64,000 nt of DNA, taken from positions 185,641 to 249,640 of IMG/VR virus record IMGVR_UViG_3300024239_000014. One strand, given 5' to 3'. Below are positions 1 through 64,000 of the stretch, one piece after another. The notes beneath the pieces are model-generated. The model saw nothing but the letters and a program-made list of their open reading frames with translations, was not told the DNA's origin and made no database searches. A program made the position numbers and the translations under genes. Position 1 is the first letter of the stretch. The number at the start of each line of letters is the position of its first letter.

Positions 1-949
1 CAAAGATCGACAACCCCAGTAGACGCATCCACATGTGGGTATCTTCCAGGTCTTCCAGGTACAAGATGCGGTTCGGGTAATGATCCATCACGTAGAAGAA
101 CCCAGCCACCATGGATTCCACTTTCGCTGTTACGTGAGCCCGTTTGACAGCCAAACGAATGGTCGTAGCTGACCACGGCTTACGGCGCATGCTGGAGGGA
201 GTTGACCCCGATGGACCGTAGATGACGTAGCTGTCAGGCGGGAAGTTCGTGGTGTTGATTTCATCCAACGTACCGACATGGACATTGGTTTCTGCAAACA
301 CGGCGAAAGCCCGGCTCAATCCGTATTTGGCGAACATGTACAGCGCCAGCGGTTCCACCGATTTCACGAAGTCCGTGTGTTTGGTCACGGAGCGATCGGG
401 TTTGTGGTGGTGGATGGAGCTGTGGTGGTAGAACGTGGGGCGGTGGTTACCGTCGACCGAAATGGTCCACTGCGTCTGACGGAAGATTAATTTATCGCGC
501 GTTAGCGGTACGTACAGCAGGTTCTTGGTTACCGATACACACCGATCTGCCAATACCGGTGAAATGGTAAATACCGAGCCTCTGAGCACAATGGTGCCTG
601 CATCGCCCAGATAGGGTAACAACAGGTACCGTGGTCGCAGCTTGGACGCGTTGTATTCGAAATTGAACTGCACCATGTACAGGTCTGAACGACTAACGTC
701 ATAAAGACTTTTGCCGGAAGGACTCCGGCTGGTACGGATGCGAGCCAACTCCATGAACTGGCGATACGGATCCACTCGTTCATAGCCGAGGTATTTCAGC
801 CCAGGTGGGAAGCTCTGCATGGCACAGCGCCAAATCCGGTCAATATTGACTTCCGGACTTTCCATTTGTCGAGTGACAATCCCTTCTGCAATCGTTGGAT
901 TGAATTTGGGTTGTTTCGACTGGATATAGGCGAATAATCTGTCATCCAT
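1..949 (-). CDS. nvRNAP beta-like N-terminal subunit (phiKZ gp123-like), 3' end outside window
   Basis: Absent from the ORF track. Translated by hand from ATG at 949 (overlaps upstream stop, ATGGATGA): MDDRLFAYIQSKQPKFNPTIAEG...YLLLPY...GFFYVMDHYPNRI...WMRLLG, open to base 1. Synteny after the capsid gene matches phiKZ gp120-gp123. Confidence 0.8.
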   Translation of the reverse strand, partial: MDDRLFAYIQSKQPKFNPTIAEGIVTRQMESPEVNIDRIWRCAMQSFPPGLKYLGYERVDPYRQFMELARIRTSRSPSGKSLYDVSRSDLYMVQFNFEYNASKLRPRYLLLPYLGDAGTIVLRGSVFTISPVLADRCVSVTKNLLYVPLTRDKLIFRQTQWTISVDGNHRPTFYHHSSIHHHKPDRSVTKHTDFVKSVEPLALYMFAKYGLSRAFAVFAETNVHVGTLDEINTTNFPPDSYVIYGPSGSTPSSMRRKPWSATTIRLAVKRAHVTAKVESMVAGFFYVMDHYPNRILYLEDLEDTHMWMRLLGLSIF

Positions 950-1976
950 CTTTCCCTCCTCCTAACTTTTTCTTAAAGGTCAGAATCACAGTTGCCAGAC
1001 CGATTGCCGCAGTCACGACCTTGGCTACTGTTTCAAAGGTTTTACCGGTACCTTGTACTCGCTGTTCGATCAGTTTACGTTCAGCTTGGATCTCATCTCG
1101 AGCCAGTTCGCGAGTGAGGACTTCTTTCTTCAGCTCCAGTTTTTCTTGTTCGAATACGGCTTCTGGATTGCCGTTTGCTTTCGCAAGGGCATAGGATGAA
1201 TAAACCCGAATGGGGCACTTACCCTTTTCCAGATCTTCAAACGACATGACCAGGTGGGGTACCGCATTCGGAGTACGGCGCAATCCAGAGAACTTCGTAT
1301 TCCAACCGTTGGTTATTAGATGCACACCGTCCGCTAGGTTGGGGTCCGTCACTCGTGGGATTTCAAAGGGCTCTGCTCCGAATATTGAAAACAGTCGACC
1401 ATAGCGGTTAAACTGATCGACATAAAACATCCGGAACTGAGTGTCGTCCTTATTCTTCTCGACTTGGTCGTAGAAGTGATTAACGACATCTTCTACGGCA
1501 TGCGGATGACTCAACAACGAATCAGCACCAACGACACTAATAACCATATCCAGGTTATGGTCGTAAATCACACCACCAAGTTCGATGATCTCATCAAACG
1601 TAACGGTGTAAATATAGCTAGCAGTCTGCGGACCGCTTTGATGCCGGCAAATCAAATCTTGTAACTTGTTTGCCAGGGAGTAGCCACTAACAGATGATAC
1701 CGGTACGTCCGTTTTAACATAGTAGTTGTAGGTATCGTAATACTCAATTTCCAAACGCCGTTGAGCGTTACGCATGTCGCCGCGAATAAACTCCTGTCTG
1801 GGTGGCAGGGTAATGCGTAAACCACTACGCTCAATCAGCACAACTTCCCGGTCACTACAGTTGAGGATCTTGCGGTGAGTGCTAAATTCAGGGTTGCTGT
1901 TATTATTGCGAAAGACAGCGACTTCCGGATAATGGACAGTAACCGGGAGGCTAGCGCTGTAAGTGCGGTCGGTCAT
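942..1976 (-). CDS. conserved protein (phiKZ gp122 position) with coiled coil and C-terminal hydrophobic anchor
   Basis: Track ORF 942..2000; likelier start MTDRTY at 1976 (GGAG upstream). C-terminus VAKVVTAAIGLATVILTFKKK. Confidence 0.7.
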   Translation of the reverse strand: MTDRTYSASLPVTVHYPEVAVFRNNNSNPEFSTHRKILNCSDREVVLIERSGLRITLPPRQEFIRGDMRNAQRRLEIEYYDTYNYYVKTDVPVSSVSGYSLANKLQDLICRHQSGPQTASYIYTVTFDEIIELGGVIYDHNLDMVISVVGADSLLSHPHAVEDVVNHFYDQVEKNKDDTQFRMFYVDQFNRYGRLFSIFGAEPFEIPRVTDPNLADGVHLITNGWNTKFSGLRRTPNAVPHLVMSFEDLEKGKCPIRVYSSYALAKANGNPEAVFEQEKLELKKEVLTRELARDEIQAERKLIEQRVQGTGKTFETVAKVVTAAIGLATVILTFKKKLGGGKDG

Positions 1977-2012
1977 GTAGAACTCCGTAATGACAAGCAC
2001 CGCACCTACAGG

Positions 2013-2267
2013 CTACGTAGATTGTCGGTGGCGAAAATAGAGGATGCCGTATGCGACTAAGGCAGCTGTGGCAGCAACTGTAACCTTAGCCAACAGGCTG
2101 GTTTTCTGAGGCGGGTACTCAGTTTCGTCAAAGAGCACTGTCTGATCGTTTTCATCAACGACGACTGTGCGCACCATTGACTTCCCGCTGGGATACTTCG
2201 TCTGGATGCGATGACGCTTTGTGCGTTTAAGCACCAGCGGCTGCTTCGGTTCGGTCTGATCGGTCAT
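2013..2267 (-). CDS. small single-pass membrane protein (84 aa)
   Basis: C-terminal LLAKVTVAATAALVAYGILYF followed by RHR; GGGGT RBS; tight operon spacing. Confidence 0.75.
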   Translation of the reverse strand: MTDQTEPKQPLVLKRTKRHRIQTKYPSGKSMVRTVVVDENDQTVLFDETEYPPQKTSLLAKVTVAATAALVAYGILYFRHRQST

Positions 2268-2270
2268 GAC

Positions 2271-2519
2271 TTACCCCTTCTTAATGGGTAGCAAGAACGC
2301 CAACACCGCACTATACAAGACGATATCGGCATGGCGGTACAACACCTTTACAAAGTCTGGTGCTGTGGGGGAGATGTGGATCGATCGTTTACTGCGATGG
2401 ATCCGGTTGTTGATTGATGTGGTTTTGTGGCGCAATACCAGACCTGCAAACGTTTGTTCGCGGGTAGTGGTGACCAATTCAACTTCATCGGTCTTCTGAG
2501 CAACGGAACATGGTATCAC
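2271..2519 (-). CDS. small protein with C-terminal hydrophobic segment (82 aa)
   Basis: GGAGG RBS; ends IVLYSAVLAFLLPIKKG. Confidence 0.7.
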   Translation of the reverse strand: MIPCSVAQKTDEVELVTTTREQTFAGLVLRHKTTSINNRIHRSKRSIHISPTAPDFVKVLYRHADIVLYSAVLAFLLPIKKG

Positions 2520-2528
2520 ACGTCCTCC

Positions 2529-2738
2529 TTAGCTACTGTTGCGTTCACCGACAAGGCGGCGGATGACACCGATCATGGCAGCGACAACCAGGGTTGCACC
2601 GACGACACGTTCAGTGGGGGTGGCACTGCGATCCAACTCAAAACGGATGTCGGTATCAGTACTACCGGTGATATCGTCACTGGTGGTGGAAGTCAGTGCA
2701 ATACCCAGAAAGTTTACGGATTTCTTCACAGTCGACAT
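2529..2738 (-). CDS. small single-pass membrane protein (69 aa)
   Basis: GAGGT RBS; VVGATLVVAAMIGVI followed by RR. Confidence 0.7.
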   Translation of the reverse strand: MSTVKKSVNFLGIALTSTTSDDITGSTDTDIRFELDRSATPTERVVGATLVVAAMIGVIRRLVGERNSS

Positions 2739-2796
2739 GATATTTACCTCGAGTTACGGTTGGTTGTAAAGGAAGGAGATTGGGGGTGCAGATAGA

Positions 2797-2824
2797 TAAT
2801 ATCTGTTTCAAAAACCGTTGGATT
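2797..2824 (-). promoter_or_regulatory. putative early (virion RNAP) promoter
   Basis: AATCC-AACGGTT-TTT-GAAACA-GATAT-TA; same spacing as five other copies. Confidence 0.55.
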
Positions 2825-2825
2825 T

Positions 2826-2878
2826 GCGGCATAAAACAAAAAAAAAGAGAGGGGTCATAACTCCCTCTCTTTTGCCGG
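2826..2878. terminator. bidirectional intrinsic terminator with TGCCG tails
   Basis: AAAAGAGAGGG/CCCTCTCTTTT stem; tails TTTTGCCGG (+) and TTTTATGCCGC (-). Confidence 0.8.
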
Positions 2879-2882
2879 TGGC

Positions 2883-3110
2883 TTAGCCCTCGCTGGGCTC
2901 GCCACCGTTGCCGGCGTACTTGCTGTACGCATAGGCTGCACCGCCGATCACGGCGGCAGCCAAGGCACCGTACCCCACGACCTTGGCGGTCGTGGCCCAC
3001 CAAGAAGACTTGGCAGGTGCTGCGGTAACTGTCGGCATGGGAACAGCGGCGGCTACCGCCTCGGCGGTGGCGGCGATGGCTTCAGCGGCGTTGGTGTTGG
3101 TCTGAGACAT
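2883..3110 (-). CDS. small Ala-rich single-pass membrane protein (75 aa)
   Basis: GAGG RBS; VVGYGALAAAVIGGAAYAY segment; GC3-rich codons. Confidence 0.8.
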   Translation of the reverse strand: MSQTNTNAAEAIAATAEAVAAAVPMPTVTAAPAKSSWWATTAKVVGYGALAAAVIGGAAYAYSKYAGNGGEPSEG

Positions 3111-3186
3111 GATAAATTCCTCGTGTTTTGGGTTTTGGTTCCGGCTTGTGGTAAGTGACTCCCGCCGGAAGGAGTCACCTTTTTGT

Positions 3187-3327
3187 TTAGTAGCCCCGGC
3201 GATTGCCGAGGCTAAGGGCTATTAGGCCGAACACCACCGCGGTGGCGACTCCGGCCAAGAAACCCCTGGTGAACACCTTTTCGGCGTCCACCTGGGCCTC
3301 GTCGGTGGCAGTGGCGGGAGAACTCAT
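3187..3327 (-). CDS. small single-pass membrane protein (46 aa), not in ORF track
   Basis: MSSPATATDEAQVDAEKVFTRGFLAGVATAVVFGLIALSLGNRRGY*; GGAG/AAGGG RBS; fills the gap between neighbouring ORFs. Confidence 0.75.
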   Translation of the reverse strand: MSSPATATDEAQVDAEKVFTRGFLAGVATAVVFGLIALSLGNRRGY

Positions 3328-3334
3328 GACGCCC

Positions 3335-3517
3335 TTACTCCCGCCCGAAGGCGAGACGCAGGGCGCCTCGCAGCAGGACGCCGCCGATCGTCCCGGCTAT
3401 CAAGCCGGTGATCAGTGGGGTGACGACGCTGACGTGGCTGGTCTCCATCTCGTCGATCTCGTCACGCACCGCACGGGCGCTGGCGGCGGCGTTCTGGAAC
3501 TCGGTACGAATATCCAT
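3335..3517 (-). CDS. small single-pass membrane protein (60 aa)
   Basis: AAGGAG RBS; VSVVTPLITGLIAGTIGGVLL then RGALR. Confidence 0.75.
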   Translation of the reverse strand: MDIRTEFQNAAASARAVRDEIDEMETSHVSVVTPLITGLIAGTIGGVLLRGALRLAFGRE

Positions 3518-3521
3518 TACT

Positions 3522-3635
3522 TTACTCCTTATTCATCTTGGCAGCCAGGTAGCTGCCAACAATGAAAATTACGGTACCGTAAAATGCCGTGTTATAGACG
3601 GCAGCGGTGATTTTGCGCGAGGTTTTGACCTTCAT
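3522..3635 (-). CDS. small single-pass membrane protein (37 aa), not in ORF track
   Basis: AGGAG RBS; MKVKTSRKITAAVYNTAFYGTVIFIVGSYLAAKMNKE*; first ORF after the promoter at 3689-3715. Confidence 0.7.
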   Translation of the reverse strand: MKVKTSRKITAAVYNTAFYGTVIFIVGSYLAAKMNKE

Positions 3636-3688
3636 TTTAAACTCCTATGTTCTGGGGTTCAGTATTACTACCGTAGACTCACCTGTGC

Positions 3689-3715
3689 GATATAGGTCTG
3701 AGATTTTTTTGGATT
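3689..3715 (-). promoter_or_regulatory. putative early (virion RNAP) promoter
   Basis: AATCC-AAAAAAA-TCT-CAGACC-TATAT-C. Confidence 0.7.
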
Positions 3716-3742
3716 CGATTTTCATTAGTTTTTAATAGACTT

Positions 3743-3771
3743 GCGGCATAAGAGAGCCCCGAAGGGCTCTC
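3743..3771 (-). terminator. capsid gene terminator
   Basis: GAGAGCCC-TTCG-GGGCTCTC followed by TTATGCCGC. Confidence 0.8.
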
Positions 3772-3816
3772 CCATGACTTTACCATCGTCTGTCGAGGGT
3801 TGCTCACCCCGGCAGA

Positions 3817-5988
3817 TTAGGCCTGCTCTTTGGTCGGAACAGCCTTCAGCGCCACCAGAGCCTTGTCCAGGTTGGTCACGTTGATCACGAACCACACCGG
3901 CAGGTTGTGGACGTGAACGTTACGCGGCTGTACAGACAGCTGGTTGTAAGTGGCGTTGCCACGGCTCACCGGACCGGTGCTGACCAGTTCAGGGATCCAG
4001 TAGTGGTTACCGGAGCTGAGCGGGCAGAAGCCGCTGCGACCCTTGCGGGTGAAGGTGCCGATGATCTTGTTCTGCATGCGAACGTCCGGGGTAGCCAGGA
4101 CTTCGAAGTCCATGCCGATACCAGCGGTGCGCGGGTCACCCTGGATCATCATGTACTGTTGCAGGTTGATATCGGTACCCAGCAGCAGGGTCGGCTTGTC
4201 TTCGGCACCACCGCTGACCTGCTGGAGGGCAGGCAGGTAGTTGGATTCGACGACGGCGCGGTAGGCCACTTCGCGTACGGTGTTCAGGATCAGCGAGTTC
4301 AAGTCGGCCACGCGGTCGGTAGAACGCAGGGTCTGTACCTGAGCAAAGAGATCCAGAGCCACTTCGGCGTAGAACGGGGTTACCAGCCAACGACCAGCAC
4401 CTTCCAGACTGGCGCTGGAATCAGCACCGGCACCGATCAGGTGTTTGTTCTGGGCGCAGAAAGCCTTCAGACCTTCGAGGTAGTTCAGCTGTGCGGCGAT
4501 AGCACGGTTGCTGGTGGCGATGCGAGTCGCGTTCACCAGGTCGTCGAGGCCGACAGAGACGTTCTCTTCAGTGGTGGGCACCTGGACGCTGATCGGAGCG
4601 CCGACCGGGATCGGGGTGTAGTCGGTCTTGTAGCCGCGGTCCAGCAGCAGGCCAGCGGTGCGGCGGTTGCTGTTGATACGGTTGGCTTTCAGATCGATAC
4701 CGACAACGGTGAACACCAGGTCAGCGAGGATCGGGGCCAGGGTGGCATCGGCCGGAGAGATCAGGTCTTTGGTCACGCGGTGATAGGCTTTGCCAGCCGA
4801 CACCGAACCATCGAACTTGTAGTGGCCGGTCTGCACGTTCACGCTACCAGACAGCGACAGATCCAGGTGGATCTGGAACTCAGTGGTGTTCAGGTCAGAC
4901 AGCGGAGCAGGCTGAGCGCCAGCCGGGTTCTTGGTGTCCTTGTCGACGGCCAGTTCGCTGGTCATGGCGGACAGGGTCAGCTCGTAGGCGTCACCAGCAG
5001 GCGCTTTGTACATTTCGAAGCGCTTGAGGTTGGCGGTCGGGAACTTCACGACGCCGACTTCGGTGCCGGCACCGTTGGCCACGCGAACGTACACAGCAGA
5101 AACGGTGATGGCTTCCTGGATCTGATCGGTCTGGTCGTAGGTACCTTCCAGAGCGGCCGGGTTCTGGCTCAGGGCCAGCAGGTCACCAGCGACGCCGATG
5201 GCGATCGGAGCGGTGTTGTAGGTAACACCGTTGACTTCTTTGGCCACCGGGGCCACGAGCGAAGCGGCGACGAACTTGTTCAGGTTGCTGTTGTCAGCCT
5301 GTACGTGCGGGATCAGAGCAGTCGACGGAGCGTCGAGCAGCTTGCTGTCGCGGTAGGCTTCGAGGATGTTCTTGAAGTTCCAGGACTTGACGTCGCCGGA
5401 CAGAGCGCGCTGAGCGCCTTTGAACACGCGGATCACCGGAACTTTGGTAACCACGGCAACCTGGTCAGGGGTCTGCACCACAGTCGGGTAGAAACCTTCG
5501 GCGTAGTTGTCCTGACGGGCAGCGCCGTAGTTCCAGGCAGCAGAGTAGGCAGCCACAACGGTCAGGTCGCGGTTGTCAAAAGCTTCCATGGCGACGTCGG
5601 TGAAGGACACGTCCATGGCGCCGTGGATACCCACGGTGGTCGGCATGATAACGTTGGCACCTTCCATCGACATGGCGGCAGTGGCCAGAGCTTTGGCCTG
5701 GTAACGGTTGGCGCTGGCGGCGCCCATGAAGGCGATCTGAGCGGCTTCGAGAGCAACGGAGTCAGCAGCAGCATCACCAGCGAAGAGACCTTTCAGCTCA
5801 TTCTGGATGTTGCGGCCGGAGGCGACCAGGGCGCTGCGAGCAGTAGGAGTGGCAGATTCGAGCGACAGCAGGGCGCCAACGTCGTCGGCACCAACCACGA
5901 CATCACCACGTTTCTGGAGAGAAACGAGTTCATCAGCAGCCTGACCAATGGACTTGGTCGCGGCGTTCTGGGTATTGAAAATCGACAT
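3817..5988 (-). CDS. major capsid protein (phiKZ gp120-like)
   Basis: 723 aa; strong GC3 codon bias; N-terminal propeptide with A/S-X-E sites (SLES, ALEA, SMEG, AMEAF); FYPTVV and RQD motifs; divergent from the DnaB gene as in phiKZ gp118-120. Confidence 0.9.
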   Translation of the reverse strand: MSIFNTQNAATKSIGQAADELVSLQKRGDVVVGADDVGALLSLESATPTARSALVASGRNIQNELKGLFAGDAAADSVALEAAQIAFMGAASANRYQAKALATAAMSMEGANVIMPTTVGIHGAMDVSFTDVAMEAFDNRDLTVVAAYSAAWNYGAARQDNYAEGFYPTVVQTPDQVAVVTKVPVIRVFKGAQRALSGDVKSWNFKNILEAYRDSKLLDAPSTALIPHVQADNSNLNKFVAASLVAPVAKEVNGVTYNTAPIAIGVAGDLLALSQNPAALEGTYDQTDQIQEAITVSAVYVRVANGAGTEVGVVKFPTANLKRFEMYKAPAGDAYELTLSAMTSELAVDKDTKNPAGAQPAPLSDLNTTEFQIHLDLSLSGSVNVQTGHYKFDGSVSAGKAYHRVTKDLISPADATLAPILADLVFTVVGIDLKANRINSNRRTAGLLLDRGYKTDYTPIPVGAPISVQVPTTEENVSVGLDDLVNATRIATSNRAIAAQLNYLEGLKAFCAQNKHLIGAGADSSASLEGAGRWLVTPFYAEVALDLFAQVQTLRSTDRVADLNSLILNTVREVAYRAVVESNYLPALQQVSGGAEDKPTLLLGTDINLQQYMMIQGDPRTAGIGMDFEVLATPDVRMQNKIIGTFTRKGRSGFCPLSSGNHYWIPELVSTGPVSRGNATYNQLSVQPRNVHVHNLPVWFVINVTNLDKALVALKAVPTKEQA

Positions 5989-6144
5989 AACGGATTTCTT
6001 CCTTCTTCGATGGTAAAGACCGGCTCAGTAGCGAAGCCTCATAAAAGAAGAGCTACGCGTCGAGTCGTTTTGTGAACTAAACCGCTGGGAGCTGTAATAA
6101 GTAAAACCTTACTACGGCTATAACCGAGCAGTGAGAGCAACCCT

Positions 6145-6148
6145 CATA
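6145..6148 (-). promoter_or_regulatory. putative late promoter TATG for the capsid gene (TSS at G 6145)
   Basis: phiKZ late promoters carry TATG over the TSS. Here the G coincides with the first base of the 5' panhandle arm. Confidence 0.45.
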
Positions 6149-6180
6149 GTTAATGAGGTGTAACTTCGCTTCTTTTTACT

Positions 6181-6798
6181 TCAGGCAATCTGACGCAATG
6201 AAGCAGTGGACTCCCGGTTAAGGGCTGCTAAGTAATCAGTAAAGAACTGACTACCTGCTAGCTCACGCCACGACATCATCATACTGATAGCCTTAAGGGC
6301 ATTCAGATAAATCTTCGCACGTTCGCCGGGTCGACGATTATCAAAACAAGGATCGTCAGAAACAATCGTTGAAATGACCAAAGTGTCGTTGATCACCTCG
6401 AACTGAAAATCCAGGCATTTGTCGCCGTAGGACGCTTCTGGGCGATACGACTCAATACCCAGACCCGCCAATGCAAAGAAGAGCTGATCTTCATTGAACC
6501 GGCTGATCATCGCTGCTTGTTCGGGATAGTCCTGACGGATATCCAAAACGGCAGCGGTCACGGTTGTCACAGAGCCTTCGGAGCTCTGGACACCAGTCAG
6601 GGTGTTAAACGAACCCAACAGGTTCGCATAACTATTAAACTTGTTGAGCAGACGTTGGGTGAGGCTGTAAGCTTTTACATCAGCCTTCCCAAGTATGGAC
6701 ACCAGCGCTTCTTCACCACCTGTTACCAAGGTTTTCGACAAGCCCCGATTAGCCAGATGGGTGGACAACCACAGCGGCACAAACGCAATTTTAATCAT
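6181..6798 (-). CDS. virion protein (phiKZ gp119 position)
   Basis: Track ORF 6181..6825; likelier start MIKIAF at 6798 (GGAG). Called on synteny only. Confidence 0.6.
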   Translation of the reverse strand: MIKIAFVPLWLSTHLANRGLSKTLVTGGEEALVSILGKADVKAYSLTQRLLNKFNSYANLLGSFNTLTGVQSSEGSVTTVTAAVLDIRQDYPEQAAMISRFNEDQLFFALAGLGIESYRPEASYGDKCLDFQFEVINDTLVISTIVSDDPCFDNRRPGERAKIYLNALKAISMMMSWRELAGSQFFTDYLAALNRESTASLRQIA

Positions 6799-6898
6799 CT
6801 CCGCACTCCGGTTTTTAACGGCCAATGTCAGTGGTGTTCGACCCCCACTAATATTGTGCGGCCGACAAAGACAACAATCACAGTATCAAAGGTATCTC

Positions 6899-8449
6899 AT
6901 GGACGCTAAGCTTATCCTGCAACAAGCCATTTGCCTGCTGTTTCGCGAATCGCAGCTCGAAAAGCGTCAGTTCACATCAAAAGATTTGGTTAAGGAAATA
7001 GTCGCTACCATCCGTGTTCCTGAACAGATGATGGATGGCGATCGATTCCGCGAAACGATATTGGCGCTGCGCACAACGGCTCTTTACCTGGCAGACCTGC
7101 CGGAGGGGCAAGAGCTCGCCCGCGACATGCTGCTTCAGCGCTTGCGCTTAAACGTAGGGTACGACACCAACCTCTACCATGCCTTTGAGCAGGGTTTGGT
7201 GGATCTTTCCTCACAAGAAGAGATCAAAAAACACATTCTGCGTTACCGTGACGACTTACGCTCTTATCAACGTTCGTTGAAAATCAAAGATGTAGTCAAA
7301 CGACATAACGCCAAAGTTAACTTTCCGCAAGGTGATATCAACTGGGGTTCTGTCGTCGATGAACTGATGGACGAACTCGAGCCACTGCGTAATGGGTCTC
7401 TTGGGGTTTCACCTGAGTGGCTGGTCGACGATATCGACCTGGATGACCTGGATGCGTTGCAAGGAGCGATTGAACGCTCGCTGGAAGAAAACAACACTGA
7501 TGGGATGCTCAGAAGCGGTTGGCAGGGCTGTAACCGCATGTTGGGTCCGGACACCTATTACCGGCGCGGCGATATGGTTGTCGTGGGAGCCCTGCAGCAC
7601 AACTTTAAAACAGGTTGGGTGGTCAACCATCTGAAGCATTTTGCGCTGTACAACAAACCGTACATGCGTGACCCGTCCAAGAAACCTTTGTTGGTTTTGC
7701 TTAGTACCGAGAACAGCGTAAAAGATAACCTGCTGTCTCTGTACATTTCCTTGAAGGAAAACGAAACCGGTGAGCCGTGTGATGTGAAGAACATCTCCGC
7801 AGAAGAAGTGGCCAAGTATGTCACCACTCGTTTGCGTGAAAATGGTTATCACATCAAGATGCAACGGGTTAACCCGTCTGACTTTACTTATCGCGATTTG
7901 TTTGACCTGGTACTGAAGTGGGAAGCACAAGGGTTTGAAATTCATGCTCTGCTGATGGATTACCTGAACATGATTTCCAAGAAAGGGTGTACGCAAGGAC
8001 CCATCGGTTCTGATATTCGTGACTTGTTCCGTCGAGTCCGTAACTTCATGAACCCGCGAGGTATCTTGTTTATGACCCCACATCAGTTAGCGTCTGACGC
8101 AAAACAGCTGCTGCGTTCTGGTGTGACACCTGAAAACTTTGTCAAAGAGATTGCGAATAAAGGGTATTGGGACGGTTGTCGAGTGATTGACCAAGAAGTG
8201 GATTTGGAAATCTACATCCACAAAGTCGTGACCGGTAAAGGTTCATTCCTAACGGTACAACGCGGTAAGCACCGTAAACCAACGCTGACCCCTGAGAAAG
8301 ACCAGTTCTTTGTCCTCCCCTTCCACCAAGTCGGCGCACTGCGTGACGACGTTCTGGGTGCCGATACGACGTTGAAGAAAGTCGGTGGCAAACCAGTGGC
8401 TGAAGGCGGCGATGCAGATTGGTACGACGGATTTGACGTCGCAGCCTAA
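6899..8449 (+). CDS. dnaB: DnaB-like replicative helicase (phiKZ gp118-like)
   Basis: Start MDAKLIL at 6899 (AAAGGT RBS). Variant Walker A GALQHNFKT, MDYL, TPHQL, QEVDL and QRGKHR motifs. Confidence 0.85.
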   Translation: MDAKLILQQAICLLFRESQLEKRQFTSKDLVKEIVATIRVPEQMMDGDRFRETILALRTTALYLADLPEGQELARDMLLQRLRLNVGYDTNLYHAFEQGLVDLSSQEEIKKHILRYRDDLRSYQRSLKIKDVVKRHNAKVNFPQGDINWGSVVDELMDELEPLRNGSLGVSPEWLVDDIDLDDLDALQGAIERSLEENNTDGMLRSGWQGCNRMLGPDTYYRRGDMVVVGALQHNFKTGWVVNHLKHFALYNKPYMRDPSKKPLLVLLSTENSVKDNLLSLYISLKENETGEPCDVKNISAEEVAKYVTTRLRENGYHIKMQRVNPSDFTYRDLFDLVLKWEAQGFEIHALLMDYLNMISKKGCTQGPIGSDIRDLFRRVRNFMNPRGILFMTPHQLASDAKQLLRSGVTPENFVKEIANKGYWDGCRVIDQEVDLEIYIHKVVTGKGSFLTVQRGKHRKPTLTPEKDQFFVLPFHQVGALRDDVLGADTTLKKVGGKPVAEGGDADWYDGFDVAA

Positions 8450-8460
8450 ATAACATTTAG

Positions 8461-8501
8461 GGCATAGCAGGAGGAGGGGAATTTCCCCTCCTCCTATGCC
8501 G
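8461..8501. terminator. bidirectional terminator between convergent genes
   Basis: GGAGGAGGGG-AATTT-CCCCTCCTCC with TATGCC tails on both strands. Confidence 0.8.
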
Positions 8502-8502
8502 T

Positions 8503-9132
8503 TTAGCTATATCGCACTTTCACGAGGTGACTGTCACCAAGCATGGCTTCGACAAACTTTGGGCGTTTACGATCAGCCAGGTTGGAATGCGCCATAATCG
8601 CCATTGCTTTATCAGCAAGGGCCTGGAAGTCCCATCGATCAGACGATAGCGAGCGGACTTGAAAGGTGTTATGGAGCTCACGGGTAACCATGACATTGAG
8701 CCGGTGTCGCCAGGGGCAACAGTCGAACACGGCATGATCACCTACGGTCAAACGGTGATTGCGGGACGTATAGTACCCGATTAACTTACCGTACTCTTCG
8801 GTGTAGTACCCAAAAGACAAAGCGCAGCGTTCAATGACGTTGAGCTCTGCCTTAAAGGTAGAGAGTCGGTCGAGGATATGTTGCAGAGAGCCTGCACGTT
8901 GGGTAATCAAAAAGGTAAACAGGACATTATTGTCCGGGTCAAATATCACGAGGTAGTCACACTCCTTGCGAGTGTAGGTGGTATTGGCGTTGGTCGGGAA
9001 GTGGGATACAGCCAACGAATGTTGGCCATACCGACGAATCGTCGGAAGGAGTCGTTTGACAAGGCTTTCCGTGGTCAGCCGGAAAAACAATGCCGTAAAC
9101 GACCGACAGCAATCGGCCAGGAAATACATCAT
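8503..9132 (-). CDS. hypothetical protein (209 aa)
   Basis: GAGGAGG RBS; no recognisable motif. Confidence 0.65.
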   Translation of the reverse strand: MMYFLADCCRSFTALFFRLTTESLVKRLLPTIRRYGQHSLAVSHFPTNANTTYTRKECDYLVIFDPDNNVLFTFLITQRAGSLQHILDRLSTFKAELNVIERCALSFGYYTEEYGKLIGYYTSRNHRLTVGDHAVFDCCPWRHRLNVMVTRELHNTFQVRSLSSDRWDFQALADKAMAIMAHSNLADRKRPKFVEAMLGDSHLVKVRYS

Positions 9133-9279
9133 TACTCGTCCTCCTCAGGGCGACCCATTACAGACTCGTTGTAAAACGCGCTCAAACGGGCGCTACAGCA
9201 TCCGATGCCGTATCCACGACGACAGCTACTGCCAGCAGCTCGAAAGCCACTAGCGGTGCTCCTGCTGTACCATACGATT

Positions 9280-9306
9280 CGGCATAAAGGAGCCCCGAAG
9301 GGCTCC
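9280..9306 (-). terminator. intrinsic terminator
   Basis: GGAGCCC-TTCG-GGGCTCC followed by TTTATGCCG. Confidence 0.75.
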
Positions 9307-9307
9307 A

Positions 9308-9712
9308 CTAAACAAACGACCGAGTCATTAACTGAATCGCAATCCCACGTTCTTCCACCACCATCATGGATACCGAGGTAATCGGTATTCCTTTCACGAG
9401 GTCCTTAGCAATGGCCAGCAAAGTTAACCACCATGCTAAAATTGGATGAGTTGGGCGACTGTTTTCACGCCAATGCCAGAGCAACTGACCTGCCAGTCCA
9501 ACCATGTCCTCGTCGGGATGAGTGTTGGACAAATCAGGTAGTTCGATAAAAACATCCGTGATCTTCTTGCTGCCATCGTTGACGACTGCTAAACGAACGT
9601 CCTTAAACTCCGGGTTAGTGCCGATCTGACTAACGTCACCCGATAACCGCTCAATAAATGCTGGGCGATTAAGAGAGTTATCTTCCGGACCGAAGTAAAG
9701 CACATACTTCAT
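9308..9712 (-). CDS. hypothetical protein (134 aa)
   Basis: ORF track; stop abuts the terminator. Confidence 0.6.
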   Translation of the reverse strand: MKYVLYFGPEDNSLNRPAFIERLSGDVSQIGTNPEFKDVRLAVVNDGSKKITDVFIELPDLSNTHPDEDMVGLAGQLLWHWRENSRPTHPILAWWLTLLAIAKDLVKGIPITSVSMMVVEERGIAIQLMTRSFV

Positions 9713-9765
9713 TTCGGTTTCACCGGAAATGGTGTCGTTGCGATTGGGTGATATTTGATAACCAT
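9709..9765 (-). CDS. possible 18-aa leader ORF
   Basis: AAGGAG RBS; MVIKYHPIATTPFPVKPK*; stop overlaps the next start (ATGA). Confidence 0.3.
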   Translation of the reverse strand: MVIKYHPIATTPFPVKPK

Positions 9766-9816
9766 GTTAGACCACTCCTTGTTGGGCAGATTATCTGCAT
9801 TCACATCTTAGTCACT

Positions 9817-9860
9817 GCCGTAATAATAGACGGAGGGATGCCCCTCCGTCTCTATGCCGG
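9817..9860. terminator. terminator hairpin downstream of the gp98-101-like operon
   Basis: AGACGGAGGG/CCCTCCGTCT stem; + strand tail CTATGCCGG. Confidence 0.7.
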
Positions 9861-11216
9861 TTAGTTATCAACTTCTGTGCGCATCACAAAGACCGACAAT
9901 ACCACCGTCGTCTGGTGCTTCACCGATCGGGCCATTGTCCCAGCTGCGATTGACACAGATTCCGCGGACAATAAACAACCGTCTATTTGCCGGATGGTTT
10001 CACCGTGCATGTAGAGGAGTCGTACCGGCATACCTGGATGTAAACACCCGATATAACCGTTTTCCCACACCGTCTGAACAACAGATCCGCGGCGTTTAGC
10101 CAAGGCCGTGAGTTCTTCACAGTGGTTATCAGTTACACGGTGGCCAGACACTGGCGTGTAGTGGAGGTTAGTTGGTGACTTGTCGGCTAGGTATTCGTTG
10201 CCGTTCTTACTGCGGTCAATAAAAGCCTTATTTCCCTTGACCTCAGCAAAGCCCTCAAAAACTGTCTTAGAGCGCACGTACCGCGTACCGCTACCCTGGT
10301 TCAACTGATCACGTTCAGAACGATCTACGTGCTTCGTATCGCCCGTAGCGATGATGTAAACGTGACCTCCATCAATTTTGTATGTTCTCTCTTGGTGAGG
10401 GAACTCTCTTGATGGAATATTGGCGATGGTTAAGGTCCTTTTGGAGTTCTTAAACCGGGTAACATCGTACAACGGAAAGACGTACCAATGCCGTTTGTGG
10501 TAGAACGCACCAAGACCAGTGTTGTAGATCCCACCCACTTTCCGTTGCAGGTACTTAGGGAGATCAACCAATCGAACACCGTGTTCGATGATGACGTGAT
10601 CTCGCACTTCGGTGTTGTCAGGTTTAATGAGATCCACACCCAAGCAAGCAATGTCGGCAGAAACCTTTACTCCTTGCGTAAGGTTTGTCAACAGTGTCCG
10701 CATGACACTGGCGGTCGTCTGTTTTACGTAGACACCGCCGATCAGTTTGGTACGGAGTTGGAACACCACATCGTTTAACAGATCAACGTGATATTCCTGG
10801 AAACTCCCCAGGTCGGCATTTGCTGGATTGGTCTCAGCAATAGAGCTGGCTTGGAGTACTTGGTCGTCTTCGTTCGCCAACACGGCTCGATACTCGTAGG
10901 TTTCAATCGGACGGGTATTACCATCCGACTCACCGACTTCCATGACGTTGGTGAAAGTCATACGCACCCGCAAGTCACGGCGGTTACGATACAACTTATT
11001 CCGATAAAGAGCACCGGATAACATAAAACTCAACGAGATCTGGGGAGCAAAGAATTCGGCATAATTCGCGTTAACACGAAACTGCGTAACCTGGTCGGCT
11101 TTTATTTCTTCGCCATTAACCAGGAAAATGGCTTCCCACCGACCAATGGTACCATTACCGCCACGGGCAATGATCTCCTTGATCTCCTGGTACAACGAGC
11201 TGGTTTTGATGGCCAC
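9861..11216 (-). CDS. virion tail/baseplate hub-type protein (phiKZ gp101-like)
   Basis: 451 aa; GIYNTGLGAFY and LHPGMPV motifs; synteny. Confidence 0.6.
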   Translation of the reverse strand: MAIKTSSLYQEIKEIIARGGNGTIGRWEAIFLVNGEEIKADQVTQFRVNANYAEFFAPQISLSFMLSGALYRNKLYRNRRDLRVRMTFTNVMEVGESDGNTRPIETYEYRAVLANEDDQVLQASSIAETNPANADLGSFQEYHVDLLNDVVFQLRTKLIGGVYVKQTTASVMRTLLTNLTQGVKVSADIACLGVDLIKPDNTEVRDHVIIEHGVRLVDLPKYLQRKVGGIYNTGLGAFYHKRHWYVFPLYDVTRFKNSKRTLTIANIPSREFPHQERTYKIDGGHVYIIATGDTKHVDRSERDQLNQGSGTRYVRSKTVFEGFAEVKGNKAFIDRSKNGNEYLADKSPTNLHYTPVSGHRVTDNHCEELTALAKRRGSVVQTVWENGYIGCLHPGMPVRLLYMHGETIRQIDGCLLSAESVSIAAGTMARSVKHQTTVVLSVFVMRTEVDN

Positions 11217-11228
11217 AGCGGACTCCTA

Positions 11229-11798
11229 TCACGACCGCCATTCACGATGACGATGACTGAGGTTGGCGATCTGATCGGACAGCGGCGAATGCTGCGACTG
11301 ACGGATGTTATCGGCCACAGTCTGCTGCCGCACGGTAGGTGGAAGGGCCGATTGAGAAATGAACGAAAAGATCGAATTCGTTTCGCCTTTGCGCGACTCA
11401 GCAATCAAGCCACGGGCCATGAGGTACAATCGATCTGCCAGCGCATCAAGCATTCGGAGGTCGTCGAGCGGCGGTTCACGAACACTGAGCGGGTTTCTGG
11501 CTTCTCTCAACCAGTCATCCAAATGCTCTTTGATGATGTCGTACATCCTCACCGAATCGCGAATGTCGTACAGCTCAATTTTTACCCCCTCGGCGTGCCA
11601 GCGGGCAATCTTGCTGATGGTGGTGGTGTGTTCGCACATCTCCGCAGCACATTCACGGTCCAGATCACGAAACCCTGAAATGGCAACACCGACTTTTTCG
11701 ATTTCACCTTCCAGGTAAGTCGCATACTGCGGGACGCGCACACGGAACGGGTAATGGAACAACTTGTAAGCGGCGTTGTGTGGTTGGTTAACAGTCAT
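11229..11798 (-). CDS. conserved protein (phiKZ gp100-like)
   Basis: 189 aa; synteny and size. Confidence 0.6.
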   Translation of the reverse strand: MTVNQPHNAAYKLFHYPFRVRVPQYATYLEGEIEKVGVAISGFRDLDRECAAEMCEHTTTISKIARWHAEGVKIELYDIRDSVRMYDIIKEHLDDWLREARNPLSVREPPLDDLRMLDALADRLYLMARGLIAESRKGETNSIFSFISQSALPPTVRQQTVADNIRQSQHSPLSDQIANLSHRHREWRS

Positions 11799-11800
11799 GG

Positions 11801-13177
11801 TTACACTCGCTTCATCGCTGCATTAAGAAGTAATACCAGCACAGGGATGTAATAGAAACGCTCCATCAAGCCCCAGTTAGGGACATCGTTGATCAAGCGA
11901 ATCAATACATCCGTATCCAGCTCCATCTTTTCCAGATAGCGCCAGGTCTGATATTCCAGATGTGATTGGCCGTACGTGGACTTGGTGTAGAACCGTTCGG
12001 ACAATACGTAGAAGTCATCGCACCCGACAGGGTGGATCAACGGGACGGTGATTTGATCTGGTGGGATGTCACCGGTGCCGTTTAAGATTCGGTTGCGGAT
12101 GGCGTAGGTCAGTTCGATAGCCTCGATCTCGGGTTCGCTGTAAGGGCTTACCAAACGCTCGTGTGTTATCGCTACATCGCGACCATCAACCGATAACCCT
12201 CGGTTTTTCGGAAAGAGTGTGCGCTCAATGGCCGAAAACCGCAAGCCTCGGAAATACGCTCTCGCTGGTAACTGGCTCACCGATACCGTATCAAACTCAC
12301 GCTCCAACTGATCGATGAGGACAGCATCACCACGAATCAGACATTGCCACAGCGTCAGGACTTCAAAGCCCTGGTCTCCGCCAGGAACGTAGTGCTTGAT
12401 TCGTTTATCCGCAGGTTGGGTCTGGTAAGGGAACCAGTAATCCAGAATGTCCATCATAAACGGGTCGTACGTTTTCTTGTGCTGACGTGGCACCAAGAAG
12501 GTCTTGGTTGCAGCATCGTAACACTGGGCCATGTATCGAACCCGGAGGTCCTCGATGGCTTTCCCCATGACCAAGATGGCATTATGCTCACCTTCGATCA
12601 CGATGGGGTTCTGGCCGCTGATGACAAACTCGCGGTGGAAGTAAGTCGTCTTAACCGTTTTACGTTCGAGATCGACTTTACGTTCTTCCGTCAGGTAATC
12701 CACGACCTGATACTGAATTGCATAAGTCGTATCCCGAAAGATATTCTTCTGTTCGACTTCGGTCACTTCGAACACAGCGCGACGCCCATCGCCAATGTCG
12801 GCAATGAACATATCGCCTTTGTTGGGACGGAACGATGGATAAATCGTACCACCGCCTGACAGTTTGGATTCTGACGTCTCAGCTTCAAATGACGACGTCA
12901 GCGGGTCCGTTACTTTCAGCTCAAACCCGTTGATGACTTGGTACTGCTGCTCAATCGGAGCACGATCGGGCTGTTGGGCAGACACCTCATTATCAGTGGT
13001 CAGCAGCTGGCGGTAGTAGGTTACAATCCAACTACTCCCTTCCACATAAACCAGCATTTGCGATACTGCAGTTTTCTGCGCATCAACAGGCAGGCCTTTG
13101 TAGGGCGTCTTAGATGTGTAAATCGGTTTCTTCTCTTCAGCCACGGGTGTGGCTGCCGGTACAAATAGCGGCGGCAT
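11801..13177 (-). CDS. virion structural protein (phiKZ gp99-like)
   Basis: Likelier start MPPLFVP at 13177 (AAGGGG RBS); YVEGSSW, PNKGDMFIADIGDG and ERFYYIP motifs. Confidence 0.65.
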   Translation of the reverse strand: MPPLFVPAATPVAEEKKPIYTSKTPYKGLPVDAQKTAVSQMLVYVEGSSWIVTYYRQLLTTDNEVSAQQPDRAPIEQQYQVINGFELKVTDPLTSSFEAETSESKLSGGGTIYPSFRPNKGDMFIADIGDGRRAVFEVTEVEQKNIFRDTTYAIQYQVVDYLTEERKVDLERKTVKTTYFHREFVISGQNPIVIEGEHNAILVMGKAIEDLRVRYMAQCYDAATKTFLVPRQHKKTYDPFMMDILDYWFPYQTQPADKRIKHYVPGGDQGFEVLTLWQCLIRGDAVLIDQLEREFDTVSVSQLPARAYFRGLRFSAIERTLFPKNRGLSVDGRDVAITHERLVSPYSEPEIEAIELTYAIRNRILNGTGDIPPDQITVPLIHPVGCDDFYVLSERFYTKSTYGQSHLEYQTWRYLEKMELDTDVLIRLINDVPNWGLMERFYYIPVLVLLLNAAMKRV

Positions 13178-13187
13178 AATAAACCCC

Positions 13188-14780
13188 TTATGCACCCGAA
13201 CCCAGTTTTTCGAGGTACGCCAGTTCTTGTGCTGTAATATCCGCCATTCGGCGAGCATCCACAGTAAAGGACATGACGTGCATGCGAATCACTTCGTGTT
13301 TGGTCCGGTAATGTTCGTTCGTGGTTCGAATCCGGCCGATGGCGCGCCAGAACTCATCGCGCGGTAACGATCCGTCAGAGGCCATCGTGGGGAGGTACCC
13401 CCATTCTTCCAAACGAGGCTCGAGCGCAGTCAGGATGGCTAATGCCAAAGCACCTGATTTACGCAGTCGTTCGATAGCATCGGATGTCAAAATCGTCAGG
13501 TTATTTACCAGCGAAACCCTCAGCCGGTAAGTAAACCGCAGTGACATATCAAACGTCGTTCTGACATTCAGGTCGTCGTCAATCGTGATGCTTTCTGGGT
13601 CTACACGATCATCGTTTTGGAACAACTCTACAACAAACGGACTGTCTATCGAAAACCGCATGTAGTTCGGGTTTTCTCGGATGTAAGGTAGCAGCAACGG
13701 ATGGATGTTGTAAGGACCAAGATTGGTCAAATTACAAACATCGCGGCGGTCGTCCGGCGATACCATGATCAGGATCCGGATGATGGTACTCGTTTGATTT
13801 TGACCGAGGACAGGTAGCCAATCGTCGTAGACCGGATAATGCGCGCCACTAATAGGACGCATGTACTCTGGTGCACCCATGGCCACCTTCAGGCGATTGA
13901 ACGCATGCTGGCTAAACGACGGGGCTTCGTACGCACTTTCAGCCCGGTACGCCTCACACTGACGAATCCAATGTTGAGGAATCAACTGGTTGTGCACGAG
14001 CAGTGGGTAATAAAGCGACAGCGAAATGGGCTTATCGTAGTACAGCTTGTAATCTACGGAAACTTCCCAGATCGCACCGTCTTCACCCTTTTCTTCTTTA
14101 GGTGGGGTATCGAAATCAAAGCGCCCCAGAGCATAAGTCTGGAGTTCTTTAATTGCAATTTCCGGATTACCGCCAACCATGTCCGTGAGCGTCGTGGCCT
14201 TAGGCGTAAAACACTTCTTCAAATACGCCTGAATGTCTTCACCGTATTCTGCTTGATTCTCACGCAGCGTGTGGATGTCAGTCAACATCATCACGACTTT
14301 ATCGGGCATGGCGTAGTAGTATTCCAATGAATGGAAACCTGCACCTCGACCTTCTGCCACCTTACGACGCATCAGGTTGCGCCAGCGTTCCGCGCTTACC
14401 TGACTCTCAGCTCGAAACTTCAAGGTGATGGTCATCTCCATCTTGCTGTACAGCGTTTGAATGCGCAGCTCTAATGAAGGATCTTCAAAGATGGATACCG
14501 TTTCAGGCTTGAAGGTCGGCATGTTCAGGAGTTCGTCTTCCGCGTACTCCTCCGCTACCTGGATAAATACCCGGCGCGTTTGTTTAAACCGTGCTGGATC
14601 AAAGTTACCGTTTTCCAACGCGCTGCCGTTCAGTACCGCGGTCTGGGTGGGCCCTTGAAACAGCACATCGGTATCTTTTTCCAGTCCCATCAGCTTACAA
14701 ATGTGTCTGCTGGCTTCGACTGCTACGGGTCGCGTTACACTGGCCCACGTGTCGTCGAGTTCTAAGATCGCGCGAGGCAT
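13188..14780 (-). CDS. virion structural protein (phiKZ gp98-like)
   Basis: 530 aa; synteny; YPLLVHNQLIP motif. Confidence 0.65.
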   Translation of the reverse strand: MPRAILELDDTWASVTRPVAVEASRHICKLMGLEKDTDVLFQGPTQTAVLNGSALENGNFDPARFKQTRRVFIQVAEEYAEDELLNMPTFKPETVSIFEDPSLELRIQTLYSKMEMTITLKFRAESQVSAERWRNLMRRKVAEGRGAGFHSLEYYYAMPDKVVMMLTDIHTLRENQAEYGEDIQAYLKKCFTPKATTLTDMVGGNPEIAIKELQTYALGRFDFDTPPKEEKGEDGAIWEVSVDYKLYYDKPISLSLYYPLLVHNQLIPQHWIRQCEAYRAESAYEAPSFSQHAFNRLKVAMGAPEYMRPISGAHYPVYDDWLPVLGQNQTSTIIRILIMVSPDDRRDVCNLTNLGPYNIHPLLLPYIRENPNYMRFSIDSPFVVELFQNDDRVDPESITIDDDLNVRTTFDMSLRFTYRLRVSLVNNLTILTSDAIERLRKSGALALAILTALEPRLEEWGYLPTMASDGSLPRDEFWRAIGRIRTTNEHYRTKHEVIRMHVMSFTVDARRMADITAQELAYLEKLGSGA

Positions 14781-14824
14781 AGTGCGCTCCCGTCTTGTTG
14801 ATTTTTAACATTCCATACGATGAA

Positions 14825-14859
14825 CGGCAAAAAGGTGGGGGCCGAAGCCCCCACCCTCA
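14825..14859 (-). terminator. intrinsic terminator
   Basis: GGTGGGGGC-TTCG-GCCCCCACC followed by TTTTTGCCG. Confidence 0.75.
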
Positions 14860-14954
14860 ACCAACCACACAATCCAGAGAGAAAGACGTCGCGGTATCGC
14901 CACCAACGATAACACGATTAGACAGGACGGAGAAGACCTGCCTATATCATTACA

Positions 14955-16220
14955 TCACTTCAATCCGCCGGTCAAATTGCGCATAGCCAAACGCAAAACC
15001 GAACGACCCACCTGCGACAGGTAGTTAGCGTACTCAAGCTGAACTTTGGAGGTCCACGATGAATACGTATTGATGAAGTCGACTGCGGTGCGGTAATAGG
15101 TTACCGGTCCTTTACGAGCTTCATCACCACTGCGCATGTTTGCCACTCGCTTGCGAACGGATTCCAATGCCGCCTCAGCACGACGGCTCTGATCAAGCAC
15201 GTCGCTACTGGTGAAGGTTTTTCCTTTAGCAATGACATCAGCCATCGCTGTGGCCATGGCCGCCACCCCTTCAGCAAAGAACGCCGGAATGACCGCTTCG
15301 GTGTCGTACGCCCGCAGTTGTTCGTAAGTGTCAGTAAAGACGATCTTCGAACGCCGGATCTTCTCAGCGGTGATCAGCACATTACCTTGCTGATTGGTAT
15401 CCCAGTTCACTGAAAAGAAACTGTGATTCCAGAGCAACGCTTCTGATGCCTGCACCTTGCCAGTCGGACCTGCATCAAAGCGGGTGTCAGAAGCCACAGC
15501 ACGAAAACAGAGGGCTGCGACAGGATTGGCCACCCCTTGGGTCATGGCGTTGCATGCGGCAATCAGGCTGGCTTCAGGTTTGGCGATATCAAACCCATTG
15601 ATGCTGTCAATGAGTCGTTTACCGACATTCGGCATCTGCTTGCTGTAATGGACAAACAAGGCATCTGCAAAAGTGTTCAGTTTATCAATCGCGTTGGTAA
15701 CGTCAGAATGAGTCGCCGGGAGCTTATTACCTGCTGCGAGGTAGCGAGCTTCAATCCCTAAACGAATTTCGCCTTTAGGGACGAGGTGGGTACGGCGTTT
15801 TGCCGCCTCGGCAGCGCGACGCAGTCCTCGCTCGCAATTCGTAAGCAGGTCCCAGAGTCCGGTAGCTGCTTTACGAATCATTGCCCACAACCGCTTAAGG
15901 CCGTCGATGATCTTCTCGAGAATCATCAGCGCACCGTCAACGAAACCTTCAGCGCTGTAAGACGTCATGACAGCATCGGGATTCAGGCCAGGTTCATCCA
16001 GCCCTACGATCGCCAACATACGTGCCTTATCGGCGCTCAGATCCAAACCTTCCAGCACCAGCGCTACTGCTTCGAGATTGAATGACTTACGCGAGGCTTC
16101 ATCCAAGGTATTGTGCATCTGATCGACGCGTTTAATCTCTTCGGTGGCTTCAGTGGCCTTGTCGACGAGAGCATCTTCTTCCAACACGTCGATGTACGTA
16201 TCAGGATTAAGTTCAGACAT
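14955..16220 (-). CDS. internal head protein with cleavable propeptide (phiKZ gp93-97 family-like)
   Basis: Likelier start MSELNPD at 16220 (GAGG). Acidic N-terminus, YSAEG site, then helical LKRLWAMIRK segment. Confidence 0.65.
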   Translation of the reverse strand: MSELNPDTYIDVLEEDALVDKATEATEEIKRVDQMHNTLDEASRKSFNLEAVALVLEGLDLSADKARMLAIVGLDEPGLNPDAVMTSYSAEGFVDGALMILEKIIDGLKRLWAMIRKAATGLWDLLTNCERGLRRAAEAAKRRTHLVPKGEIRLGIEARYLAAGNKLPATHSDVTNAIDKLNTFADALFVHYSKQMPNVGKRLIDSINGFDIAKPEASLIAACNAMTQGVANPVAALCFRAVASDTRFDAGPTGKVQASEALLWNHSFFSVNWDTNQQGNVLITAEKIRRSKIVFTDTYEQLRAYDTEAVIPAFFAEGVAAMATAMADVIAKGKTFTSSDVLDQSRRAEAALESVRKRVANMRSGDEARKGPVTYYRTAVDFINTYSSWTSKVQLEYANYLSQVGRSVLRLAMRNLTGGLK

Positions 16221-16226
16221 AGTGTC

Positions 16227-16265
16227 CTCGCTGACACAGAGGGAGGCCATTAGGCCTCCCTCTGG
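16227..16265 (-). terminator. hairpin between head protein genes
   Basis: AGAGGGAGGCC-loop-GGCCTCCCTCT (16238-16263); no U-tract. Confidence 0.5.
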
Positions 16266-16269
16266 TGGA

Positions 16270-17499
16270 TTACGTCTGTGCCCGCTTACCGCCCCAGTTC
16301 GCCAACACCAGGTTGACGTACTTGACTGCATAGCTGGTCACGTTGATCGCGTAGACCGAGAAGTCTTTGCCGAGGGTAATGGTGTCACGTCCGATGGCGC
16401 GAGCACGTGCCTGCACTTCGGCAGTATTGTGACCACCAGCAGGACCTTCCACTTTCGACCATTCGGTTTCGAACTTCTTGACCGCGTTTTCGATGCCGAG
16501 CCAGTTCTTCTCGTGGCCGTTGATGGCGGTCAGGACTGCTTTACAGTCTTCGAGGATGGCTTTCATCTCGCTCTTCGACAGCATGGTGCCCACAGGGTCC
16601 TTGGCGTCGGCGGTGACTTCCACCACGAACTTCAGAGCGTTACCAGTGTTCTCGTCTTCTTCACCGACGAGGGTGAAACGAGCATGACCTGGCAAGTTGC
16701 TGACGTTGGCGAGATGTTTCAGCATGGCTTCTTCGCTGTCACCATCGAGGTCTGGTGCTGCGTCGAACTTGCCGAGGGCTTCAACCATCTTGGGCATGTA
16801 CTCGTTGTACACCTTTTCCGACACAGCTTTCAGTGCACCGGTGCTGGCTTTCAGGTGGACGAAAGACTTCTCGCCTTTCTGACCCAGGTACTTGATGTAC
16901 AGGCCGAGTGACTTGTCGGTGAACGAGCCAACCAGACTCTTCTCTGCGTCCAGGGCCTCGACCTTCTTCATCGCAGCGTCGATGCGGACCACGCAGCCAC
17001 GGCAGAACTGCTTGACCTTGATCCAGATGTCCTTCATCTTGGTCACCAGCTTCTTCAGCCACTCGATGACTTTCGCGTAGGCCTGGGACAGCTTTTCTTT
17101 CACGCTTTCCAGCGACACCTGGGTGGACTGGTAGCGAGTGGTGATGCCACCGAAGTGCTCGGTGGACAGATGGGCGACGGGTGCCAACTTCAGCTGTTTC
17201 ACAGCGGTAGCAAAGGACATCTGCGCCAGCTGAGCTTCGCGAGCGGTCAGACCGCCGGCAGGCAGTGCCGATTCCATTACCATCACGAGTGACTCGAGCG
17301 TGGCGGTGGCTTCGACTTCGGTTTCTTCGGTTGCGGTATCAGTAACTTCCACCGTTTGGACTTCGGTTACGATTTCCGCGTGGACGGCGTCGACATCGAT
17401 CTGATCGGCAGGAACCTGCTCAGGATCAACGGCGACTTCCTGCGACTCAAGGGTCACGAAACCCTTGCTCTTCAGCAGACTGTTCAGCAATTCGGACAT
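16270..17499 (-). CDS. internal head protein with cleavable propeptide
   Basis: Likelier start MSELLNSLL at 17499 (GGAG). TLES/VMES/STEH/SLES sites then KVIEWLKKL helix. Confidence 0.7.
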   Translation of the reverse strand: MSELLNSLLKSKGFVTLESQEVAVDPEQVPADQIDVDAVHAEIVTEVQTVEVTDTATEETEVEATATLESLVMVMESALPAGGLTAREAQLAQMSFATAVKQLKLAPVAHLSTEHFGGITTRYQSTQVSLESVKEKLSQAYAKVIEWLKKLVTKMKDIWIKVKQFCRGCVVRIDAAMKKVEALDAEKSLVGSFTDKSLGLYIKYLGQKGEKSFVHLKASTGALKAVSEKVYNEYMPKMVEALGKFDAAPDLDGDSEEAMLKHLANVSNLPGHARFTLVGEEDENTGNALKFVVEVTADAKDPVGTMLSKSEMKAILEDCKAVLTAINGHEKNWLGIENAVKKFETEWSKVEGPAGGHNTAEVQARARAIGRDTITLGKDFSVYAINVTSYAVKYVNLVLANWGGKRAQT

Positions 17500-17527
17500 G
17501 AGAATGCTCCGTATAAAAAAGGGGTGC

Positions 17528-18067
17528 TTAACCTTTCTGCGGCAGTGACGCAGTGGGGCCAAAGATGACGTACAGGGACGTGATCAGATCCACCAGACCT
17601 CCAGACCATGCCACCCACTCCTGAATCAGGTTGCTGCGGGTATTGGACAGGTTTTTGGCCAGGTCTGCCATGTTAACCGACGGCGCTGGCTGCTTGGGTT
17701 GAATCAAGAGCCCGGACGGGGTTTTCACAGCGGGTGGGTTGAAGAACGCAGTGCGTGATTGAATCATGAACGGCCGCTTGCCGGTTTGCATAAACCGGAG
17801 GCAGTCGACCAAGAACTCTTTCTCAGCAGTACCCAACGCATCATTGACGCTTTGGACCCGGAACCATTCACGACCGGTACCCATCAACCGCACCGCGGTG
17901 CGGAAGACGCGGTCTTTAAAGTTCCAGTCTTTCAGCAGCTCTGGGTTACTGCGAGCCAGGTTAAAAATCGTAACGACTTCCTGGTCCTCGCTGACCGGTG
18001 CATTCGATCCCAGAACAGATACCACACGATAACCGTTCGGGTATTGCTTGAATGCGACATTAGCCAT
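17528..18067 (-). CDS. conserved protein (phiKZ gp91/92 region)
   Basis: 179 aa; synteny. Confidence 0.6.
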   Translation of the reverse strand: MANVAFKQYPNGYRVVSVLGSNAPVSEDQEVVTIFNLARSNPELLKDWNFKDRVFRTAVRLMGTGREWFRVQSVNDALGTAEKEFLVDCLRFMQTGKRPFMIQSRTAFFNPPAVKTPSGLLIQPKQPAPSVNMADLAKNLSNTRSNLIQEWVAWSGGLVDLITSLYVIFGPTASLPQKG

Positions 18068-18944
18068 GACGTTCCTCCCAGGTACGGATCTCGTTATTCA
18101 GGCGAGCAATACGTGCTTCCTGGTAGGCGATCTGTTTGTCCAGAGCGGGATTAGCGCCTGGCTTGTGGTTTTCTTTCATGCGCAGCACTTTGAGTTCCAG
18201 CATGCGTTTTTCTTCCAAAGCGCTCTGGTAACGAGCCACAGCACGGTTGGCAGCCTGCATCCGGAACCAATAGATCGGCGATGTGGACGGCGACAGGAAA
18301 CCGAGCTGGAGTGCATCGGAGCGACTAGCACCCAAGGTACTCTTAACCACGGCATCGTTTTCTTCGTCAACCAGGATTTCAGGAATTTCATCCAGGGCTT
18401 TGGTGAACGCTTTCCGACCTTCAGCGGCAACTGCCAGAACACCCGCATACACCGCGAGGTTCTTTTCCAGGTAACGAACATCTCCTGGGGTGATGTCGTG
18501 TTCGTGACCTAGAGCATGGTGGTCTTCCATCCCAACGATGTGGCGCAACAGCGCACGAGAGTAGTCGGTCATGAAAATGACCAGATCCACCCAACGCAGA
18601 ATGGTGGCTTTGCGATAGGTCAAGCCGTCGCGAGCAATCTCGTCATCGAAAGATTCGACAACCGTGCTTTCCAGATAGGACAAGGTTTCCAGCAGACCAT
18701 TCAGCACACCAATGGTAGCTTTGGCCAGGGCACCTTTGATCTTCCCTCTGAGGTGAGCGCTGATTTTGTCAACCAGCGCTTTGTTTTCAGGAGCTTTGTA
18801 GCCACTACCAAACTGAGCGTCAACAGACTCCCAGCCGGGGATCAGGATTTCACTGATGATCTTTCGCGCAGTGGCGATATCGTCCAGCACCTGAGACCGA
18901 GCCATGCCGGGAATCAGTTTCTTGACGTAATCAAGAATCTTCAT
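18060..18944 (-). CDS. head/inner-body protein (phiKZ gp90-like)
   Basis: 294 aa; helical with C-terminal coiled coil; synteny. Confidence 0.6.
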   Translation of the reverse strand: MKILDYVKKLIPGMARSQVLDDIATARKIISEILIPGWESVDAQFGSGYKAPENKALVDKISAHLRGKIKGALAKATIGVLNGLLETLSYLESTVVESFDDEIARDGLTYRKATILRWVDLVIFMTDYSRALLRHIVGMEDHHALGHEHDITPGDVRYLEKNLAVYAGVLAVAAEGRKAFTKALDEIPEILVDEENDAVVKSTLGASRSDALQLGFLSPSTSPIYWFRMQAANRAVARYQSALEEKRMLELKVLRMKENHKPGANPALDKQIAYQEARIARLNNEIRTWEERHG

Positions 18945-18957
18945 GTTTGGTTACTCC

Positions 18958-20202
18958 TTAAAACGACGAGGGGGCTTTGCCCAGCTGGTAGGCCTTGAGT
19001 ACTTCAGCGATGTCCGGACCACCGCCTTTGCTGGCGCCTTTCAGCTCGCGCAAGTGCAGTGTGGTGGGGACATCAAAACCGCGATGGTACACGGTGACCA
19101 TCTCGTACTCGGTGTCGACGATGAACATCAACATCGACATAGTGGCCTTAAAGACCTGCATCCGGGTGGACGCATTGTCGATCGGGCTACCGATTTCCAT
19201 TTCAGCGCGCTTGGCCGTTTCTTTGGTGAACATGATCACCGCAGACGAGGTGGCCAGTGACGGTTCGCCGGTAATGGCGGCCGTCTTCACGCCGGCGCCG
19301 CTGCGCACCAACTGGTCGGCATAAAAGCCGGACTTGTCGTTCGCGAGTACCTTGGTGTGCTTGTCCACGATGTCCTGCATGAACACCAAATCCCGCCAGA
19401 ACTTCAGTTCACCCGAGCGATAACCGTGCCAGCGCTCTTTAAAGGTGTACTGACGGTTGTGGAGGCTAAGGATATGAACGACACTATCCTGGTCGGCAGT
19501 GCCTACCATCATGGTGATCATCACAGGGATTGTGGCCGACTGGCCATTCTGGCTGATGGTCACTTCGAGGATCTTGCCCACGCCGAGGTTGTTATTCTCG
19601 TTGATGGATACGATCGCATCTTTGTACTTCTGACCCGGCTCAACGCGAGTGGGCTTCTTGTCGTCTTTGTCGTCCTTGACGACGGTGGCGTTGCCTTTGC
19701 CGTCGTCTTCCAGTTGGTTGGTAATCGGATTCATCCGAAAACCTTCAGAAGAAAACGTGGCGGTTGCAGCCGACGGCAGGCCCAGCTTGAACGTTTCCAT
19801 ATTCAAGGTGCCGGTACCAACCAATTCTTCGGAAGCCATGCTCAGCCGACGTTTCAGGCGGCCAGCAGCAGCGCCGGGATTACGGTCAGGATTCAAACGA
19901 TCCAGAACTTCAAGCACGGCAACGCCCGACACCGAGGTGACCAACGATACGGCACGCAGATAGTAGCTGGAATAAATCGAACATGCGGTGTGCAGCAGAT
20001 CGTTGCTGTAGCTGGCGCCACGCAGCGCTTCTTCCATCAACACGCGCACACCCACCCGGGTAGAGCTGGTGAACTCGGACAGCGAACCGCTGTTGGACAT
20101 GCCGTGCAATGCAGCACCGGCGTTTGACGCCGCATGTGAAGCTACTTGAGTAGCATGATGCGCCGCAGCCGTCAGTAACGGTGTGACAAATGGATCGGCC
20201 AT
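18958..20202 (-). CDS. head/inner-body protein (phiKZ gp89-like)
   Basis: Likelier start MADPF at 20202 (GAGG). GKILEVTI and SGELKFWRDLVF motifs; ASEE/SSEG processing-type sites. Confidence 0.65.
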   Translation of the reverse strand: MADPFVTPLLTAAAHHATQVASHAASNAGAALHGMSNSGSLSEFTSSTRVGVRVLMEEALRGASYSNDLLHTACSIYSSYYLRAVSLVTSVSGVAVLEVLDRLNPDRNPGAAAGRLKRRLSMASEELVGTGTLNMETFKLGLPSAATATFSSEGFRMNPITNQLEDDGKGNATVVKDDKDDKKPTRVEPGQKYKDAIVSINENNNLGVGKILEVTISQNGQSATIPVMITMMVGTADQDSVVHILSLHNRQYTFKERWHGYRSGELKFWRDLVFMQDIVDKHTKVLANDKSGFYADQLVRSGAGVKTAAITGEPSLATSSAVIMFTKETAKRAEMEIGSPIDNASTRMQVFKATMSMLMFIVDTEYEMVTVYHRGFDVPTTLHLRELKGASKGGGPDIAEVLKAYQLGKAPSSF

Positions 20203-20226
20203 ATTCTTTTCCTCGCGAGGTAAAAC

Positions 20227-21351
20227 ATGTCTGGACAAAAAGACGGAATGACTTTCAATAACGGTCTGTTGCTGGGCCCAGCAATTGACAAGCCGCTTGA
20301 TTGGATCGATATCCTATCCCGTGAAAGCGGCATCAGCCAATACACCATGGCTCACGTTGAATCGATGGCCGGGATCAACGTACACGGTTACGGCAGTACC
20401 GTTCCTCAGAACACTGACAACCAAGGGCTTGTATTATTCACACGCCCCATGATGAATTTGTCATACGATAACTTGTCATCAATCCGTGAGTTAACGCCGT
20501 TGTTAACACCGAGACGCGACACTTATCAGTACTACATCCGGGAACTGTTGGATTCCAGTCGCCAGAACCAACCCAGAGGGGTGACCGATACGCAAGAACA
20601 GTTAAATGCTGACTTTGGCGAATCGTTGTTTTTGGATCGACGGATGCCCTTCATACCGATCTTAACCAACCACCTGAAATCCATGTCGGGTTGGCCAGAT
20701 TGGGTCATGGGGACATATACTTCAGCACAGGGTATTCGGCAGGAAGAATACTCGTTTGCTGATGGTCCGAAGAAGATCTACAACACCTGGTCAGCGACTT
20801 GCAACTTCCGCAACGTGCAGGGTGATCCGATTACCCAGCTCTTTGGCGTCTGGCATTTCTACATGGGCGCGGTGTACGATGGGACCATGGTTCCTTACCC
20901 ACAGGCGATTGCTAGAAACTACATCGACTACAATACAGCCATCTGGCGTCTGGTGCTTAATGAAGACCGGACGATTGTGACTGGCATCGCTAAAACCATT
21001 GCATTCCCGACCACGGTACCGAAGGGTGCCCGATACAACTACGATAACAGTCAATCGCGAATCGGTGAACACGACGAAATCAGTATTAATTTTCAGTGCA
21101 TGGGTGCTGAATATGATGATCCGATTTTGTTCGAGGAATTCAATGCGACCGTAGCAGCCTTTAATGGCGATATGGTTACCGGTAGACGTGAGAAGGCTCT
21201 TCAGAAATTGACGGTGGACGAATACAACCGTTATCTGAAGTATTCCGGTTATCCGTATATCGATCCACTAACTCAGGAACTCTCCTGGTGGGTTGAAAAG
21301 GACAAATACCGTCGTCTGATTGGTGGGCGCATTGTGCAGTCGGTTCGATAA
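20227..21351 (+). CDS. virion tail/baseplate protein (phiKZ gp88-like)
   Basis: 374 aa; LFTRPMMNLS and SMSGWPD motifs; divergent from the gp89-like gene. Confidence 0.6.
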   Translation: MSGQKDGMTFNNGLLLGPAIDKPLDWIDILSRESGISQYTMAHVESMAGINVHGYGSTVPQNTDNQGLVLFTRPMMNLSYDNLSSIRELTPLLTPRRDTYQYYIRELLDSSRQNQPRGVTDTQEQLNADFGESLFLDRRMPFIPILTNHLKSMSGWPDWVMGTYTSAQGIRQEEYSFADGPKKIYNTWSATCNFRNVQGDPITQLFGVWHFYMGAVYDGTMVPYPQAIARNYIDYNTAIWRLVLNEDRTIVTGIAKTIAFPTTVPKGARYNYDNSQSRIGEHDEISINFQCMGAEYDDPILFEEFNATVAAFNGDMVTGRREKALQKLTVDEYNRYLKYSGYPYIDPLTQELSWWVEKDKYRRLIGGRIVQSVR

Positions 21352-21369
21352 CCCAAAGAAGGTGGTTAC

Positions 21370-24249
21370 ATGAGTTTATCCATTGATGCCTGGGCTGCAG
21401 AAATCGCGCAGCTACGTCGAGACCCGACGGCAGTACAACGTATCGTCTTGCAGCGTATCTCCGAAGCTGTAAACGGTGAATTTGATATCGTCAGCGCCAG
21501 CACCCCGTTTGTTGCTTTGCTGGAGTCGACTACAGCATTGTCACTGGCGGCTATGACTGAGCACGAAAACATCCTGCAAGCCATGTACCCAAAATTGGCA
21601 CGGACGGAAGACGAGCTCTACCGACACATGTCGGACGTGGACTACGTCGGCCGGTTTGCCACCCCCGGTAAGGCTGTGTTCTCCATCGCCATGTTGGTCG
21701 CTGAGATCAAAGATAAGGCAGTGGCCGTGCCGGACAGCAATGTTCGTAAACTGGTCATTCCGCGTCATACCTTCTTCACCATTGCTGGCTACATCTTTAC
21801 CATGCAGTACCCGATTGAAATTCGGGTGATGCCGCACGGTGGGTTGCAGGTGGTCTATAACGTTGAAAAGCCTAGCCCGCTTTACGTGCCGTCCAGCAAC
21901 GTTGTTAATGCAGCGGTGAACAAGACGACATATGGCGAAATGTTGGTCATGGAGTTCCCGGTCGATCAGTTCGAAATCACCAGCATCCAACAGCCACTGT
22001 CGGTGGCTACTGGATTTGTGCGTGAATACGATCTGCAGGATCAGTACTACTACTGTCGGGCTTTCCAGTCGCTTGATGGGAAGACTTGGAAGGAATGCAC
22101 TACCACGCACAGCGCGTTGGTGTACGACCCCTTTGATCTGACAGTAGTGTTGAAGCTTGTTGGCAATAAGCTCAAGGTATCGATCCCACACATTTACTTT
22201 AGTAATGGTAAAGCGTCCGGCGTGTTGCGTCTGGACATCTACACCACCAAAGGATCGATCAACCTCGTCTTTGACGATTACCAAGGCAACGACTTTGTTG
22301 CCACCTGGGTGGACTACGATAACGACGAGAATGGTGTTTACACTGCACCGCTTTCAACCTTTGCCAATATGTCGGTCTGGTCTGATGTGCCGGCAGTGGG
22401 CGGTACCAACGGCATCGACTTCACAGCGCTACGGGAACGTGTCATCAAGAATGGCACTAAGACCGGTAAGCCGATCACCGGAAGCCAATTGGAAGTGGAG
22501 TTGGCGAATCGCGGGTACTTGATGGTCAAAAACATTGACCACATCACACGTCGTGTATATTTGGCTACCCGGTCACTGCCGAAACCGCGGAACAACAACC
22601 TGTACGCTGGTGCTAATGCAGCGGTGGATATGTTGGCTGCGAAGATGGCGGACTTGGCTTTGCTACCTACGGTACGCGACAACGGCCTGCGGATTACCAT
22701 CGAACCAGGAACACTGTTCAAGTACGAAGAAGGTAAAGTCGCTATCGTCGGCGTAGTTGAACGCGGTGAATTGTTGGCCGCTTCGGCCGAAGCACGTGCT
22801 AACCTCGTCAACGTTCGTGACTATGTCTTCACACCGTTCCACTATGTCATGGACAGCTCGGATAACAGCTTCGACTGTCGTGGCTACTACCTGGATAATC
22901 CAACCATCACCCGGCGACTGATGGTGGAAGAAAACGACACAGCCGAAATTGAAGTCAGTACCGGGTCGTACAGCGTGGAACGCACTGACACCGGGTATCG
23001 ACTCTTGGTGGTGACGACTTCGGGTAAAAGTTACCAGGACCTGCGTGACGACCAGGCTCATTGTCAATTGTCGTTCATTCCGGTAGGCGAGTCCACACGG
23101 GCTTATCTGACCGGTACGTTGATCGGCAAGAACGGAAGTGAGCGAGTCTTCTCGTTTAACTTGGCCTCTTCGATGGACATCGACCGGGACAACAACATTG
23201 TCCTGCGTTCGTTCAAGATGTTCGATGAAACACCAGACCCGTTTGCCATCGCACTGGAAGGCGAGTTCGATCTCGTACACCTGGTGTCTCAACTCTCCAG
23301 CAGCTTCTATAAACCGTCTGCCATTGACGAGCTGGTCAGAGACCAGGCTAACTTGCCAGTGAATGTTCGCGGCGTCATCCACGAACGTTTGACGGTGAAA
23401 TTCGGTACCACGCTCAATCATCTGTGGAGTAATTCACGGACGGTGGTTGGAGAAAACGATTACCTGCGCTACGCCGCTGACGTACCGTTACTGTATACCC
23501 AGAACGAATACGAACGCGATCCAATGACTCAGGCAATCGTCATTCCGCTGAATTTGCTGCACGCCAAAGACGATCCAGTGATGGCAGACGGCCAACCTGT
23601 CATGAAACACCGGGTCGGTGAAATCAAGCTCGATGCTTCTGGTGAACCAATTCTACTTAATCCGCGCAGCCTGGTGCGGCAGGTGGATTTGTTCTTCCTG
23701 GAAGGCCCGTTCTTGTTTGCCACCACCGCCAACGACGTGGCTTACCGTCGCCAGGTCGCTGAACAGGTGATTGCGTTTTTGAACGAAGACATCGCTGCAC
23801 TATCCAGCGACTTGCTTGAAGAGACGGAGCTGTACTACTACCCGAAACGGACACTAGGGCGTACCAAAGTGTTGGTGGAAAACAATACTCCGGTATACAT
23901 TCCAGCTACATTGGCGTTTAAGGTACGGTTCTACTTGAGAGCGAGTGTGTATAGCAACCAGGCCCTGCGTAACAGTTTGGCTGATACTGCTAAACGTGTT
24001 ATCGCTGAACAGTTGCAGAAACGCACAGTGAGCTTGACGGAGATCAGCAGTGCTATTCGTGATGCCTTGGGCAGCGATGTCGTACCGCTGGACGTGTTTG
24101 GGTTGGAAGAAGCAGGTGGGATCACCACTTACACGGTCTACGACGACAGTGCGCATTGCAGCATCAAACGGAAGCTGCAGCTCCTGCCGGATGGAACCTT
24201 GCAGGTGGTCGATGACATCACAGTGGAATTCATTCGTCACGGCGAATAA
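21370..24249 (+). CDS. large virion baseplate-type protein (phiKZ gp87-like)
   Basis: 959 aa; ASTPFVALLE and LYRHMSDVDY motifs; synteny. Confidence 0.65.
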   Translation: MSLSIDAWAAEIAQLRRDPTAVQRIVLQRISEAVNGEFDIVSASTPFVALLESTTALSLAAMTEHENILQAMYPKLARTEDELYRHMSDVDYVGRFATPGKAVFSIAMLVAEIKDKAVAVPDSNVRKLVIPRHTFFTIAGYIFTMQYPIEIRVMPHGGLQVVYNVEKPSPLYVPSSNVVNAAVNKTTYGEMLVMEFPVDQFEITSIQQPLSVATGFVREYDLQDQYYYCRAFQSLDGKTWKECTTTHSALVYDPFDLTVVLKLVGNKLKVSIPHIYFSNGKASGVLRLDIYTTKGSINLVFDDYQGNDFVATWVDYDNDENGVYTAPLSTFANMSVWSDVPAVGGTNGIDFTALRERVIKNGTKTGKPITGSQLEVELANRGYLMVKNIDHITRRVYLATRSLPKPRNNNLYAGANAAVDMLAAKMADLALLPTVRDNGLRITIEPGTLFKYEEGKVAIVGVVERGELLAASAEARANLVNVRDYVFTPFHYVMDSSDNSFDCRGYYLDNPTITRRLMVEENDTAEIEVSTGSYSVERTDTGYRLLVVTTSGKSYQDLRDDQAHCQLSFIPVGESTRAYLTGTLIGKNGSERVFSFNLASSMDIDRDNNIVLRSFKMFDETPDPFAIALEGEFDLVHLVSQLSSSFYKPSAIDELVRDQANLPVNVRGVIHERLTVKFGTTLNHLWSNSRTVVGENDYLRYAADVPLLYTQNEYERDPMTQAIVIPLNLLHAKDDPVMADGQPVMKHRVGEIKLDASGEPILLNPRSLVRQVDLFFLEGPFLFATTANDVAYRRQVAEQVIAFLNEDIAALSSDLLEETELYYYPKRTLGRTKVLVENNTPVYIPATLAFKVRFYLRASVYSNQALRNSLADTAKRVIAEQLQKRTVSLTEISSAIRDALGSDVVPLDVFGLEEAGGITTYTVYDDSAHCSIKRKLQLLPDGTLQVVDDITVEFIRHGE

Positions 24250-24253
24250 TACA

Positions 24254-24298
24254 CGTCATAGCGGGAGGGCTTTCGCCCTCCCGCTTATTCCCGCATAG
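24254..24298. terminator. bidirectional terminator
   Basis: GCGGGAGGGC-TTTC-GCCCTCCCGC; - strand tail TATGACG. Confidence 0.75.
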
Positions 24299-24318
24299 CT
24301 GCTGCAGTCGTTTTACCG

Positions 24319-25563
24319 TTACTTGTTGCGGTAGGACACCATCACAAGTTCGTAAAAATCATCAAAAATTTCGGAAATATAATTCCCGGCGAACTTGATT
24401 GCATGAAGCGACAGATTGACGTCTTTGATGATCGCGCTGATATCCGCAGATTTCAGCGTAGATGTGCTGGTCTTGTCGGCTTCTGCTACCAATCTGTCAA
24501 GGGTGCCGTAGATCTTCTCGATCGAGTTGCCAAACACAGTGCCCCAATTCTCAAGGATACCTGACATCTGACGCAGGAGACCTGCGTAGATAAGCACATC
24601 AGCCATTTCGAGATAAGGAACTTCGCCCTTTTTAGTGTAGTCAGTCCAGTGAACCTTGCCGTCTTTGGTGTACACGATGCTTGGCTGGCCCGGCAGTTCT
24701 TTGGACATCCGCTCGGGAATGGCGAAGTAGATGATGTCATCATCGCCTTTCCACTGGCGCTTTCCTTCAACTGCCGATTGAATGTTGGCCACCATCTCCA
24801 TCATAAACGTTATTGCACCATACTTTCCGTCGGTACAAAACCTGTGCGTCAAATCGACGAGCGCTGCCAGCGAAGACTGGTATTTCGATTTTTGAACACC
24901 ACCAATGTACTTGACGGGGTGCATCTTTGGCTCGCTTTTGCCGCCGAACCATTCCATTGAAACCGACTTACCTTTGGAGGCCAGAACTTCATCCAACTTC
25001 AGTCTGCGTTCAGCAGCTTTGGTCGAAATCCGTTTTGCAAAGTCGGCAATCTTGCTGACCAGGTCTTTCATGAAAGTACCGAGCCGTGCAAAACTATTTT
25101 TCAAGGTATCGACAAGCGACTCGAGTGCCACTTCAACTTTCTTGGTGGTCTCAGTCAGAGACTCCAGAGCTAATTGAGAAGCAGCCAACGACCCTTCGGT
25201 GGTGGTGAACGATTCCATTGCCGGAGCCTGAGGGCGTGCCAGGCCAATCAGCTTGTAATGGGCAGTCACAGCAGAATCGTGCAAGGCCATTTCCAGTGCG
25301 GTGTAACCGCGACCGGATTGGATCGTACTTTCCAGCGCCAAGGCCAACGACTCGAGTGCTTGGACGGACTCGGTGGTTGTATCGTGTTCTGTGACAGCTT
25401 TGTCGATTTCATTGACTTCAGCTACAACCTGTTCGGCCAATGTAGCATCAGCATCCAAAGGCTGTTCTTCGACTGGGTCGGTAGCAACCGGAGCAGTAGG
25501 TGCGGCGACATCATCCGATTCCAAAGCGATATTGGACAGAAGTTGTCTGAGCAAAGTAGCCAT
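24319..25563 (-). CDS. internal head protein with cleavable propeptide
   Basis: 414 aa; repeated ALES/AMES sites in the first ~150 aa. Confidence 0.7.
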   Translation of the reverse strand: MATLLRQLLSNIALESDDVAAPTAPVATDPVEEQPLDADATLAEQVVAEVNEIDKAVTEHDTTTESVQALESLALALESTIQSGRGYTALEMALHDSAVTAHYKLIGLARPQAPAMESFTTTEGSLAASQLALESLTETTKKVEVALESLVDTLKNSFARLGTFMKDLVSKIADFAKRISTKAAERRLKLDEVLASKGKSVSMEWFGGKSEPKMHPVKYIGGVQKSKYQSSLAALVDLTHRFCTDGKYGAITFMMEMVANIQSAVEGKRQWKGDDDIIYFAIPERMSKELPGQPSIVYTKDGKVHWTDYTKKGEVPYLEMADVLIYAGLLRQMSGILENWGTVFGNSIEKIYGTLDRLVAEADKTSTSTLKSADISAIIKDVNLSLHAIKFAGNYISEIFDDFYELVMVSYRNK

Positions 25564-25599
25564 ATTCTGGATTCCTTCATTGTTCAGTGAAATGGGTCG

Positions 25600-27156
25600 T
25601 TACCGACCCAATCGAGAAGTACGAGCCGCGGCATGTGCCTCGCGATGTCGTTCCAAGATGGTACGCAATTCTTCATGCAATTCAGGTTCATCGCGCAAAG
25701 CTACCGACATCGCCTGGATAACGGCACGCTGACCACGTTCGATCGTTTTAAGAACGAACATCAGATCAGCCTGCACCCGACGAATCATGGTAACAGCTTT
25801 GGTGATCATCATCACATCAGATTGCAGCCAGCGCATCCCGGTCATTACCGTATTGACGTAAACCTGGATGTCCAACGAGGTATCATCTGGTACAGTCAGC
25901 TTTTCGGTCAAACGTTCAATGTGGCGGTTCAGGTCTTTCACACGAGCTTCAGGTGATGCGACGTAACGAAACCCGTCCAAGGAACGACCCAAACGAACAA
26001 AGATCTCCGACAGGAGGGTTTTGTTTCGATAAGTTTCTTCCTTCAACAACGCCGTCGTCGACAGCAAACGGCGCGTCATGACGCTCTCATCCAGAGTCTT
26101 AGTCAGACGTGCTGCCAGGAACTTCCCGGACGTTTCACAAGTCTCGGTGTAGGTTGCCGGATCTACCACGCACGGATCGCTCAAGGTTGACAACATCCCG
26201 TACGGATTGGACTTCAGCAAGAAGTTACGGTCAACCACCGCACCGCCGTACTGATCAATCATCCGGAACAGAGGCGCACATACCTGGCCGAACATCAGGA
26301 TGCCGGTATTGGTATCCAAGGCCACCGGACCGTGTTCGCGCGCTCTCACCAGGAACTTATCGACACGCCCTTCGGCATTATCGATTTCGTTGATCGCGCG
26401 AGAAAACAGGTTGGTAGGCGCATCGTCAAAACTGGTCATCTTGATCAGCGCTTTGACCATCTCGAGCGAGTCGTTGCAGAGCTTCGGCATTTCAGTAGGG
26501 TCAAGGGCTGCCACTACCGGCTGAGTCAGGCGCTCATAAAGCGGTTCCAGGATCAAGTCCTTGTACAGCTTTGATACCGCGCCGGCATCGAGGTGAACCT
26601 TGGCTGCAGTTTGCGCTGCTACGAACTCGGTAGCTTCGACCGCGGCTTCGCTGGCGGTGGTGACTTGCGCCACCGCTTCAGGCAATGCTTTATCGGCACC
26701 AAAGGTTCTGCGCAGGAAGTCCATCAGCCAGTTCCAGCAGCGTTTGATAAACGTTACAACAGCCTCAAGACCTTTCTTGAATGTCCGTTTAATGGACTCC
26801 AACACCGACTCCAGGGTCACAACCTGGTTAGTGGGCGACGGAAGGACCGTAAAACCATTTGGCGGACAGCGTTCTGGCAGGCTGCCTGGATCAAGGGACT
26901 CCAGGGCTAACGCAGCAGAACGACTCGCACCTTTGGCTTGAACGTCGGCACGAATGGTCAGCAATGAGGCCACAGTCGCTTCAAGTGCCAGTAGCTCACG
27001 ACCGACATCCAGAGACTCCAGAGCGGTCAGTTCATTCTGCTCTGCTGCTTGCTGGGTTTCAACATCGAGATTGGTTTCCGCCACAGGTGCTACCGTAGCG
27101 GGGAGTCGTGCCTGTTTGGCGGCAGCCAGTGCCGCTTCGACATCAATTGCCGACAT
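25600..27156 (-). CDS. internal head protein with cleavable propeptide
   Basis: 518 aa; ALES x2 and TLES, then KRCWNWLMDF helix. Confidence 0.7.
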   Translation of the reverse strand: MSAIDVEAALAAAKQARLPATVAPVAETNLDVETQQAAEQNELTALESLDVGRELLALEATVASLLTIRADVQAKGASRSAALALESLDPGSLPERCPPNGFTVLPSPTNQVVTLESVLESIKRTFKKGLEAVVTFIKRCWNWLMDFLRRTFGADKALPEAVAQVTTASEAAVEATEFVAAQTAAKVHLDAGAVSKLYKDLILEPLYERLTQPVVAALDPTEMPKLCNDSLEMVKALIKMTSFDDAPTNLFSRAINEIDNAEGRVDKFLVRAREHGPVALDTNTGILMFGQVCAPLFRMIDQYGGAVVDRNFLLKSNPYGMLSTLSDPCVVDPATYTETCETSGKFLAARLTKTLDESVMTRRLLSTTALLKEETYRNKTLLSEIFVRLGRSLDGFRYVASPEARVKDLNRHIERLTEKLTVPDDTSLDIQVYVNTVMTGMRWLQSDVMMITKAVTMIRRVQADLMFVLKTIERGQRAVIQAMSVALRDEPELHEELRTILERHREAHAAARTSRLGR

Positions 27157-27170
27157 GGTACACTCCTTGG

Positions 27171-27638
27171 TTACTCAGATGCGGGTTCGCAAGCCTCAGC
27201 GGCCAGGAAGCACTGGAAGACGTCCTGCATCTTCAAAGTCAGATCGACGTTGGTGAACAGATCACGGTAGTCGAAACCAAATTCGGCTTCATGACTGGCG
27301 TTGAACAAAGCGTCAGCGAACTTGTGGTCGGCTACCGTCAACGGATTGAATACCAAGGCCAGCCGCAGCTTCCATACGAAAGCCACACCATCTTGGGTGC
27401 GGATGAAATCGAATGGTACAACTTCGACCAACTGGTTAAGGATACCATCGACCAGTGGGGCGATGTTTTCATCGTAGTACTGCTGGCGAGATTCAGGACA
27501 CATCGTCGGAATCGGTGCAGCAAAACCGAGCAGCTTGGCCAGCAGGAACGATACACTGCGAGCAGCCTGATCCATCGGTACGCTGCCTTTGATGGTACGC
27601 ATTGCAGCAGCGAGTTTCTGAATGTCAAAATTCAACAT
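27171..27638 (-). CDS. hypothetical virion-region protein (155 aa)
   Basis: GAGG RBS; operon position. Confidence 0.6.
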   Translation of the reverse strand: MLNFDIQKLAAAMRTIKGSVPMDQAARSVSFLLAKLLGFAAPIPTMCPESRQQYYDENIAPLVDGILNQLVEVVPFDFIRTQDGVAFVWKLRLALVFNPLTVADHKFADALFNASHEAEFGFDYRDLFTNVDLTLKMQDVFQCFLAAEACEPASE

Positions 27639-27675
27639 GTACTAATCCTCAAAAAGAAAAAGGGAGGTAGGGCGA

Positions 27676-28980
27676 TTACTCGCCCCGATGGAAGAGGGAA
27701 TTGGCTGAACTGAAGAGACGGTTATTGGCCATTTCTTCGATCAACTGCATGGTTGTCATGCGCGCCCGCTGCTGACGGATGCGTTTAGAAAACATGGAGA
27801 ACAGTCGTTCCTGGAAGGACTTGTGGTTCAGCATTTCCGCATCCATCTGTTCCATCAACTGGATTTGACGTTCCAGAGATTTGCGGTACTCTTTGTCCAG
27901 TTCCAGGTTCTTGGATGCATCGATCAGCTCACGTTTGATACGTGCAATGCGATCTTTGGACGTATCGTAAACACCGCCGAGCGGGTCGCTGGAAAAGTAC
28001 AGCAGGATGATGATAATCCCGAGTACCGGTACTGCCAGACCAAGCCATGTAGTGAATAGATAAGTCATTGCCGATGCGAAGTTGTAGTGGAAGGATGAAT
28101 GAAATGCCTCATCACCGCACATCTTAAAGATTTTGTACAAACCCTTGGCCAGATGTTCGCCAGCACCCTGTCGGGTGGCAAACTGGTCGGCGGCGGCTTC
28201 ACAGCTACGCGAGTCGTAGGTAATGGTACCAGTAGCGGAAATGCGTTTGTCACGACGCTTAGTCACCACGTCAACGTAGACGACCTTTTCGTCGTTGCAA
28301 TCGGCCAGCGCCTTGGCTTCGTTGGCGTCAATGTCGATTCCCAATGACTGATAACCGTTCTGGATGAGCTCCATTTTAACGGCAATGTCAGAGGTTTTCA
28401 TCACCTGGGTTACCATCGCATGAGCGATGACGTTGGTGGTGTAAAGCTCAGCAGCGAATTCAAGGGTGGTAAAGGCATGACCGATTTCATGCATCGCCAC
28501 CGCCGCCACCTCATCGGCAGTCAGACCAGCTTCGAAAAGCTCGGTGCCGAGACACCAGGAAATTTCCAGCTTCGAAAAAATCCCCGAGACACGACCCGTC
28601 TTGAGGTTGACTTCACCGGCTTCTTTCAGCTTCTTTTGGGCAAGTCTGATCGCATCGTCACCGGTACTGTGGTCGTACACATCCATCGAGAAAATGTGGT
28701 TCGCCGTCATGTCGGGGCAAAACACATAAGCATTCACAATCGGTTCAAATTTCACTTTGAACTTCATGCCGGTATACTTTTCGATGGTCTGGTCGAGATC
28801 CAGTGCATACCAGTCTTTGAGCGAAGACTTGGACGAAACTGATGAAAGTTTTTTCACCATTTCTTTGAAAAAAGGCGATTGCACCTGATGAGCAATTGCT
28901 TCGGTCGACATCGTCAGGGACTTCTCGATCGTCGCCTGCGGGATGTTAATCAGGTCTGCCAAAAGTGCAGAGCGAGTCAT
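27676..28980 (-). CDS. Zn-metalloprotease-like (M48-type motifs) membrane protein
   Basis: Likelier start MTRSALL at 28980. HEIGH, EAAADQFA...G...LAKGL, TM segment WLGLAVPVLGIIIILLYF, YDTSKDRI. Confidence 0.6.
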   Translation of the reverse strand: MTRSALLADLINIPQATIEKSLTMSTEAIAHQVQSPFFKEMVKKLSSVSSKSSLKDWYALDLDQTIEKYTGMKFKVKFEPIVNAYVFCPDMTANHIFSMDVYDHSTGDDAIRLAQKKLKEAGEVNLKTGRVSGIFSKLEISWCLGTELFEAGLTADEVAAVAMHEIGHAFTTLEFAAELYTTNVIAHAMVTQVMKTSDIAVKMELIQNGYQSLGIDIDANEAKALADCNDEKVVYVDVVTKRRDKRISATGTITYDSRSCEAAADQFATRQGAGEHLAKGLYKIFKMCGDEAFHSSFHYNFASAMTYLFTTWLGLAVPVLGIIIILLYFSSDPLGGVYDTSKDRIARIKRELIDASKNLELDKEYRKSLERQIQLMEQMDAEMLNHKSFQERLFSMFSKRIRQQRARMTTMQLIEEMANNRLFSSANSLFHRGE

Positions 28981-29054
28981 GTAAGCCCCCTTCGGAGTGC
29001 AGAAGAATAAAAGTTTACTCGTCATATGGATAGTATGTTTTAAGGAGGTTTCGC

Positions 29055-31046
29055 ATGCCCAATCTAGCCAAGAAAACCATCGTCGCACGAGAATGTCGTC
29101 ACGTCACGCACGTTACCGACCAGACACCTGATAGCGATAAAGACCTACTCGTCGCTAAGGAAGTTGTCCATTATTCCGATGGTACCAGCGAACCCAGATT
29201 ACAGTTCTTTGAAAACTATCCGATTGACTTCTATGTCACCAAGACTGGGTTTCGAAATCACACCGACAAGAAACTGTTTGAGCACATTGAGAAGCTTGAT
29301 CAGGTGAAGTGTACTCAACGTACGCTGGGGCAAACCATCGCCCGTGTACTACGCACCACCTATCAGCCCAATCTTCGGGTAATGGGACGCAGTCCATTCC
29401 TGTACGGTTCTGACGTTCCCTCTACAGTGCGATTGAAACACCGATACAAGAAGAAGTGGACTGACAAACAGACGCTCAATACGGTAGCCGTCTGTGACTT
29501 AGAAACCGATGTGGTTTGGGGGACTAGCGAGATTCTATCAGGCACCTTGTCGTTCAAAAACAAAGTACTCCTGGTGGTCAATCGAAAGTTCGTCGATACA
29601 CTACCGCTCTTTCAGAAAACGTTGCTTGAGAAGTTTGAAAAACATCTCGGAGAAGTAAAACGTCAGCGTGGCATTAATCTTCAGGTGGAGATTGCTGAAA
29701 CGCCTGGTCAGGTGGTCACCACACTCCTGCGTTATGCACATGAATGGAAACCAGATTTTCTAGCCTTTTGGAATATGGACTACGATATTCCAAAAATGAT
29801 TGATGCGTTGGAATACGAGCGCTTTGATCCAGCGTACTACTTTTCTGATCCGTCAGTCCCGGCACATTATCGGTACTTCCAGTACAAGCAAGGTCAGAAG
29901 GCGCTGACGACGGCAAGTGGTAAGCATAAGCCTTACGATCCGGCAGAACAGTGGCATACCGTGATCTGTCCGGCCAGTTTCTATGTCATCGATGCCATGT
30001 GTGCTTATTACCGGATTCGTATGGCCGGTGGTAAAGACTCCAGCTATTCATTGAATGCCGTACTGACTAAAGAACTCGGCATCCGTAAGCTGGACTTTAA
30101 AGAAGCCGAAGGGTTGGATGGTTTGGCATGGCACACGTTCATGCAACAGTACTACAAGATCGAGTATCTGATCTACAACATCTTTGACTGTATTTCAGTG
30201 GAGATGTTGGACGAGAAGACTAAAGATCTGTCGAGCACCATTTCGGTGCTAAATGGTTGCAGTGACTACCACACCTTCTCCAGTCAACCACGACGGACCT
30301 GTAATGACTTGCACTTCTTTGCATTGGAGAACGGGCACGTTATTGCGGCTACGTCTGATAAGATGGAGACCGAGCTCGATAAGCTAACCGTAGACGTCAG
30401 CGGGTGGATCGTCACCTTACCTGCGCACATGATTGTTCAGCACGGTGTGGCATGCATCGAAGAATTTCCGGATTTAAACACATGCATCTACCTCCATGTA
30501 GCGGATTAACAACATAGTCCCTTCCAGGAGTAATCTTGGTCGAATAACCCATCTAATTGCAAGAAAGCCGTAAAGGCCTCGGCAGGCCAGGTAACTTGCA
30601 GCGAAGCTTCCTTCTGGGAAGAACGTTCAACGACTATCGAAAGCCAGTGATATCTCACTGAAGCGAGTAGAGTAGGGGACAGCGTCCCCGAAATGGTGGG
30701 CCACCTCTAATACAGGTGGATGACATAGTCTGCTCTTATGCGAATAGCATAAGCGGGTACCTGAGCGTACCGAGTGTATTTAGCGCATACACTGGACAAT
30801 AGGATCGACGTAGCAGCCGCATACCCCAACGGAGAGGACATCAACAACATCAGCCATGAGACCACATTCCGAGAACTGTCTCAAATTGCTGGCGTAACGG
30901 ATGAAGCTCGTCGGCGTTGTGGTATTAACTTCACAGGCGGACCTAACAACGCTGTGGAGATCTGTCGAGAAATTTACAAATTGCCCGATCTCCATACCCT
31001 CTATTTAGACTTTGAAGACAGCCGCACTATTAACCAAGCGGCATAA
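29055..31046 (+). CDS. family B DNA polymerase subunit (exonuclease + motif A; phiKZ gp82-like), spliced: exon 1 29055-30506, exon 2 30804-31046, 564 aa
   Basis: ExoI CDLETD, ExoII FWNMDYD, ExoIII YNIFDC. Splicing joins VAD|IDVAAAYPN (motif A). Confidence 0.85.
30507..30803 (+). mobile_element. group I self-splicing intron, 297 nt, no ORF
   Basis: 5' exon ends in U (GGAU pairs with IGS GUCC) and intron ends in G. P AATTGCAAGAAA, Q TTGCAGCGAAGC, R GTTCAACGACTATC, S ATGACATAGTCT; P3 CCCATC/GGTGGG; starts with an in-frame TAA. Confidence 0.9.
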
Positions 31047-31100
31047 AGCGTAGCCCTCTTGTACTGCACTGTAAATGCAGTACAAGAGGGTGCTATGACG
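31038..31100. terminator. bidirectional terminator
   Basis: 15-bp stem CCCTCTTGTACTGCA/TGCAGTACAAGAGGG; tails TATGACG (+) and TTTATGCCGC (-). Confidence 0.75.
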
Positions 31101-32159
31101 TTATTCAATCGGCATCAAGTTAGCCGGCAGATCCTTGAACTCGTGTGATTCCAAGGAGGTGTTCTGCGGCAGGGTGATGTTCTTGAGTTCGGCGTACAGG
31201 GCTTCTACGTAGTCCTGGTGTGCTTCGATCAGCCGACGATGCAAGAGCCAACCGTTATGGCCGGCGTCAAGCAGGAGCTGGATAGCGTTATACACATCGC
31301 GAATCGGACCGAGACACTGGCTGGCCAACGCCCTCATTTCGCTATCGAGGTGGTCGTAATAAACTTCCAGTGCCTTGTTACCGAGGTCGTCGCCTTCTAC
31401 AGGTCTGCGTTGTACGTTCCAGCAATCGAGAATTTCTTCGATGGAATCGTACACGCCACTATTGTGGACGTGATCGAAAACGTTCAAACATTCGTTATAA
31501 GCGCCTGCCAGAACAATGTTTTCCATACATGCCGGCGAGTTCACCTTATCGTGCATCGGGATACTTTCGTACCACGGTGCCATGTGGCTGTAGAGGTTGA
31601 CGTCAATATGCGGAAGGCGTTTGACGAGCTTCCGAAGATTCTCCATCTCCAGCCCAGCGCGGATCACGCTTTGCTGCTGGCGCAGATCGTTAATACGGCG
31701 AACAACCCGAGCTACTTCCAGGTAAGGGACCAGGTGGCCACTGTCGATAAAGAACCGGCAGATGCGTACGAGCTCGTGATAAAATTTACCGCCGGTATAC
31801 AGGTCAAGCATGATCGGTGCGGTAGCTACGTAATCGCGGGCGCGGGCGGCGTTACAGAACTGGCGATACCACTTCAAGACATCATCGGTGAATGTGGTGG
31901 TCAGCACCGGCTTCTTGAGTAGCGTACGAGTGATTGCATCCATCGTGCGCTGATTGGTGAAAATACCACCATGCAGCAACGTGACGTAATCGTTGCCCTG
32001 GGGACCGAGTTCGCGGATCAGTTCAAGGACTTCGTTACGTTTGATGGTAGCTTTTTCGATGCGAGTACCGGTCAATGAAAAGGTACGTTTAAACCATTTA
32101 CCGATCTTGGCGAAGACATCGCCAATACCTTCTTGGGAGAGGGTTGTATTGCTGTCCAT
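31101..32159 (-). CDS. probable virion head protein
   Basis: Likelier start MDSNTTLSQEG at 32159 (GGAG); SQE|G site followed by IGKWFKR helix. Confidence 0.55.
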   Translation of the reverse strand: MDSNTTLSQEGIGDVFAKIGKWFKRTFSLTGTRIEKATIKRNEVLELIRELGPQGNDYVTLLHGGIFTNQRTMDAITRTLLKKPVLTTTFTDDVLKWYRQFCNAARARDYVATAPIMLDLYTGGKFYHELVRICRFFIDSGHLVPYLEVARVVRRINDLRQQQSVIRAGLEMENLRKLVKRLPHIDVNLYSHMAPWYESIPMHDKVNSPACMENIVLAGAYNECLNVFDHVHNSGVYDSIEEILDCWNVQRRPVEGDDLGNKALEVYYDHLDSEMRALASQCLGPIRDVYNAIQLLLDAGHNGWLLHRRLIEAHQDYVEALYAELKNITLPQNTSLESHEFKDLPANLMPIE

Positions 32160-32183
32160 TTTTACTCCATCTATGCAGAAATA

Positions 32184-32209
32184 AAGGAGTGGCAAATGCC
32201 ACTCCTTTA
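32184..32209 (-). terminator. intrinsic terminator
   Basis: AAAGGAGTGGC-loop-GCCACTCCTTT. Confidence 0.7.
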
Positions 32210-32224
32210 AAAGGTTATCGAAGC

Positions 32225-32875
32225 TTAAGGGCGTTTGAAGTACGCCAACAGCAACTGCCCGTCGGTGTCACCAAGGCCAGCAGCCAGTTTGTTGAAGTCC
32301 ACACGCTGAGCCACAGACTGGCGAGTTGCCGGGTTGCAAGCCAGGATGTAAAGACGCAACAGGCCGCTGAAGGTGTCGAGTTCGGCGTTGGTCAGATGGA
32401 GTTCATCAAAGAACCGGAACACGTAGGCGGACTGAAAAGCACCACCAGCGTGACGGCGGAAGGTGTCGAGCACGAGCGACATGGCGTCCTGGAATTCGAC
32501 GATCGGCAGCTTAAAGACCGACAGCAGGATGCTGCGCAGTTCGAGCTGATGGTTACAGCCGGTATGTTTGTCCATCGGCGCATTGGGAGCCATGGCGGTT
32601 GCATAACCGTTCAGGCGAGCTTCGATGCTGCGGAATGCTGCTGAGCGCTGGTCTTCCACTACGACGGTGGTGCCGATATCAACAGCAGGAATGGTAGAAG
32701 GAACTGCTTCTTCCACCACTTCTTTGATCTCCGGCTCCACAGGAGCGGACATTGCAGCCACTTGGCTAACCGGCATTTCAGGCACAGGTGCAGCTTCAAC
32801 CACCACCTGAGGGGTGACTTGCTGCTCCGGATTCAGCGGTGCTGGAGCAACGACAGTCTTGGGTTTCTTTGACAT
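32225..32875 (-). CDS. conserved protein (216 aa, P/V/A/E-rich N-terminus)
   Basis: GGAG RBS; GC3-rich codons; synteny near the gp80-like gene. Confidence 0.7.
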   Translation of the reverse strand: MSKKPKTVVAPAPLNPEQQVTPQVVVEAAPVPEMPVSQVAAMSAPVEPEIKEVVEEAVPSTIPAVDIGTTVVVEDQRSAAFRSIEARLNGYATAMAPNAPMDKHTGCNHQLELRSILLSVFKLPIVEFQDAMSLVLDTFRRHAGGAFQSAYVFRFFDELHLTNAELDTFSGLLRLYILACNPATRQSVAQRVDFNKLAAGLGDTDGQLLLAYFKRP

Positions 32876-32942
32876 GAAACAGTCTCCTGCGAGAGTTGGA
32901 TGATCAGTGAGCAGTGCTCGTCATAATTTATCGACCGCACTG

Positions 32943-34250
32943 TTAAGAAATACAGGTCGCGAGGTTAAGTTTAGTGATCTTTAGTGCCGTACCGTGCATC
33001 TTTTTCATGAAGATGTACATGAACTGAGATGGGGCTTCTGCGGCCACGTTGGCAATGGCATTCGGCGTGTTGATAAAAGATTCACCAAAACACGTGGAAC
33101 AAATGTCGCCGTTACCGATCTTGCAGGTCGCAGGGTCGCGCATCAGGACGGTTTTGTCGATCAAATCCTTCGCATTCTCTGGCATGATCTTCACCAACGC
33201 ACCATCGATCATTGCGAAGTTATTGTAAAACCGCTTGACCGTTTGCTTGGTGATTCGACGCGGAATGTAAACCGTGGTCTTGCAATCGCCGACAATCAGA
33301 CGTGTGTTCTGATAACGACGATAAAACAGTTTCACCCCTTCGCCACCGAGCGCAGTATTGGCACCGCGGTTAAACGACCCCAGACGAGCGGAGTTGTTCA
33401 TTTCGGAGAAGCGGTTGAAATCCCACCCTTCGGCCAGCGACTTGGTAATGAGGGCAAAGGTGCCATCATCGTGGAATGACATCTCCACACCAAAGATCAC
33501 TTGGTTACGTAGCAAGATGGTATCGAACTGCTTGTTCTTGATCATGAACGACGCGCCCGGATCGTTCTTGAAATCTTCTTTAAGGGCGTCGACCAGCTGT
33601 TTGATAATCCCGGCGACAACGGTCAGGTTATCAAGTTCGTGCTTATGCTCTTCGAGCAGGCGGTCACGCAAAGCGAGAATGGCTTTGCTCGGTACCAACA
33701 TACGGCGTGTGCTGGATGCCACTGCGATCGAAGACATGTTGCCGATGATGTTGAACATCACGTCTTGATGCTGGTAGACCTGGGTTACTGTAACCTTACC
33801 AGGAGGAACCGGTTCACCATCAGCGGGAGTATCCACGATGAGATCAATGAATAGCCCTTCGATGGCTTCGGGTGACGCTTCTTTATTGTAGTAAGGAATC
33901 GTGTTACCAAAAGGGAAACACAAGGCAGTTGCATTGAAGAACGCGTTAGCAAAAGTCGTGGTTTGTTCTTCAACAACGTTCGCTAAGTCACCTGGTTTGA
34001 TAACGAAGGTTTCGTGGATTGGGTAAAGTCCAGACCCCTTCAATACTCCTTCTTCAAGACCAACCCACTTGGACGCCTCTGCATCGTAATAGTGGTACAC
34101 CCCTTCAAAGGCGTGAAGTCGATACGGATAAAGTTCTTTGTTGGGATCGATCTTACTAAAGTCCACTTCCGTAAACGCACAGAGCAGCCAGCTGCGATAA
34201 CGCCATGCCTCAGCTCTAAGTGCCGCAAGAAAGTATTCAATGCGGTTCAT
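32943..34250 (-). CDS. virion RNA polymerase beta'-like subunit (phiKZ gp80-like)
   Basis: Zn-site RDPATC...DICSTCFG; trigger-loop-like AEAPSQFMYIFMKKMHG. Confidence 0.8.
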   Translation of the reverse strand: MNRIEYFLAALRAEAWRYRSWLLCAFTEVDFSKIDPNKELYPYRLHAFEGVYHYYDAEASKWVGLEEGVLKGSGLYPIHETFVIKPGDLANVVEEQTTTFANAFFNATALCFPFGNTIPYYNKEASPEAIEGLFIDLIVDTPADGEPVPPGKVTVTQVYQHQDVMFNIIGNMSSIAVASSTRRMLVPSKAILALRDRLLEEHKHELDNLTVVAGIIKQLVDALKEDFKNDPGASFMIKNKQFDTILLRNQVIFGVEMSFHDDGTFALITKSLAEGWDFNRFSEMNNSARLGSFNRGANTALGGEGVKLFYRRYQNTRLIVGDCKTTVYIPRRITKQTVKRFYNNFAMIDGALVKIMPENAKDLIDKTVLMRDPATCKIGNGDICSTCFGESFINTPNAIANVAAEAPSQFMYIFMKKMHGTALKITKLNLATCIS

Positions 34251-34253
34251 GGT

Positions 34254-35138
34254 TTACTCCAGATACTGAGATACGGCAGCTTCGACCTTAATCAAGGTCG
34301 CCGGGTCAATATCGTAAGGTTGAAGAATATTACCGACCTGGCTACGCAGTTCTGCGATGTTTGGTGTCAGCGATCGCAACCATGTTTCAGCCAAAGCTCG
34401 GGGGAATTCGGCATCCGCCGGATCAAGATTCGCCACCAACAACCCAGTGGAATACAGCGGGTAGTGCGTGAGGTTGACACCTTCGTCCAACAGTCGAGCA
34501 ACAACCGGCGAAGCGCCATGTTTATCAACGAACGTCTTGATACGTTCGCGGTAATCCGCAGGTAGTTTCGAAGTGGCTTTGGTTTCAAGGCTACGCGCCA
34601 CTGTGCAAATACGACGCAGTAGAGCAGGGCTGACCTGGTCGATCCAATCTAACCGGCTTTCCAATTCAGGAGTAATGCGCTCCAGAATTGCTACAAGCGC
34701 AGATACAGTATCTGCAGCACCATCGATCAGAAGCGGGAATTCAGCCAGGTCTTCGTGATTCTCGATGGAGTACAACGTCTGAAGCATCAGGGTATAAATA
34801 CCCAGATCTTGTGCATCAAGCTGATCGATATCAAGCTGAATACCGGCGGCGGCTGTGGCGCGCGTCAAAAGACCGAGCGCGTATTCGTCCAATTCACGAG
34901 CAATGGCCGTAGGCTCACCGTCGTCATTGATCATCTGATCGACTGACATGTAAATATCTTCGCCCAGGATAGCCGCCAAGGTGCGATACATTTCAACTAC
35001 CACGGCGCGACGTTCATCTGAAGTAACAAGACTCAGATACAGGTTAAGATCCTGAAGCATGTCGTTATCCTTTGTTAAAAAATACTGGAATGCATCCCCA
35101 TATGAGTAAGTACTCTGTTGGTGCAGATCCAAGGTCAT
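34254..35138 (-). CDS. conserved virion-associated protein (phiKZ gp79 position)
   Basis: 294 aa; synteny. Confidence 0.55.
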   Translation of the reverse strand: MTLDLHQQSTYSYGDAFQYFLTKDNDMLQDLNLYLSLVTSDERRAVVVEMYRTLAAILGEDIYMSVDQMINDDGEPTAIARELDEYALGLLTRATAAAGIQLDIDQLDAQDLGIYTLMLQTLYSIENHEDLAEFPLLIDGAADTVSALVAILERITPELESRLDWIDQVSPALLRRICTVARSLETKATSKLPADYRERIKTFVDKHGASPVVARLLDEGVNLTHYPLYSTGLLVANLDPADAEFPRALAETWLRSLTPNIAELRSQVGNILQPYDIDPATLIKVEAAVSQYLE

Positions 35139-35178
35139 AAAGTTAAGCAGTCACTCATTTACTACAGCTGGAGTTCAC

Positions 35179-35616
35179 ATGCCTGAAAACGCAAAGCCGC
35201 GCCGTAAATACGTCCCCAAGACCTCCAACAAAATGGGTGCATGGGACCAGGCGCGCGCCATCCAACAAGAATCACGCAACCTGCTGTCGGTCGTCCCGAG
35301 TGTAGGTCGCGCCATCCGCCAGAAGATGGAGAGCGGCGAACCGTACGATCGGGAGCGCCTGACCGAGCTAGCCAATCTATTTAAGAAAGACGTCGATCTC
35401 TACAGCGCGGAGATCGACCAGATGGACACGCTGCTGGCATCGAAGTCCGGCGATTTTAGCGATGACGACGATCTGGCCACCGCACTGGAACTGGCCATGC
35501 AGTACAGCAATTGGAATGAACGCTGGGCCATGGTGGTTATCCCCACTATCACCGAAATCCTCAATCACTGCCGCCCCGCTGCGGCCACCCCGTCGACTGT
35601 AGAAGGAAGTGCTTAA
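35179..35616 (+). CDS. conserved helical protein (phiKZ gp78 position)
   Basis: 145 aa; GGAG RBS; stop overlaps the next start. Confidence 0.65.
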   Translation: MPENAKPRRKYVPKTSNKMGAWDQARAIQQESRNLLSVVPSVGRAIRQKMESGEPYDRERLTELANLFKKDVDLYSAEIDQMDTLLASKSGDFSDDDDLATALELAMQYSNWNERWAMVVIPTITEILNHCRPAAATPSTVEGSA

Positions 35617-37193
35617 TGGCCACCATTGACGAAAACGATCTGCCGAAACCACCTCACGTGGAAGATCAAGCCGAACCGACTGCTGCTCAGGAATCGGAAG
35701 CTGCCGATAAAGCAGCAAAAAACGAAACGGACGAGCAGGGCGATATCATCCAGCCGGCCAAACCACGCCAGGGTAAGGTTAGCGGGAAGTCGCCACTCCA
35801 CCCGATGGCAGACGGTGCCCTTTCTGCAGAAGAACCGCACATCATTCTGCCAGGTACCGATTCGATCACCTACAAGCAAGATGTGATGTCAACCATCAAC
35901 CCGCTTCCTGAAAAGGAAATGGAGCGGTTGTTCACATCGGATTGGGGCGTCAGCTTGGTGTTGGGCGAAGAGCTCGCTTATCGCAATGACGACCTGGCAG
36001 AAGCACTCGATCGCACCGATTCCATCTGGGATCATGGGCAAATGCACGATGGTCGAAAGATCAACATCGGTCGCTATTCGCCTAAGTCGGCCGGTGGTCA
36101 GGAGATCTCCGGGCTGATGGCGGTCGCTCGCTTGGCAGCCAGTCAGAACATCGGTAAACCCGTCACCGCACCTCTCTGGCACAGTGGCATTTGGGTGACC
36201 CTGCGCCCTTCCCAGAACATCGACCTGATGAACATGGAAGCCAAAGTCAGTTCGCTCAAAGCAGCGTTTGGTCGCCAGACTCGTGGTCGTGTGTTCTCGC
36301 AAAGCGATGTCTACCTCAAGATGACGGTGGTGGATTTTGTACTCGATCACATCGAGGCTACCACTGCACCATCCGGTGATAAAGCTGATCTGAAAGCACT
36401 GATCAAGATCACCGACATCCCGCTGTTAGTTTGGGCGATGGCTAGCGCTAACCACCCCCAAGGACACTACTACGCTCAGGCATGTACAGCCAAGCCAGGC
36501 AAGTGTAGTTACGTGGCTCGTGGTAAGGTCAACATCCCTGATCTGCTCTATGTAGACAGTTCTGCCTTTACGGACAATCAACGTAAAGCAATGCTGTCAC
36601 CAACACAAAAGGTGTCGAAGGCCGAAAGCCTGGAAGCATACCAGCTTGAATTCAACACCCGTGGTCTGGACTCTTTCGTCTACAATGACACATTGAAGAT
36701 CGAGTTCCAGGTACCCTCTATCGCCGACTATGAAACCGCCGGCTACAGCTGGGTGGCTGAGCTGGAGAAGGCTTACGAGTCACTCTTCGGTCGCGGCGTT
36801 GCATTGGAGCAACGAGGTGAGTACATTACCCAGCAAGCAGAACTGGCCGCACTGCGCCAGTATTCTCACTGGGTGAAGCGTATCGTCTTCCTTGATCCTA
36901 ATGGTGACGAGGGCGACTGGATCGAAAACCGTGACGTTCTGGTCAAGAACATCGAACGTCTGACGGATGATCCGGAATTCAGTAAAGCGTACTACACGCA
37001 TGTGATCAGTTTTATCAACCAAGTCACAGCGGCAGTCACAGCGATTCCGAATTTCGTTTGTCCGTCGTGCGGGAGCCGTCAACCTACTGACGAAGGTCGT
37101 TTCCAACACCTGGTACCGGTAGACATGGCTCAGGCTTTTTTCACCCTCGCCCGCCTGCGAGTATTGACGGCAGTCAGATCGAGCAACATCTAA
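35616..37193 (+). CDS. baseplate-hub/tail assembly chaperone-like protein (phiKZ gp77 position)
   Basis: 525 aa; PLWHSGIWVTLRP motif; C-terminal CPSCG as in T4 gp26/gp51-type proteins. Confidence 0.55.
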   Translation: MATIDENDLPKPPHVEDQAEPTAAQESEAADKAAKNETDEQGDIIQPAKPRQGKVSGKSPLHPMADGALSAEEPHIILPGTDSITYKQDVMSTINPLPEKEMERLFTSDWGVSLVLGEELAYRNDDLAEALDRTDSIWDHGQMHDGRKINIGRYSPKSAGGQEISGLMAVARLAASQNIGKPVTAPLWHSGIWVTLRPSQNIDLMNMEAKVSSLKAAFGRQTRGRVFSQSDVYLKMTVVDFVLDHIEATTAPSGDKADLKALIKITDIPLLVWAMASANHPQGHYYAQACTAKPGKCSYVARGKVNIPDLLYVDSSAFTDNQRKAMLSPTQKVSKAESLEAYQLEFNTRGLDSFVYNDTLKIEFQVPSIADYETAGYSWVAELEKAYESLFGRGVALEQRGEYITQQAELAALRQYSHWVKRIVFLDPNGDEGDWIENRDVLVKNIERLTDDPEFSKAYYTHVISFINQVTAAVTAIPNFVCPSCGSRQPTDEGRFQHLVPVDMAQAFFTLARLRVLTAVRSSNI

Positions 37194-37615
37194 CCAGTGC
37201 TCGGTTTAACATCGATAATGCCGGTAGGGTCATCACTCAACCTGAAGCGGTCCTGGACGTACTAAACGGCGTTCCAGGGCCCTTGGATCCAGTGATGGCG
37301 AGATTGGTACTGGATGTGGCGTATCATCGCGCTTACGGGCTAAATGAGGGGATTGACGTAAACAATCCCCTAAACCCTGTGCTGGTGAGACCCAAGGTCA
37401 TCCATACTGAAGATCCATTGTACACGTTTTCCAGACACTTCATGAAGTCAAAGGTAGGAGAGTATTTCCATATCTCCTTCATTGAATTCATGCGTTTACC
37501 GCCTTACCTTTGTGAGTACTTGCTCGACCTGGCAACCAAACGCACTGAGGCCGATGGCCAAGCGGTGGGGAGTCAGGTCGACAAGCTCAAGGCCCTTGAA
37601 AGAGGTAAACCGTAA
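37136..37615 (+). CDS. -1 frameshift extension of the upstream gene (gpGT/gp51-like C-terminal domain)
   Basis: Slippery T TTT TTC at 37136-37142. The -1 frame is open 37091-37615 with no ATG/GTG/TTG before 37283 and no clear RBS there. Confidence 0.6.
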   Translation, partial: FFHPRPPASIDGSQIEQHLTSARFNIDNAGRVITQPEAVLDVLNGVPGPLDPVMARLVLDVAYHRAYGLNEGIDVNNPLNPVLVRPKVIHTEDPLYTFSRHFMKSKVGEYFHISFIEFMRLPPYLCEYLLDLATKRTEADGQAVGSQVDKLKALERGKP

Positions 37616-37640
37616 AAGGTGGAAAGGAGACAAGAACCCC

Positions 37641-38084
37641 ATGATTGTCTACGAAGGACCTGGTGATATCTTCCGTAGTCCAGCGCAGACTTTGGTCTGT
37701 CCTGTCAACACGAAAGGCGTAATGGGGAACGGATTGGCGTTGGCCTTTAGTCAGCGCTTTCCGGGTTTGTTAGATGTGTACAAGGAATATTGCCAGAGCG
37801 GGCAGTTTAAAGTCAATAGTCTGTTACTGTTAAACCGTGTGTTGTGTTTTCCAACCAAAGATGAATTTTGGCGCGCTAGTCAGCTAGAATGGATTGATGC
37901 CAATCTGGCGAAGCTAGCTGCCACGTACATGCAGCATGACATCCGATCATTAGCCGTACCTGGTCTTGGGTGTGGTAAAGGTCAGTTGTCGTTGTCTGAA
38001 GTCGGACCACTGGTGTATCAACACCTTGACCCGTTACCGATTGACGTGTACTTCTATACGTCACGGGCACCGCACATGCGTTAG
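37641..38084 (+). CDS. macrodomain protein (DarG/Appr-1-p processing type)
   Basis: Start MIVYEGPGDIF at 37641 (AGGAG). VCPVNTKGVMGNGLA, CFPTK...W and AVPGLGCGKGQL motifs. Confidence 0.85.
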   Translation: MIVYEGPGDIFRSPAQTLVCPVNTKGVMGNGLALAFSQRFPGLLDVYKEYCQSGQFKVNSLLLLNRVLCFPTKDEFWRASQLEWIDANLAKLAATYMQHDIRSLAVPGLGCGKGQLSLSEVGPLVYQHLDPLPIDVYFYTSRAPHMR

Positions 38085-38087
38085 ACG

Positions 38088-38128
38088 AAAAAAAAGAGGA
38101 GGGGTAACACCCTCCTCTTTTATGCCGC
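38088..38128. terminator. bidirectional terminator
   Basis: AAAAGAGGAGGG/CCCTCCTCTTTT; + strand tail TATGCCGC. Confidence 0.8.
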
Positions 38129-38134
38129 CTCCCA

Positions 38135-38503
38135 TTACAGGAGGCGGATGACAAGGCCGATCAGGCCGCTGACCGCGCCGGCAGCCAGACCTTGAGCGGT
38201 GACCTCTTCCCGCTCAGCCTTCCGGGCTGCTGCTCGTGCAACCCGGATTTTCTCCTCCAGTTCGGCCACTTTGGCCTCAATGAAGGAGAGCTTGCCAGCA
38301 AGCAGGAATGCCGCCTGCTGGTCGCCATTGGCCACCTTCCGGAAAAGGTGGCCAGTTTCCTTGGACCAGCTTGACAGCTGGTCCCGAGTGACTCCGAGCC
38401 CGGCGGCTCGGGTCAGCACGGCGTCTAGCCGTGCTTTGGCTTCCGCCGGAGCGGAAGCGACGGCCTGGGGTTCGAAAGAACCCCATGTGAGCGTTGAGCT
38501 CAT
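38135..38503 (-). CDS. small helical protein with C-terminal membrane anchor (122 aa)
   Basis: Likelier start MSSTLTW at 38503 (AAGGAG; ATGA overlap); ends GLAAGAVSGLIGLVIRLL. Confidence 0.7.
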   Translation of the reverse strand: MSSTLTWGSFEPQAVASAPAEAKARLDAVLTRAAGLGVTRDQLSSWSKETGHLFRKVANGDQQAAFLLAGKLSFIEAKVAELEEKIRVARAAARKAEREEVTAQGLAAGAVSGLIGLVIRLL

Positions 38504-38832
38504 GCTGCACTCCTTTGGTCCCGCGCCCAGGACCAACGATCTAATGCTAACTCCAGCACACGACCCGCGTCACGGTCGTGTGCCTTTACCTTGTGCAGAA
38601 GTTCCAACACCATCGCCTCTGCTGAGCGATAGTACCGGGACTCCTGCCGTCTAACCATGCGATGGTCGTACATGAAATCTGACTCATGTACAGCACCGCG
38701 TGCGACCGCATGAAGACGGTCGCACAAGATTTTTTTGGTCAATAAATCGACCCCTGGCGTCTCAAAGACGACCCGAGCGATCGACTTCGCACCATTATTG
38801 ACCTTGGTGCGAAAAGAAATTATTGGTGCCAT
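38500..38832 (-). CDS. hypothetical early protein (110 aa)
   Basis: GAGGAGAGGAGG RBS; directly downstream of a promoter motif. Confidence 0.7.
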   Translation of the reverse strand: MAPIISFRTKVNNGAKSIARVVFETPGVDLLTKKILCDRLHAVARGAVHESDFMYDHRMVRRQESRYYRSAEAMVLELLHKVKAHDRDAGRVLELALDRWSWARDQRSAA

Positions 38833-38936
38833 ACCTCCTCTCCTCGTCCCTGAGTGGTGGTTACCCAGAAGACCTATGGCGGTTTATGTTAAGAAAGTCA
38901 AATGGGTCCAGCATTTGAACTCTCCGTTCACCTGAG

Positions 38937-38964
38937 GAATATAGGTTTGAAATCTGTTGGAATT
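38937..38964 (-). promoter_or_regulatory. putative early promoter
   Basis: AATTC-CAACAGA-TTT-CAAACC-TATAT-TC. Confidence 0.65.
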
Positions 38965-38976
38965 GGATTTAGGGGC

Positions 38977-39007
38977 AAAAAAAGAGGTCGGGATTACCCG
39001 ACCTCTA
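38977..39007 (-). terminator. intrinsic terminator
   Basis: AGAGGTCGGG-TAAT-CCCGACCTCT followed by a T-run. Confidence 0.8.
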
Positions 39008-39014
39008 CTGGCTG

Positions 39015-39431
39015 TTACTTCTTCTTGTTAGCTTCGTCCAGGTGCGCATTCACTGCAATTTCACAGAGCACATCTGCCACGTATTCGAGGTACGCCTTAA
39101 AGGGTCCGGACACCTCTTCACTCTTAGCGAGTGTCAGCAAAAGACCGCTTGTGTACTCGTACCACTTCTTCACCAATCGAAAATCCTGCGGATATTTCAA
39201 CGTAGCGATCAGATTGCGAAAACCCTCAGCCTGATTATGGGCGGTTGTGTGCTTCAGCATGTAATTGACGATACGCTCACGCACATCGGTCAGGAAGACA
39301 TCAACCCAATCGGCCGAATATTTGGCTTGTTTCTGATGTTCCTTCCACTTAAACAAACCCACACCTACGAGGATGCCGCAGAGTACACCTGCGATTGCGA
39401 GGGAAATCATCATTGCTGTTACTGAGTCCAT
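39015..39431 (-). CDS. N-terminally anchored membrane protein, paralog family member
   Basis: N-terminal MMISLAIAGVLCGILVGVGLF; GGAG RBS. Confidence 0.7.
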   Translation of the reverse strand: MDSVTAMMISLAIAGVLCGILVGVGLFKWKEHQKQAKYSADWVDVFLTDVRERIVNYMLKHTTAHNQAEGFRNLIATLKYPQDFRLVKKWYEYTSGLLLTLAKSEEVSGPFKAYLEYVADVLCEIAVNAHLDEANKKK

Positions 39432-39464
39432 TTTTAGCTCCGGGAAAGTAAACAGGTTAATGTA

Positions 39465-39845
39465 TCAGGCGATCTGTTCCAGGTACGGACCAAAGGCCTC
39501 GTCTCGCGCCAGCAGCACCATCTTCACGGCATCTTTCACCGTGTATGGTAGCTCCACAGCCTCGAGTGCTGAAGCGACGTCAGAGAGCTCCACAGCCCAC
39601 TTCTCGAGAAACACTCGACTGGGCTGTGATGCCAACTCAATGAACTCACCCAGGTGTGGCACCAGACTTTTTTCGTAGAACGCTTCCAGGTATGCCACCG
39701 ACGCTTTGGCTGTATTGTGGTACAGGTCGAACTGCTTACCATACAACGTCGAGATACGAATCGACTGGTAGATGTAGTAGGTGTACGCTAGTATGGCAAC
39801 GATCAATCCTACCACCAACAACTTAATTACAACGACCATCTCCAT
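39465..39845 (-). CDS. N-terminally anchored membrane protein, paralog family member
   Basis: N-terminal VVVIKLLVVGLIVAILAYTYYIY; AAGGAG RBS. Confidence 0.7.
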   Translation of the reverse strand: MEMVVVIKLLVVGLIVAILAYTYYIYQSIRISTLYGKQFDLYHNTAKASVAYLEAFYEKSLVPHLGEFIELASQPSRVFLEKWAVELSDVASALEAVELPYTVKDAVKMVLLARDEAFGPYLEQIA

Positions 39846-39857
39846 TCTCCTTGTTTA

Positions 39858-40190
39858 CTAAACGTACTCCCCGAAATAGGTAGAGCAGTTGGTGATAATG
39901 CGATTAATCGCACCCTTGACATCATCCGGCAGCGGTAGTTCCAGTAGACGGTTATTGAGGTGTTCCATCGTCTTGTACCAGTGCACGAGCGATTGACTGG
40001 TCGGTAGCACGGCGACTTCCGCGAAGGTTTTCAAAACGCGGCTGTTAAGTACCTCGTGGTTATAGCGATCGAGAAAACCGGCATCGGCAATAATCGCTTC
40101 TCGGTAACGGTAGATCACATCCGTGTAGTCGGGTTCTTCAACCGGTCGGGTATTAAAGAAAGACGCAAGCCAGCTAAAAAATGTCAACAT
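39858..40190 (-). CDS. small helical protein, paralog family member
   Basis: Ungapped similarity to the C-terminal half of 39465..39845. Confidence 0.7.
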   Translation of the reverse strand: MLTFFSWLASFFNTRPVEEPDYTDVIYRYREAIIADAGFLDRYNHEVLNSRVLKTFAEVAVLPTSQSLVHWYKTMEHLNNRLLELPLPDDVKGAINRIITNCSTYFGEYV

Positions 40191-40203
40191 AGTGTTCCTT
40201 ATT

Positions 40204-40244
40204 GCGGCATAAGGCGGATGGGAATCCCATCCGCCGTTTATGGG
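40204..40244 (-). terminator. intrinsic terminator
   Basis: GGCGGATGGG/CCCATCCGCC followed by TTATGCCGC. Confidence 0.75.
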
Positions 40245-41771
40245 TTAAATAGAGTACCCGGAATTATACACCAGGTGACTCAAACATTTCCCTTTGAAGT
40301 AGTCCATCTTTCGGTTGTGATAGTCTACGTGTTTAGGGATGTCGCTGCAGAAGATGTAGTAGAACTCCGGGTTAACATCCGGCCAATCTTTCAACCGACG
40401 GAGACGACCTTTGACCTGCTCATTGGCAGAAGGTGAATCCATCGAATTGGACATGATGGCAATCCGTAACCCAGGAATATCCACACCTGTACCGGCAGAC
40501 AAAACCGTTGACACCGTGATGTCATTGGTAAGCATGTCGTCGTAGACATCTTCTTGCGTGTAGCGTCCAATTTTGAGTTGTGGGTACTTAGCACGCAGGC
40601 GCTTCATGTACAACGTACAGAAGTCGACAGAAGACGCAAAGACCAAACAGCGCTGCCCAGGTTCCCTGACTTGGATGTACTTTCGCAGTACGATTTCATC
40701 CAAGAAGGTCATGTACTTCTCGAGGCTGCGTTTGTTCTTCATCAGCCACTGTTCGAATACCACATGGCTGTAAGCCCCCTTGTATCCTTTACAGCGGATC
40801 TTCCGAGGCTCGTCAGCATGGTACGCCAGACCCACCACATTGATGTATCGATCGTACTCCAAACCATCGTAACGGTCGTTCATCGGATAAGCAATCTGCC
40901 GCATCCGACGTAAGAACGCTTCATTGGCATCGAGGGTGGCCGATAAATACACCGCCTTTGTGATGTTCGTGTAGCAATCCATCTTGAAGTTCAGTGCACT
41001 GTTTTTGTGCACTTCATCGATGACTCGATACCCGAGACCTAAGAGTGCGTAGAGCTCCTCGGGACGGCAGACAGTCTCTTCTGCAAACTTGGGATTGGAC
41101 TCGTAGGCCTTAATCAGCAACATGATCGTTGTCGACGTAATGACATACGCCGATGCATGGTTTTCACCGCTGGCTTTGGTCAGCAAGGCTGCCTTCAAGG
41201 CTTTAAGACCTTTGATCAGCAGGATGTCACCACGCTTGTGGTGAAAAACCGTTTCCAGTTCGGTATACCACATGTCGGCATACATCGCCGGTACGACCAC
41301 TGCAAACTTTTCACCAATCTTTGCGGCAGCAAACAACGATGTCTTTGTCTTTCCTTTGCCTGTTTGCATGGTAGCCACACGGATGGACTTACCAGGTTCG
41401 ACCAAGAAATCAACGATGGGTACCTGATAATCAAGTGGCTTGAAATGCTCACGCATCACAAGCGACGAGGCCTCGCCTTTAGGCACATCGTGAAAGGCGT
41501 AGATTAGAGCATGATCGCTGTACCCACAGTCGGTCATGTACCGTTTGAATTCTGGCAGGACGTTTCGATGAAACCAGTATTCGGTCTGGCCATCCGAAAC
41601 TCCGCCAAAAAAGTCGCCAGGCCGTTTTTCAACACGACCTCCAGGTAACCGCTCGAACTCCATCTTGGTAAACGATTCAGCGAACCGTGCCAGACGTGGA
41701 ATGAGTTCGTAGCGGTACCCAGAGACTCGAAAGCCATGGCTGTAGACGTCAACACGACCTCTACATGTCAT
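40245..41771 (-). CDS. SF2 (UvsW-like) DNA helicase (phiKZ gp75-like)
   Basis: QTGKGKT, VIDEVH, SAT, GTGVDIPGL and QVKGRLRR motifs. Confidence 0.85.
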   Translation of the reverse strand: MTCRGRVDVYSHGFRVSGYRYELIPRLARFAESFTKMEFERLPGGRVEKRPGDFFGGVSDGQTEYWFHRNVLPEFKRYMTDCGYSDHALIYAFHDVPKGEASSLVMREHFKPLDYQVPIVDFLVEPGKSIRVATMQTGKGKTKTSLFAAAKIGEKFAVVVPAMYADMWYTELETVFHHKRGDILLIKGLKALKAALLTKASGENHASAYVITSTTIMLLIKAYESNPKFAEETVCRPEELYALLGLGYRVIDEVHKNSALNFKMDCYTNITKAVYLSATLDANEAFLRRMRQIAYPMNDRYDGLEYDRYINVVGLAYHADEPRKIRCKGYKGAYSHVVFEQWLMKNKRSLEKYMTFLDEIVLRKYIQVREPGQRCLVFASSVDFCTLYMKRLRAKYPQLKIGRYTQEDVYDDMLTNDITVSTVLSAGTGVDIPGLRIAIMSNSMDSPSANEQVKGRLRRLKDWPDVNPEFYYIFCSDIPKHVDYHNRKMDYFKGKCLSHLVYNSGYSI

Positions 41772-41777
41772 TGCTTA

Positions 41778-43754
41778 TCACCCCTTTAAGATCGGATCCA
41801 TCGGCGAAGCAGGACGCTGGATGTCCAGATAACTGCTGATCGAATGGATGGTTTCCACTTGTGCTTGGTAGGCCATCGCTGGAGCCAACGATCGCATCCG
41901 CATCAATTCCGTGTACGGTGCAAACTCTGCCTTGTGCCACGGTTTCGGTAACCGGTAATCGTTGTTCGCTTTCGAACGAATCATCGTCGAATAGAGCAAG
42001 ACTTCCAGGTGAACGACGTTAACACTCAGCTTCGTTCCCACAATGTCATGGAACTGCGCCAATACGCTACCGAAGTCAGCAGGATCTGTTGGCTTACCGC
42101 AACGACGCAACGGTGACGTTGCTGTTTTGGTGTGGGCTGCCTTGATGAACTGCTCAACCTCGGTCTTAAACTCCAGCATACTGCGATGTTTCAATGGTAG
42201 ACGGAATACCGGCAGACTGAAGTCCCAATCAGCCAGATCTACCATATACATACCGCTGTCTGCCAGCAATACCCCCTTTTCTTTCATGTAGGCCATGAAT
42301 TCAAAGGTAAAGGACGCCTTGCGCGACCCCATCGATACCGTGACCGGAAATTCCAGGTAGCCACCAGAAGGGCGCTCCGTACGGATACGCACCTCACTCA
42401 TGCTGGCAATGGTTTCACTGCTCACCATCGACAAATCGGACGCAGCTTCCAACTGTGCCAGATTCGGGGCTTCAAGAACATGGAACTTCAGCTTGGCTTG
42501 ACGTTCTTTGAGCTTCTTACGCAAACGCAACCGACCATCCTCATCGGCCACTGACAAATACGGCTCGTCAGCAGGTTGGATGATAAAGTCTTCCACTTTC
42601 ACACCGCTGTCAAGGTGTTTGGTGGACAACGTGATTTGGGTAACGTTCTTGTTAAGCTCCACGCAGGAGGTATGCCCCACGTTAGCACCTTCAGGAACAC
42701 TGAGTGCGATCTCACCGTAACAGGTGGAACACACCCCTTGTTCATCTGGGTGCATACAGCCACGGATTGACCGAAGCTGTACCGTGGTACCGATCATGGT
42801 TTTATCTTTCACGTCCTTGGCCGTAATGACCGCCAGAGTACCATCGTCTTTGACGTAGTACTTACCTTGCAGTTCATCCAGAACCTTCGCGGTCTTGATG
42901 AAATACGGCACCGTGACCTTACTACCGCAATCCGTGTCGTGATGAAGGTTCATGACGACACCAGCTTCCAGCTGGATTTCACGGTTGTAGTACTGAACCT
43001 TCTGAAGAGGCGTCTTGGTGAACATCAACGCTTTAGACGCTGACCGCGATTCCACCATGCTGTCATACAACGACACCAGACCTTCTGAGAAGTTCGTGGT
43101 TACAGGGATCGGGAACACCGTTGAATCTACGGCGGTCCGCAAACCAATTGGACCGAAACATTGGGCAACCTGACCGTCAGACACCAGCGCACAGCGCACG
43201 GCCTCGGCAATGCGATTGCCGTCTAACTCCGTCTGGTCTTTGAGAACCTTCAGGATTCCGTCTTGCGCCGTCTTGATGGATTCGTAATACGGTTTAACTT
43301 CCTTATTAAACCGCATCACGGTTGGGTGGTCGAGGACTTCAAGCACATCGTCAGCGTCAATCGTTACCACGTAATCCTCGAGGTTATTCGCCACGAAGTT
43401 GTAGATTCGATTGATGACTTCATAACCGACTCGCCAGTATTCACTGACTGGGAGCACCGTGGGTTCGCCGCGGCGCTTGCGGTACAAAATCACTTCTGTC
43501 ATGCACTCACCAAGCAACTTCAGCTGCAAGGACTGGGTGAAGTCCTTGTTACCGACATGGTGCTTGTCCTTCATCGGTACACCTTGATCGATCCGGAAGA
43601 ATTCCCAGAAGTACCAGCTCAGGATGGTGGCCCGAGCTGTGGTGAACAGCTCGGTAGCGTCATCGAAAACAATGGTAAGCGGACCGTCCGGCAACGCGTG
43701 AATCTGGTCTTCCGAGTATGCCATCAGTTCTCTTGATGTAAAGCTTACCATCAT
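41778..43754 (-). CDS. nvRNAP beta' C-terminal subunit (phiKZ gp74-like)
   Basis: RSIRGC...GVCSTCYG Zn site; QITLSTKH trigger-loop-like motif; bridge-helix-like LYDSMVESRSASKAL. Confidence 0.85.
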   Translation of the reverse strand: MMVSFTSRELMAYSEDQIHALPDGPLTIVFDDATELFTTARATILSWYFWEFFRIDQGVPMKDKHHVGNKDFTQSLQLKLLGECMTEVILYRKRRGEPTVLPVSEYWRVGYEVINRIYNFVANNLEDYVVTIDADDVLEVLDHPTVMRFNKEVKPYYESIKTAQDGILKVLKDQTELDGNRIAEAVRCALVSDGQVAQCFGPIGLRTAVDSTVFPIPVTTNFSEGLVSLYDSMVESRSASKALMFTKTPLQKVQYYNREIQLEAGVVMNLHHDTDCGSKVTVPYFIKTAKVLDELQGKYYVKDDGTLAVITAKDVKDKTMIGTTVQLRSIRGCMHPDEQGVCSTCYGEIALSVPEGANVGHTSCVELNKNVTQITLSTKHLDSGVKVEDFIIQPADEPYLSVADEDGRLRLRKKLKERQAKLKFHVLEAPNLAQLEAASDLSMVSSETIASMSEVRIRTERPSGGYLEFPVTVSMGSRKASFTFEFMAYMKEKGVLLADSGMYMVDLADWDFSLPVFRLPLKHRSMLEFKTEVEQFIKAAHTKTATSPLRRCGKPTDPADFGSVLAQFHDIVGTKLSVNVVHLEVLLYSTMIRSKANNDYRLPKPWHKAEFAPYTELMRMRSLAPAMAYQAQVETIHSISSYLDIQRPASPMDPILKG

Positions 43755-45892
43755 TTTCCTCCTTCTTCTGGGAATATGTAGCGGGCGCCGCCGCAGCGCA
43801 CCAGGTGTTTGACAAACCCGAGCGCACGGTTATTGCCGTGAGGCGCCTGCTGCATATCGCGCACTTTCATGATATTGGTTGGCGTACCTGCTGTCAGGAT
43901 ATTCCGAACCACATGTTTGTGCACTTGTGGCGCATTGGTCATGTCGAGCAACTCTGCTACAGTGTCACCACCGCATGCCGCTGCCAACAACCGAGCCTCA
44001 TCTTCACCCAAGAACCGCACCGGCGACTCATGCCCTGGTGTCGACTGTTTATCCAGTCGGCTCAGCTTGGCAGGAATACCGAAGTGCTGCAACCTGGGTG
44101 ATGATACCGACGACCAATCATCGCCAGTTTTCTCCAGCACGATGATGTACATGCTGCCAATCAGGACCTTGCGAATGGTCTTGATCATCTTGCCGCTATT
44201 ACCTCGGTACGCCACCGGAGATTTCGGCGGTCTGAACCCAACGGCCTTGAGCCGGCGGATCTGCTCGGCACCAGCAACCGAACTATTAGGCGGCAGGAAT
44301 CGAACGATCTCGCTTTTGCGGATGCAATCCAAATGGTACTGCACCGCTTCATCGTAGCGACCCTTCTGGCGTTCCTGTTCCAGATATTCGGTCATCATGG
44401 TCCAGTGTTCCGGATACCCTGCCTTGTAATAGTTGCAAATGTACCGCCATGCACCTTGGAGATTGCCGCTATCGAGCAGTGCGAGTACGGTCTGACGCAC
44501 ATGCCACGACAACGCATTGGTCCAATGCTCGTAGAGGCGTCCCATGTTCATGCGCTTGATCGTCGAGTCGCCATCGAGTACCAGATCGGCACGACGACCC
44601 CACTGATCCACCGGCATGTCTTCATCCTTGAGGACTTCGACGATTACACCCTTGCCGCCATGCGTGTCCGTTACCTTAAAACCGATGGTAGGTACCAGGG
44701 TGTATTGGTAAGTGAACTCGATTCGCCAGTCGTCGACAGGGGTTTGTTTGTACGTGAATTGGAGTTTGTGGCCATTAGGCACTTTCCCCAATCGCGCATA
44801 TGCTTCGACCAGTTTCCGCTGGAAGCGAGGACTGAGTGGTGGTTCCATACCACCGCACATCTTCTTCAAGCGGTAGTAACACCCCACCAAGCGGTCAAAG
44901 TACTGACGATGTTGTTCGTTGTACTTTTCAAACTGCGATTCCATCCCCACAGGAAGCCGATCGTTCATGTTCCGATGTTGACCACCGAACCAGACATCGA
45001 CATCCGTAATGATCGCACCAGCCTTACCACGAATAGGTCGGTCAAAGGCATAATCAATCCTGCGTAATGCCTTTGGTGTCATGTTCACCGGCGCCATCAT
45101 CGGATCAAAACGACGCAGTGCCATGATCATGCCGTGATCGGCAATAGGTTCGCCGACATCCGGGAATGGTTTATAATGACGATCATCACCATAGAGGTTT
45201 AGCGGCACAAACCGACCGCCGCATTGCGCAACGGCTTTCTTGATAGCGGTGAAAGAAGCCTTCTTGCAGAAGGACTCGGAGGCACGAATACCGTCTTCGA
45301 TAATTGCCGGAACCGACATAAACGCTACGTTGGTTTCAGTGCCGTAGGTCCAGTCACCGTGTTCAGTCACGTTGGGAGACTGCTTCAGGATGGTGTTGTC
45401 AGGAAACACCATGTCCGGTGCAATCATCTGATAAGCTGGAGTGTTTTTGAACCGGTAGCCGTAACTCTGGTGCATGATGTGGTGGTCATCAAGTTCCAGC
45501 AAATCGTACAAAACATTTCCGTCTTCGTCAGAGGTTCCCAGTACCAGTGTGGTACACGGGTTGTAGTTCACTGCAAATTCGGTAATACCACCACGAAACC
45601 GAGGAATGTATTCAATGACACGACTTTCACGTTCGATCTTGCGATTGAACACATACTTGCCGTATTCGCGTTCAGCGCCCGATTGAATCAAGCGAACAGT
45701 TGCACCTTCAATAACCGGCATCTGACCCAGGTGGGATGTAAACATCTGCAGGCGTGACGGCGAAATGGTTGAAACAAACGGATTGAGGCCGACAGCGGTG
45801 CCGAGTAGCCGCGGATGAAGTTCGTTCTTGCGCATGTGGGGTGGTAGTTCTAACTCCACATGAGTTAGATCGAGGTCTTCGTGATTCAACAT
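43751..45892 (-). CDS. nvRNAP beta C-terminal subunit (phiKZ gp71-73-like), uninterrupted
   Basis: IIEDG, GFKVTDTHGGKGVI, RMNMG and RFLGEDEARL beta motifs. Confidence 0.9.
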   Translation of the reverse strand: MLNHEDLDLTHVELELPPHMRKNELHPRLLGTAVGLNPFVSTISPSRLQMFTSHLGQMPVIEGATVRLIQSGAEREYGKYVFNRKIERESRVIEYIPRFRGGITEFAVNYNPCTTLVLGTSDEDGNVLYDLLELDDHHIMHQSYGYRFKNTPAYQMIAPDMVFPDNTILKQSPNVTEHGDWTYGTETNVAFMSVPAIIEDGIRASESFCKKASFTAIKKAVAQCGGRFVPLNLYGDDRHYKPFPDVGEPIADHGMIMALRRFDPMMAPVNMTPKALRRIDYAFDRPIRGKAGAIITDVDVWFGGQHRNMNDRLPVGMESQFEKYNEQHRQYFDRLVGCYYRLKKMCGGMEPPLSPRFQRKLVEAYARLGKVPNGHKLQFTYKQTPVDDWRIEFTYQYTLVPTIGFKVTDTHGGKGVIVEVLKDEDMPVDQWGRRADLVLDGDSTIKRMNMGRLYEHWTNALSWHVRQTVLALLDSGNLQGAWRYICNYYKAGYPEHWTMMTEYLEQERQKGRYDEAVQYHLDCIRKSEIVRFLPPNSSVAGAEQIRRLKAVGFRPPKSPVAYRGNSGKMIKTIRKVLIGSMYIIVLEKTGDDWSSVSSPRLQHFGIPAKLSRLDKQSTPGHESPVRFLGEDEARLLAAACGGDTVAELLDMTNAPQVHKHVVRNILTAGTPTNIMKVRDMQQAPHGNNRALGFVKHLVRCGGARYIFPEEGGK

Positions 45893-45927
45893 ACCTGCGA
45901 CTCCTTGTTGTTCTTCTAGCCTTTTAA

Positions 45928-45955
45928 TGATATAGTTCTAAGAGTTCGAGGGATT
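45928..45955 (-). promoter_or_regulatory. putative early promoter for the nvRNAP beta/beta' operon
   Basis: AATCC-CTCGAAC-TCT-TAGAAC-TATAT-CA; overlaps the RBS of the divergent gene starting at 45957. Confidence 0.7.
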
Positions 45956-45956
45956 T

Positions 45957-46295
45957 ATGTTCAAAATTCAATCCTCGCTGCGGTCCAGCGGAAATACCAT
46001 GTACTACGATCCCGGCTTTCGCAAGGTGATCGAAGACCACATTCCCTGGTTGATTCAACGCAGCCAGGGTAGAATCCTGACAGTGCCAAAAACAGATCTG
46101 GTCAAGCATCAGTACGACCTATCAGGGTTTCTGAATGCATCAAATATTCTGCCTGACCAGCATTGGGCGATTATGCGAGTTAACGGGATGTATTCGAACT
46201 ATGACTTTGATGGCACAGTCACAGAGCTCATGGTCCCGAACACAACCGACCTGGAAGATTTACGCCGGCGGTACATGTCTACATATAACGTGTAG
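45957..46295 (+). CDS. small conserved protein, possibly LysM-like baseplate wedge component
   Basis: 112 aa; YDLSGFL...HWAIMRVNG pattern recalls LysM-like tail proteins (inference). Confidence 0.5.
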   Translation: MFKIQSSLRSSGNTMYYDPGFRKVIEDHIPWLIQRSQGRILTVPKTDLVKHQYDLSGFLNASNILPDQHWAIMRVNGMYSNYDFDGTVTELMVPNTTDLEDLRRRYMSTYNV

Positions 46296-46332
46296 TCCTG
46301 TAACTTTAGACGTTCCTCTAGTCGATTGTGTG

Positions 46333-46372
46333 AAAAAAGAAGGGAGGGCCAGAAGGCCCTCCCACTATGCCG
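46333..46372. terminator. bidirectional terminator
   Basis: GGGAGGGCC-AGAA-GGCCCTCCC; + strand tail CTATGCCG; A-run upstream. Confidence 0.75.
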
Positions 46373-47830
46373 TTACCGGTTATAAATCGGAATAGGCACA
46401 CCCTGACCAGGGTATCCAGCAGGAATTGCACGACCATCCGGACCCCGCATTACCTGAGGCTGTTGTGGATAACCGGCAGGCTGAGGGTACAATGGTTGTT
46501 GCGGATACAACGGCGCTTGCGGATAACCGCCAGGATAACCTTGGGGTGCTTGCACCTGAGGATATCCCATCACCTGCGGTGCACCGTAAGGTGCGACAGG
46601 AGCGGCTGGCGTATTAGCAGGAATGCCAAACCAACCAGCACGCGGGTCCTGTTGGACAGGTTGCTGGTAATTCAACATCGGCTGCGGATACGGTGATGCC
46701 ACTACCGGTGGTGCCATATTCAGCGCACCAGGACGATACGGCTGAACACCAGTCGGACTAGGTGGAGCCACCTGTTCCTGCTGGAGTCTGTCCCACTCTT
46801 CCTGTACATCCACTTGCGGTACGACATGCATCGGACGCTCCGGCGCTGGAGCAGAGGGTTGTACAGGCCGTGCCAATTCCACCTTGTCTGCTGCCATTCG
46901 GCCCAGTTGCCGTTGCCGTGGTGTAGCTGCTGGTTGCGCCTTTTCTTCCTCGGTTACTTGGCCGGTGTTGTAGTCCAGCGCTTCCAGGATATTCGAATAA
47001 CCGGTCAAGTCTTCCAGTTCCGATTCCCAGTTGGTGTCGAACTCCAACAGTGAGATTTCAGAATCCATGTTGGCAAACAGACGAATGTGGTGATTCATCC
47101 GCTTAACCAACTTGAATGCTGACCCCATCAGACACTCCAGGTACGGCGCCGTCATCTTGTTGGTGCCGTAGTGGTACGCCTCGAGCGTTTCAGGTTCGCC
47201 GTCGATCACCCCAAAGAGGTAATAGAACAACGCCTTAATCGCACCGTAGTCACCGACGTTACACTTAACACCGAAGATGGTTTTGGCTTCGTCATCCATG
47301 GCATCAAAGACTGGGAAGTTCACCACACAGAGACGGTGATACTTGACACCTTTCAGCATCCCAGGACGCTTCAGGTACATGTTCACGATCAGTTTGTGGT
47401 TATCGGCGCCCAGTTGGTCAAGGATCTTGCCCATGGTCACCATGGTCGATTCCTTGGCCTTCGGCATCAGTGTCAGGAATTCCGATGCCTTAGCACCCAG
47501 ACGTTTGTGGCAGCTATGGTCAGCAGCCACTTTCGTCATGAACTCCAACAACTGACTGGCTGTGTGGTTAATGCGAAAGATAATCAGCGAGCGCAGTCGC
47601 TTCAGTACTTCCGATTCACCGCGGTGCGGCTTTTCTGACATCGGATGGAATGCGATGTAGTTATCCCAATCCGGGTTACGGAGGAATTCGCGGGTGGGAA
47701 GACGGAGTTTCTTCCCACCAACGGTAACGGGTTCTTCATCGCCATCCAGAGTGGCGACCACCACACCGTCGGCGTTAGGTGCGACACCTGCCAGTCCCAA
47801 GATGGCTTTATAGAAGTCGAGCAATTCCAT
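46373..47830 (-). CDS. conserved core protein (phiKZ gp70 position) with P/Q/Y/G low-complexity tail
   Basis: 485 aa; IAFHPMSE...GESEV motif; follows the PicA-like gene. Confidence 0.7.
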   Translation of the reverse strand: MELLDFYKAILGLAGVAPNADGVVVATLDGDEEPVTVGGKKLRLPTREFLRNPDWDNYIAFHPMSEKPHRGESEVLKRLRSLIIFRINHTASQLLEFMTKVAADHSCHKRLGAKASEFLTLMPKAKESTMVTMGKILDQLGADNHKLIVNMYLKRPGMLKGVKYHRLCVVNFPVFDAMDDEAKTIFGVKCNVGDYGAIKALFYYLFGVIDGEPETLEAYHYGTNKMTAPYLECLMGSAFKLVKRMNHHIRLFANMDSEISLLEFDTNWESELEDLTGYSNILEALDYNTGQVTEEEKAQPAATPRQRQLGRMAADKVELARPVQPSAPAPERPMHVVPQVDVQEEWDRLQQEQVAPPSPTGVQPYRPGALNMAPPVVASPYPQPMLNYQQPVQQDPRAGWFGIPANTPAAPVAPYGAPQVMGYPQVQAPQGYPGGYPQAPLYPQQPLYPQPAGYPQQPQVMRGPDGRAIPAGYPGQGVPIPIYNR

Positions 47831-49335
47831 TAGTAAAACCCTCCGCTTTGTTGAGCGATGCCGACCGGTTGAACGATCTGCGAAGCGATACCCATCAGGT
47901 CATTGGCCATCCCTTGAAGATGGTTGTAATCTGAAGTCATCACCGGTGAGAACAACTGGCCAGCATACAGCGGTGCAACGTAATCCACCGGATGCTGACC
48001 ATTCATGGCGATAGACACCCAGAGATCACCCGTCAAGCGAGCATCCACGGTGAGGTTAACCGCATACAGGCCATTCTGCGTGATGGCGCTGAAGATCTCG
48101 TGAATGAACTGCATCTGGAACACGTTAAGTGCTGGTGCCATGTTCATCGTTTCGTAGAAGCCCTGACCACCCACACCTGGCACCCACTGGAAAGCAGGTT
48201 GTCCATCCAAAGTGCAGTTGGTGACACTGAACGCCACACGAGTCAGCAGTAGTCGTCCCATCAATGCCGGTACCGACTGAGCCAGGATGGTTGCCGCAAC
48301 CGTTTCATTGGTTGCAGACGTCCAGAACTCAGTTTGACCCTGACGGTGAACACGCTGTATGTTATTCTGCGACAACGGAATCACCATCGTGATGCTGTCA
48401 GAAACCACGTTGGGGTCGAGCATCTTCAGCTCACGCCAGCTAAAGAACCCTGCACCCACCTGAGTCAGCATGGTGTTTTTGGACAAAATGTTCAGCAGCG
48501 GGTTTGCTGACCAGTTTGCATCGCGAACCACACCAATGCCGGGGTTGGATGACGGGAACGCCTCACCAGCAAGCATCTCGTACGGGTCAGAAACAGACCG
48601 CGCCGTCTCGGCAATCAACGCCTTGCTCAAATAAGCCGATGGCATGTTATTGTCGATCGAGGACAGTTTGTTACCATCGTAGAAGGTGGACGGGGTGTGA
48701 CGAATGTCGGCCGCACCATGGGACCCCAGGTGAACCAGTTCCGATGTGGCATGAAGAGAAGCCACATCTGACGGACGCATGGAGAAGTCATTGGGCAGCG
48801 ACGCAGGTTGACCAATCGAAGGCACTGGGGCATTCCAGGTCTGGTTTGGCTGGTTCCAGTTACCGCGCAGTACTTGGCTGACGTTCACCGGCATTGCCTG
48901 AGCCCCCAGCGAAGTCTGTGCCAGCCGCACTGTGATGACGTTGTCAACGTAGAACTTCATTTCTGGTGGTAAGTCACCGCCGGAGCTCCAGTCGCACGCA
49001 TCAGTGTAACCGCTCAGAATGTATTCTTCGCTCTGAGTCAGGCCGTTGTTAACGATCACTGACATGAAGAACAGAAACCGCGACGTTCCCCAGCCATTAT
49101 CGATTATGGCGTGCTGATTGGTCTGAGCTGCGGGACGCAGCATCGACCCGGCAACAGCAGCAACATGGCTGCGGTCGATTTGAGTACCGCCCAGGGTATC
49201 GTCGTGCAGGCGGTTCATCAGCGACGTATCGCCTGTCAAGTGGTACGGTCGACGCATCATGTCGTTGTACGTCCCCGTCTGCATCATCATCAGACGTTTG
49301 ACAGCCAGCTTACTGGGGAACTGTGAATTAAGCAT
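47830..49335 (-). CDS. picA: nuclear protein import factor PicA/Imp1-like (phiKZ gp69 position)
   Basis: 501 aa, immediately after the gp68-like gene. QTGTYNDMMRRPY, IDNGWGTSRFLFFM and RPSDV motifs. Call rests on synteny and recalled motifs. Confidence 0.7.
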   Translation of the reverse strand: MLNSQFPSKLAVKRLMMMQTGTYNDMMRRPYHLTGDTSLMNRLHDDTLGGTQIDRSHVAAVAGSMLRPAAQTNQHAIIDNGWGTSRFLFFMSVIVNNGLTQSEEYILSGYTDACDWSSGGDLPPEMKFYVDNVITVRLAQTSLGAQAMPVNVSQVLRGNWNQPNQTWNAPVPSIGQPASLPNDFSMRPSDVASLHATSELVHLGSHGAADIRHTPSTFYDGNKLSSIDNNMPSAYLSKALIAETARSVSDPYEMLAGEAFPSSNPGIGVVRDANWSANPLLNILSKNTMLTQVGAGFFSWRELKMLDPNVVSDSITMVIPLSQNNIQRVHRQGQTEFWTSATNETVAATILAQSVPALMGRLLLTRVAFSVTNCTLDGQPAFQWVPGVGGQGFYETMNMAPALNVFQMQFIHEIFSAITQNGLYAVNLTVDARLTGDLWVSIAMNGQHPVDYVAPLYAGQLFSPVMTSDYNHLQGMANDLMGIASQIVQPVGIAQQSGGFY

Positions 49336-49352
49336 AACGTTTCCTCGGTGGT

Positions 49353-50939
49353 TTAGGATCGTTCGTACAGGTGGATAAACAACGAAGCCAGGTCGTTGCG
49401 CAACGTTTGCGGTACAGCAACCATACCGTCGTTGAGTAACAAATTAGCTTCCTTGAGGATTTCTGGCGGGGCTAAACACAGCCATGCTGACAACGATAGC
49501 AGTTGGTTATACTGCTCGATGGCAACAGTACCGAAGTTATCGCCCGGTTTGCGTTCACTACCCTTACCAGACGGCCGGTAGTACGGGTAGATGGCTGATA
49601 GCTTACGAAGGTTTTCGCTCGTCGTCCGCGAACGAAACTCCGTAGCCTCGCCAAGGTATTGATCACTGCGTGGTCTGGATGACACGGACATCATGGCCGC
49701 CAATCCAGTAAACCCCCAATGCCAGAGAATGGCTTGTACAGCCACCACGGCATTGAACGTTGCAGTTGCTTCCAAATGCCGTTCACTGCTCGGCGGTAGT
49801 GGTTCAGACAGCACCCAATTGGTCATGATCAACTGATGCTGATGGTACGTCAACTGACCGGTCATCCGCGCCTGGTTCAACGCGTCGTAACAGATCCTGA
49901 CTTTCTCTTCGGGTACGGTAGGATCCACCGCGTCAATCAAACGACGCAGGTCTTCGGCAAAGACACTGAAGACCATCAGGTCGCCAGGACTGATGTCCTG
50001 TCGAGGTTTGTAACCTTCAATGACGGAAGTGTTATCTTCTTCATTGCGACCACGACCACCATCCGGATTCTTTTCGCGAATGTCCCCATCGCGACCGAAG
50101 TTTTTCCCGCCTTTATCCACTGCCACATTGATCGTCTTGTAAACAGTCGATACAATGTTGATGTTGGTGTTGGTCTGACTGAGTTCACCGATGGCAACTC
50201 GGCGAATCACGGTCATGGCAAACAGCCATTCCGGGAACTGTTCTGAACCTACGCTGTGGATTACTGCCACCAGCGGCGTTTCAGCATTACTGGCCATGGC
50301 ATCCACCATACGACGCAGTTTATGCATATCCGGATCGGGAGTGTGGTTGCCTTGATCATCCACCGTACCCATCAGCCAGGTATTCACGATCAGCCGCATC
50401 GCCAGGATTTCTTTACGCTCCACGGCATCAGCACGCACCACGCGAATAAACTCCGCCCAGATCGGCACCATGACACGCAATGCCAGCACCAGGACAGTGA
50501 GACCGTGGTAATGACCGCGCAGGTAAGTCCGTTCTTCTGGGTTGGTGCCGTACTGGTCGGGCAATGTAGATGGTGAACACACGTTGTTGCGAGTGATCAG
50601 GTAGTACGACAGTTCGTTCTTGGGATGCAGTACGTACAACCGTTCCACGATGTTCTGTAACTTCACCATCATTCGTGAGAAATTCGGCACCGTATTCAGC
50701 GTTTCATGCGCTTCTTTATACAGGTCGAAGATTTCTTGCTGACGCGTTGCTGGTAAGAGAGACCAGTAATCGTTGATGTGGAAGAAGAGATTTTCTGGCT
50801 CAGTAAACGCTGGTTGGTCGTAGTTACTGGCCAGCCAGATTAATTCTTCGTCACCGTGACGAATGGCTAACTGCCCCAACCGCATCCGCGTTTGCGGACC
50901 ACCGGGTGTCAGTAACGCACCGAGATTGATAATCTCCAT
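49353..50939 (-). CDS. nvRNAP promoter-specificity (sigma-like) subunit (phiKZ gp68-like)
   Basis: 528 aa, helical; VPIWAEFI motif; synteny. Confidence 0.75.
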   Translation of the reverse strand: MEIINLGALLTPGGPQTRMRLGQLAIRHGDEELIWLASNYDQPAFTEPENLFFHINDYWSLLPATRQQEIFDLYKEAHETLNTVPNFSRMMVKLQNIVERLYVLHPKNELSYYLITRNNVCSPSTLPDQYGTNPEERTYLRGHYHGLTVLVLALRVMVPIWAEFIRVVRADAVERKEILAMRLIVNTWLMGTVDDQGNHTPDPDMHKLRRMVDAMASNAETPLVAVIHSVGSEQFPEWLFAMTVIRRVAIGELSQTNTNINIVSTVYKTINVAVDKGGKNFGRDGDIREKNPDGGRGRNEEDNTSVIEGYKPRQDISPGDLMVFSVFAEDLRRLIDAVDPTVPEEKVRICYDALNQARMTGQLTYHQHQLIMTNWVLSEPLPPSSERHLEATATFNAVVAVQAILWHWGFTGLAAMMSVSSRPRSDQYLGEATEFRSRTTSENLRKLSAIYPYYRPSGKGSERKPGDNFGTVAIEQYNQLLSLSAWLCLAPPEILKEANLLLNDGMVAVPQTLRNDLASLFIHLYERS

Positions 50940-51004
50940 GGAAACTCCGCGTCGTTATGGTTATTCTTATCCCAATTGCCGCATTGGGAATCGTCTGCCA
51001 TGTA

Positions 51005-51033
51005 GTAATATCTGTCCGAAAAAAATTGGGTTA
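51005..51033 (-). promoter_or_regulatory. putative early promoter for the gp68/PicA operon
   Basis: TAACC-CAATTTT-TTT-CGGACA-GATAT-TAC; contains the phiKZ-type TATTAC. Confidence 0.6.
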
Positions 51034-51041
51034 CGTTGGGG

Positions 51042-51071
51042 GAATAACGCGCAGCCCAAACAGGCTGCGCG
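51042..51071 (-). terminator. hairpin after the chmC-like gene (overlaps panhandle 3' arm)
   Basis: CGCGCAGCC/GGCTGCGCG 9-bp stem followed by TTATT. Confidence 0.6.
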
Positions 51072-51112
51072 CTACAAAGTATCACCAGATAGCAAAGCGT
51101 TGGACATCGCCC

Positions 51113-52078
51113 TTAAAAGGAGGTGTCCTCATCAAAGACGGCTGGTTCTGGCTGGTAGTTGTTGGCCTGGTTGCTTTTCCAGTCGCCACCTGATTGCTGG
51201 GACTGTTGCTGATAACCCCCACCCTGGCGTTGGTATCCACCACCGCCACCACCTTGGCGCTGCTGGTAGCCACCACCACCACCGCCGCCTTTCCAACCAC
51301 CACCGCCGTTGTTACCTTTCCAGCCACCACCGCCACCACCTTGGCGTTGGTATCCGCCACCACCGCCTTTCCAGTTACCACCACCGCCACCACCACCCTG
51401 GCGGTTGTTGTTCCAGTTACCACCGCCTTGACGCTGATAACCACCACCACCGCCAGACGGTTGTTCCTGAGGTGTGCTCTTAGGCGCAGCATCTGGATCA
51501 GACTGGAGGCGATCGGTGTAATTCACTGCCAAAACGGAGGCCACCAGGTTTTCCATCAGGATAATCCAACCGGTGGTAAACCATTCGGACACCAGAGCTG
51601 GATCAAGCTGACGACCATCCGAACCGGCGAGGTCGTGGTATTCAGTCGGACGCATTACGAACTGCAGCCGGCGTGACTTATCAGCATTCAGCAAACCGAT
51701 GAACAGTGTCTTGTCCTGATCACGACCGTAAATGACGGTGGTGTCCAGAACAATCGGGTCGCGACCTGTTTTGCAGGTGATAGCGCGTCGACCGAAGTCG
51801 CGATCAGCGACCGCCTTCTTCATATCGGCCAACAGGGCATAAGCGGTAGCCGCATCCATCTTGGCTTCCAGTAGCCAATCGCGACCATCGTGGTCAGGAA
51901 CCCCCGACCAGGCACGCAGACGAACCTGATTAGCAATGCTCATGACACCCAACATAGCTCGCTTCGAGCCGCCGGGCTGAACATCGCCAATAATCCGAAG
52001 TTTGTAGTCATCCAGCATGTTGCGTTTACGCGCACCGTCGGCGGTTGGAGCTGCGGGTGCTGCGTTTTCATTACTCAT
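51113..52078 (-). CDS. chmC: ChmC-like nucleus-associated RNA/ssDNA-binding protein (phiKZ gp67 position)
   Basis: Likelier start MSNENAA at 52078. ~200-aa folded domain, long Gly/Gln-rich IDR, acidic tail DEDTSF; located directly upstream of the gp68-like gene. Confidence 0.65.
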   Translation of the reverse strand: MSNENAAPAAPTADGARKRNMLDDYKLRIIGDVQPGGSKRAMLGVMSIANQVRLRAWSGVPDHDGRDWLLEAKMDAATAYALLADMKKAVADRDFGRRAITCKTGRDPIVLDTTVIYGRDQDKTLFIGLLNADKSRRLQFVMRPTEYHDLAGSDGRQLDPALVSEWFTTGWIILMENLVASVLAVNYTDRLQSDPDAAPKSTPQEQPSGGGGGYQRQGGGNWNNNRQGGGGGGGNWKGGGGGYQRQGGGGGGWKGNNGGGGWKGGGGGGGYQQRQGGGGGGYQRQGGGYQQQSQQSGGDWKSNQANNYQPEPAVFDEDTSF

Positions 52079-52139
52079 GGGTTCGTCCTTTTGCAAGCTG
52101 CATAAGCCGTGTACATAAATACCCCCTGCGCGTTATTCT

Positions 52140-52970
52140 TTACGCTTTTAGGAGTTCCAGGAAGACATCTTTGGCATAAGGATCACGAAGCTGGCGAATT
52201 GACCAAGCAACGCGGTCATCGGTGGTATGTGGTCCCCACTGACGTTCTTCTGCCAATAACAGCAACACCTCTTTCACCGCGCTTTTCATGGGCGAGAAAT
52301 CGGTGTTGTCACCAAAGACCTGGAGGGTTAAGCGATTAAACGGGATCCGGGTCATCTGGTTCCCGTTCATCAGTTTGGTATACCACTTCACCCATTTCTT
52401 TTGCGTCCCAGTGTGCGATTCCAACAAAATGGTATCGCTGGGGCAGTAGAGTAAATCCACTGCATGGTGGGTGATGATCATCGCAGGTTTGCTACTGCGT
52501 GGTGGTCCGATGTCAGTTTTAATCACTTCCAAGTCTGCATCAGCTTTGAGTCGTTCTGGATGGTCAATAAAGGGCTTTAAAACCGCCGTATTGATGATCT
52601 GGAACGCACGTTGACGATCGGTATTGACCCCTCGTAGGTTTGCTTTAGGGAAGGTTTTGCCCATCCCTTTGTACGTCGGCAAGTAAAAGATTACTTCGCC
52701 GATCCCTTTAGTAAGGTCTTTGACGATGTCAACAATCGCACGCATTTCGGCCACTAGGGCATATACATAATCTGCGGCTGGCAGCATGTCCCGCGATTCG
52801 GGTGCTACACAGCCATGCAAGTTACGGAACAAGGTGTGCATGTTCAACATCCACACCATCGCGCCGTTATACCCATCCTCGTACAGCTTTTCGAACGGCA
52901 CGGCGGTCGCTACTGAGATCGGTAGCTTCTCGCCTAGCGCTCGTTCAGCGAAGATTTGATCGCTACTCAT
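52140..52970 (-). CDS. conserved core protein (phiKZ gp66 position), possibly nuclease-fold
   Basis: 276 aa; NMHTLFRN and LLESHTG...WYTK motifs; synteny. Confidence 0.6.
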   Translation of the reverse strand: MSSDQIFAERALGEKLPISVATAVPFEKLYEDGYNGAMVWMLNMHTLFRNLHGCVAPESRDMLPAADYVYALVAEMRAIVDIVKDLTKGIGEVIFYLPTYKGMGKTFPKANLRGVNTDRQRAFQIINTAVLKPFIDHPERLKADADLEVIKTDIGPPRSSKPAMIITHHAVDLLYCPSDTILLESHTGTQKKWVKWYTKLMNGNQMTRIPFNRLTLQVFGDNTDFSPMKSAVKEVLLLLAEERQWGPHTTDDRVAWSIRQLRDPYAKDVFLELLKA

Positions 52971-52978
52971 AACCCCTC

Positions 52979-54121
52979 CTATAGCACCGCTGTCAGCAAT
53001 TCTTCAGCTTGTAAGCGGATGACATCCGACACACCCTTCGCACTTAACCGTGCAGACAGCAACCCTTGCAGGTTATCTGACGTGATGTCAATGGGTGTGT
53101 AACTAAATTCCAGCTCCTGCAACCGTAGCTGGGTATCAGGTTTATCGCTTTCATATTCCCCTTTGAAGTGGAACTGAAAATATCGATCCCGAATTACCCC
53201 AATGGCCTCTTTTACTGGGTCATCACGATTAGCCTTCAACCGAAACGCACTACCAGGCGGATAGTCTTTATATTCGTCCAGAATGGTGAAGATGTCTGCC
53301 AACGACTTACCGTGCAACGGCACTGTTTTGTACACTTTGGCTTTTTCATTCTTTACGAACGCGACATCAGTTCGCTTAGGGTGCGCATGTACACGCAGGT
53401 GACCCTTAGCTTCTTCTTCACCGTGCTTAAGACGTTCTAACGAACCAGGCACCCAGATCTTACCTGACTGTTTAGGTGTGTGGTCATGGCCGATGATAAT
53501 CGCTCGCCGCACAATACTTTCATACCGCACTTGACGATGGGTTGATTCTGACATTGCCACCAACGGCAGTTGGAATTCAAAACAACCGTGCATCATTGCG
53601 AAGTCGACTTCTGAAACGCCGTTGTTACTGAGCTGTTCTTGGACCAATGACCATACTTGATCACCGCTACCCATTTCATCAGGCACGTAAAGCACTGTCA
53701 TCCCGTATTGGTCGAATGACTCAATCGAGACTCGGTCAACGTATTTCAAATCAACTTCAAGGCCTGCGCTGTCGTTGAAGTTGGTGAACATCCTGGATTG
53801 TTTGTAGTCGTGCGACGGAGTTCCTTCCAACACCCGTAACACGATGTTGTGTTTCTTACACAACCGCAATAAAGAGATGACCCAAGCTTCAATCATCAAC
53901 ACCCGGTCTTCGGGCAATAACAACAGTTTATCGAACAAGTCACCGGTAATGAAGATCAAGTCCAACGCTGCCGTAGATGCGTTATCAGGAAACACCTGTA
54001 TCAAGGATTCAATGATCTTCTCGGTCGGTGTTTCCTGGTGTCCTAGGTGAACATCAGAAATGATCGCAAAATGAAGGACATCGGTCTGTTTCGTCCCTTT
54101 AAAGGGTCTCAATGTCGTCAT
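52979..54121 (-). CDS. sbcD: SbcD/Mre11-family nuclease
   Basis: SDVHLG, TGDLFD, GTPSHD, MMHG and GHDH metallophosphoesterase motifs. Confidence 0.85.
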   Translation of the reverse strand: MTTLRPFKGTKQTDVLHFAIISDVHLGHQETPTEKIIESLIQVFPDNASTAALDLIFITGDLFDKLLLLPEDRVLMIEAWVISLLRLCKKHNIVLRVLEGTPSHDYKQSRMFTNFNDSAGLEVDLKYVDRVSIESFDQYGMTVLYVPDEMGSGDQVWSLVQEQLSNNGVSEVDFAMMHGCFEFQLPLVAMSESTHRQVRYESIVRRAIIIGHDHTPKQSGKIWVPGSLERLKHGEEEAKGHLRVHAHPKRTDVAFVKNEKAKVYKTVPLHGKSLADIFTILDEYKDYPPGSAFRLKANRDDPVKEAIGVIRDRYFQFHFKGEYESDKPDTQLRLQELEFSYTPIDITSDNLQGLLSARLSAKGVSDVIRLQAEELLTAVL

Positions 54122-54668
54122 CCGCCAACTCCTGTTTCGCGGGCTGAGACGATGACGTATTTTCGGTATTCACCGCGCCGCCGTCTTTAAAGAAGCGGCG
54201 CGGATAACCATAACGGTCAAAGAGTGCATCCCAACGCCGCATGGCTTCAGTGCGATAGTTCTTCACCGTCTCTGATGTCATTTGATAATCATGGCGTGCC
54301 GGCAACATCTCGCTGAGCAAACGCTCAGCTGCTGGTGGTGATAGCGCGCGGGTGTGCTCAACGCGATCAATCAGAGTCGCAATGGCGTCGCTGTTCTTGT
54401 AGCCGATTTCAGTAGGATATGGTAAACTAATCGGCGGGACCACGAAGACCACGTTGCCGTGTTCATCGACCAGATCGACTTCCGCATCGTAGTTCTTTGC
54501 CACGTTAGCAATGTACGTTTCAATTTCCTGATACCGGCCGTTCACGTTAGCAATGATCGGCAAATATCTGACCTTGAACTCTTCCTCGGTAATCCGAGGG
54601 CGAATCTGTTCAAGAATGGTCTTGAGCATTGCCTGTTGGGCTGGGGTATTTTTCATCGGATCAGCCAT
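54099..54668 (-). CDS. conserved hypothetical protein (189 aa)
   Basis: Operon position; acidic C-terminus. Confidence 0.65.
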   Translation of the reverse strand: MADPMKNTPAQQAMLKTILEQIRPRITEEEFKVRYLPIIANVNGRYQEIETYIANVAKNYDAEVDLVDEHGNVVFVVPPISLPYPTEIGYKNSDAIATLIDRVEHTRALSPPAAERLLSEMLPARHDYQMTSETVKNYRTEAMRRWDALFDRYGYPRRFFKDGGAVNTENTSSSQPAKQELADDDIETL

Positions 54669-54681
54669 GATAATACATCCA

Positions 54682-55089
54682 TTAACCGTTGTTGAGGGTG
54701 ATCAGTTTCAATGATGGGCTGGAGACATCTTCGATGACTCGATCAAACGTGATGCCTTTGCCACCATCAATCACCGCGACCTTAAAAATCAGCCTAGTGC
54801 GATTTGATTCGCCAATTTGAACTGTTTCGGTTTCGCAGTTCACTGTGACCTGTTCAAACAAGCCACTCAGATGCCGGTTGAGGGTTTCAGAGGCTAGACG
54901 CTTTAGCACCATAAGGTCACTGCCTGCGTTCTGAATAACGTAAGGGAGTGATGCAATTTTGCCGTAAAACACTTCTGACTGAGAATAGTTGGATGCAAGG
55001 AAGTCGGCAATTGCCAAGTCGAATTTTTTAACAGGGTCGGTTACCCAACCCAGTGAAGATAAGGACGGAATGCATGGTAATCCTGACAT
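54682..55089 (-). CDS. probable gp25-like baseplate wedge protein
   Basis: 135 aa; PSLSSLGWV...ASNYSQS pattern; fold assignment is inference. Confidence 0.45.
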   Translation of the reverse strand: MSGLPCIPSLSSLGWVTDPVKKFDLAIADFLASNYSQSEVFYGKIASLPYVIQNAGSDLMVLKRLASETLNRHLSGLFEQVTVNCETETVQIGESNRTRLIFKVAVIDGGKGITFDRVIEDVSSPSLKLITLNNG

Positions 55090-55124
55090 GATCAGCTCCT
55101 TTTGACTAATAAAAATAAAGAAGA

Positions 55125-55155
55125 CGGAGAAAAGGGAGGCCGAAGCCTCCCTCTG
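55125..55155 (-). terminator. intrinsic terminator
   Basis: GGGAGGC-TTCG-GCCTCCC followed by TTTT. Confidence 0.7.
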
Positions 55156-55165
55156 TTTCCAAACG

Positions 55166-55453
55166 TCAGTGGTTGGCTCGTTGAGCTTTCAATCCTTGAG
55201 CCACCAGCTTCCAGCTTTCATCGATGGCGAGCTTTTGTGCTTCGTGTTCGATGTTTTCTGGTAGGACGTGTGTCTGTTTCAGACGAGTAGGCGAAGCGTC
55301 AGCGTTCACGAGACAAGTCGCCGACCAATCGTCTTCATCCAGATCCAGGATCACGCCGTTGCCGAGTTGCATGGCGTAATATTCCTGGCGTTGGTTTAGC
55401 ACTTTCAGTGCTTCTGGCAAAGTAGCGTTTTTGGCGCTAGGCTTGCAGGGCAT
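55166..55453 (-). CDS. hypothetical protein (95 aa)
   Basis: Likelier start MPCKP at 55453 (GGAGG). Confidence 0.65.
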   Translation of the reverse strand: MPCKPSAKNATLPEALKVLNQRQEYYAMQLGNGVILDLDEDDWSATCLVNADASPTRLKQTHVLPENIEHEAQKLAIDESWKLVAQGLKAQRANH

Positions 55454-55711
55454 GGGAACCTCCAATCGTCATTTAATAGTGACGAATTTGTGAAGCCCAC
55501 TACTACTGCTGGGGCAACTACGCAGCTACCCCGTGGAGGTGGGCGATGTTAAGCGTATTAGCCATTCTTTTCTACCTTGTCCATTCTTGTTGTTCAGTCT
55601 GCCTTTAGGCACGTATCCGTTTTCGACTGTACTGCAACATCTTTCTACCAATCAGACGGATATTGCATACATTTAGTTCTAAATGTAACTTTTAACTGTA
55701 CCAAGGTAACC

Positions 55712-55743
55712 GTGAAAAAAAGAGGAGGGATTTCTCCCTCCTC
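55712..55743. repeat. 32-nt terminator repeat, copy 1
   Basis: GTGAAAAAAAGAGGAGGGATTTCTCCCTCCTC, identical to 58376-58407. Confidence 0.9.
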
Positions 55744-55751
55744 CTATGTCG

Positions 55752-56378
55752 TTACAGCGAAGCATTCCATGGACTGGTCGGATCATCAGACCCGTACTGG
55801 AGCTGATGGCGCAACGCATCCCACGAACGCAGGATGGCTTCTTGTTGATGCAGTTCCAGATTGTCTTCTGGTTCCACATCCTCGAAGCAGTTGACCGACG
55901 TCCAGTCATGCTCGGCTTCGTCGTCGTCAGACACTTGAATGATACCATCCATCACGCGACGATAATCGTAGTTGTGTTCGCCGTGTCTCACCCCTTCAGG
56001 TTGGACATAACGACCACTCCAGCCATCGAGTGTCTGTTCTTGGATGCGTTTGCTGACTTGCGGTTCGGCAGCTAACCAACGCAGCATCGTATTAGGCGGA
56101 TGCTGTAATTCACCGATCGTGTTGAGCGTTCGGATCGTGTCGGTCTGCCACACATTGGTCAAGAAACGCTGTGCTGCTTTTGCCAATCGCATCGCTTCAG
56201 AACTGGCTACACGGTCAACCAGATTCTTGGTCTGCTGGATAAACCAACTACCGGCAGCGTTAAGGCGTTCGGTAGCGACCTGCGGTGCATTTTGCAGAAA
56301 TTGCAGCGTCCCAGGATGTTGGGAGCCAAAAGCCAGACCATCGAAGAGTTCCGGACCACCCTCGACAATTTTGACCAT
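55752..56378 (-). CDS. conserved core protein (208 aa) after nvRNAP beta'
   Basis: Start overlaps upstream stop; NYDYRRVMDG and DDPTSPWNASL motifs. Confidence 0.7.
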   Translation of the reverse strand: MVKIVEGGPELFDGLAFGSQHPGTLQFLQNAPQVATERLNAAGSWFIQQTKNLVDRVASSEAMRLAKAAQRFLTNVWQTDTIRTLNTIGELQHPPNTMLRWLAAEPQVSKRIQEQTLDGWSGRYVQPEGVRHGEHNYDYRRVMDGIIQVSDDDEAEHDWTSVNCFEDVEPEDNLELHQQEAILRSWDALRHQLQYGSDDPTSPWNASL

Positions 56379-58344
56379 TACTCCCCCTTCGCTGGGCTCG
56401 TTTGGAGCCAGTGGTTAAGTGTTGCCAGGATTGGTGCTGGCAGTGCTACATCTCGGCTAACCGAGTACGGTTTATTCAAGTCCATCAACGAGAGGTGAGA
56501 CGCCAGTGGTTCAAGACGTTTGTTCATCTCCCAATCCAGACTCAAAATACCGTTGAGCTGGTCACCGTCAAAGTCGGCCGTACTTTCATGCAGTTCGCTA
56601 CGCTGCACAGTTCTCGTTTGCAGTAAACCAGAGGATGAAATCCACCACAAATGAACTTCCCCAATTCTCATTGGGATACAAGACTATATCTTCACCATAC
56701 CGAGTACATGACTCGGGTTAGGGCTCCCCATTTCGATTACCATTTGGCTGGATAATCTACTCTACTCGCTTCTTCACTCAGACCTCGCGACCTGAGCTAT
56801 GCTTTCGATAGTCGTTGAACGTTCACCACGCTGTGTTATGCCACTTCGGCCAAAGCAGAGGTGCTTCGCTGCTGATTGTCCCTTGGTTCGATCGTATCTG
56901 TTTTTAGAGCATATCGCGTCGAGACTTTCGTCTTGGTGTCGCATGCCTCACGGCAGTACGTCCCGCTGTAGCCAGATACGGAAAAGGAGTTCCCAGCAAT
57001 TAGAGGAGTTACATCCTAAAGTTTCCCTTAGGCGGAACATATTTCATTCGGGCCTTTGAGGACTAGCACCGACAAGCACATAGCGTTGATGTCAGGATCT
57101 TTGATGATAGCCGTGACAAAAAGCCGTTGTGCACTTAACCGTTGCAATGACGGGTTACGCTGAAGAACCACCACCGGACCCCGTCCAGGCGCTTCAGCAA
57201 TCAACTGATCCAAAAGCTCCGACATCTTGTCGTTGTATTTGATCATCGAATCGGTGATGAACTGCGTGGCTTGTTTGGGCGTGTAACCTAACTTCGCCAA
57301 CTTGTTGTGCAAGTGCATCTTAAACAAACTGATGGCCAACGACCACGGCAAATGGCAATCGTCGTACCGATGCGGTCTCGATATCGATGTAATCACAGCA
57401 CGGAATGAGAATGCCGGCCGCGAACCAAACACATGGCGGCGGAACCAACCACCCTTTGAGCTCAGGTTGTGCTTGTACTGTTGAAAGTAGAACGACGCTA
57501 ACTGAATCGACGCTTTAGCGGCGCGCGCTTCTTTGAGCTGCAATGAAGGTTGCGTATCAATACCACTGTACAAACCTTGGATGGTTCGCATGGCATCGAG
57601 GGCATCCCGCATTCGGAGATCGGCACGAGGTGCACCGATATCCAACGACTCAATGATGAACGTGATCTTGCACGGAATCGGAAGGTGCTGCGGAAAGAAC
57701 TTGTGGCGATTCTGTGCTATCCACTGTTTGGTCCTGGCCAACTCGGCTTTCTTCAGGCTGGTAAAGCCATTCACCGATAGCAGGATTTCCATAATGGCGT
57801 CGAAGTTAGCAATGAAGTAATTGAGCCCTCGCTCAACACCTGCATCGCTCAGTAACCGCAACCATTCCGACCGAGGAGACGGCGGACGGTAATACGGATC
57901 AACCAGCCAAGTCAAGATATCGTTATTGTCCTTCTTGAACAACTTCGATAAGATGTTCCACACCGTTGGGTTGATCAGACCCAACACACCGTCGGGCGCT
58001 TTGATCCACACCTTGGATTCAATGGGCTTTTCAGCCGGTACGATTGCTTCAGTCCCACAATCCTGACAAATGATGCCAGGTACGGTGGTGTGTCCACACT
58101 CGCACGTAGGTGTCGCTTCCAAGCTCTCGGTGTCGTAACGCGTCATCAACAGATCATTCAGTTCCGCACGAGACGAAACATCATCGGTAGACCACTCATT
58201 AGCAATCACCGGGCGGCTACTTAGAGAATGGAAGTACTCGTCGATGTCTTCCACATCCAAATAAACACCCCGGAGGGCTTGTTGAAGCTCTTCATTTTCA
58301 TCCACGGGTTGGATTTCTTGGCCTGTTTCTGTTTCAGTCTCCAC
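56378..58344 (-). CDS. nvRNAP beta' N-terminal catalytic subunit (phiKZ gp55-56.1-like), spliced: exon 1 58344-57046, exon 2 56578-56378, 499 aa
   Basis: Zn ribbon CECG...CQDC, KGGWFRRHVFGSR, RAVITS, LQRNPSL. Splicing restores GPN|ADFDGDQLN. Confidence 0.9.
56579..57045 (-). mobile_element. group I self-splicing intron, 467 nt, no ORF
   Basis: 5' exon ends in U (GAAU/GUUC P1) and intron ends in G. P AATTGCTGGGAA, Q AATCAGCAGCGAAGC, R GTTCAACGACTATC, S AAGATATAGTCT; P3 CTCCTC/GGGGAG. Confidence 0.92.
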
Positions 58345-58375
58345 TGGACTTTCTCCTTTACAGGTGGCTGTACAG

Positions 58376-58407
58376 GTGAAAAAAAGAGGAGGGATTTCTC
58401 CCTCCTC
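58376..58407 (-). terminator. chimallin terminator; 32-nt repeat copy 2
   Basis: GAGGAGGG/CCCTCCTC stem followed by T7. Confidence 0.85.
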
Positions 58408-58419
58408 TTTCCAGTTGCT

Positions 58420-60267
58420 TTACCAGCGAGATGAACCGGCGTAGCCGACGTTGGTCTGGGTGCCGAACTGCTGGGTCTGATGCAGCTGCTGGCCGATACC
58501 GCTGTTGCCGAGGCCCAGCAGACCGAGGTTCTGACGAACCTGCGGCACGCCGTAGAAGCTACCGCGAGAATCGTTCAGACGGATGCCAGCACCCACTTCC
58601 TTCATGGCAGCAGCCAGTGCGGACAGGAAGTCCGGGGTGAAGGTCAGGTGGTAGCCATACCCGGCCAGCTCGTAACCAGGCAGCAGAGCACCGAGCAGGC
58701 GAGCACGTTCAGCCAGGCAAACCGATGCAGGACGACCGGCACGGTTTTCGATGGTTTCGATGTAGCTCGCACGTGCGTGCGGGTCCTGCTGAGTCAGGGC
58801 CAGGATCGCCAGGTGGTCGATATCGCGGATATCCCGCTTCTCGCCGTTGGCGTCGGTGTAGGTACCGAGCAGGATCTGACGACGCAGGGTAACGACTTGC
58901 GGACCCTGTTTCCAGTGGTTGCTGAACGCACCGCCGGTCAGGTTGTTCGCAGCATTCAGGATGGCGGTAGTCGCGGCCTGATTGCCCATCGCCGAGCTGA
59001 TGAACTCGTTGTAGATCGCACTGTACGGGCCAGTGGGATCGACCTGCAACGAAATGATCAGGTTACGGTGGAAAAAGTCGTTGAAGAACGCGCCCATTTC
59101 CTCAGGGGACATGGCGCCGCCTTTGAGACCCTTCACCGGAGCGAACGGAGCGCCCGGCTGTGGCTGATACTCGGTACCCAGGATGCCGACGTCGCGCTGG
59201 TTGATGTCGTTCTTGCTGCCCTTGCCACCCATACCACGCGGCTGGTAAGCCCAGGACCACAGAGCGTTCTCTTCCAGCAGACCAGCAGACACCAGTGCCA
59301 TCAGCACGCGGTCGAGATGCATGTCAACCGACAGCGTGGAGATGTCGGTGATGACCGCTTCGGCCATGTACGCCTTGGTGGAACCCGGCTGCACGATGCC
59401 GTTGACGACCTGCTGACCCACCGGGCCAACGAAGTTGGTGTCAACGTAACCATGCACACGGAACAGGTCACAACCGGCGTTGGCGATGGTACCCGGCTTG
59501 GTGTTTGCCGGACTGGCGCCAACCGAGATCACGACATCAGCACGCACCGGACGACCAACAGCATCAGCGGTCTGCACCAGCGGGAACTGAACAGTACCGT
59601 TCAGCTGTGCCGGTTCTTCCGGAGTACGCAGGGCGATGGCCAGGTTCAGCGGCATGGCTTCGTCGGCCTTGGCGGTGATGTTGGCAAACAGCACGTGGGC
59701 CAGGCGGCGCATGGCGGTTTCGTCGCTGGTATCGATATCGCTCGGCACCACGAGGCAGCCGGAATCGATGACTTCGGCTACGTTGGCGATGCTGTCTTTC
59801 AGGCGACGCTCAACTGCTGACCAGAAGTCGTTGTTCCAGCAGTCGCCGGTGGTGACAGGCAGTTCGTACTGCTGGCCCATGTACTGCTCGACACGCGGTT
59901 GGATGCGGCCGGTCGGTGCCTGGGTCATGATGACGCTGACAAACAGTTTCTTGTCAGCACGGAACTTGCACACGGCAAGCGCGTTGGCCGGGAGGCGGTT
60001 GGCGGCTGCATCCAGCGGCATGGCATGCCAGCCAGCGCCAGCTTCTTTCAGGAAGGTGGACAAACCTTCATGCAGGCGGCGCAGGGTCTCGGCGTCGGCC
60101 ACCGGACGAACCGGAGTGTTACCCGTGCCAGCCAGGGCGAAAATCGAACCCACTGCGCGAGTAGCCACGTCGGCAGCTACCGACTGGGCGGGCGCACCGG
60201 TATCGACCGGAGCACGAGTCGGGGTCTGTGCAGCAGCGGCAGGTTTGGTTTTATCGTTCAAGGCCAT
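58420..60267 (-). CDS. chmA: chimallin, phage nucleus shell protein (phiKZ gp54-like)
   Basis: 615 aa with flexible A/P N-terminus and G/Q C-terminus; GYVDTNF...AVITD...LMAL...W..AYQP pattern; lies between the gp52-like gene and nvRNAP beta'; early promoter; strong codon bias. Confidence 0.85.
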   Translation of the reverse strand: MALNDKTKPAAAAQTPTRAPVDTGAPAQSVAADVATRAVGSIFALAGTGNTPVRPVADAETLRRLHEGLSTFLKEAGAGWHAMPLDAAANRLPANALAVCKFRADKKLFVSVIMTQAPTGRIQPRVEQYMGQQYELPVTTGDCWNNDFWSAVERRLKDSIANVAEVIDSGCLVVPSDIDTSDETAMRRLAHVLFANITAKADEAMPLNLAIALRTPEEPAQLNGTVQFPLVQTADAVGRPVRADVVISVGASPANTKPGTIANAGCDLFRVHGYVDTNFVGPVGQQVVNGIVQPGSTKAYMAEAVITDISTLSVDMHLDRVLMALVSAGLLEENALWSWAYQPRGMGGKGSKNDINQRDVGILGTEYQPQPGAPFAPVKGLKGGAMSPEEMGAFFNDFFHRNLIISLQVDPTGPYSAIYNEFISSAMGNQAATTAILNAANNLTGGAFSNHWKQGPQVVTLRRQILLGTYTDANGEKRDIRDIDHLAILALTQQDPHARASYIETIENRAGRPASVCLAERARLLGALLPGYELAGYGYHLTFTPDFLSALAAAMKEVGAGIRLNDSRGSFYGVPQVRQNLGLLGLGNSGIGQQLHQTQQFGTQTNVGYAGSSRW

Positions 60268-60392
60268 GGAATATCTTCCTTTCTCTGGGTTGGTTTGCTT
60301 TAGCTAAAACAAGCGGTACCTAAAACAGTGCCTCAACTGGAAACCGTCGTTTCCAAGGCTAAGATTGTCTTAGGGTATGCACTCGCCTAATG

Positions 60393-60421
60393 GTGATATA
60401 TAGACGAGATTTTTTGGGATT
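60393..60421 (-). promoter_or_regulatory. putative early promoter for chimallin
   Basis: AATCC-CAAAAAA-TCT-CGTCTA-TATAT-CAC. Confidence 0.7.
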
Positions 60422-60601
60422 CAATCAAGTTGGGGGCTTAGGCCCACGTTGGATCCCTGTTACAGGATCGGCGAGCAGTAGCTCTTCCATACTATACACT
60501 CATTACGTAAATCTTAACAGACGATACATCTTCCACAGATCGTTCCGATGATATGAACGCTTTAAAACAATCATCGTTTTGCGAACCAGAAAGGTAACGC
60601 C

Positions 60602-61699
60602 ATGTTCACGATTTTCACGGATTTGCCTTTGCCAGTGCGTGGCGCACGCCTATTTCCTGAAGTCGATGTTTACCGCGATGGTGTAGAACGGAATATCCGC
60701 ACCATGGTGCGATATTACCAAACCAACACTTTTGCGACACTGAATCAGCATCTGTTGGTTCGGCTGCTCGGATCGTTGTCCATACCTTTCGGTAGTGATG
60801 TTAGAAAATACTACGATGCGGTTTATGACTTGGCGTACGAGCTGGCTTCGGCCATGAACATCACTTCACCCTACCGCACCGGTAAGCCGTCAGATACGCC
60901 TTGGTTATACGGTGACAACTGTGTTGAATTTCCAGTAGCCCTCCATGAGAAGCGCTGGACACTCCCGCCGATGGATGAATCCAATCGCTACGGAATGGAT
61001 CAATACCCGCCGTTACGGATCCTTCGCCATCCCAGAAGCGATTTGTCCTTCCATGCGTTGGATGGGAAAGGTGGTGGGAGTGAGAACGGTGTAGTGGTGT
61101 GGACCATTGACATTCCTTTACTGGCTTGTCAGTGGCGTGCATTTTACCTGGATCAGAAAAAGAAAGCCAGCGGCGACACCTTAGGAGAACAACACTTCTT
61201 GATGAAGTATGTTCTACCTTCGATCATCCGTGACCACGTTCGTGTGGCGTCTGCCAATGCGCTGATTAAGACCTATCTGGGTTTGCCAACGGGTGATGAC
61301 ATGCGTCGTCAGATTGTTGGTTTGCCTGGGTTTGATCTGCGTATGGATACGCTTTACAAGAACATGGCTAATTGGGTAAAAGATCGAAAATTGTCATACG
61401 CTGAAATGGTTAACAGTTTGCAGCTAGCAACGCCAGATGAAACTTGGCGGCTATTGTTTACCATGCCAGATGCTCTCTACACCCGTCAGGTGAAGTGGGT
61501 GCTGTTTCTGGCACAACTGCCGTATGTGGACTTCTTGATGACGCTGGATAAAGCCAGTGGCGCTAGCATCAACGATACTATTAACCAATTGGCCTTACGC
61601 GAACTTCGGTACGCAAAGAACGACAGTGTGTTCCGTCAACAACTGTTGGGCAACGCTTACAGTCAGTTCATGACAACGATTGATCGATTACTGGCATAA
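60602..61699 (+). CDS. conserved virion-associated protein (phiKZ gp52 position)
   Basis: 365 aa; NQHLLVRLL, ILRHP and IDIPLLACQWRAF motifs; synteny. Confidence 0.6.
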   Translation: MFTIFTDLPLPVRGARLFPEVDVYRDGVERNIRTMVRYYQTNTFATLNQHLLVRLLGSLSIPFGSDVRKYYDAVYDLAYELASAMNITSPYRTGKPSDTPWLYGDNCVEFPVALHEKRWTLPPMDESNRYGMDQYPPLRILRHPRSDLSFHALDGKGGGSENGVVVWTIDIPLLACQWRAFYLDQKKKASGDTLGEQHFLMKYVLPSIIRDHVRVASANALIKTYLGLPTGDDMRRQIVGLPGFDLRMDTLYKNMANWVKDRKLSYAEMVNSLQLATPDETWRLLFTMPDALYTRQVKWVLFLAQLPYVDFLMTLDKASGASINDTINQLALRELRYAKNDSVFRQQLLGNAYSQFMTTIDRLLA

Positions 61700-61738
61700 A
61701 GGAACGGGCCCAGGGGAAACCCCTGGGCCCTATGCCGG
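61692..61738. terminator. bidirectional terminator
   Basis: GGGCCCAGGG-loop-CCCTGGGCCC; tails TATGCCGG (+) and TTTATGCCAG (-). Confidence 0.8.
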
Positions 61739-61741
61739 CAA

Positions 61742-63892
61742 TCAGTACAGATCGCTCAGCAGTCGCGTATTATGCGTATCACGCATGAAGATGTTCAAAG
61801 GTTCCAGGATCAGATAAAACGGCGATGTAATGTCGTACACGATGTCACGTACGGCAGCCACATCCGATATCTCTTTAGGAATACCTTTTGTTACCGCAAT
61901 TGGAGCTGGGACGTTAAATGTTCCCACCGCTTTCCGACCATTGCGTTTTAAGTATTCCTCCATGCGCGTAGCCAAGGCTTTATCTTCCATGGATGCAAAC
62001 CACGCTTTCAATAGAGACGGTTTATCCAAATCCACATTGATCTTGATCGCACCGTACGGCGGCGGTGGGACCGATCCATACTTCGGAGCAAAGACTTCTT
62101 CCCAAAGCTCATACGAGGTGTAAGGGTTAGTACCTCCTTCCTTGTATGTTTCCTTAGGTTTTACCTGAAGACCTTTGAAGTACTTAAAGCCGCCATTGCG
62201 GATATCGGCAATAATCTGCCGCTCCACATCTGCCATCTCTTTCAAGATAGGGAGAATGGCAACCTTACCAGTTTCGGCAACAGACTTCAAAATACGGTCG
62301 ATGAATCCGCGAGCCTTCTCGGCGACTTCTGGAGGTGTCTTTGAACTACGCAGCGACACGCCTTTGATTTCGAGTTTAGGTTTAGGCCACACGTTACCCT
62401 CCTGCTCGGTGATGATGCTGTAATAGTGCTTTGCCAATGGCGTAAGGGCAAACACCGGAAACGCATACTCGTTCTTCATGGCCAACTGATGAATCTTGTC
62501 GCGATCGACACCCATGTTGCCGGACATGGTAGCAAGAAGATGTACGACTGTCTGCGATGCGATATACACCATGGCGTTACGGACAGCATTGGTCAACCGA
62601 TCGACTCGATTATAACCAGCGTACCATTTACACCAATTCTGAACCGTAAAAATCGTGGAGTCCGTATCGGAAACCACACCTGCACGTCGAGTGGCCGAAG
62701 TAAACGACGCAACTGATAATGGCATATTGCGGGTGGTCAGTAGCCCTCGAATAATCGGACGATACTTATCCAGCACCGCATACGTCTTCAATGCAGTAGA
62801 CGCAATCCGACCACGGATTTCCAGCGGTTCGTCCTTGAGGTCGACGGCTTTACCGTCAGCACCCACTGAACGCATATGCGCTGTCAACGAACCAATAAAC
62901 GCCTTCATGTCGCTATCAAGCGACTTCATAACAGCGTCGGGTTCCGGATGAACATCATCAGATACTTCGATCATGTCGCCAATCAATTGGCGCATCAGCT
63001 CCTGGTTATATTTACCCAGGTGATACAAATCGCCAATGTACATGAAAGCAGCGCGTTCAACTGGCGTGCAGCCATTGAGCAACTGCAAGATCTGCTGGTA
63101 GGCTTCGCCCGACTGGGAAATCCAATAGAAGTCGCTGCTGTAACGAACGCAATCTAAACATTCGTCTGCTGTCGGCAAATACAGATTGAACATATCCACG
63201 GCTTCTTGGAAAGCCGTGAAGTCAGTCAATGCGATGATGGAAACAATGTTTTCAATCACCACATTGTGGTTGTAGTAATGGCGGTTACCCCACAACAACT
63301 TTTCGTTATTGGCGTTAGCGTAAGCCGCTGCCGTCCGACAGGTGGACGTTAAGGTGCTGTGTGCTGAACGAAGCCAGAGGACTGTGAACTTGGAGTTATG
63401 GGCGCCAGAAAGTGAGTTGTTGTTGATCTTGAACGATGTCTGTTCTGAGTTCTTGATACCCTCTAAGACCACGTCACCTGCATGCTTGGCAGCGTACATG
63501 GCGTGCTTGGCTGCGTTGCGTTTAGCAACGTTACCGCCAATATACATACCGAGCAACGAACGCTTTTCGCGAGCATTGAGATAGATCGCCAAAGAAGGAG
63601 ATGCGATGCGTCGTTTTTCAACGATATCATCCAGCATCTCATCAAAGGTGATGACTTCTTTAACGCGATTACCTTCGGTGTGGCGAGTCAGCACCAGTGC
63701 TGCTGGATCGGTTTTGGCAAATTTACCACCAAAGGCTGTAACTCGTTTAACGTGCTCAAATGCCACGGCATAAGACACTTTAGACATCCGCTCGATATAC
63801 AGAGCCGCATTGTGGCAATACTGTTCGTAAAATCGATAATCTCGTTTATACGAAGCAGGCGGGTTAACAAAATGGTTAGTTCTTGCACTCAT
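61742..63892 (-). CDS. family B DNA polymerase subunit (motifs B and C; phiKZ gp50-like)
   Basis: Motif B KINNNSLSG; motif C VSDTDST; KNEY and EIKGVSLRSS. Confidence 0.85.
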   Translation of the reverse strand: MSARTNHFVNPPASYKRDYRFYEQYCHNAALYIERMSKVSYAVAFEHVKRVTAFGGKFAKTDPAALVLTRHTEGNRVKEVITFDEMLDDIVEKRRIASPSLAIYLNAREKRSLLGMYIGGNVAKRNAAKHAMYAAKHAGDVVLEGIKNSEQTSFKINNNSLSGAHNSKFTVLWLRSAHSTLTSTCRTAAAYANANNEKLLWGNRHYYNHNVVIENIVSIIALTDFTAFQEAVDMFNLYLPTADECLDCVRYSSDFYWISQSGEAYQQILQLLNGCTPVERAAFMYIGDLYHLGKYNQELMRQLIGDMIEVSDDVHPEPDAVMKSLDSDMKAFIGSLTAHMRSVGADGKAVDLKDEPLEIRGRIASTALKTYAVLDKYRPIIRGLLTTRNMPLSVASFTSATRRAGVVSDTDSTIFTVQNWCKWYAGYNRVDRLTNAVRNAMVYIASQTVVHLLATMSGNMGVDRDKIHQLAMKNEYAFPVFALTPLAKHYYSIITEQEGNVWPKPKLEIKGVSLRSSKTPPEVAEKARGFIDRILKSVAETGKVAILPILKEMADVERQIIADIRNGGFKYFKGLQVKPKETYKEGGTNPYTSYELWEEVFAPKYGSVPPPPYGAIKINVDLDKPSLLKAWFASMEDKALATRMEEYLKRNGRKAVGTFNVPAPIAVTKGIPKEISDVAAVRDIVYDITSPFYLILEPLNIFMRDTHNTRLLSDLY

Positions 63893-64000
63893 CCGACACC
63901 CTAACTGACAATGAAACGAATCCTAGTATACATGTACCCGGACCGTATAAAAAGACAGGAAAAATAGGTTTGCGGAAAAAACCCCTCCCATTACGTGAGG

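Follow-up and report, generated by a model that had tools for sequence, protein, structure and literature searches.

Does the homologue of phiKZ gp77 in a nucleus-forming jumbo phage encode one protein or two? We addressed this question in a 64,000-nucleotide stretch of the IMG/VR virus record IMGVR_UViG_3300024239_000014 (positions 185,641 to 249,640), hereafter the window. An earlier note had proposed, from the sequence alone, that a -1 frameshift joins this gene to the reading frame that follows it. All the sequence features it described are present, and comparative evidence makes recoding very likely, although no protein-level data support it as yet.

The upstream gene, ORF1, lies on the plus strand, like all the features below, at 35616-37193. 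It encodes 525 residues ending in VDMAQAFFTLARLRVLTAVRSSNI. A tblastn search matched it to 243 phage records, including PHIKZ077 (26% identity over 89% of the query). It also matches phrog_4585 with an E-value of 1.6e-105, and the same neighbouring genes are present. ORF1 is thus the homologue of phiKZ gp77, which is Chimalliviridae core gene cg18 in the table of Prichard et al. 2023. The protein has four conserved cysteines (C290, C297, C482 and C485) and a conserved C-terminal D-x4-F-F-x-L motif; its predicted model has a pLDDT of 79 and a pTM of 0.80.

Close to its 3' end, ORF1 carries the slippery heptamer T TTT TTC at 37136-37142. Position 37136 is the third base of the GCT codon of Ala507, followed by Phe508 and Phe509, which places the heptamer in the X XXY YYZ register. 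The zero-frame stop, TAA at 37191-37193, comes 16 codons after the Phe-Phe site; in relatives it lies 8-18 codons after the site in 74/75 distinct loci. The -1 frame is open from 37091 to the TAA at 37613-37615 (17 + 157 codons). Slippage would give a product of 509 + 157 = 666 residues. The expected tryptic junction peptide is FQHLVPVDMAQAFFHPR for the window and FPHLIPIDMLSTFFYFGGLEVK for phiKZ.

The heptamer alone is not beyond chance: ORF1 contains a second one in register (A AAA AAC, 35717), whose -1 frame closes after 17 codons. In contrast, the -1 frame is cut by 29 stops across ORF1 and is then open for 174 codons exactly from the T TTT TTC site, an arrangement that is also conserved across relatives. 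In 90/90 related loci (24-98% identity), the -1 frame is open for 149-184 codons from the same Phe-Phe site, while the +1 frame closes far sooner in most loci. The site reads T TTT TTY in 70/90 loci, and a T-run of 5-9 nt is present in all 75 distinct loci, although 18/75 lack the perfect heptamer. This conservation exceeds what the encoded amino acids require. The first Phe codon is TTT in 75/75 distinct loci, against 35% elsewhere in the same ORFs; the preceding base is T in 60/75, against a background of 28%, and is never C.

The extension encoded in the -1 frame (37142-37615) comprises a proline-rich linker modelled with low confidence (HPRPPAS...), a conserved H-x5-F motif and a predicted helical domain; its model has a pLDDT of 79. 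The frame contains no ATG, GTG or TTG for 47 codons after the site. Its only canonical starts are TTG 37283, GTG 37292 and ATG 37295, the last being used by gene callers to define a 106-residue product. None of the three has the GGAG-like Shine-Dalgarno motif that we read by eye upstream of most of the ten neighbouring gene starts. A product started here would lack the conserved N-terminal third of the family profile.

Several lines of evidence show that the -1 frame is coding upstream of any start. The phrog_12109 profile matches residues 9-151 of the extension. The His...Phe motif (37187-37207, extension residues 16-22) overlaps the ORF1 stop and lies 76 nt upstream of the first canonical start; its Phe is present in 74/75 distinct loci, and in 42/75 there is no ATG, GTG or TTG anywhere upstream of it in the -1 frame. 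Of 11 substitutions between the ORF1 stop and the first start, 9 fall at third positions of the -1 frame, as do 12 of 13 substitutions between strain variants. Loci with an imperfect heptamer more often have a start before the conserved Phe (14/18 against 19/57, Fisher p = 0.002). Finally, 1765 representative clusters match the extension profile. The best 150 of them are 105-186 residues long, and their called N-termini begin at profile positions 1 to 56, the signature of arbitrary start calls.

We looked for elements that might stimulate slippage. In predicted folds, CTCGC (37146-37150) pairs with GCGAG (37157-37161), forming a 5-bp hairpin only 3 nt downstream of the heptamer. This hairpin, already pointed out in the earlier note, is a possible local stimulator. 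It is identical in a relative of about 72% amino-acid identity, but no equivalent conserved structure was found across the family; the downstream 50 nt are at the median (0.59 percentile) of ORF windows. No upstream Shine-Dalgarno-like stimulator is enriched either (3/75, against 7% in controls).

Our best reading, which we consider probable, is a programmed -1 ribosomal frameshift; the slippage itself and its efficiency are inferred. Ribosomes would reach U UUU UUC with the two tRNA-Phe on codons 508-509. Most of them would continue in frame and stop 16 codons later, giving the 525-residue protein, whose last 20 residues form a predicted helix. A fraction would slip back one base and continue for 157 codons, giving a 666-residue protein in which that helix is cut at Phe-Phe and replaced by the proline-rich linker and a helical domain of ~140 residues. 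On this reading, the same device is conserved at the same Phe-Phe codons throughout the Chimalliviridae, phiKZ included, and the small ORFs annotated downstream of gp77 homologues are therefore mostly the 3' part of the long isoform.

The main rival, less likely in our view, is transcriptional slippage, in which the phage or host RNA polymerase adds one U to a fraction of transcripts. The resulting protein is identical, and all the comparative evidence fits this mechanism equally well. T-runs are 7-9 nt in 52/75 distinct loci, the run tends to be extended upstream, and no conserved RNA stimulator was found. On the other hand, the run in the window is only T6, 23/75 loci have T5-T6, and the ribosomal X XXY YYZ register is kept in 70/90 loci. 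Contigs from four phiKZ RNA libraries carry the unedited T-run and run continuously from gp77 through the extension; as contigs drop minority variants, this excludes only majority editing.

It is somewhat more unlikely still that the two frames are separate genes, the second being translated from 37283-37295 or from a non-canonical codon (ATT, ATC or CTG) nearer the ORF1 stop, possibly by termination-reinitiation, with the open frame upstream as an evolutionary remnant. Each of the seven GenBank records we inspected annotates two CDS, and none annotates a join. In RP12 an ATG, and in 201phi2-1 a TTG, overlaps the upstream stop, and 33/75 loci have a canonical start before the conserved Phe, so independent initiation may operate in some lineages (RP12, and the 201phi2-1 annotation). 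However, the first start lies from 2 to 151 codons downstream of the site, in the extreme case at 151 of 154 codons, and usually has no Shine-Dalgarno motif. A separate gene would not need a frame open back to Phe-Phe in 90/90 loci, and it leaves unexplained the codon bias of the T-run. The conserved residues and third-position bias upstream of the starts also speak against it.

A sequencing or assembly indel in this metagenome-assembled record, or a recently broken gene, is refuted for practical purposes, since the same T6 run is found without indels in an independent JGI contig, in Logan contigs at 98% and about 72% amino-acid identity and in contigs of three further metagenome runs, and the two-frame arrangement is shared by 90/90 loci down to 24% identity, cultured and finished phages included. 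No in-frame fusion of gp77 and the extension was seen in these 90 loci or among the best 150 profile hits; the ~686-residue relatives (phrog_8054 type) are longer at the N-terminus, not the C-terminus.

The function of the two products is less certain. The earlier note compared the added domain with the C-termini of gpT and T4 gp51. The resemblance to gpT was not supported by anything we ran, while that to gp51 finds support, at the fold level only. A Foldseek search of BFVD links ORF1 to T4-like baseplate hub (assembly) proteins, with E-values of 7e-6 to 4e-4, a probability of 1.00 and TM-scores by target of 0.5-0.6. An Atlas cluster with PF12322 matches at TM 0.49-0.50, and 86 of 100 named language-model hits are clusters in which PF12322 is a common family. 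Residues ~90-152 of the extension match Gp51_C (PF28602) clusters at TM 0.66-0.75 by target over 52-59 residues, and 60/100 named hits belong to the Gp51_C cluster set; the domain is, however, short and helical.

Profile methods do not confirm either link. Pfam gave no relevant hit for ORF1, the extension or their families, in a library that lacked PF28602. PF12322 matched neither ORF1, nor 21 homologues at E <= 10, nor anything in the whole genome. We aligned both families by hhalign against T4 gp51, T4 gp26 and a 22-member gp51 alignment: for ORF1 only a CxxC stretch was matched (13 columns, with a probability of 22%, against a gp51 alignment), and for the extension nothing. PDB fold searches with both models (Foldseek and VIA-wide) returned nothing meaningful, with a best Z of 4.0, and a complex prediction of ORF1 with the extension gave no answer, which is not evidence either way. 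The Goslar homologue, gp081, is not mentioned in the main text of the Goslar virion structure preprint.

We infer that the gene belongs to, or is a distant structural relative of, the T4 gp26/gp51 baseplate-hub assembly family. T4 gp26 ends in CPECG-x13-FFELL, three residues after FF, sharing the CPxCG...FFxLL layout, while gp51 continues past the equivalent VFKLL into Gp51_C; T4 gp51 homologues carry PF12322 and PF28602 in one chain. The short isoform would then correspond to gp26 and the long one to gp51. In T4, two related products are both needed for one assembly step, but they come from two paralogous genes (plus an internal in-frame start, 26') and not from a frameshift. The T4 proteins are 208-249 residues long, against 525 and 666 here, and the extension is about three times longer than Gp51_C.

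The earlier note also called the pair G/GT-type, which holds as an analogy of design only. As with lambda gpG/gpGT and P2 gpE/E+E', a -1 slip on an X XXY YYZ heptamer near the 3' end of a putative assembly factor gene would give two products sharing their N-terminus, in an arrangement conserved even where sequence is not. We found no sequence or Pfam match to G, T or E; a language-model search places the C-terminus of the extension near P2 GpE (PF06528) clusters at 0.88-0.89, which is a lead only. In the window, as in phiKZ, HPP-Temi and RP12, the gene sits among RNA-polymerase subunit, helicase and macro-domain genes, not between the tube and tape-measure genes. The shared part is ~510 residues rather than ~100-140, and the slip site is inside a conserved Phe-Phe of the protein. 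E. coli dnaX (tau/gamma) and IS3-family orfA/orfAB also set a ratio of two N-coincident products by tandem -1 slippage on a homopolymeric heptamer. Those sites have defined stimulators, an upstream Shine-Dalgarno-like element and a downstream stem-loop or pseudoknot, whereas no conserved stimulator was found here; in dnaX the shifted frame terminates at once, whereas here it adds 157 residues.

While -1 frameshifts of this type are known, we found no mention of one at phiKZ gp77 or in Chimalliviridae in our full-text searches and in the relevant papers we read. If confirmed, it adds a family-wide recoding event to the Chimalliviridae core genome: phiKZ, PhiPA3, 201phi2-1, Goslar and RAY would all make a protein of ~660-700 residues that is absent from the seven annotated records we read. 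It would also correct the arbitrary start calls of a very large set of database ORFs, and it flags a T-run whose length must be preserved when these phages are engineered or resequenced. The fold-level link to T4 gp26/gp51-type hub assembly gives a first functional handle on a core gene listed as hypothetical. It is possible, though we hold this only tentatively, that all nucleus-forming jumbo phages, the model phage phiKZ included, use one recoded core gene to make both a gp26-like and a gp51-like baseplate-hub assembly factor, with the slip site exactly at the FFxLL boundary where gp26 ends and gp51 continues; the >1700 clusters of small hypothetical proteins downstream of gp77 homologues would then be mis-called fragments of the long isoform. 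The locus would offer a natural comparison in which one lineage uses two paralogues and another uses a frameshift to make the same pair of architectures.

The window belongs to a 249,640-bp IMG/VR virus record. Its ORF1 (35616-37193, 525 aa) is the homologue of phiKZ gp77. A tblastn search finds 243 phage records, all below 60% identity, including PHIKZ077 at 26% over 89% of the query, and ORF1 matches phrog_4585 at E 1.6e-105. Prichard et al. 2023 list phiKZ gp077 / RAY gp267 as Chimalliviridae core gene cg18, annotated as 'hypothetical protein'. Near-identical or related sequence to the stretch 36800-37700 occurs in subsurface, soil, groundwater, freshwater and many wastewater metagenomes; this indicates a widespread environmental phage lineage with no cultured representative in the phage collection, where the best hit has 33% aa identity. 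The upstream 145-aa ORF (35179-35616) overlaps the ORF1 start by one base (TAATG, within 35613-35618), which suggests translational coupling of the two genes, as annotated for the corresponding pair in relatives.

The earlier note had proposed a -1 frameshift near the end of this gene, and every detail of its observation is confirmed. The heptamer TTTTTTC lies at 37136-37142 in X XXY YYZ register, and the -1 frame is open from 37091 to 37615. The first ATG/GTG/TTG occurs at codon 47 after the site, the candidate starts being TTG 37283, GTG 37292 and ATG 37295. A CTCGC/GCGAG hairpin lies at 37146-37161, and the two products would be 525 aa and 666 aa long. By eye, most of the ten neighbouring gene starts that we inspected have a GGAG-like Shine-Dalgarno (SD) motif 5-12 nt upstream; in contrast, the three candidate starts have none. 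ORF1 contains only one other in-register heptamer, A AAA AAC at 35717, whose -1 frame closes after 17 codons. It falls within the first ~54 residues (35616-35780), which are acidic/Lys-rich and predicted to be disordered (pLDDT about 30). Along ORF1 the -1 frame is interrupted 29 times, and it then runs for 174 codons from just before the 37136-37142 site.

We collected 90 loci with a gp77 homologue, comprising GenBank phages, metagenome contigs and 80 IMG/VR loci, at 24-98% identity. In 90/90 of them the -1 frame is open for 149-184 codons from the conserved C-terminal D-x4-F-F-x-L motif, whereas the +1 frame closes far sooner in most loci. The zero-frame stop follows 8-18 codons after Phe-Phe in 74/75 distinct loci. 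T TTT TTY is in register in 70/90; the rest are G/A TTT TTY, or T TTT followed by another codon. The T-run is 5-9 nt long in all 75 distinct loci. Codon usage shows selection on the nucleotides themselves: the first Phe codon is TTT in 75/75, whereas TTT makes up 35% of the other Phe codons in the same ORFs, and the preceding base is T in 60/75, against a third-position background of 28%, and is never C. The first canonical start in the -1 frame lies anywhere from 2 to 151 codons after the site (85 of 165 in phiKZ; 151 of 154 in L066, another of these loci) and usually has no SD.

The -1 frame is coding upstream of any start. The family profile phrog_12109 (147 positions) aligns to residues 9-151 of the extension. 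In an alignment of 75 distinct extensions, a His-x5-Phe...Gly motif precedes the first start in most loci; its Phe (window 37205-37207) is present in 74/75, and in 42/75 there is no ATG/GTG/TTG anywhere in the -1 frame upstream of it. Between the ORF1 stop and the first start, 9 of 11 substitutions in three disjoint close pairs are at third positions of the -1 frame. In strain variants of this phage, 12 of 13 substitutions in the extension are at third positions, and the thirteenth is a synonymous CTG>TTG. A profile of the extension finds 1765 representative clusters at E <= 0.001. The best 150 are 105-186 aa long, with called N-termini starting at profile positions 1 to 56, which means that gene callers truncate the domain at whatever start codon happens to occur.

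The tandem Phe codons in X XXY YYZ register fit classical -1 ribosomal slippage, although no family-wide stimulator was found. The 50 nt downstream are no more structured than other windows of the same ORFs (median percentile 0.59; 19% fall in the best decile), and SD-like motifs upstream are not enriched (3/75 against 7% in controls). The window's own 5-bp GC hairpin, 3 nt after the heptamer, is conserved in a relative at about 72% aa identity (L007). L007 keeps the heptamer, and 27 of the 28 nt that follow it are unchanged, while the upstream 65 nt differ at roughly a quarter of positions, as counted from the alignment. However, this stretch is also dual-coding, so its conservation is not informative.

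Transcriptional slippage would give the same protein and is plausible for the T7-T9 runs. In four phiKZ RNA-seq libraries the assembled RNA contigs carry the unedited run and span gp77 plus the extension; this excludes majority editing only. Interestingly, RNA contigs from two phiKZ RNA-seq studies end at 4421 and 4437 of L089, a phiKZ-like IMG/VR locus, on either side of the end of the -1 ORF (last codon ending at 4428), which may mark a transcript 3' end shared by gp77 and its extension. Two other runs carry an extra A after 4429 relative to L089, probably a strain difference. As to independent translation of the downstream ORF, loci with an imperfect heptamer more often have a canonical start before the conserved Phe (14/18 against 19/57, Fisher p = 0.002), as one expects if some lineages have moved toward separate initiation. 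The T-run is not an error: the same T6 run is carried by a JGI contig (L005) and by a Logan contig at 98% aa identity (L006), and contigs of related strains from subsurface and wastewater metagenomes show no indel there.

The predicted model of ORF1 is confident (pLDDT 79, pTM 0.80). Phe508-Phe509 lie in its last helix (504-523), so the shift replaces the end of that helix with a low-confidence Pro-rich linker and a helical domain. PDB searches gave nothing. Against viral predicted structures, after the chimalliviral orthologues and a series of uncharacterised phage proteins, ORF1 hits T4-like 'baseplate hub subunit / hub assembly protein / chaperone' entries of ~250 aa at E 7e-6 to 4e-4. Searches of the Atlas agree: one structural neighbour cluster carries PF12322, and 86 of 100 named language-model neighbours are clusters in which PF12322 is a common family. 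The last ~60 residues of the extension match Gp51_C (PF28602) clusters by structure (TM by target 0.66-0.75), and 60 of 100 named feature hits for the C-terminal part (residues 85-157) are in the Gp51_C cluster set.

The inference of a gp26/gp51 link has clear limits: PF12322 does not hit ORF1, its homologues or the genome, hhalign against a gp51 family alignment finds only a CxxC stretch, Gp51_C is a short helical domain and a complex prediction gave no answer. The Goslar homologue (gp081, according to the core-gene table) is not mentioned in the main text of the Goslar virion structure preprint, which fits a non-structural assembly factor only weakly. T4 gp51 homologues carry PF12322 + PF28602 in one chain. 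T4 gp26 (15803-16429, minus strand, of the T4 locus L097) ends ...CPECGKTHAHVIRGLKEFFELL, with the same CPxCG...FFxLL layout as gp77; T4 gp26 and the gp77 family (window 37059-37150) share a hydrophobic strand, CPxCG, 13-20 residues and then FFxLL. In contrast, gp51 continues after VFKLL into Gp51_C. T4 gene 26 also makes two products, through an internal in-frame start (26'). The similarities to gp26 and gp51 suggest, tentatively, that the short isoform is gp26-like and the long one gp51-like, with the slip site at their point of divergence.

The earlier note had described the locus as probably producing a G/GT-type pair of assembly chaperones. The design indeed matches lambda G/GT and P2 E/E+E', with two N-coincident products from a -1 slip near the 3' end of a putative assembly factor gene. 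Membership nonetheless fails: no homology to G, T or E was found in Pfam or PDB fold searches, and the locus is not between tube and tape-measure genes. It lies among virion and non-virion RNA-polymerase subunit homologues, a helicase and a macro-domain gene. The flanking genes at 32943-34250 and 40245-41771, both on the minus strand, are, by conserved gene order alone with the annotated relatives, counterparts of phiKZ gp80 (annotated as an RNA polymerase beta subunit in HPP-Temi) and of the gp75 RAD2/SF2 helicase; the gp77-type gene therefore sits in a conserved block that is not tail-related. The macro-domain protein (37641-38084, plus strand; PF01661, E 1.6e-7; phrog_335 'phosphatase') lies directly downstream of the extension ORF. 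The same neighbour is present in the 98% and 36% relatives (L006, L008-L012) but absent at this position in phiKZ, HPP-Temi and RP12, so it is probably an accessory gene of this sub-lineage.

None of the seven GenBank records that we read (phiKZ, RP12, HPP-Temi, RAY, pEa_SNUABM_37, 201phi2-1 and PhiPA3) annotates a joined CDS. Instead, annotators gave the downstream ORF ad hoc starts: Erwinia phage RAY gp266 (2568-3116 of locus L093) starts 136 nt inside gp267, and 201phi2-1 gp135 (1225-1686 of locus L095) starts at a TTG overlapping the gp136 stop. Both phages have a perfect T TTT TTT at the Phe-Phe site. We found no description of the frameshift in full-text searches that covered the 2016 recoding review, the core-genome paper and a 2025 review of nucleus-forming phages, although these searches were not exhaustive and prior mention elsewhere cannot be excluded. 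Frameshifting of the -1 type is already known in phages; the present case, probably a further instance, is of above-average interest because it sits in a core gene of a much-studied family.
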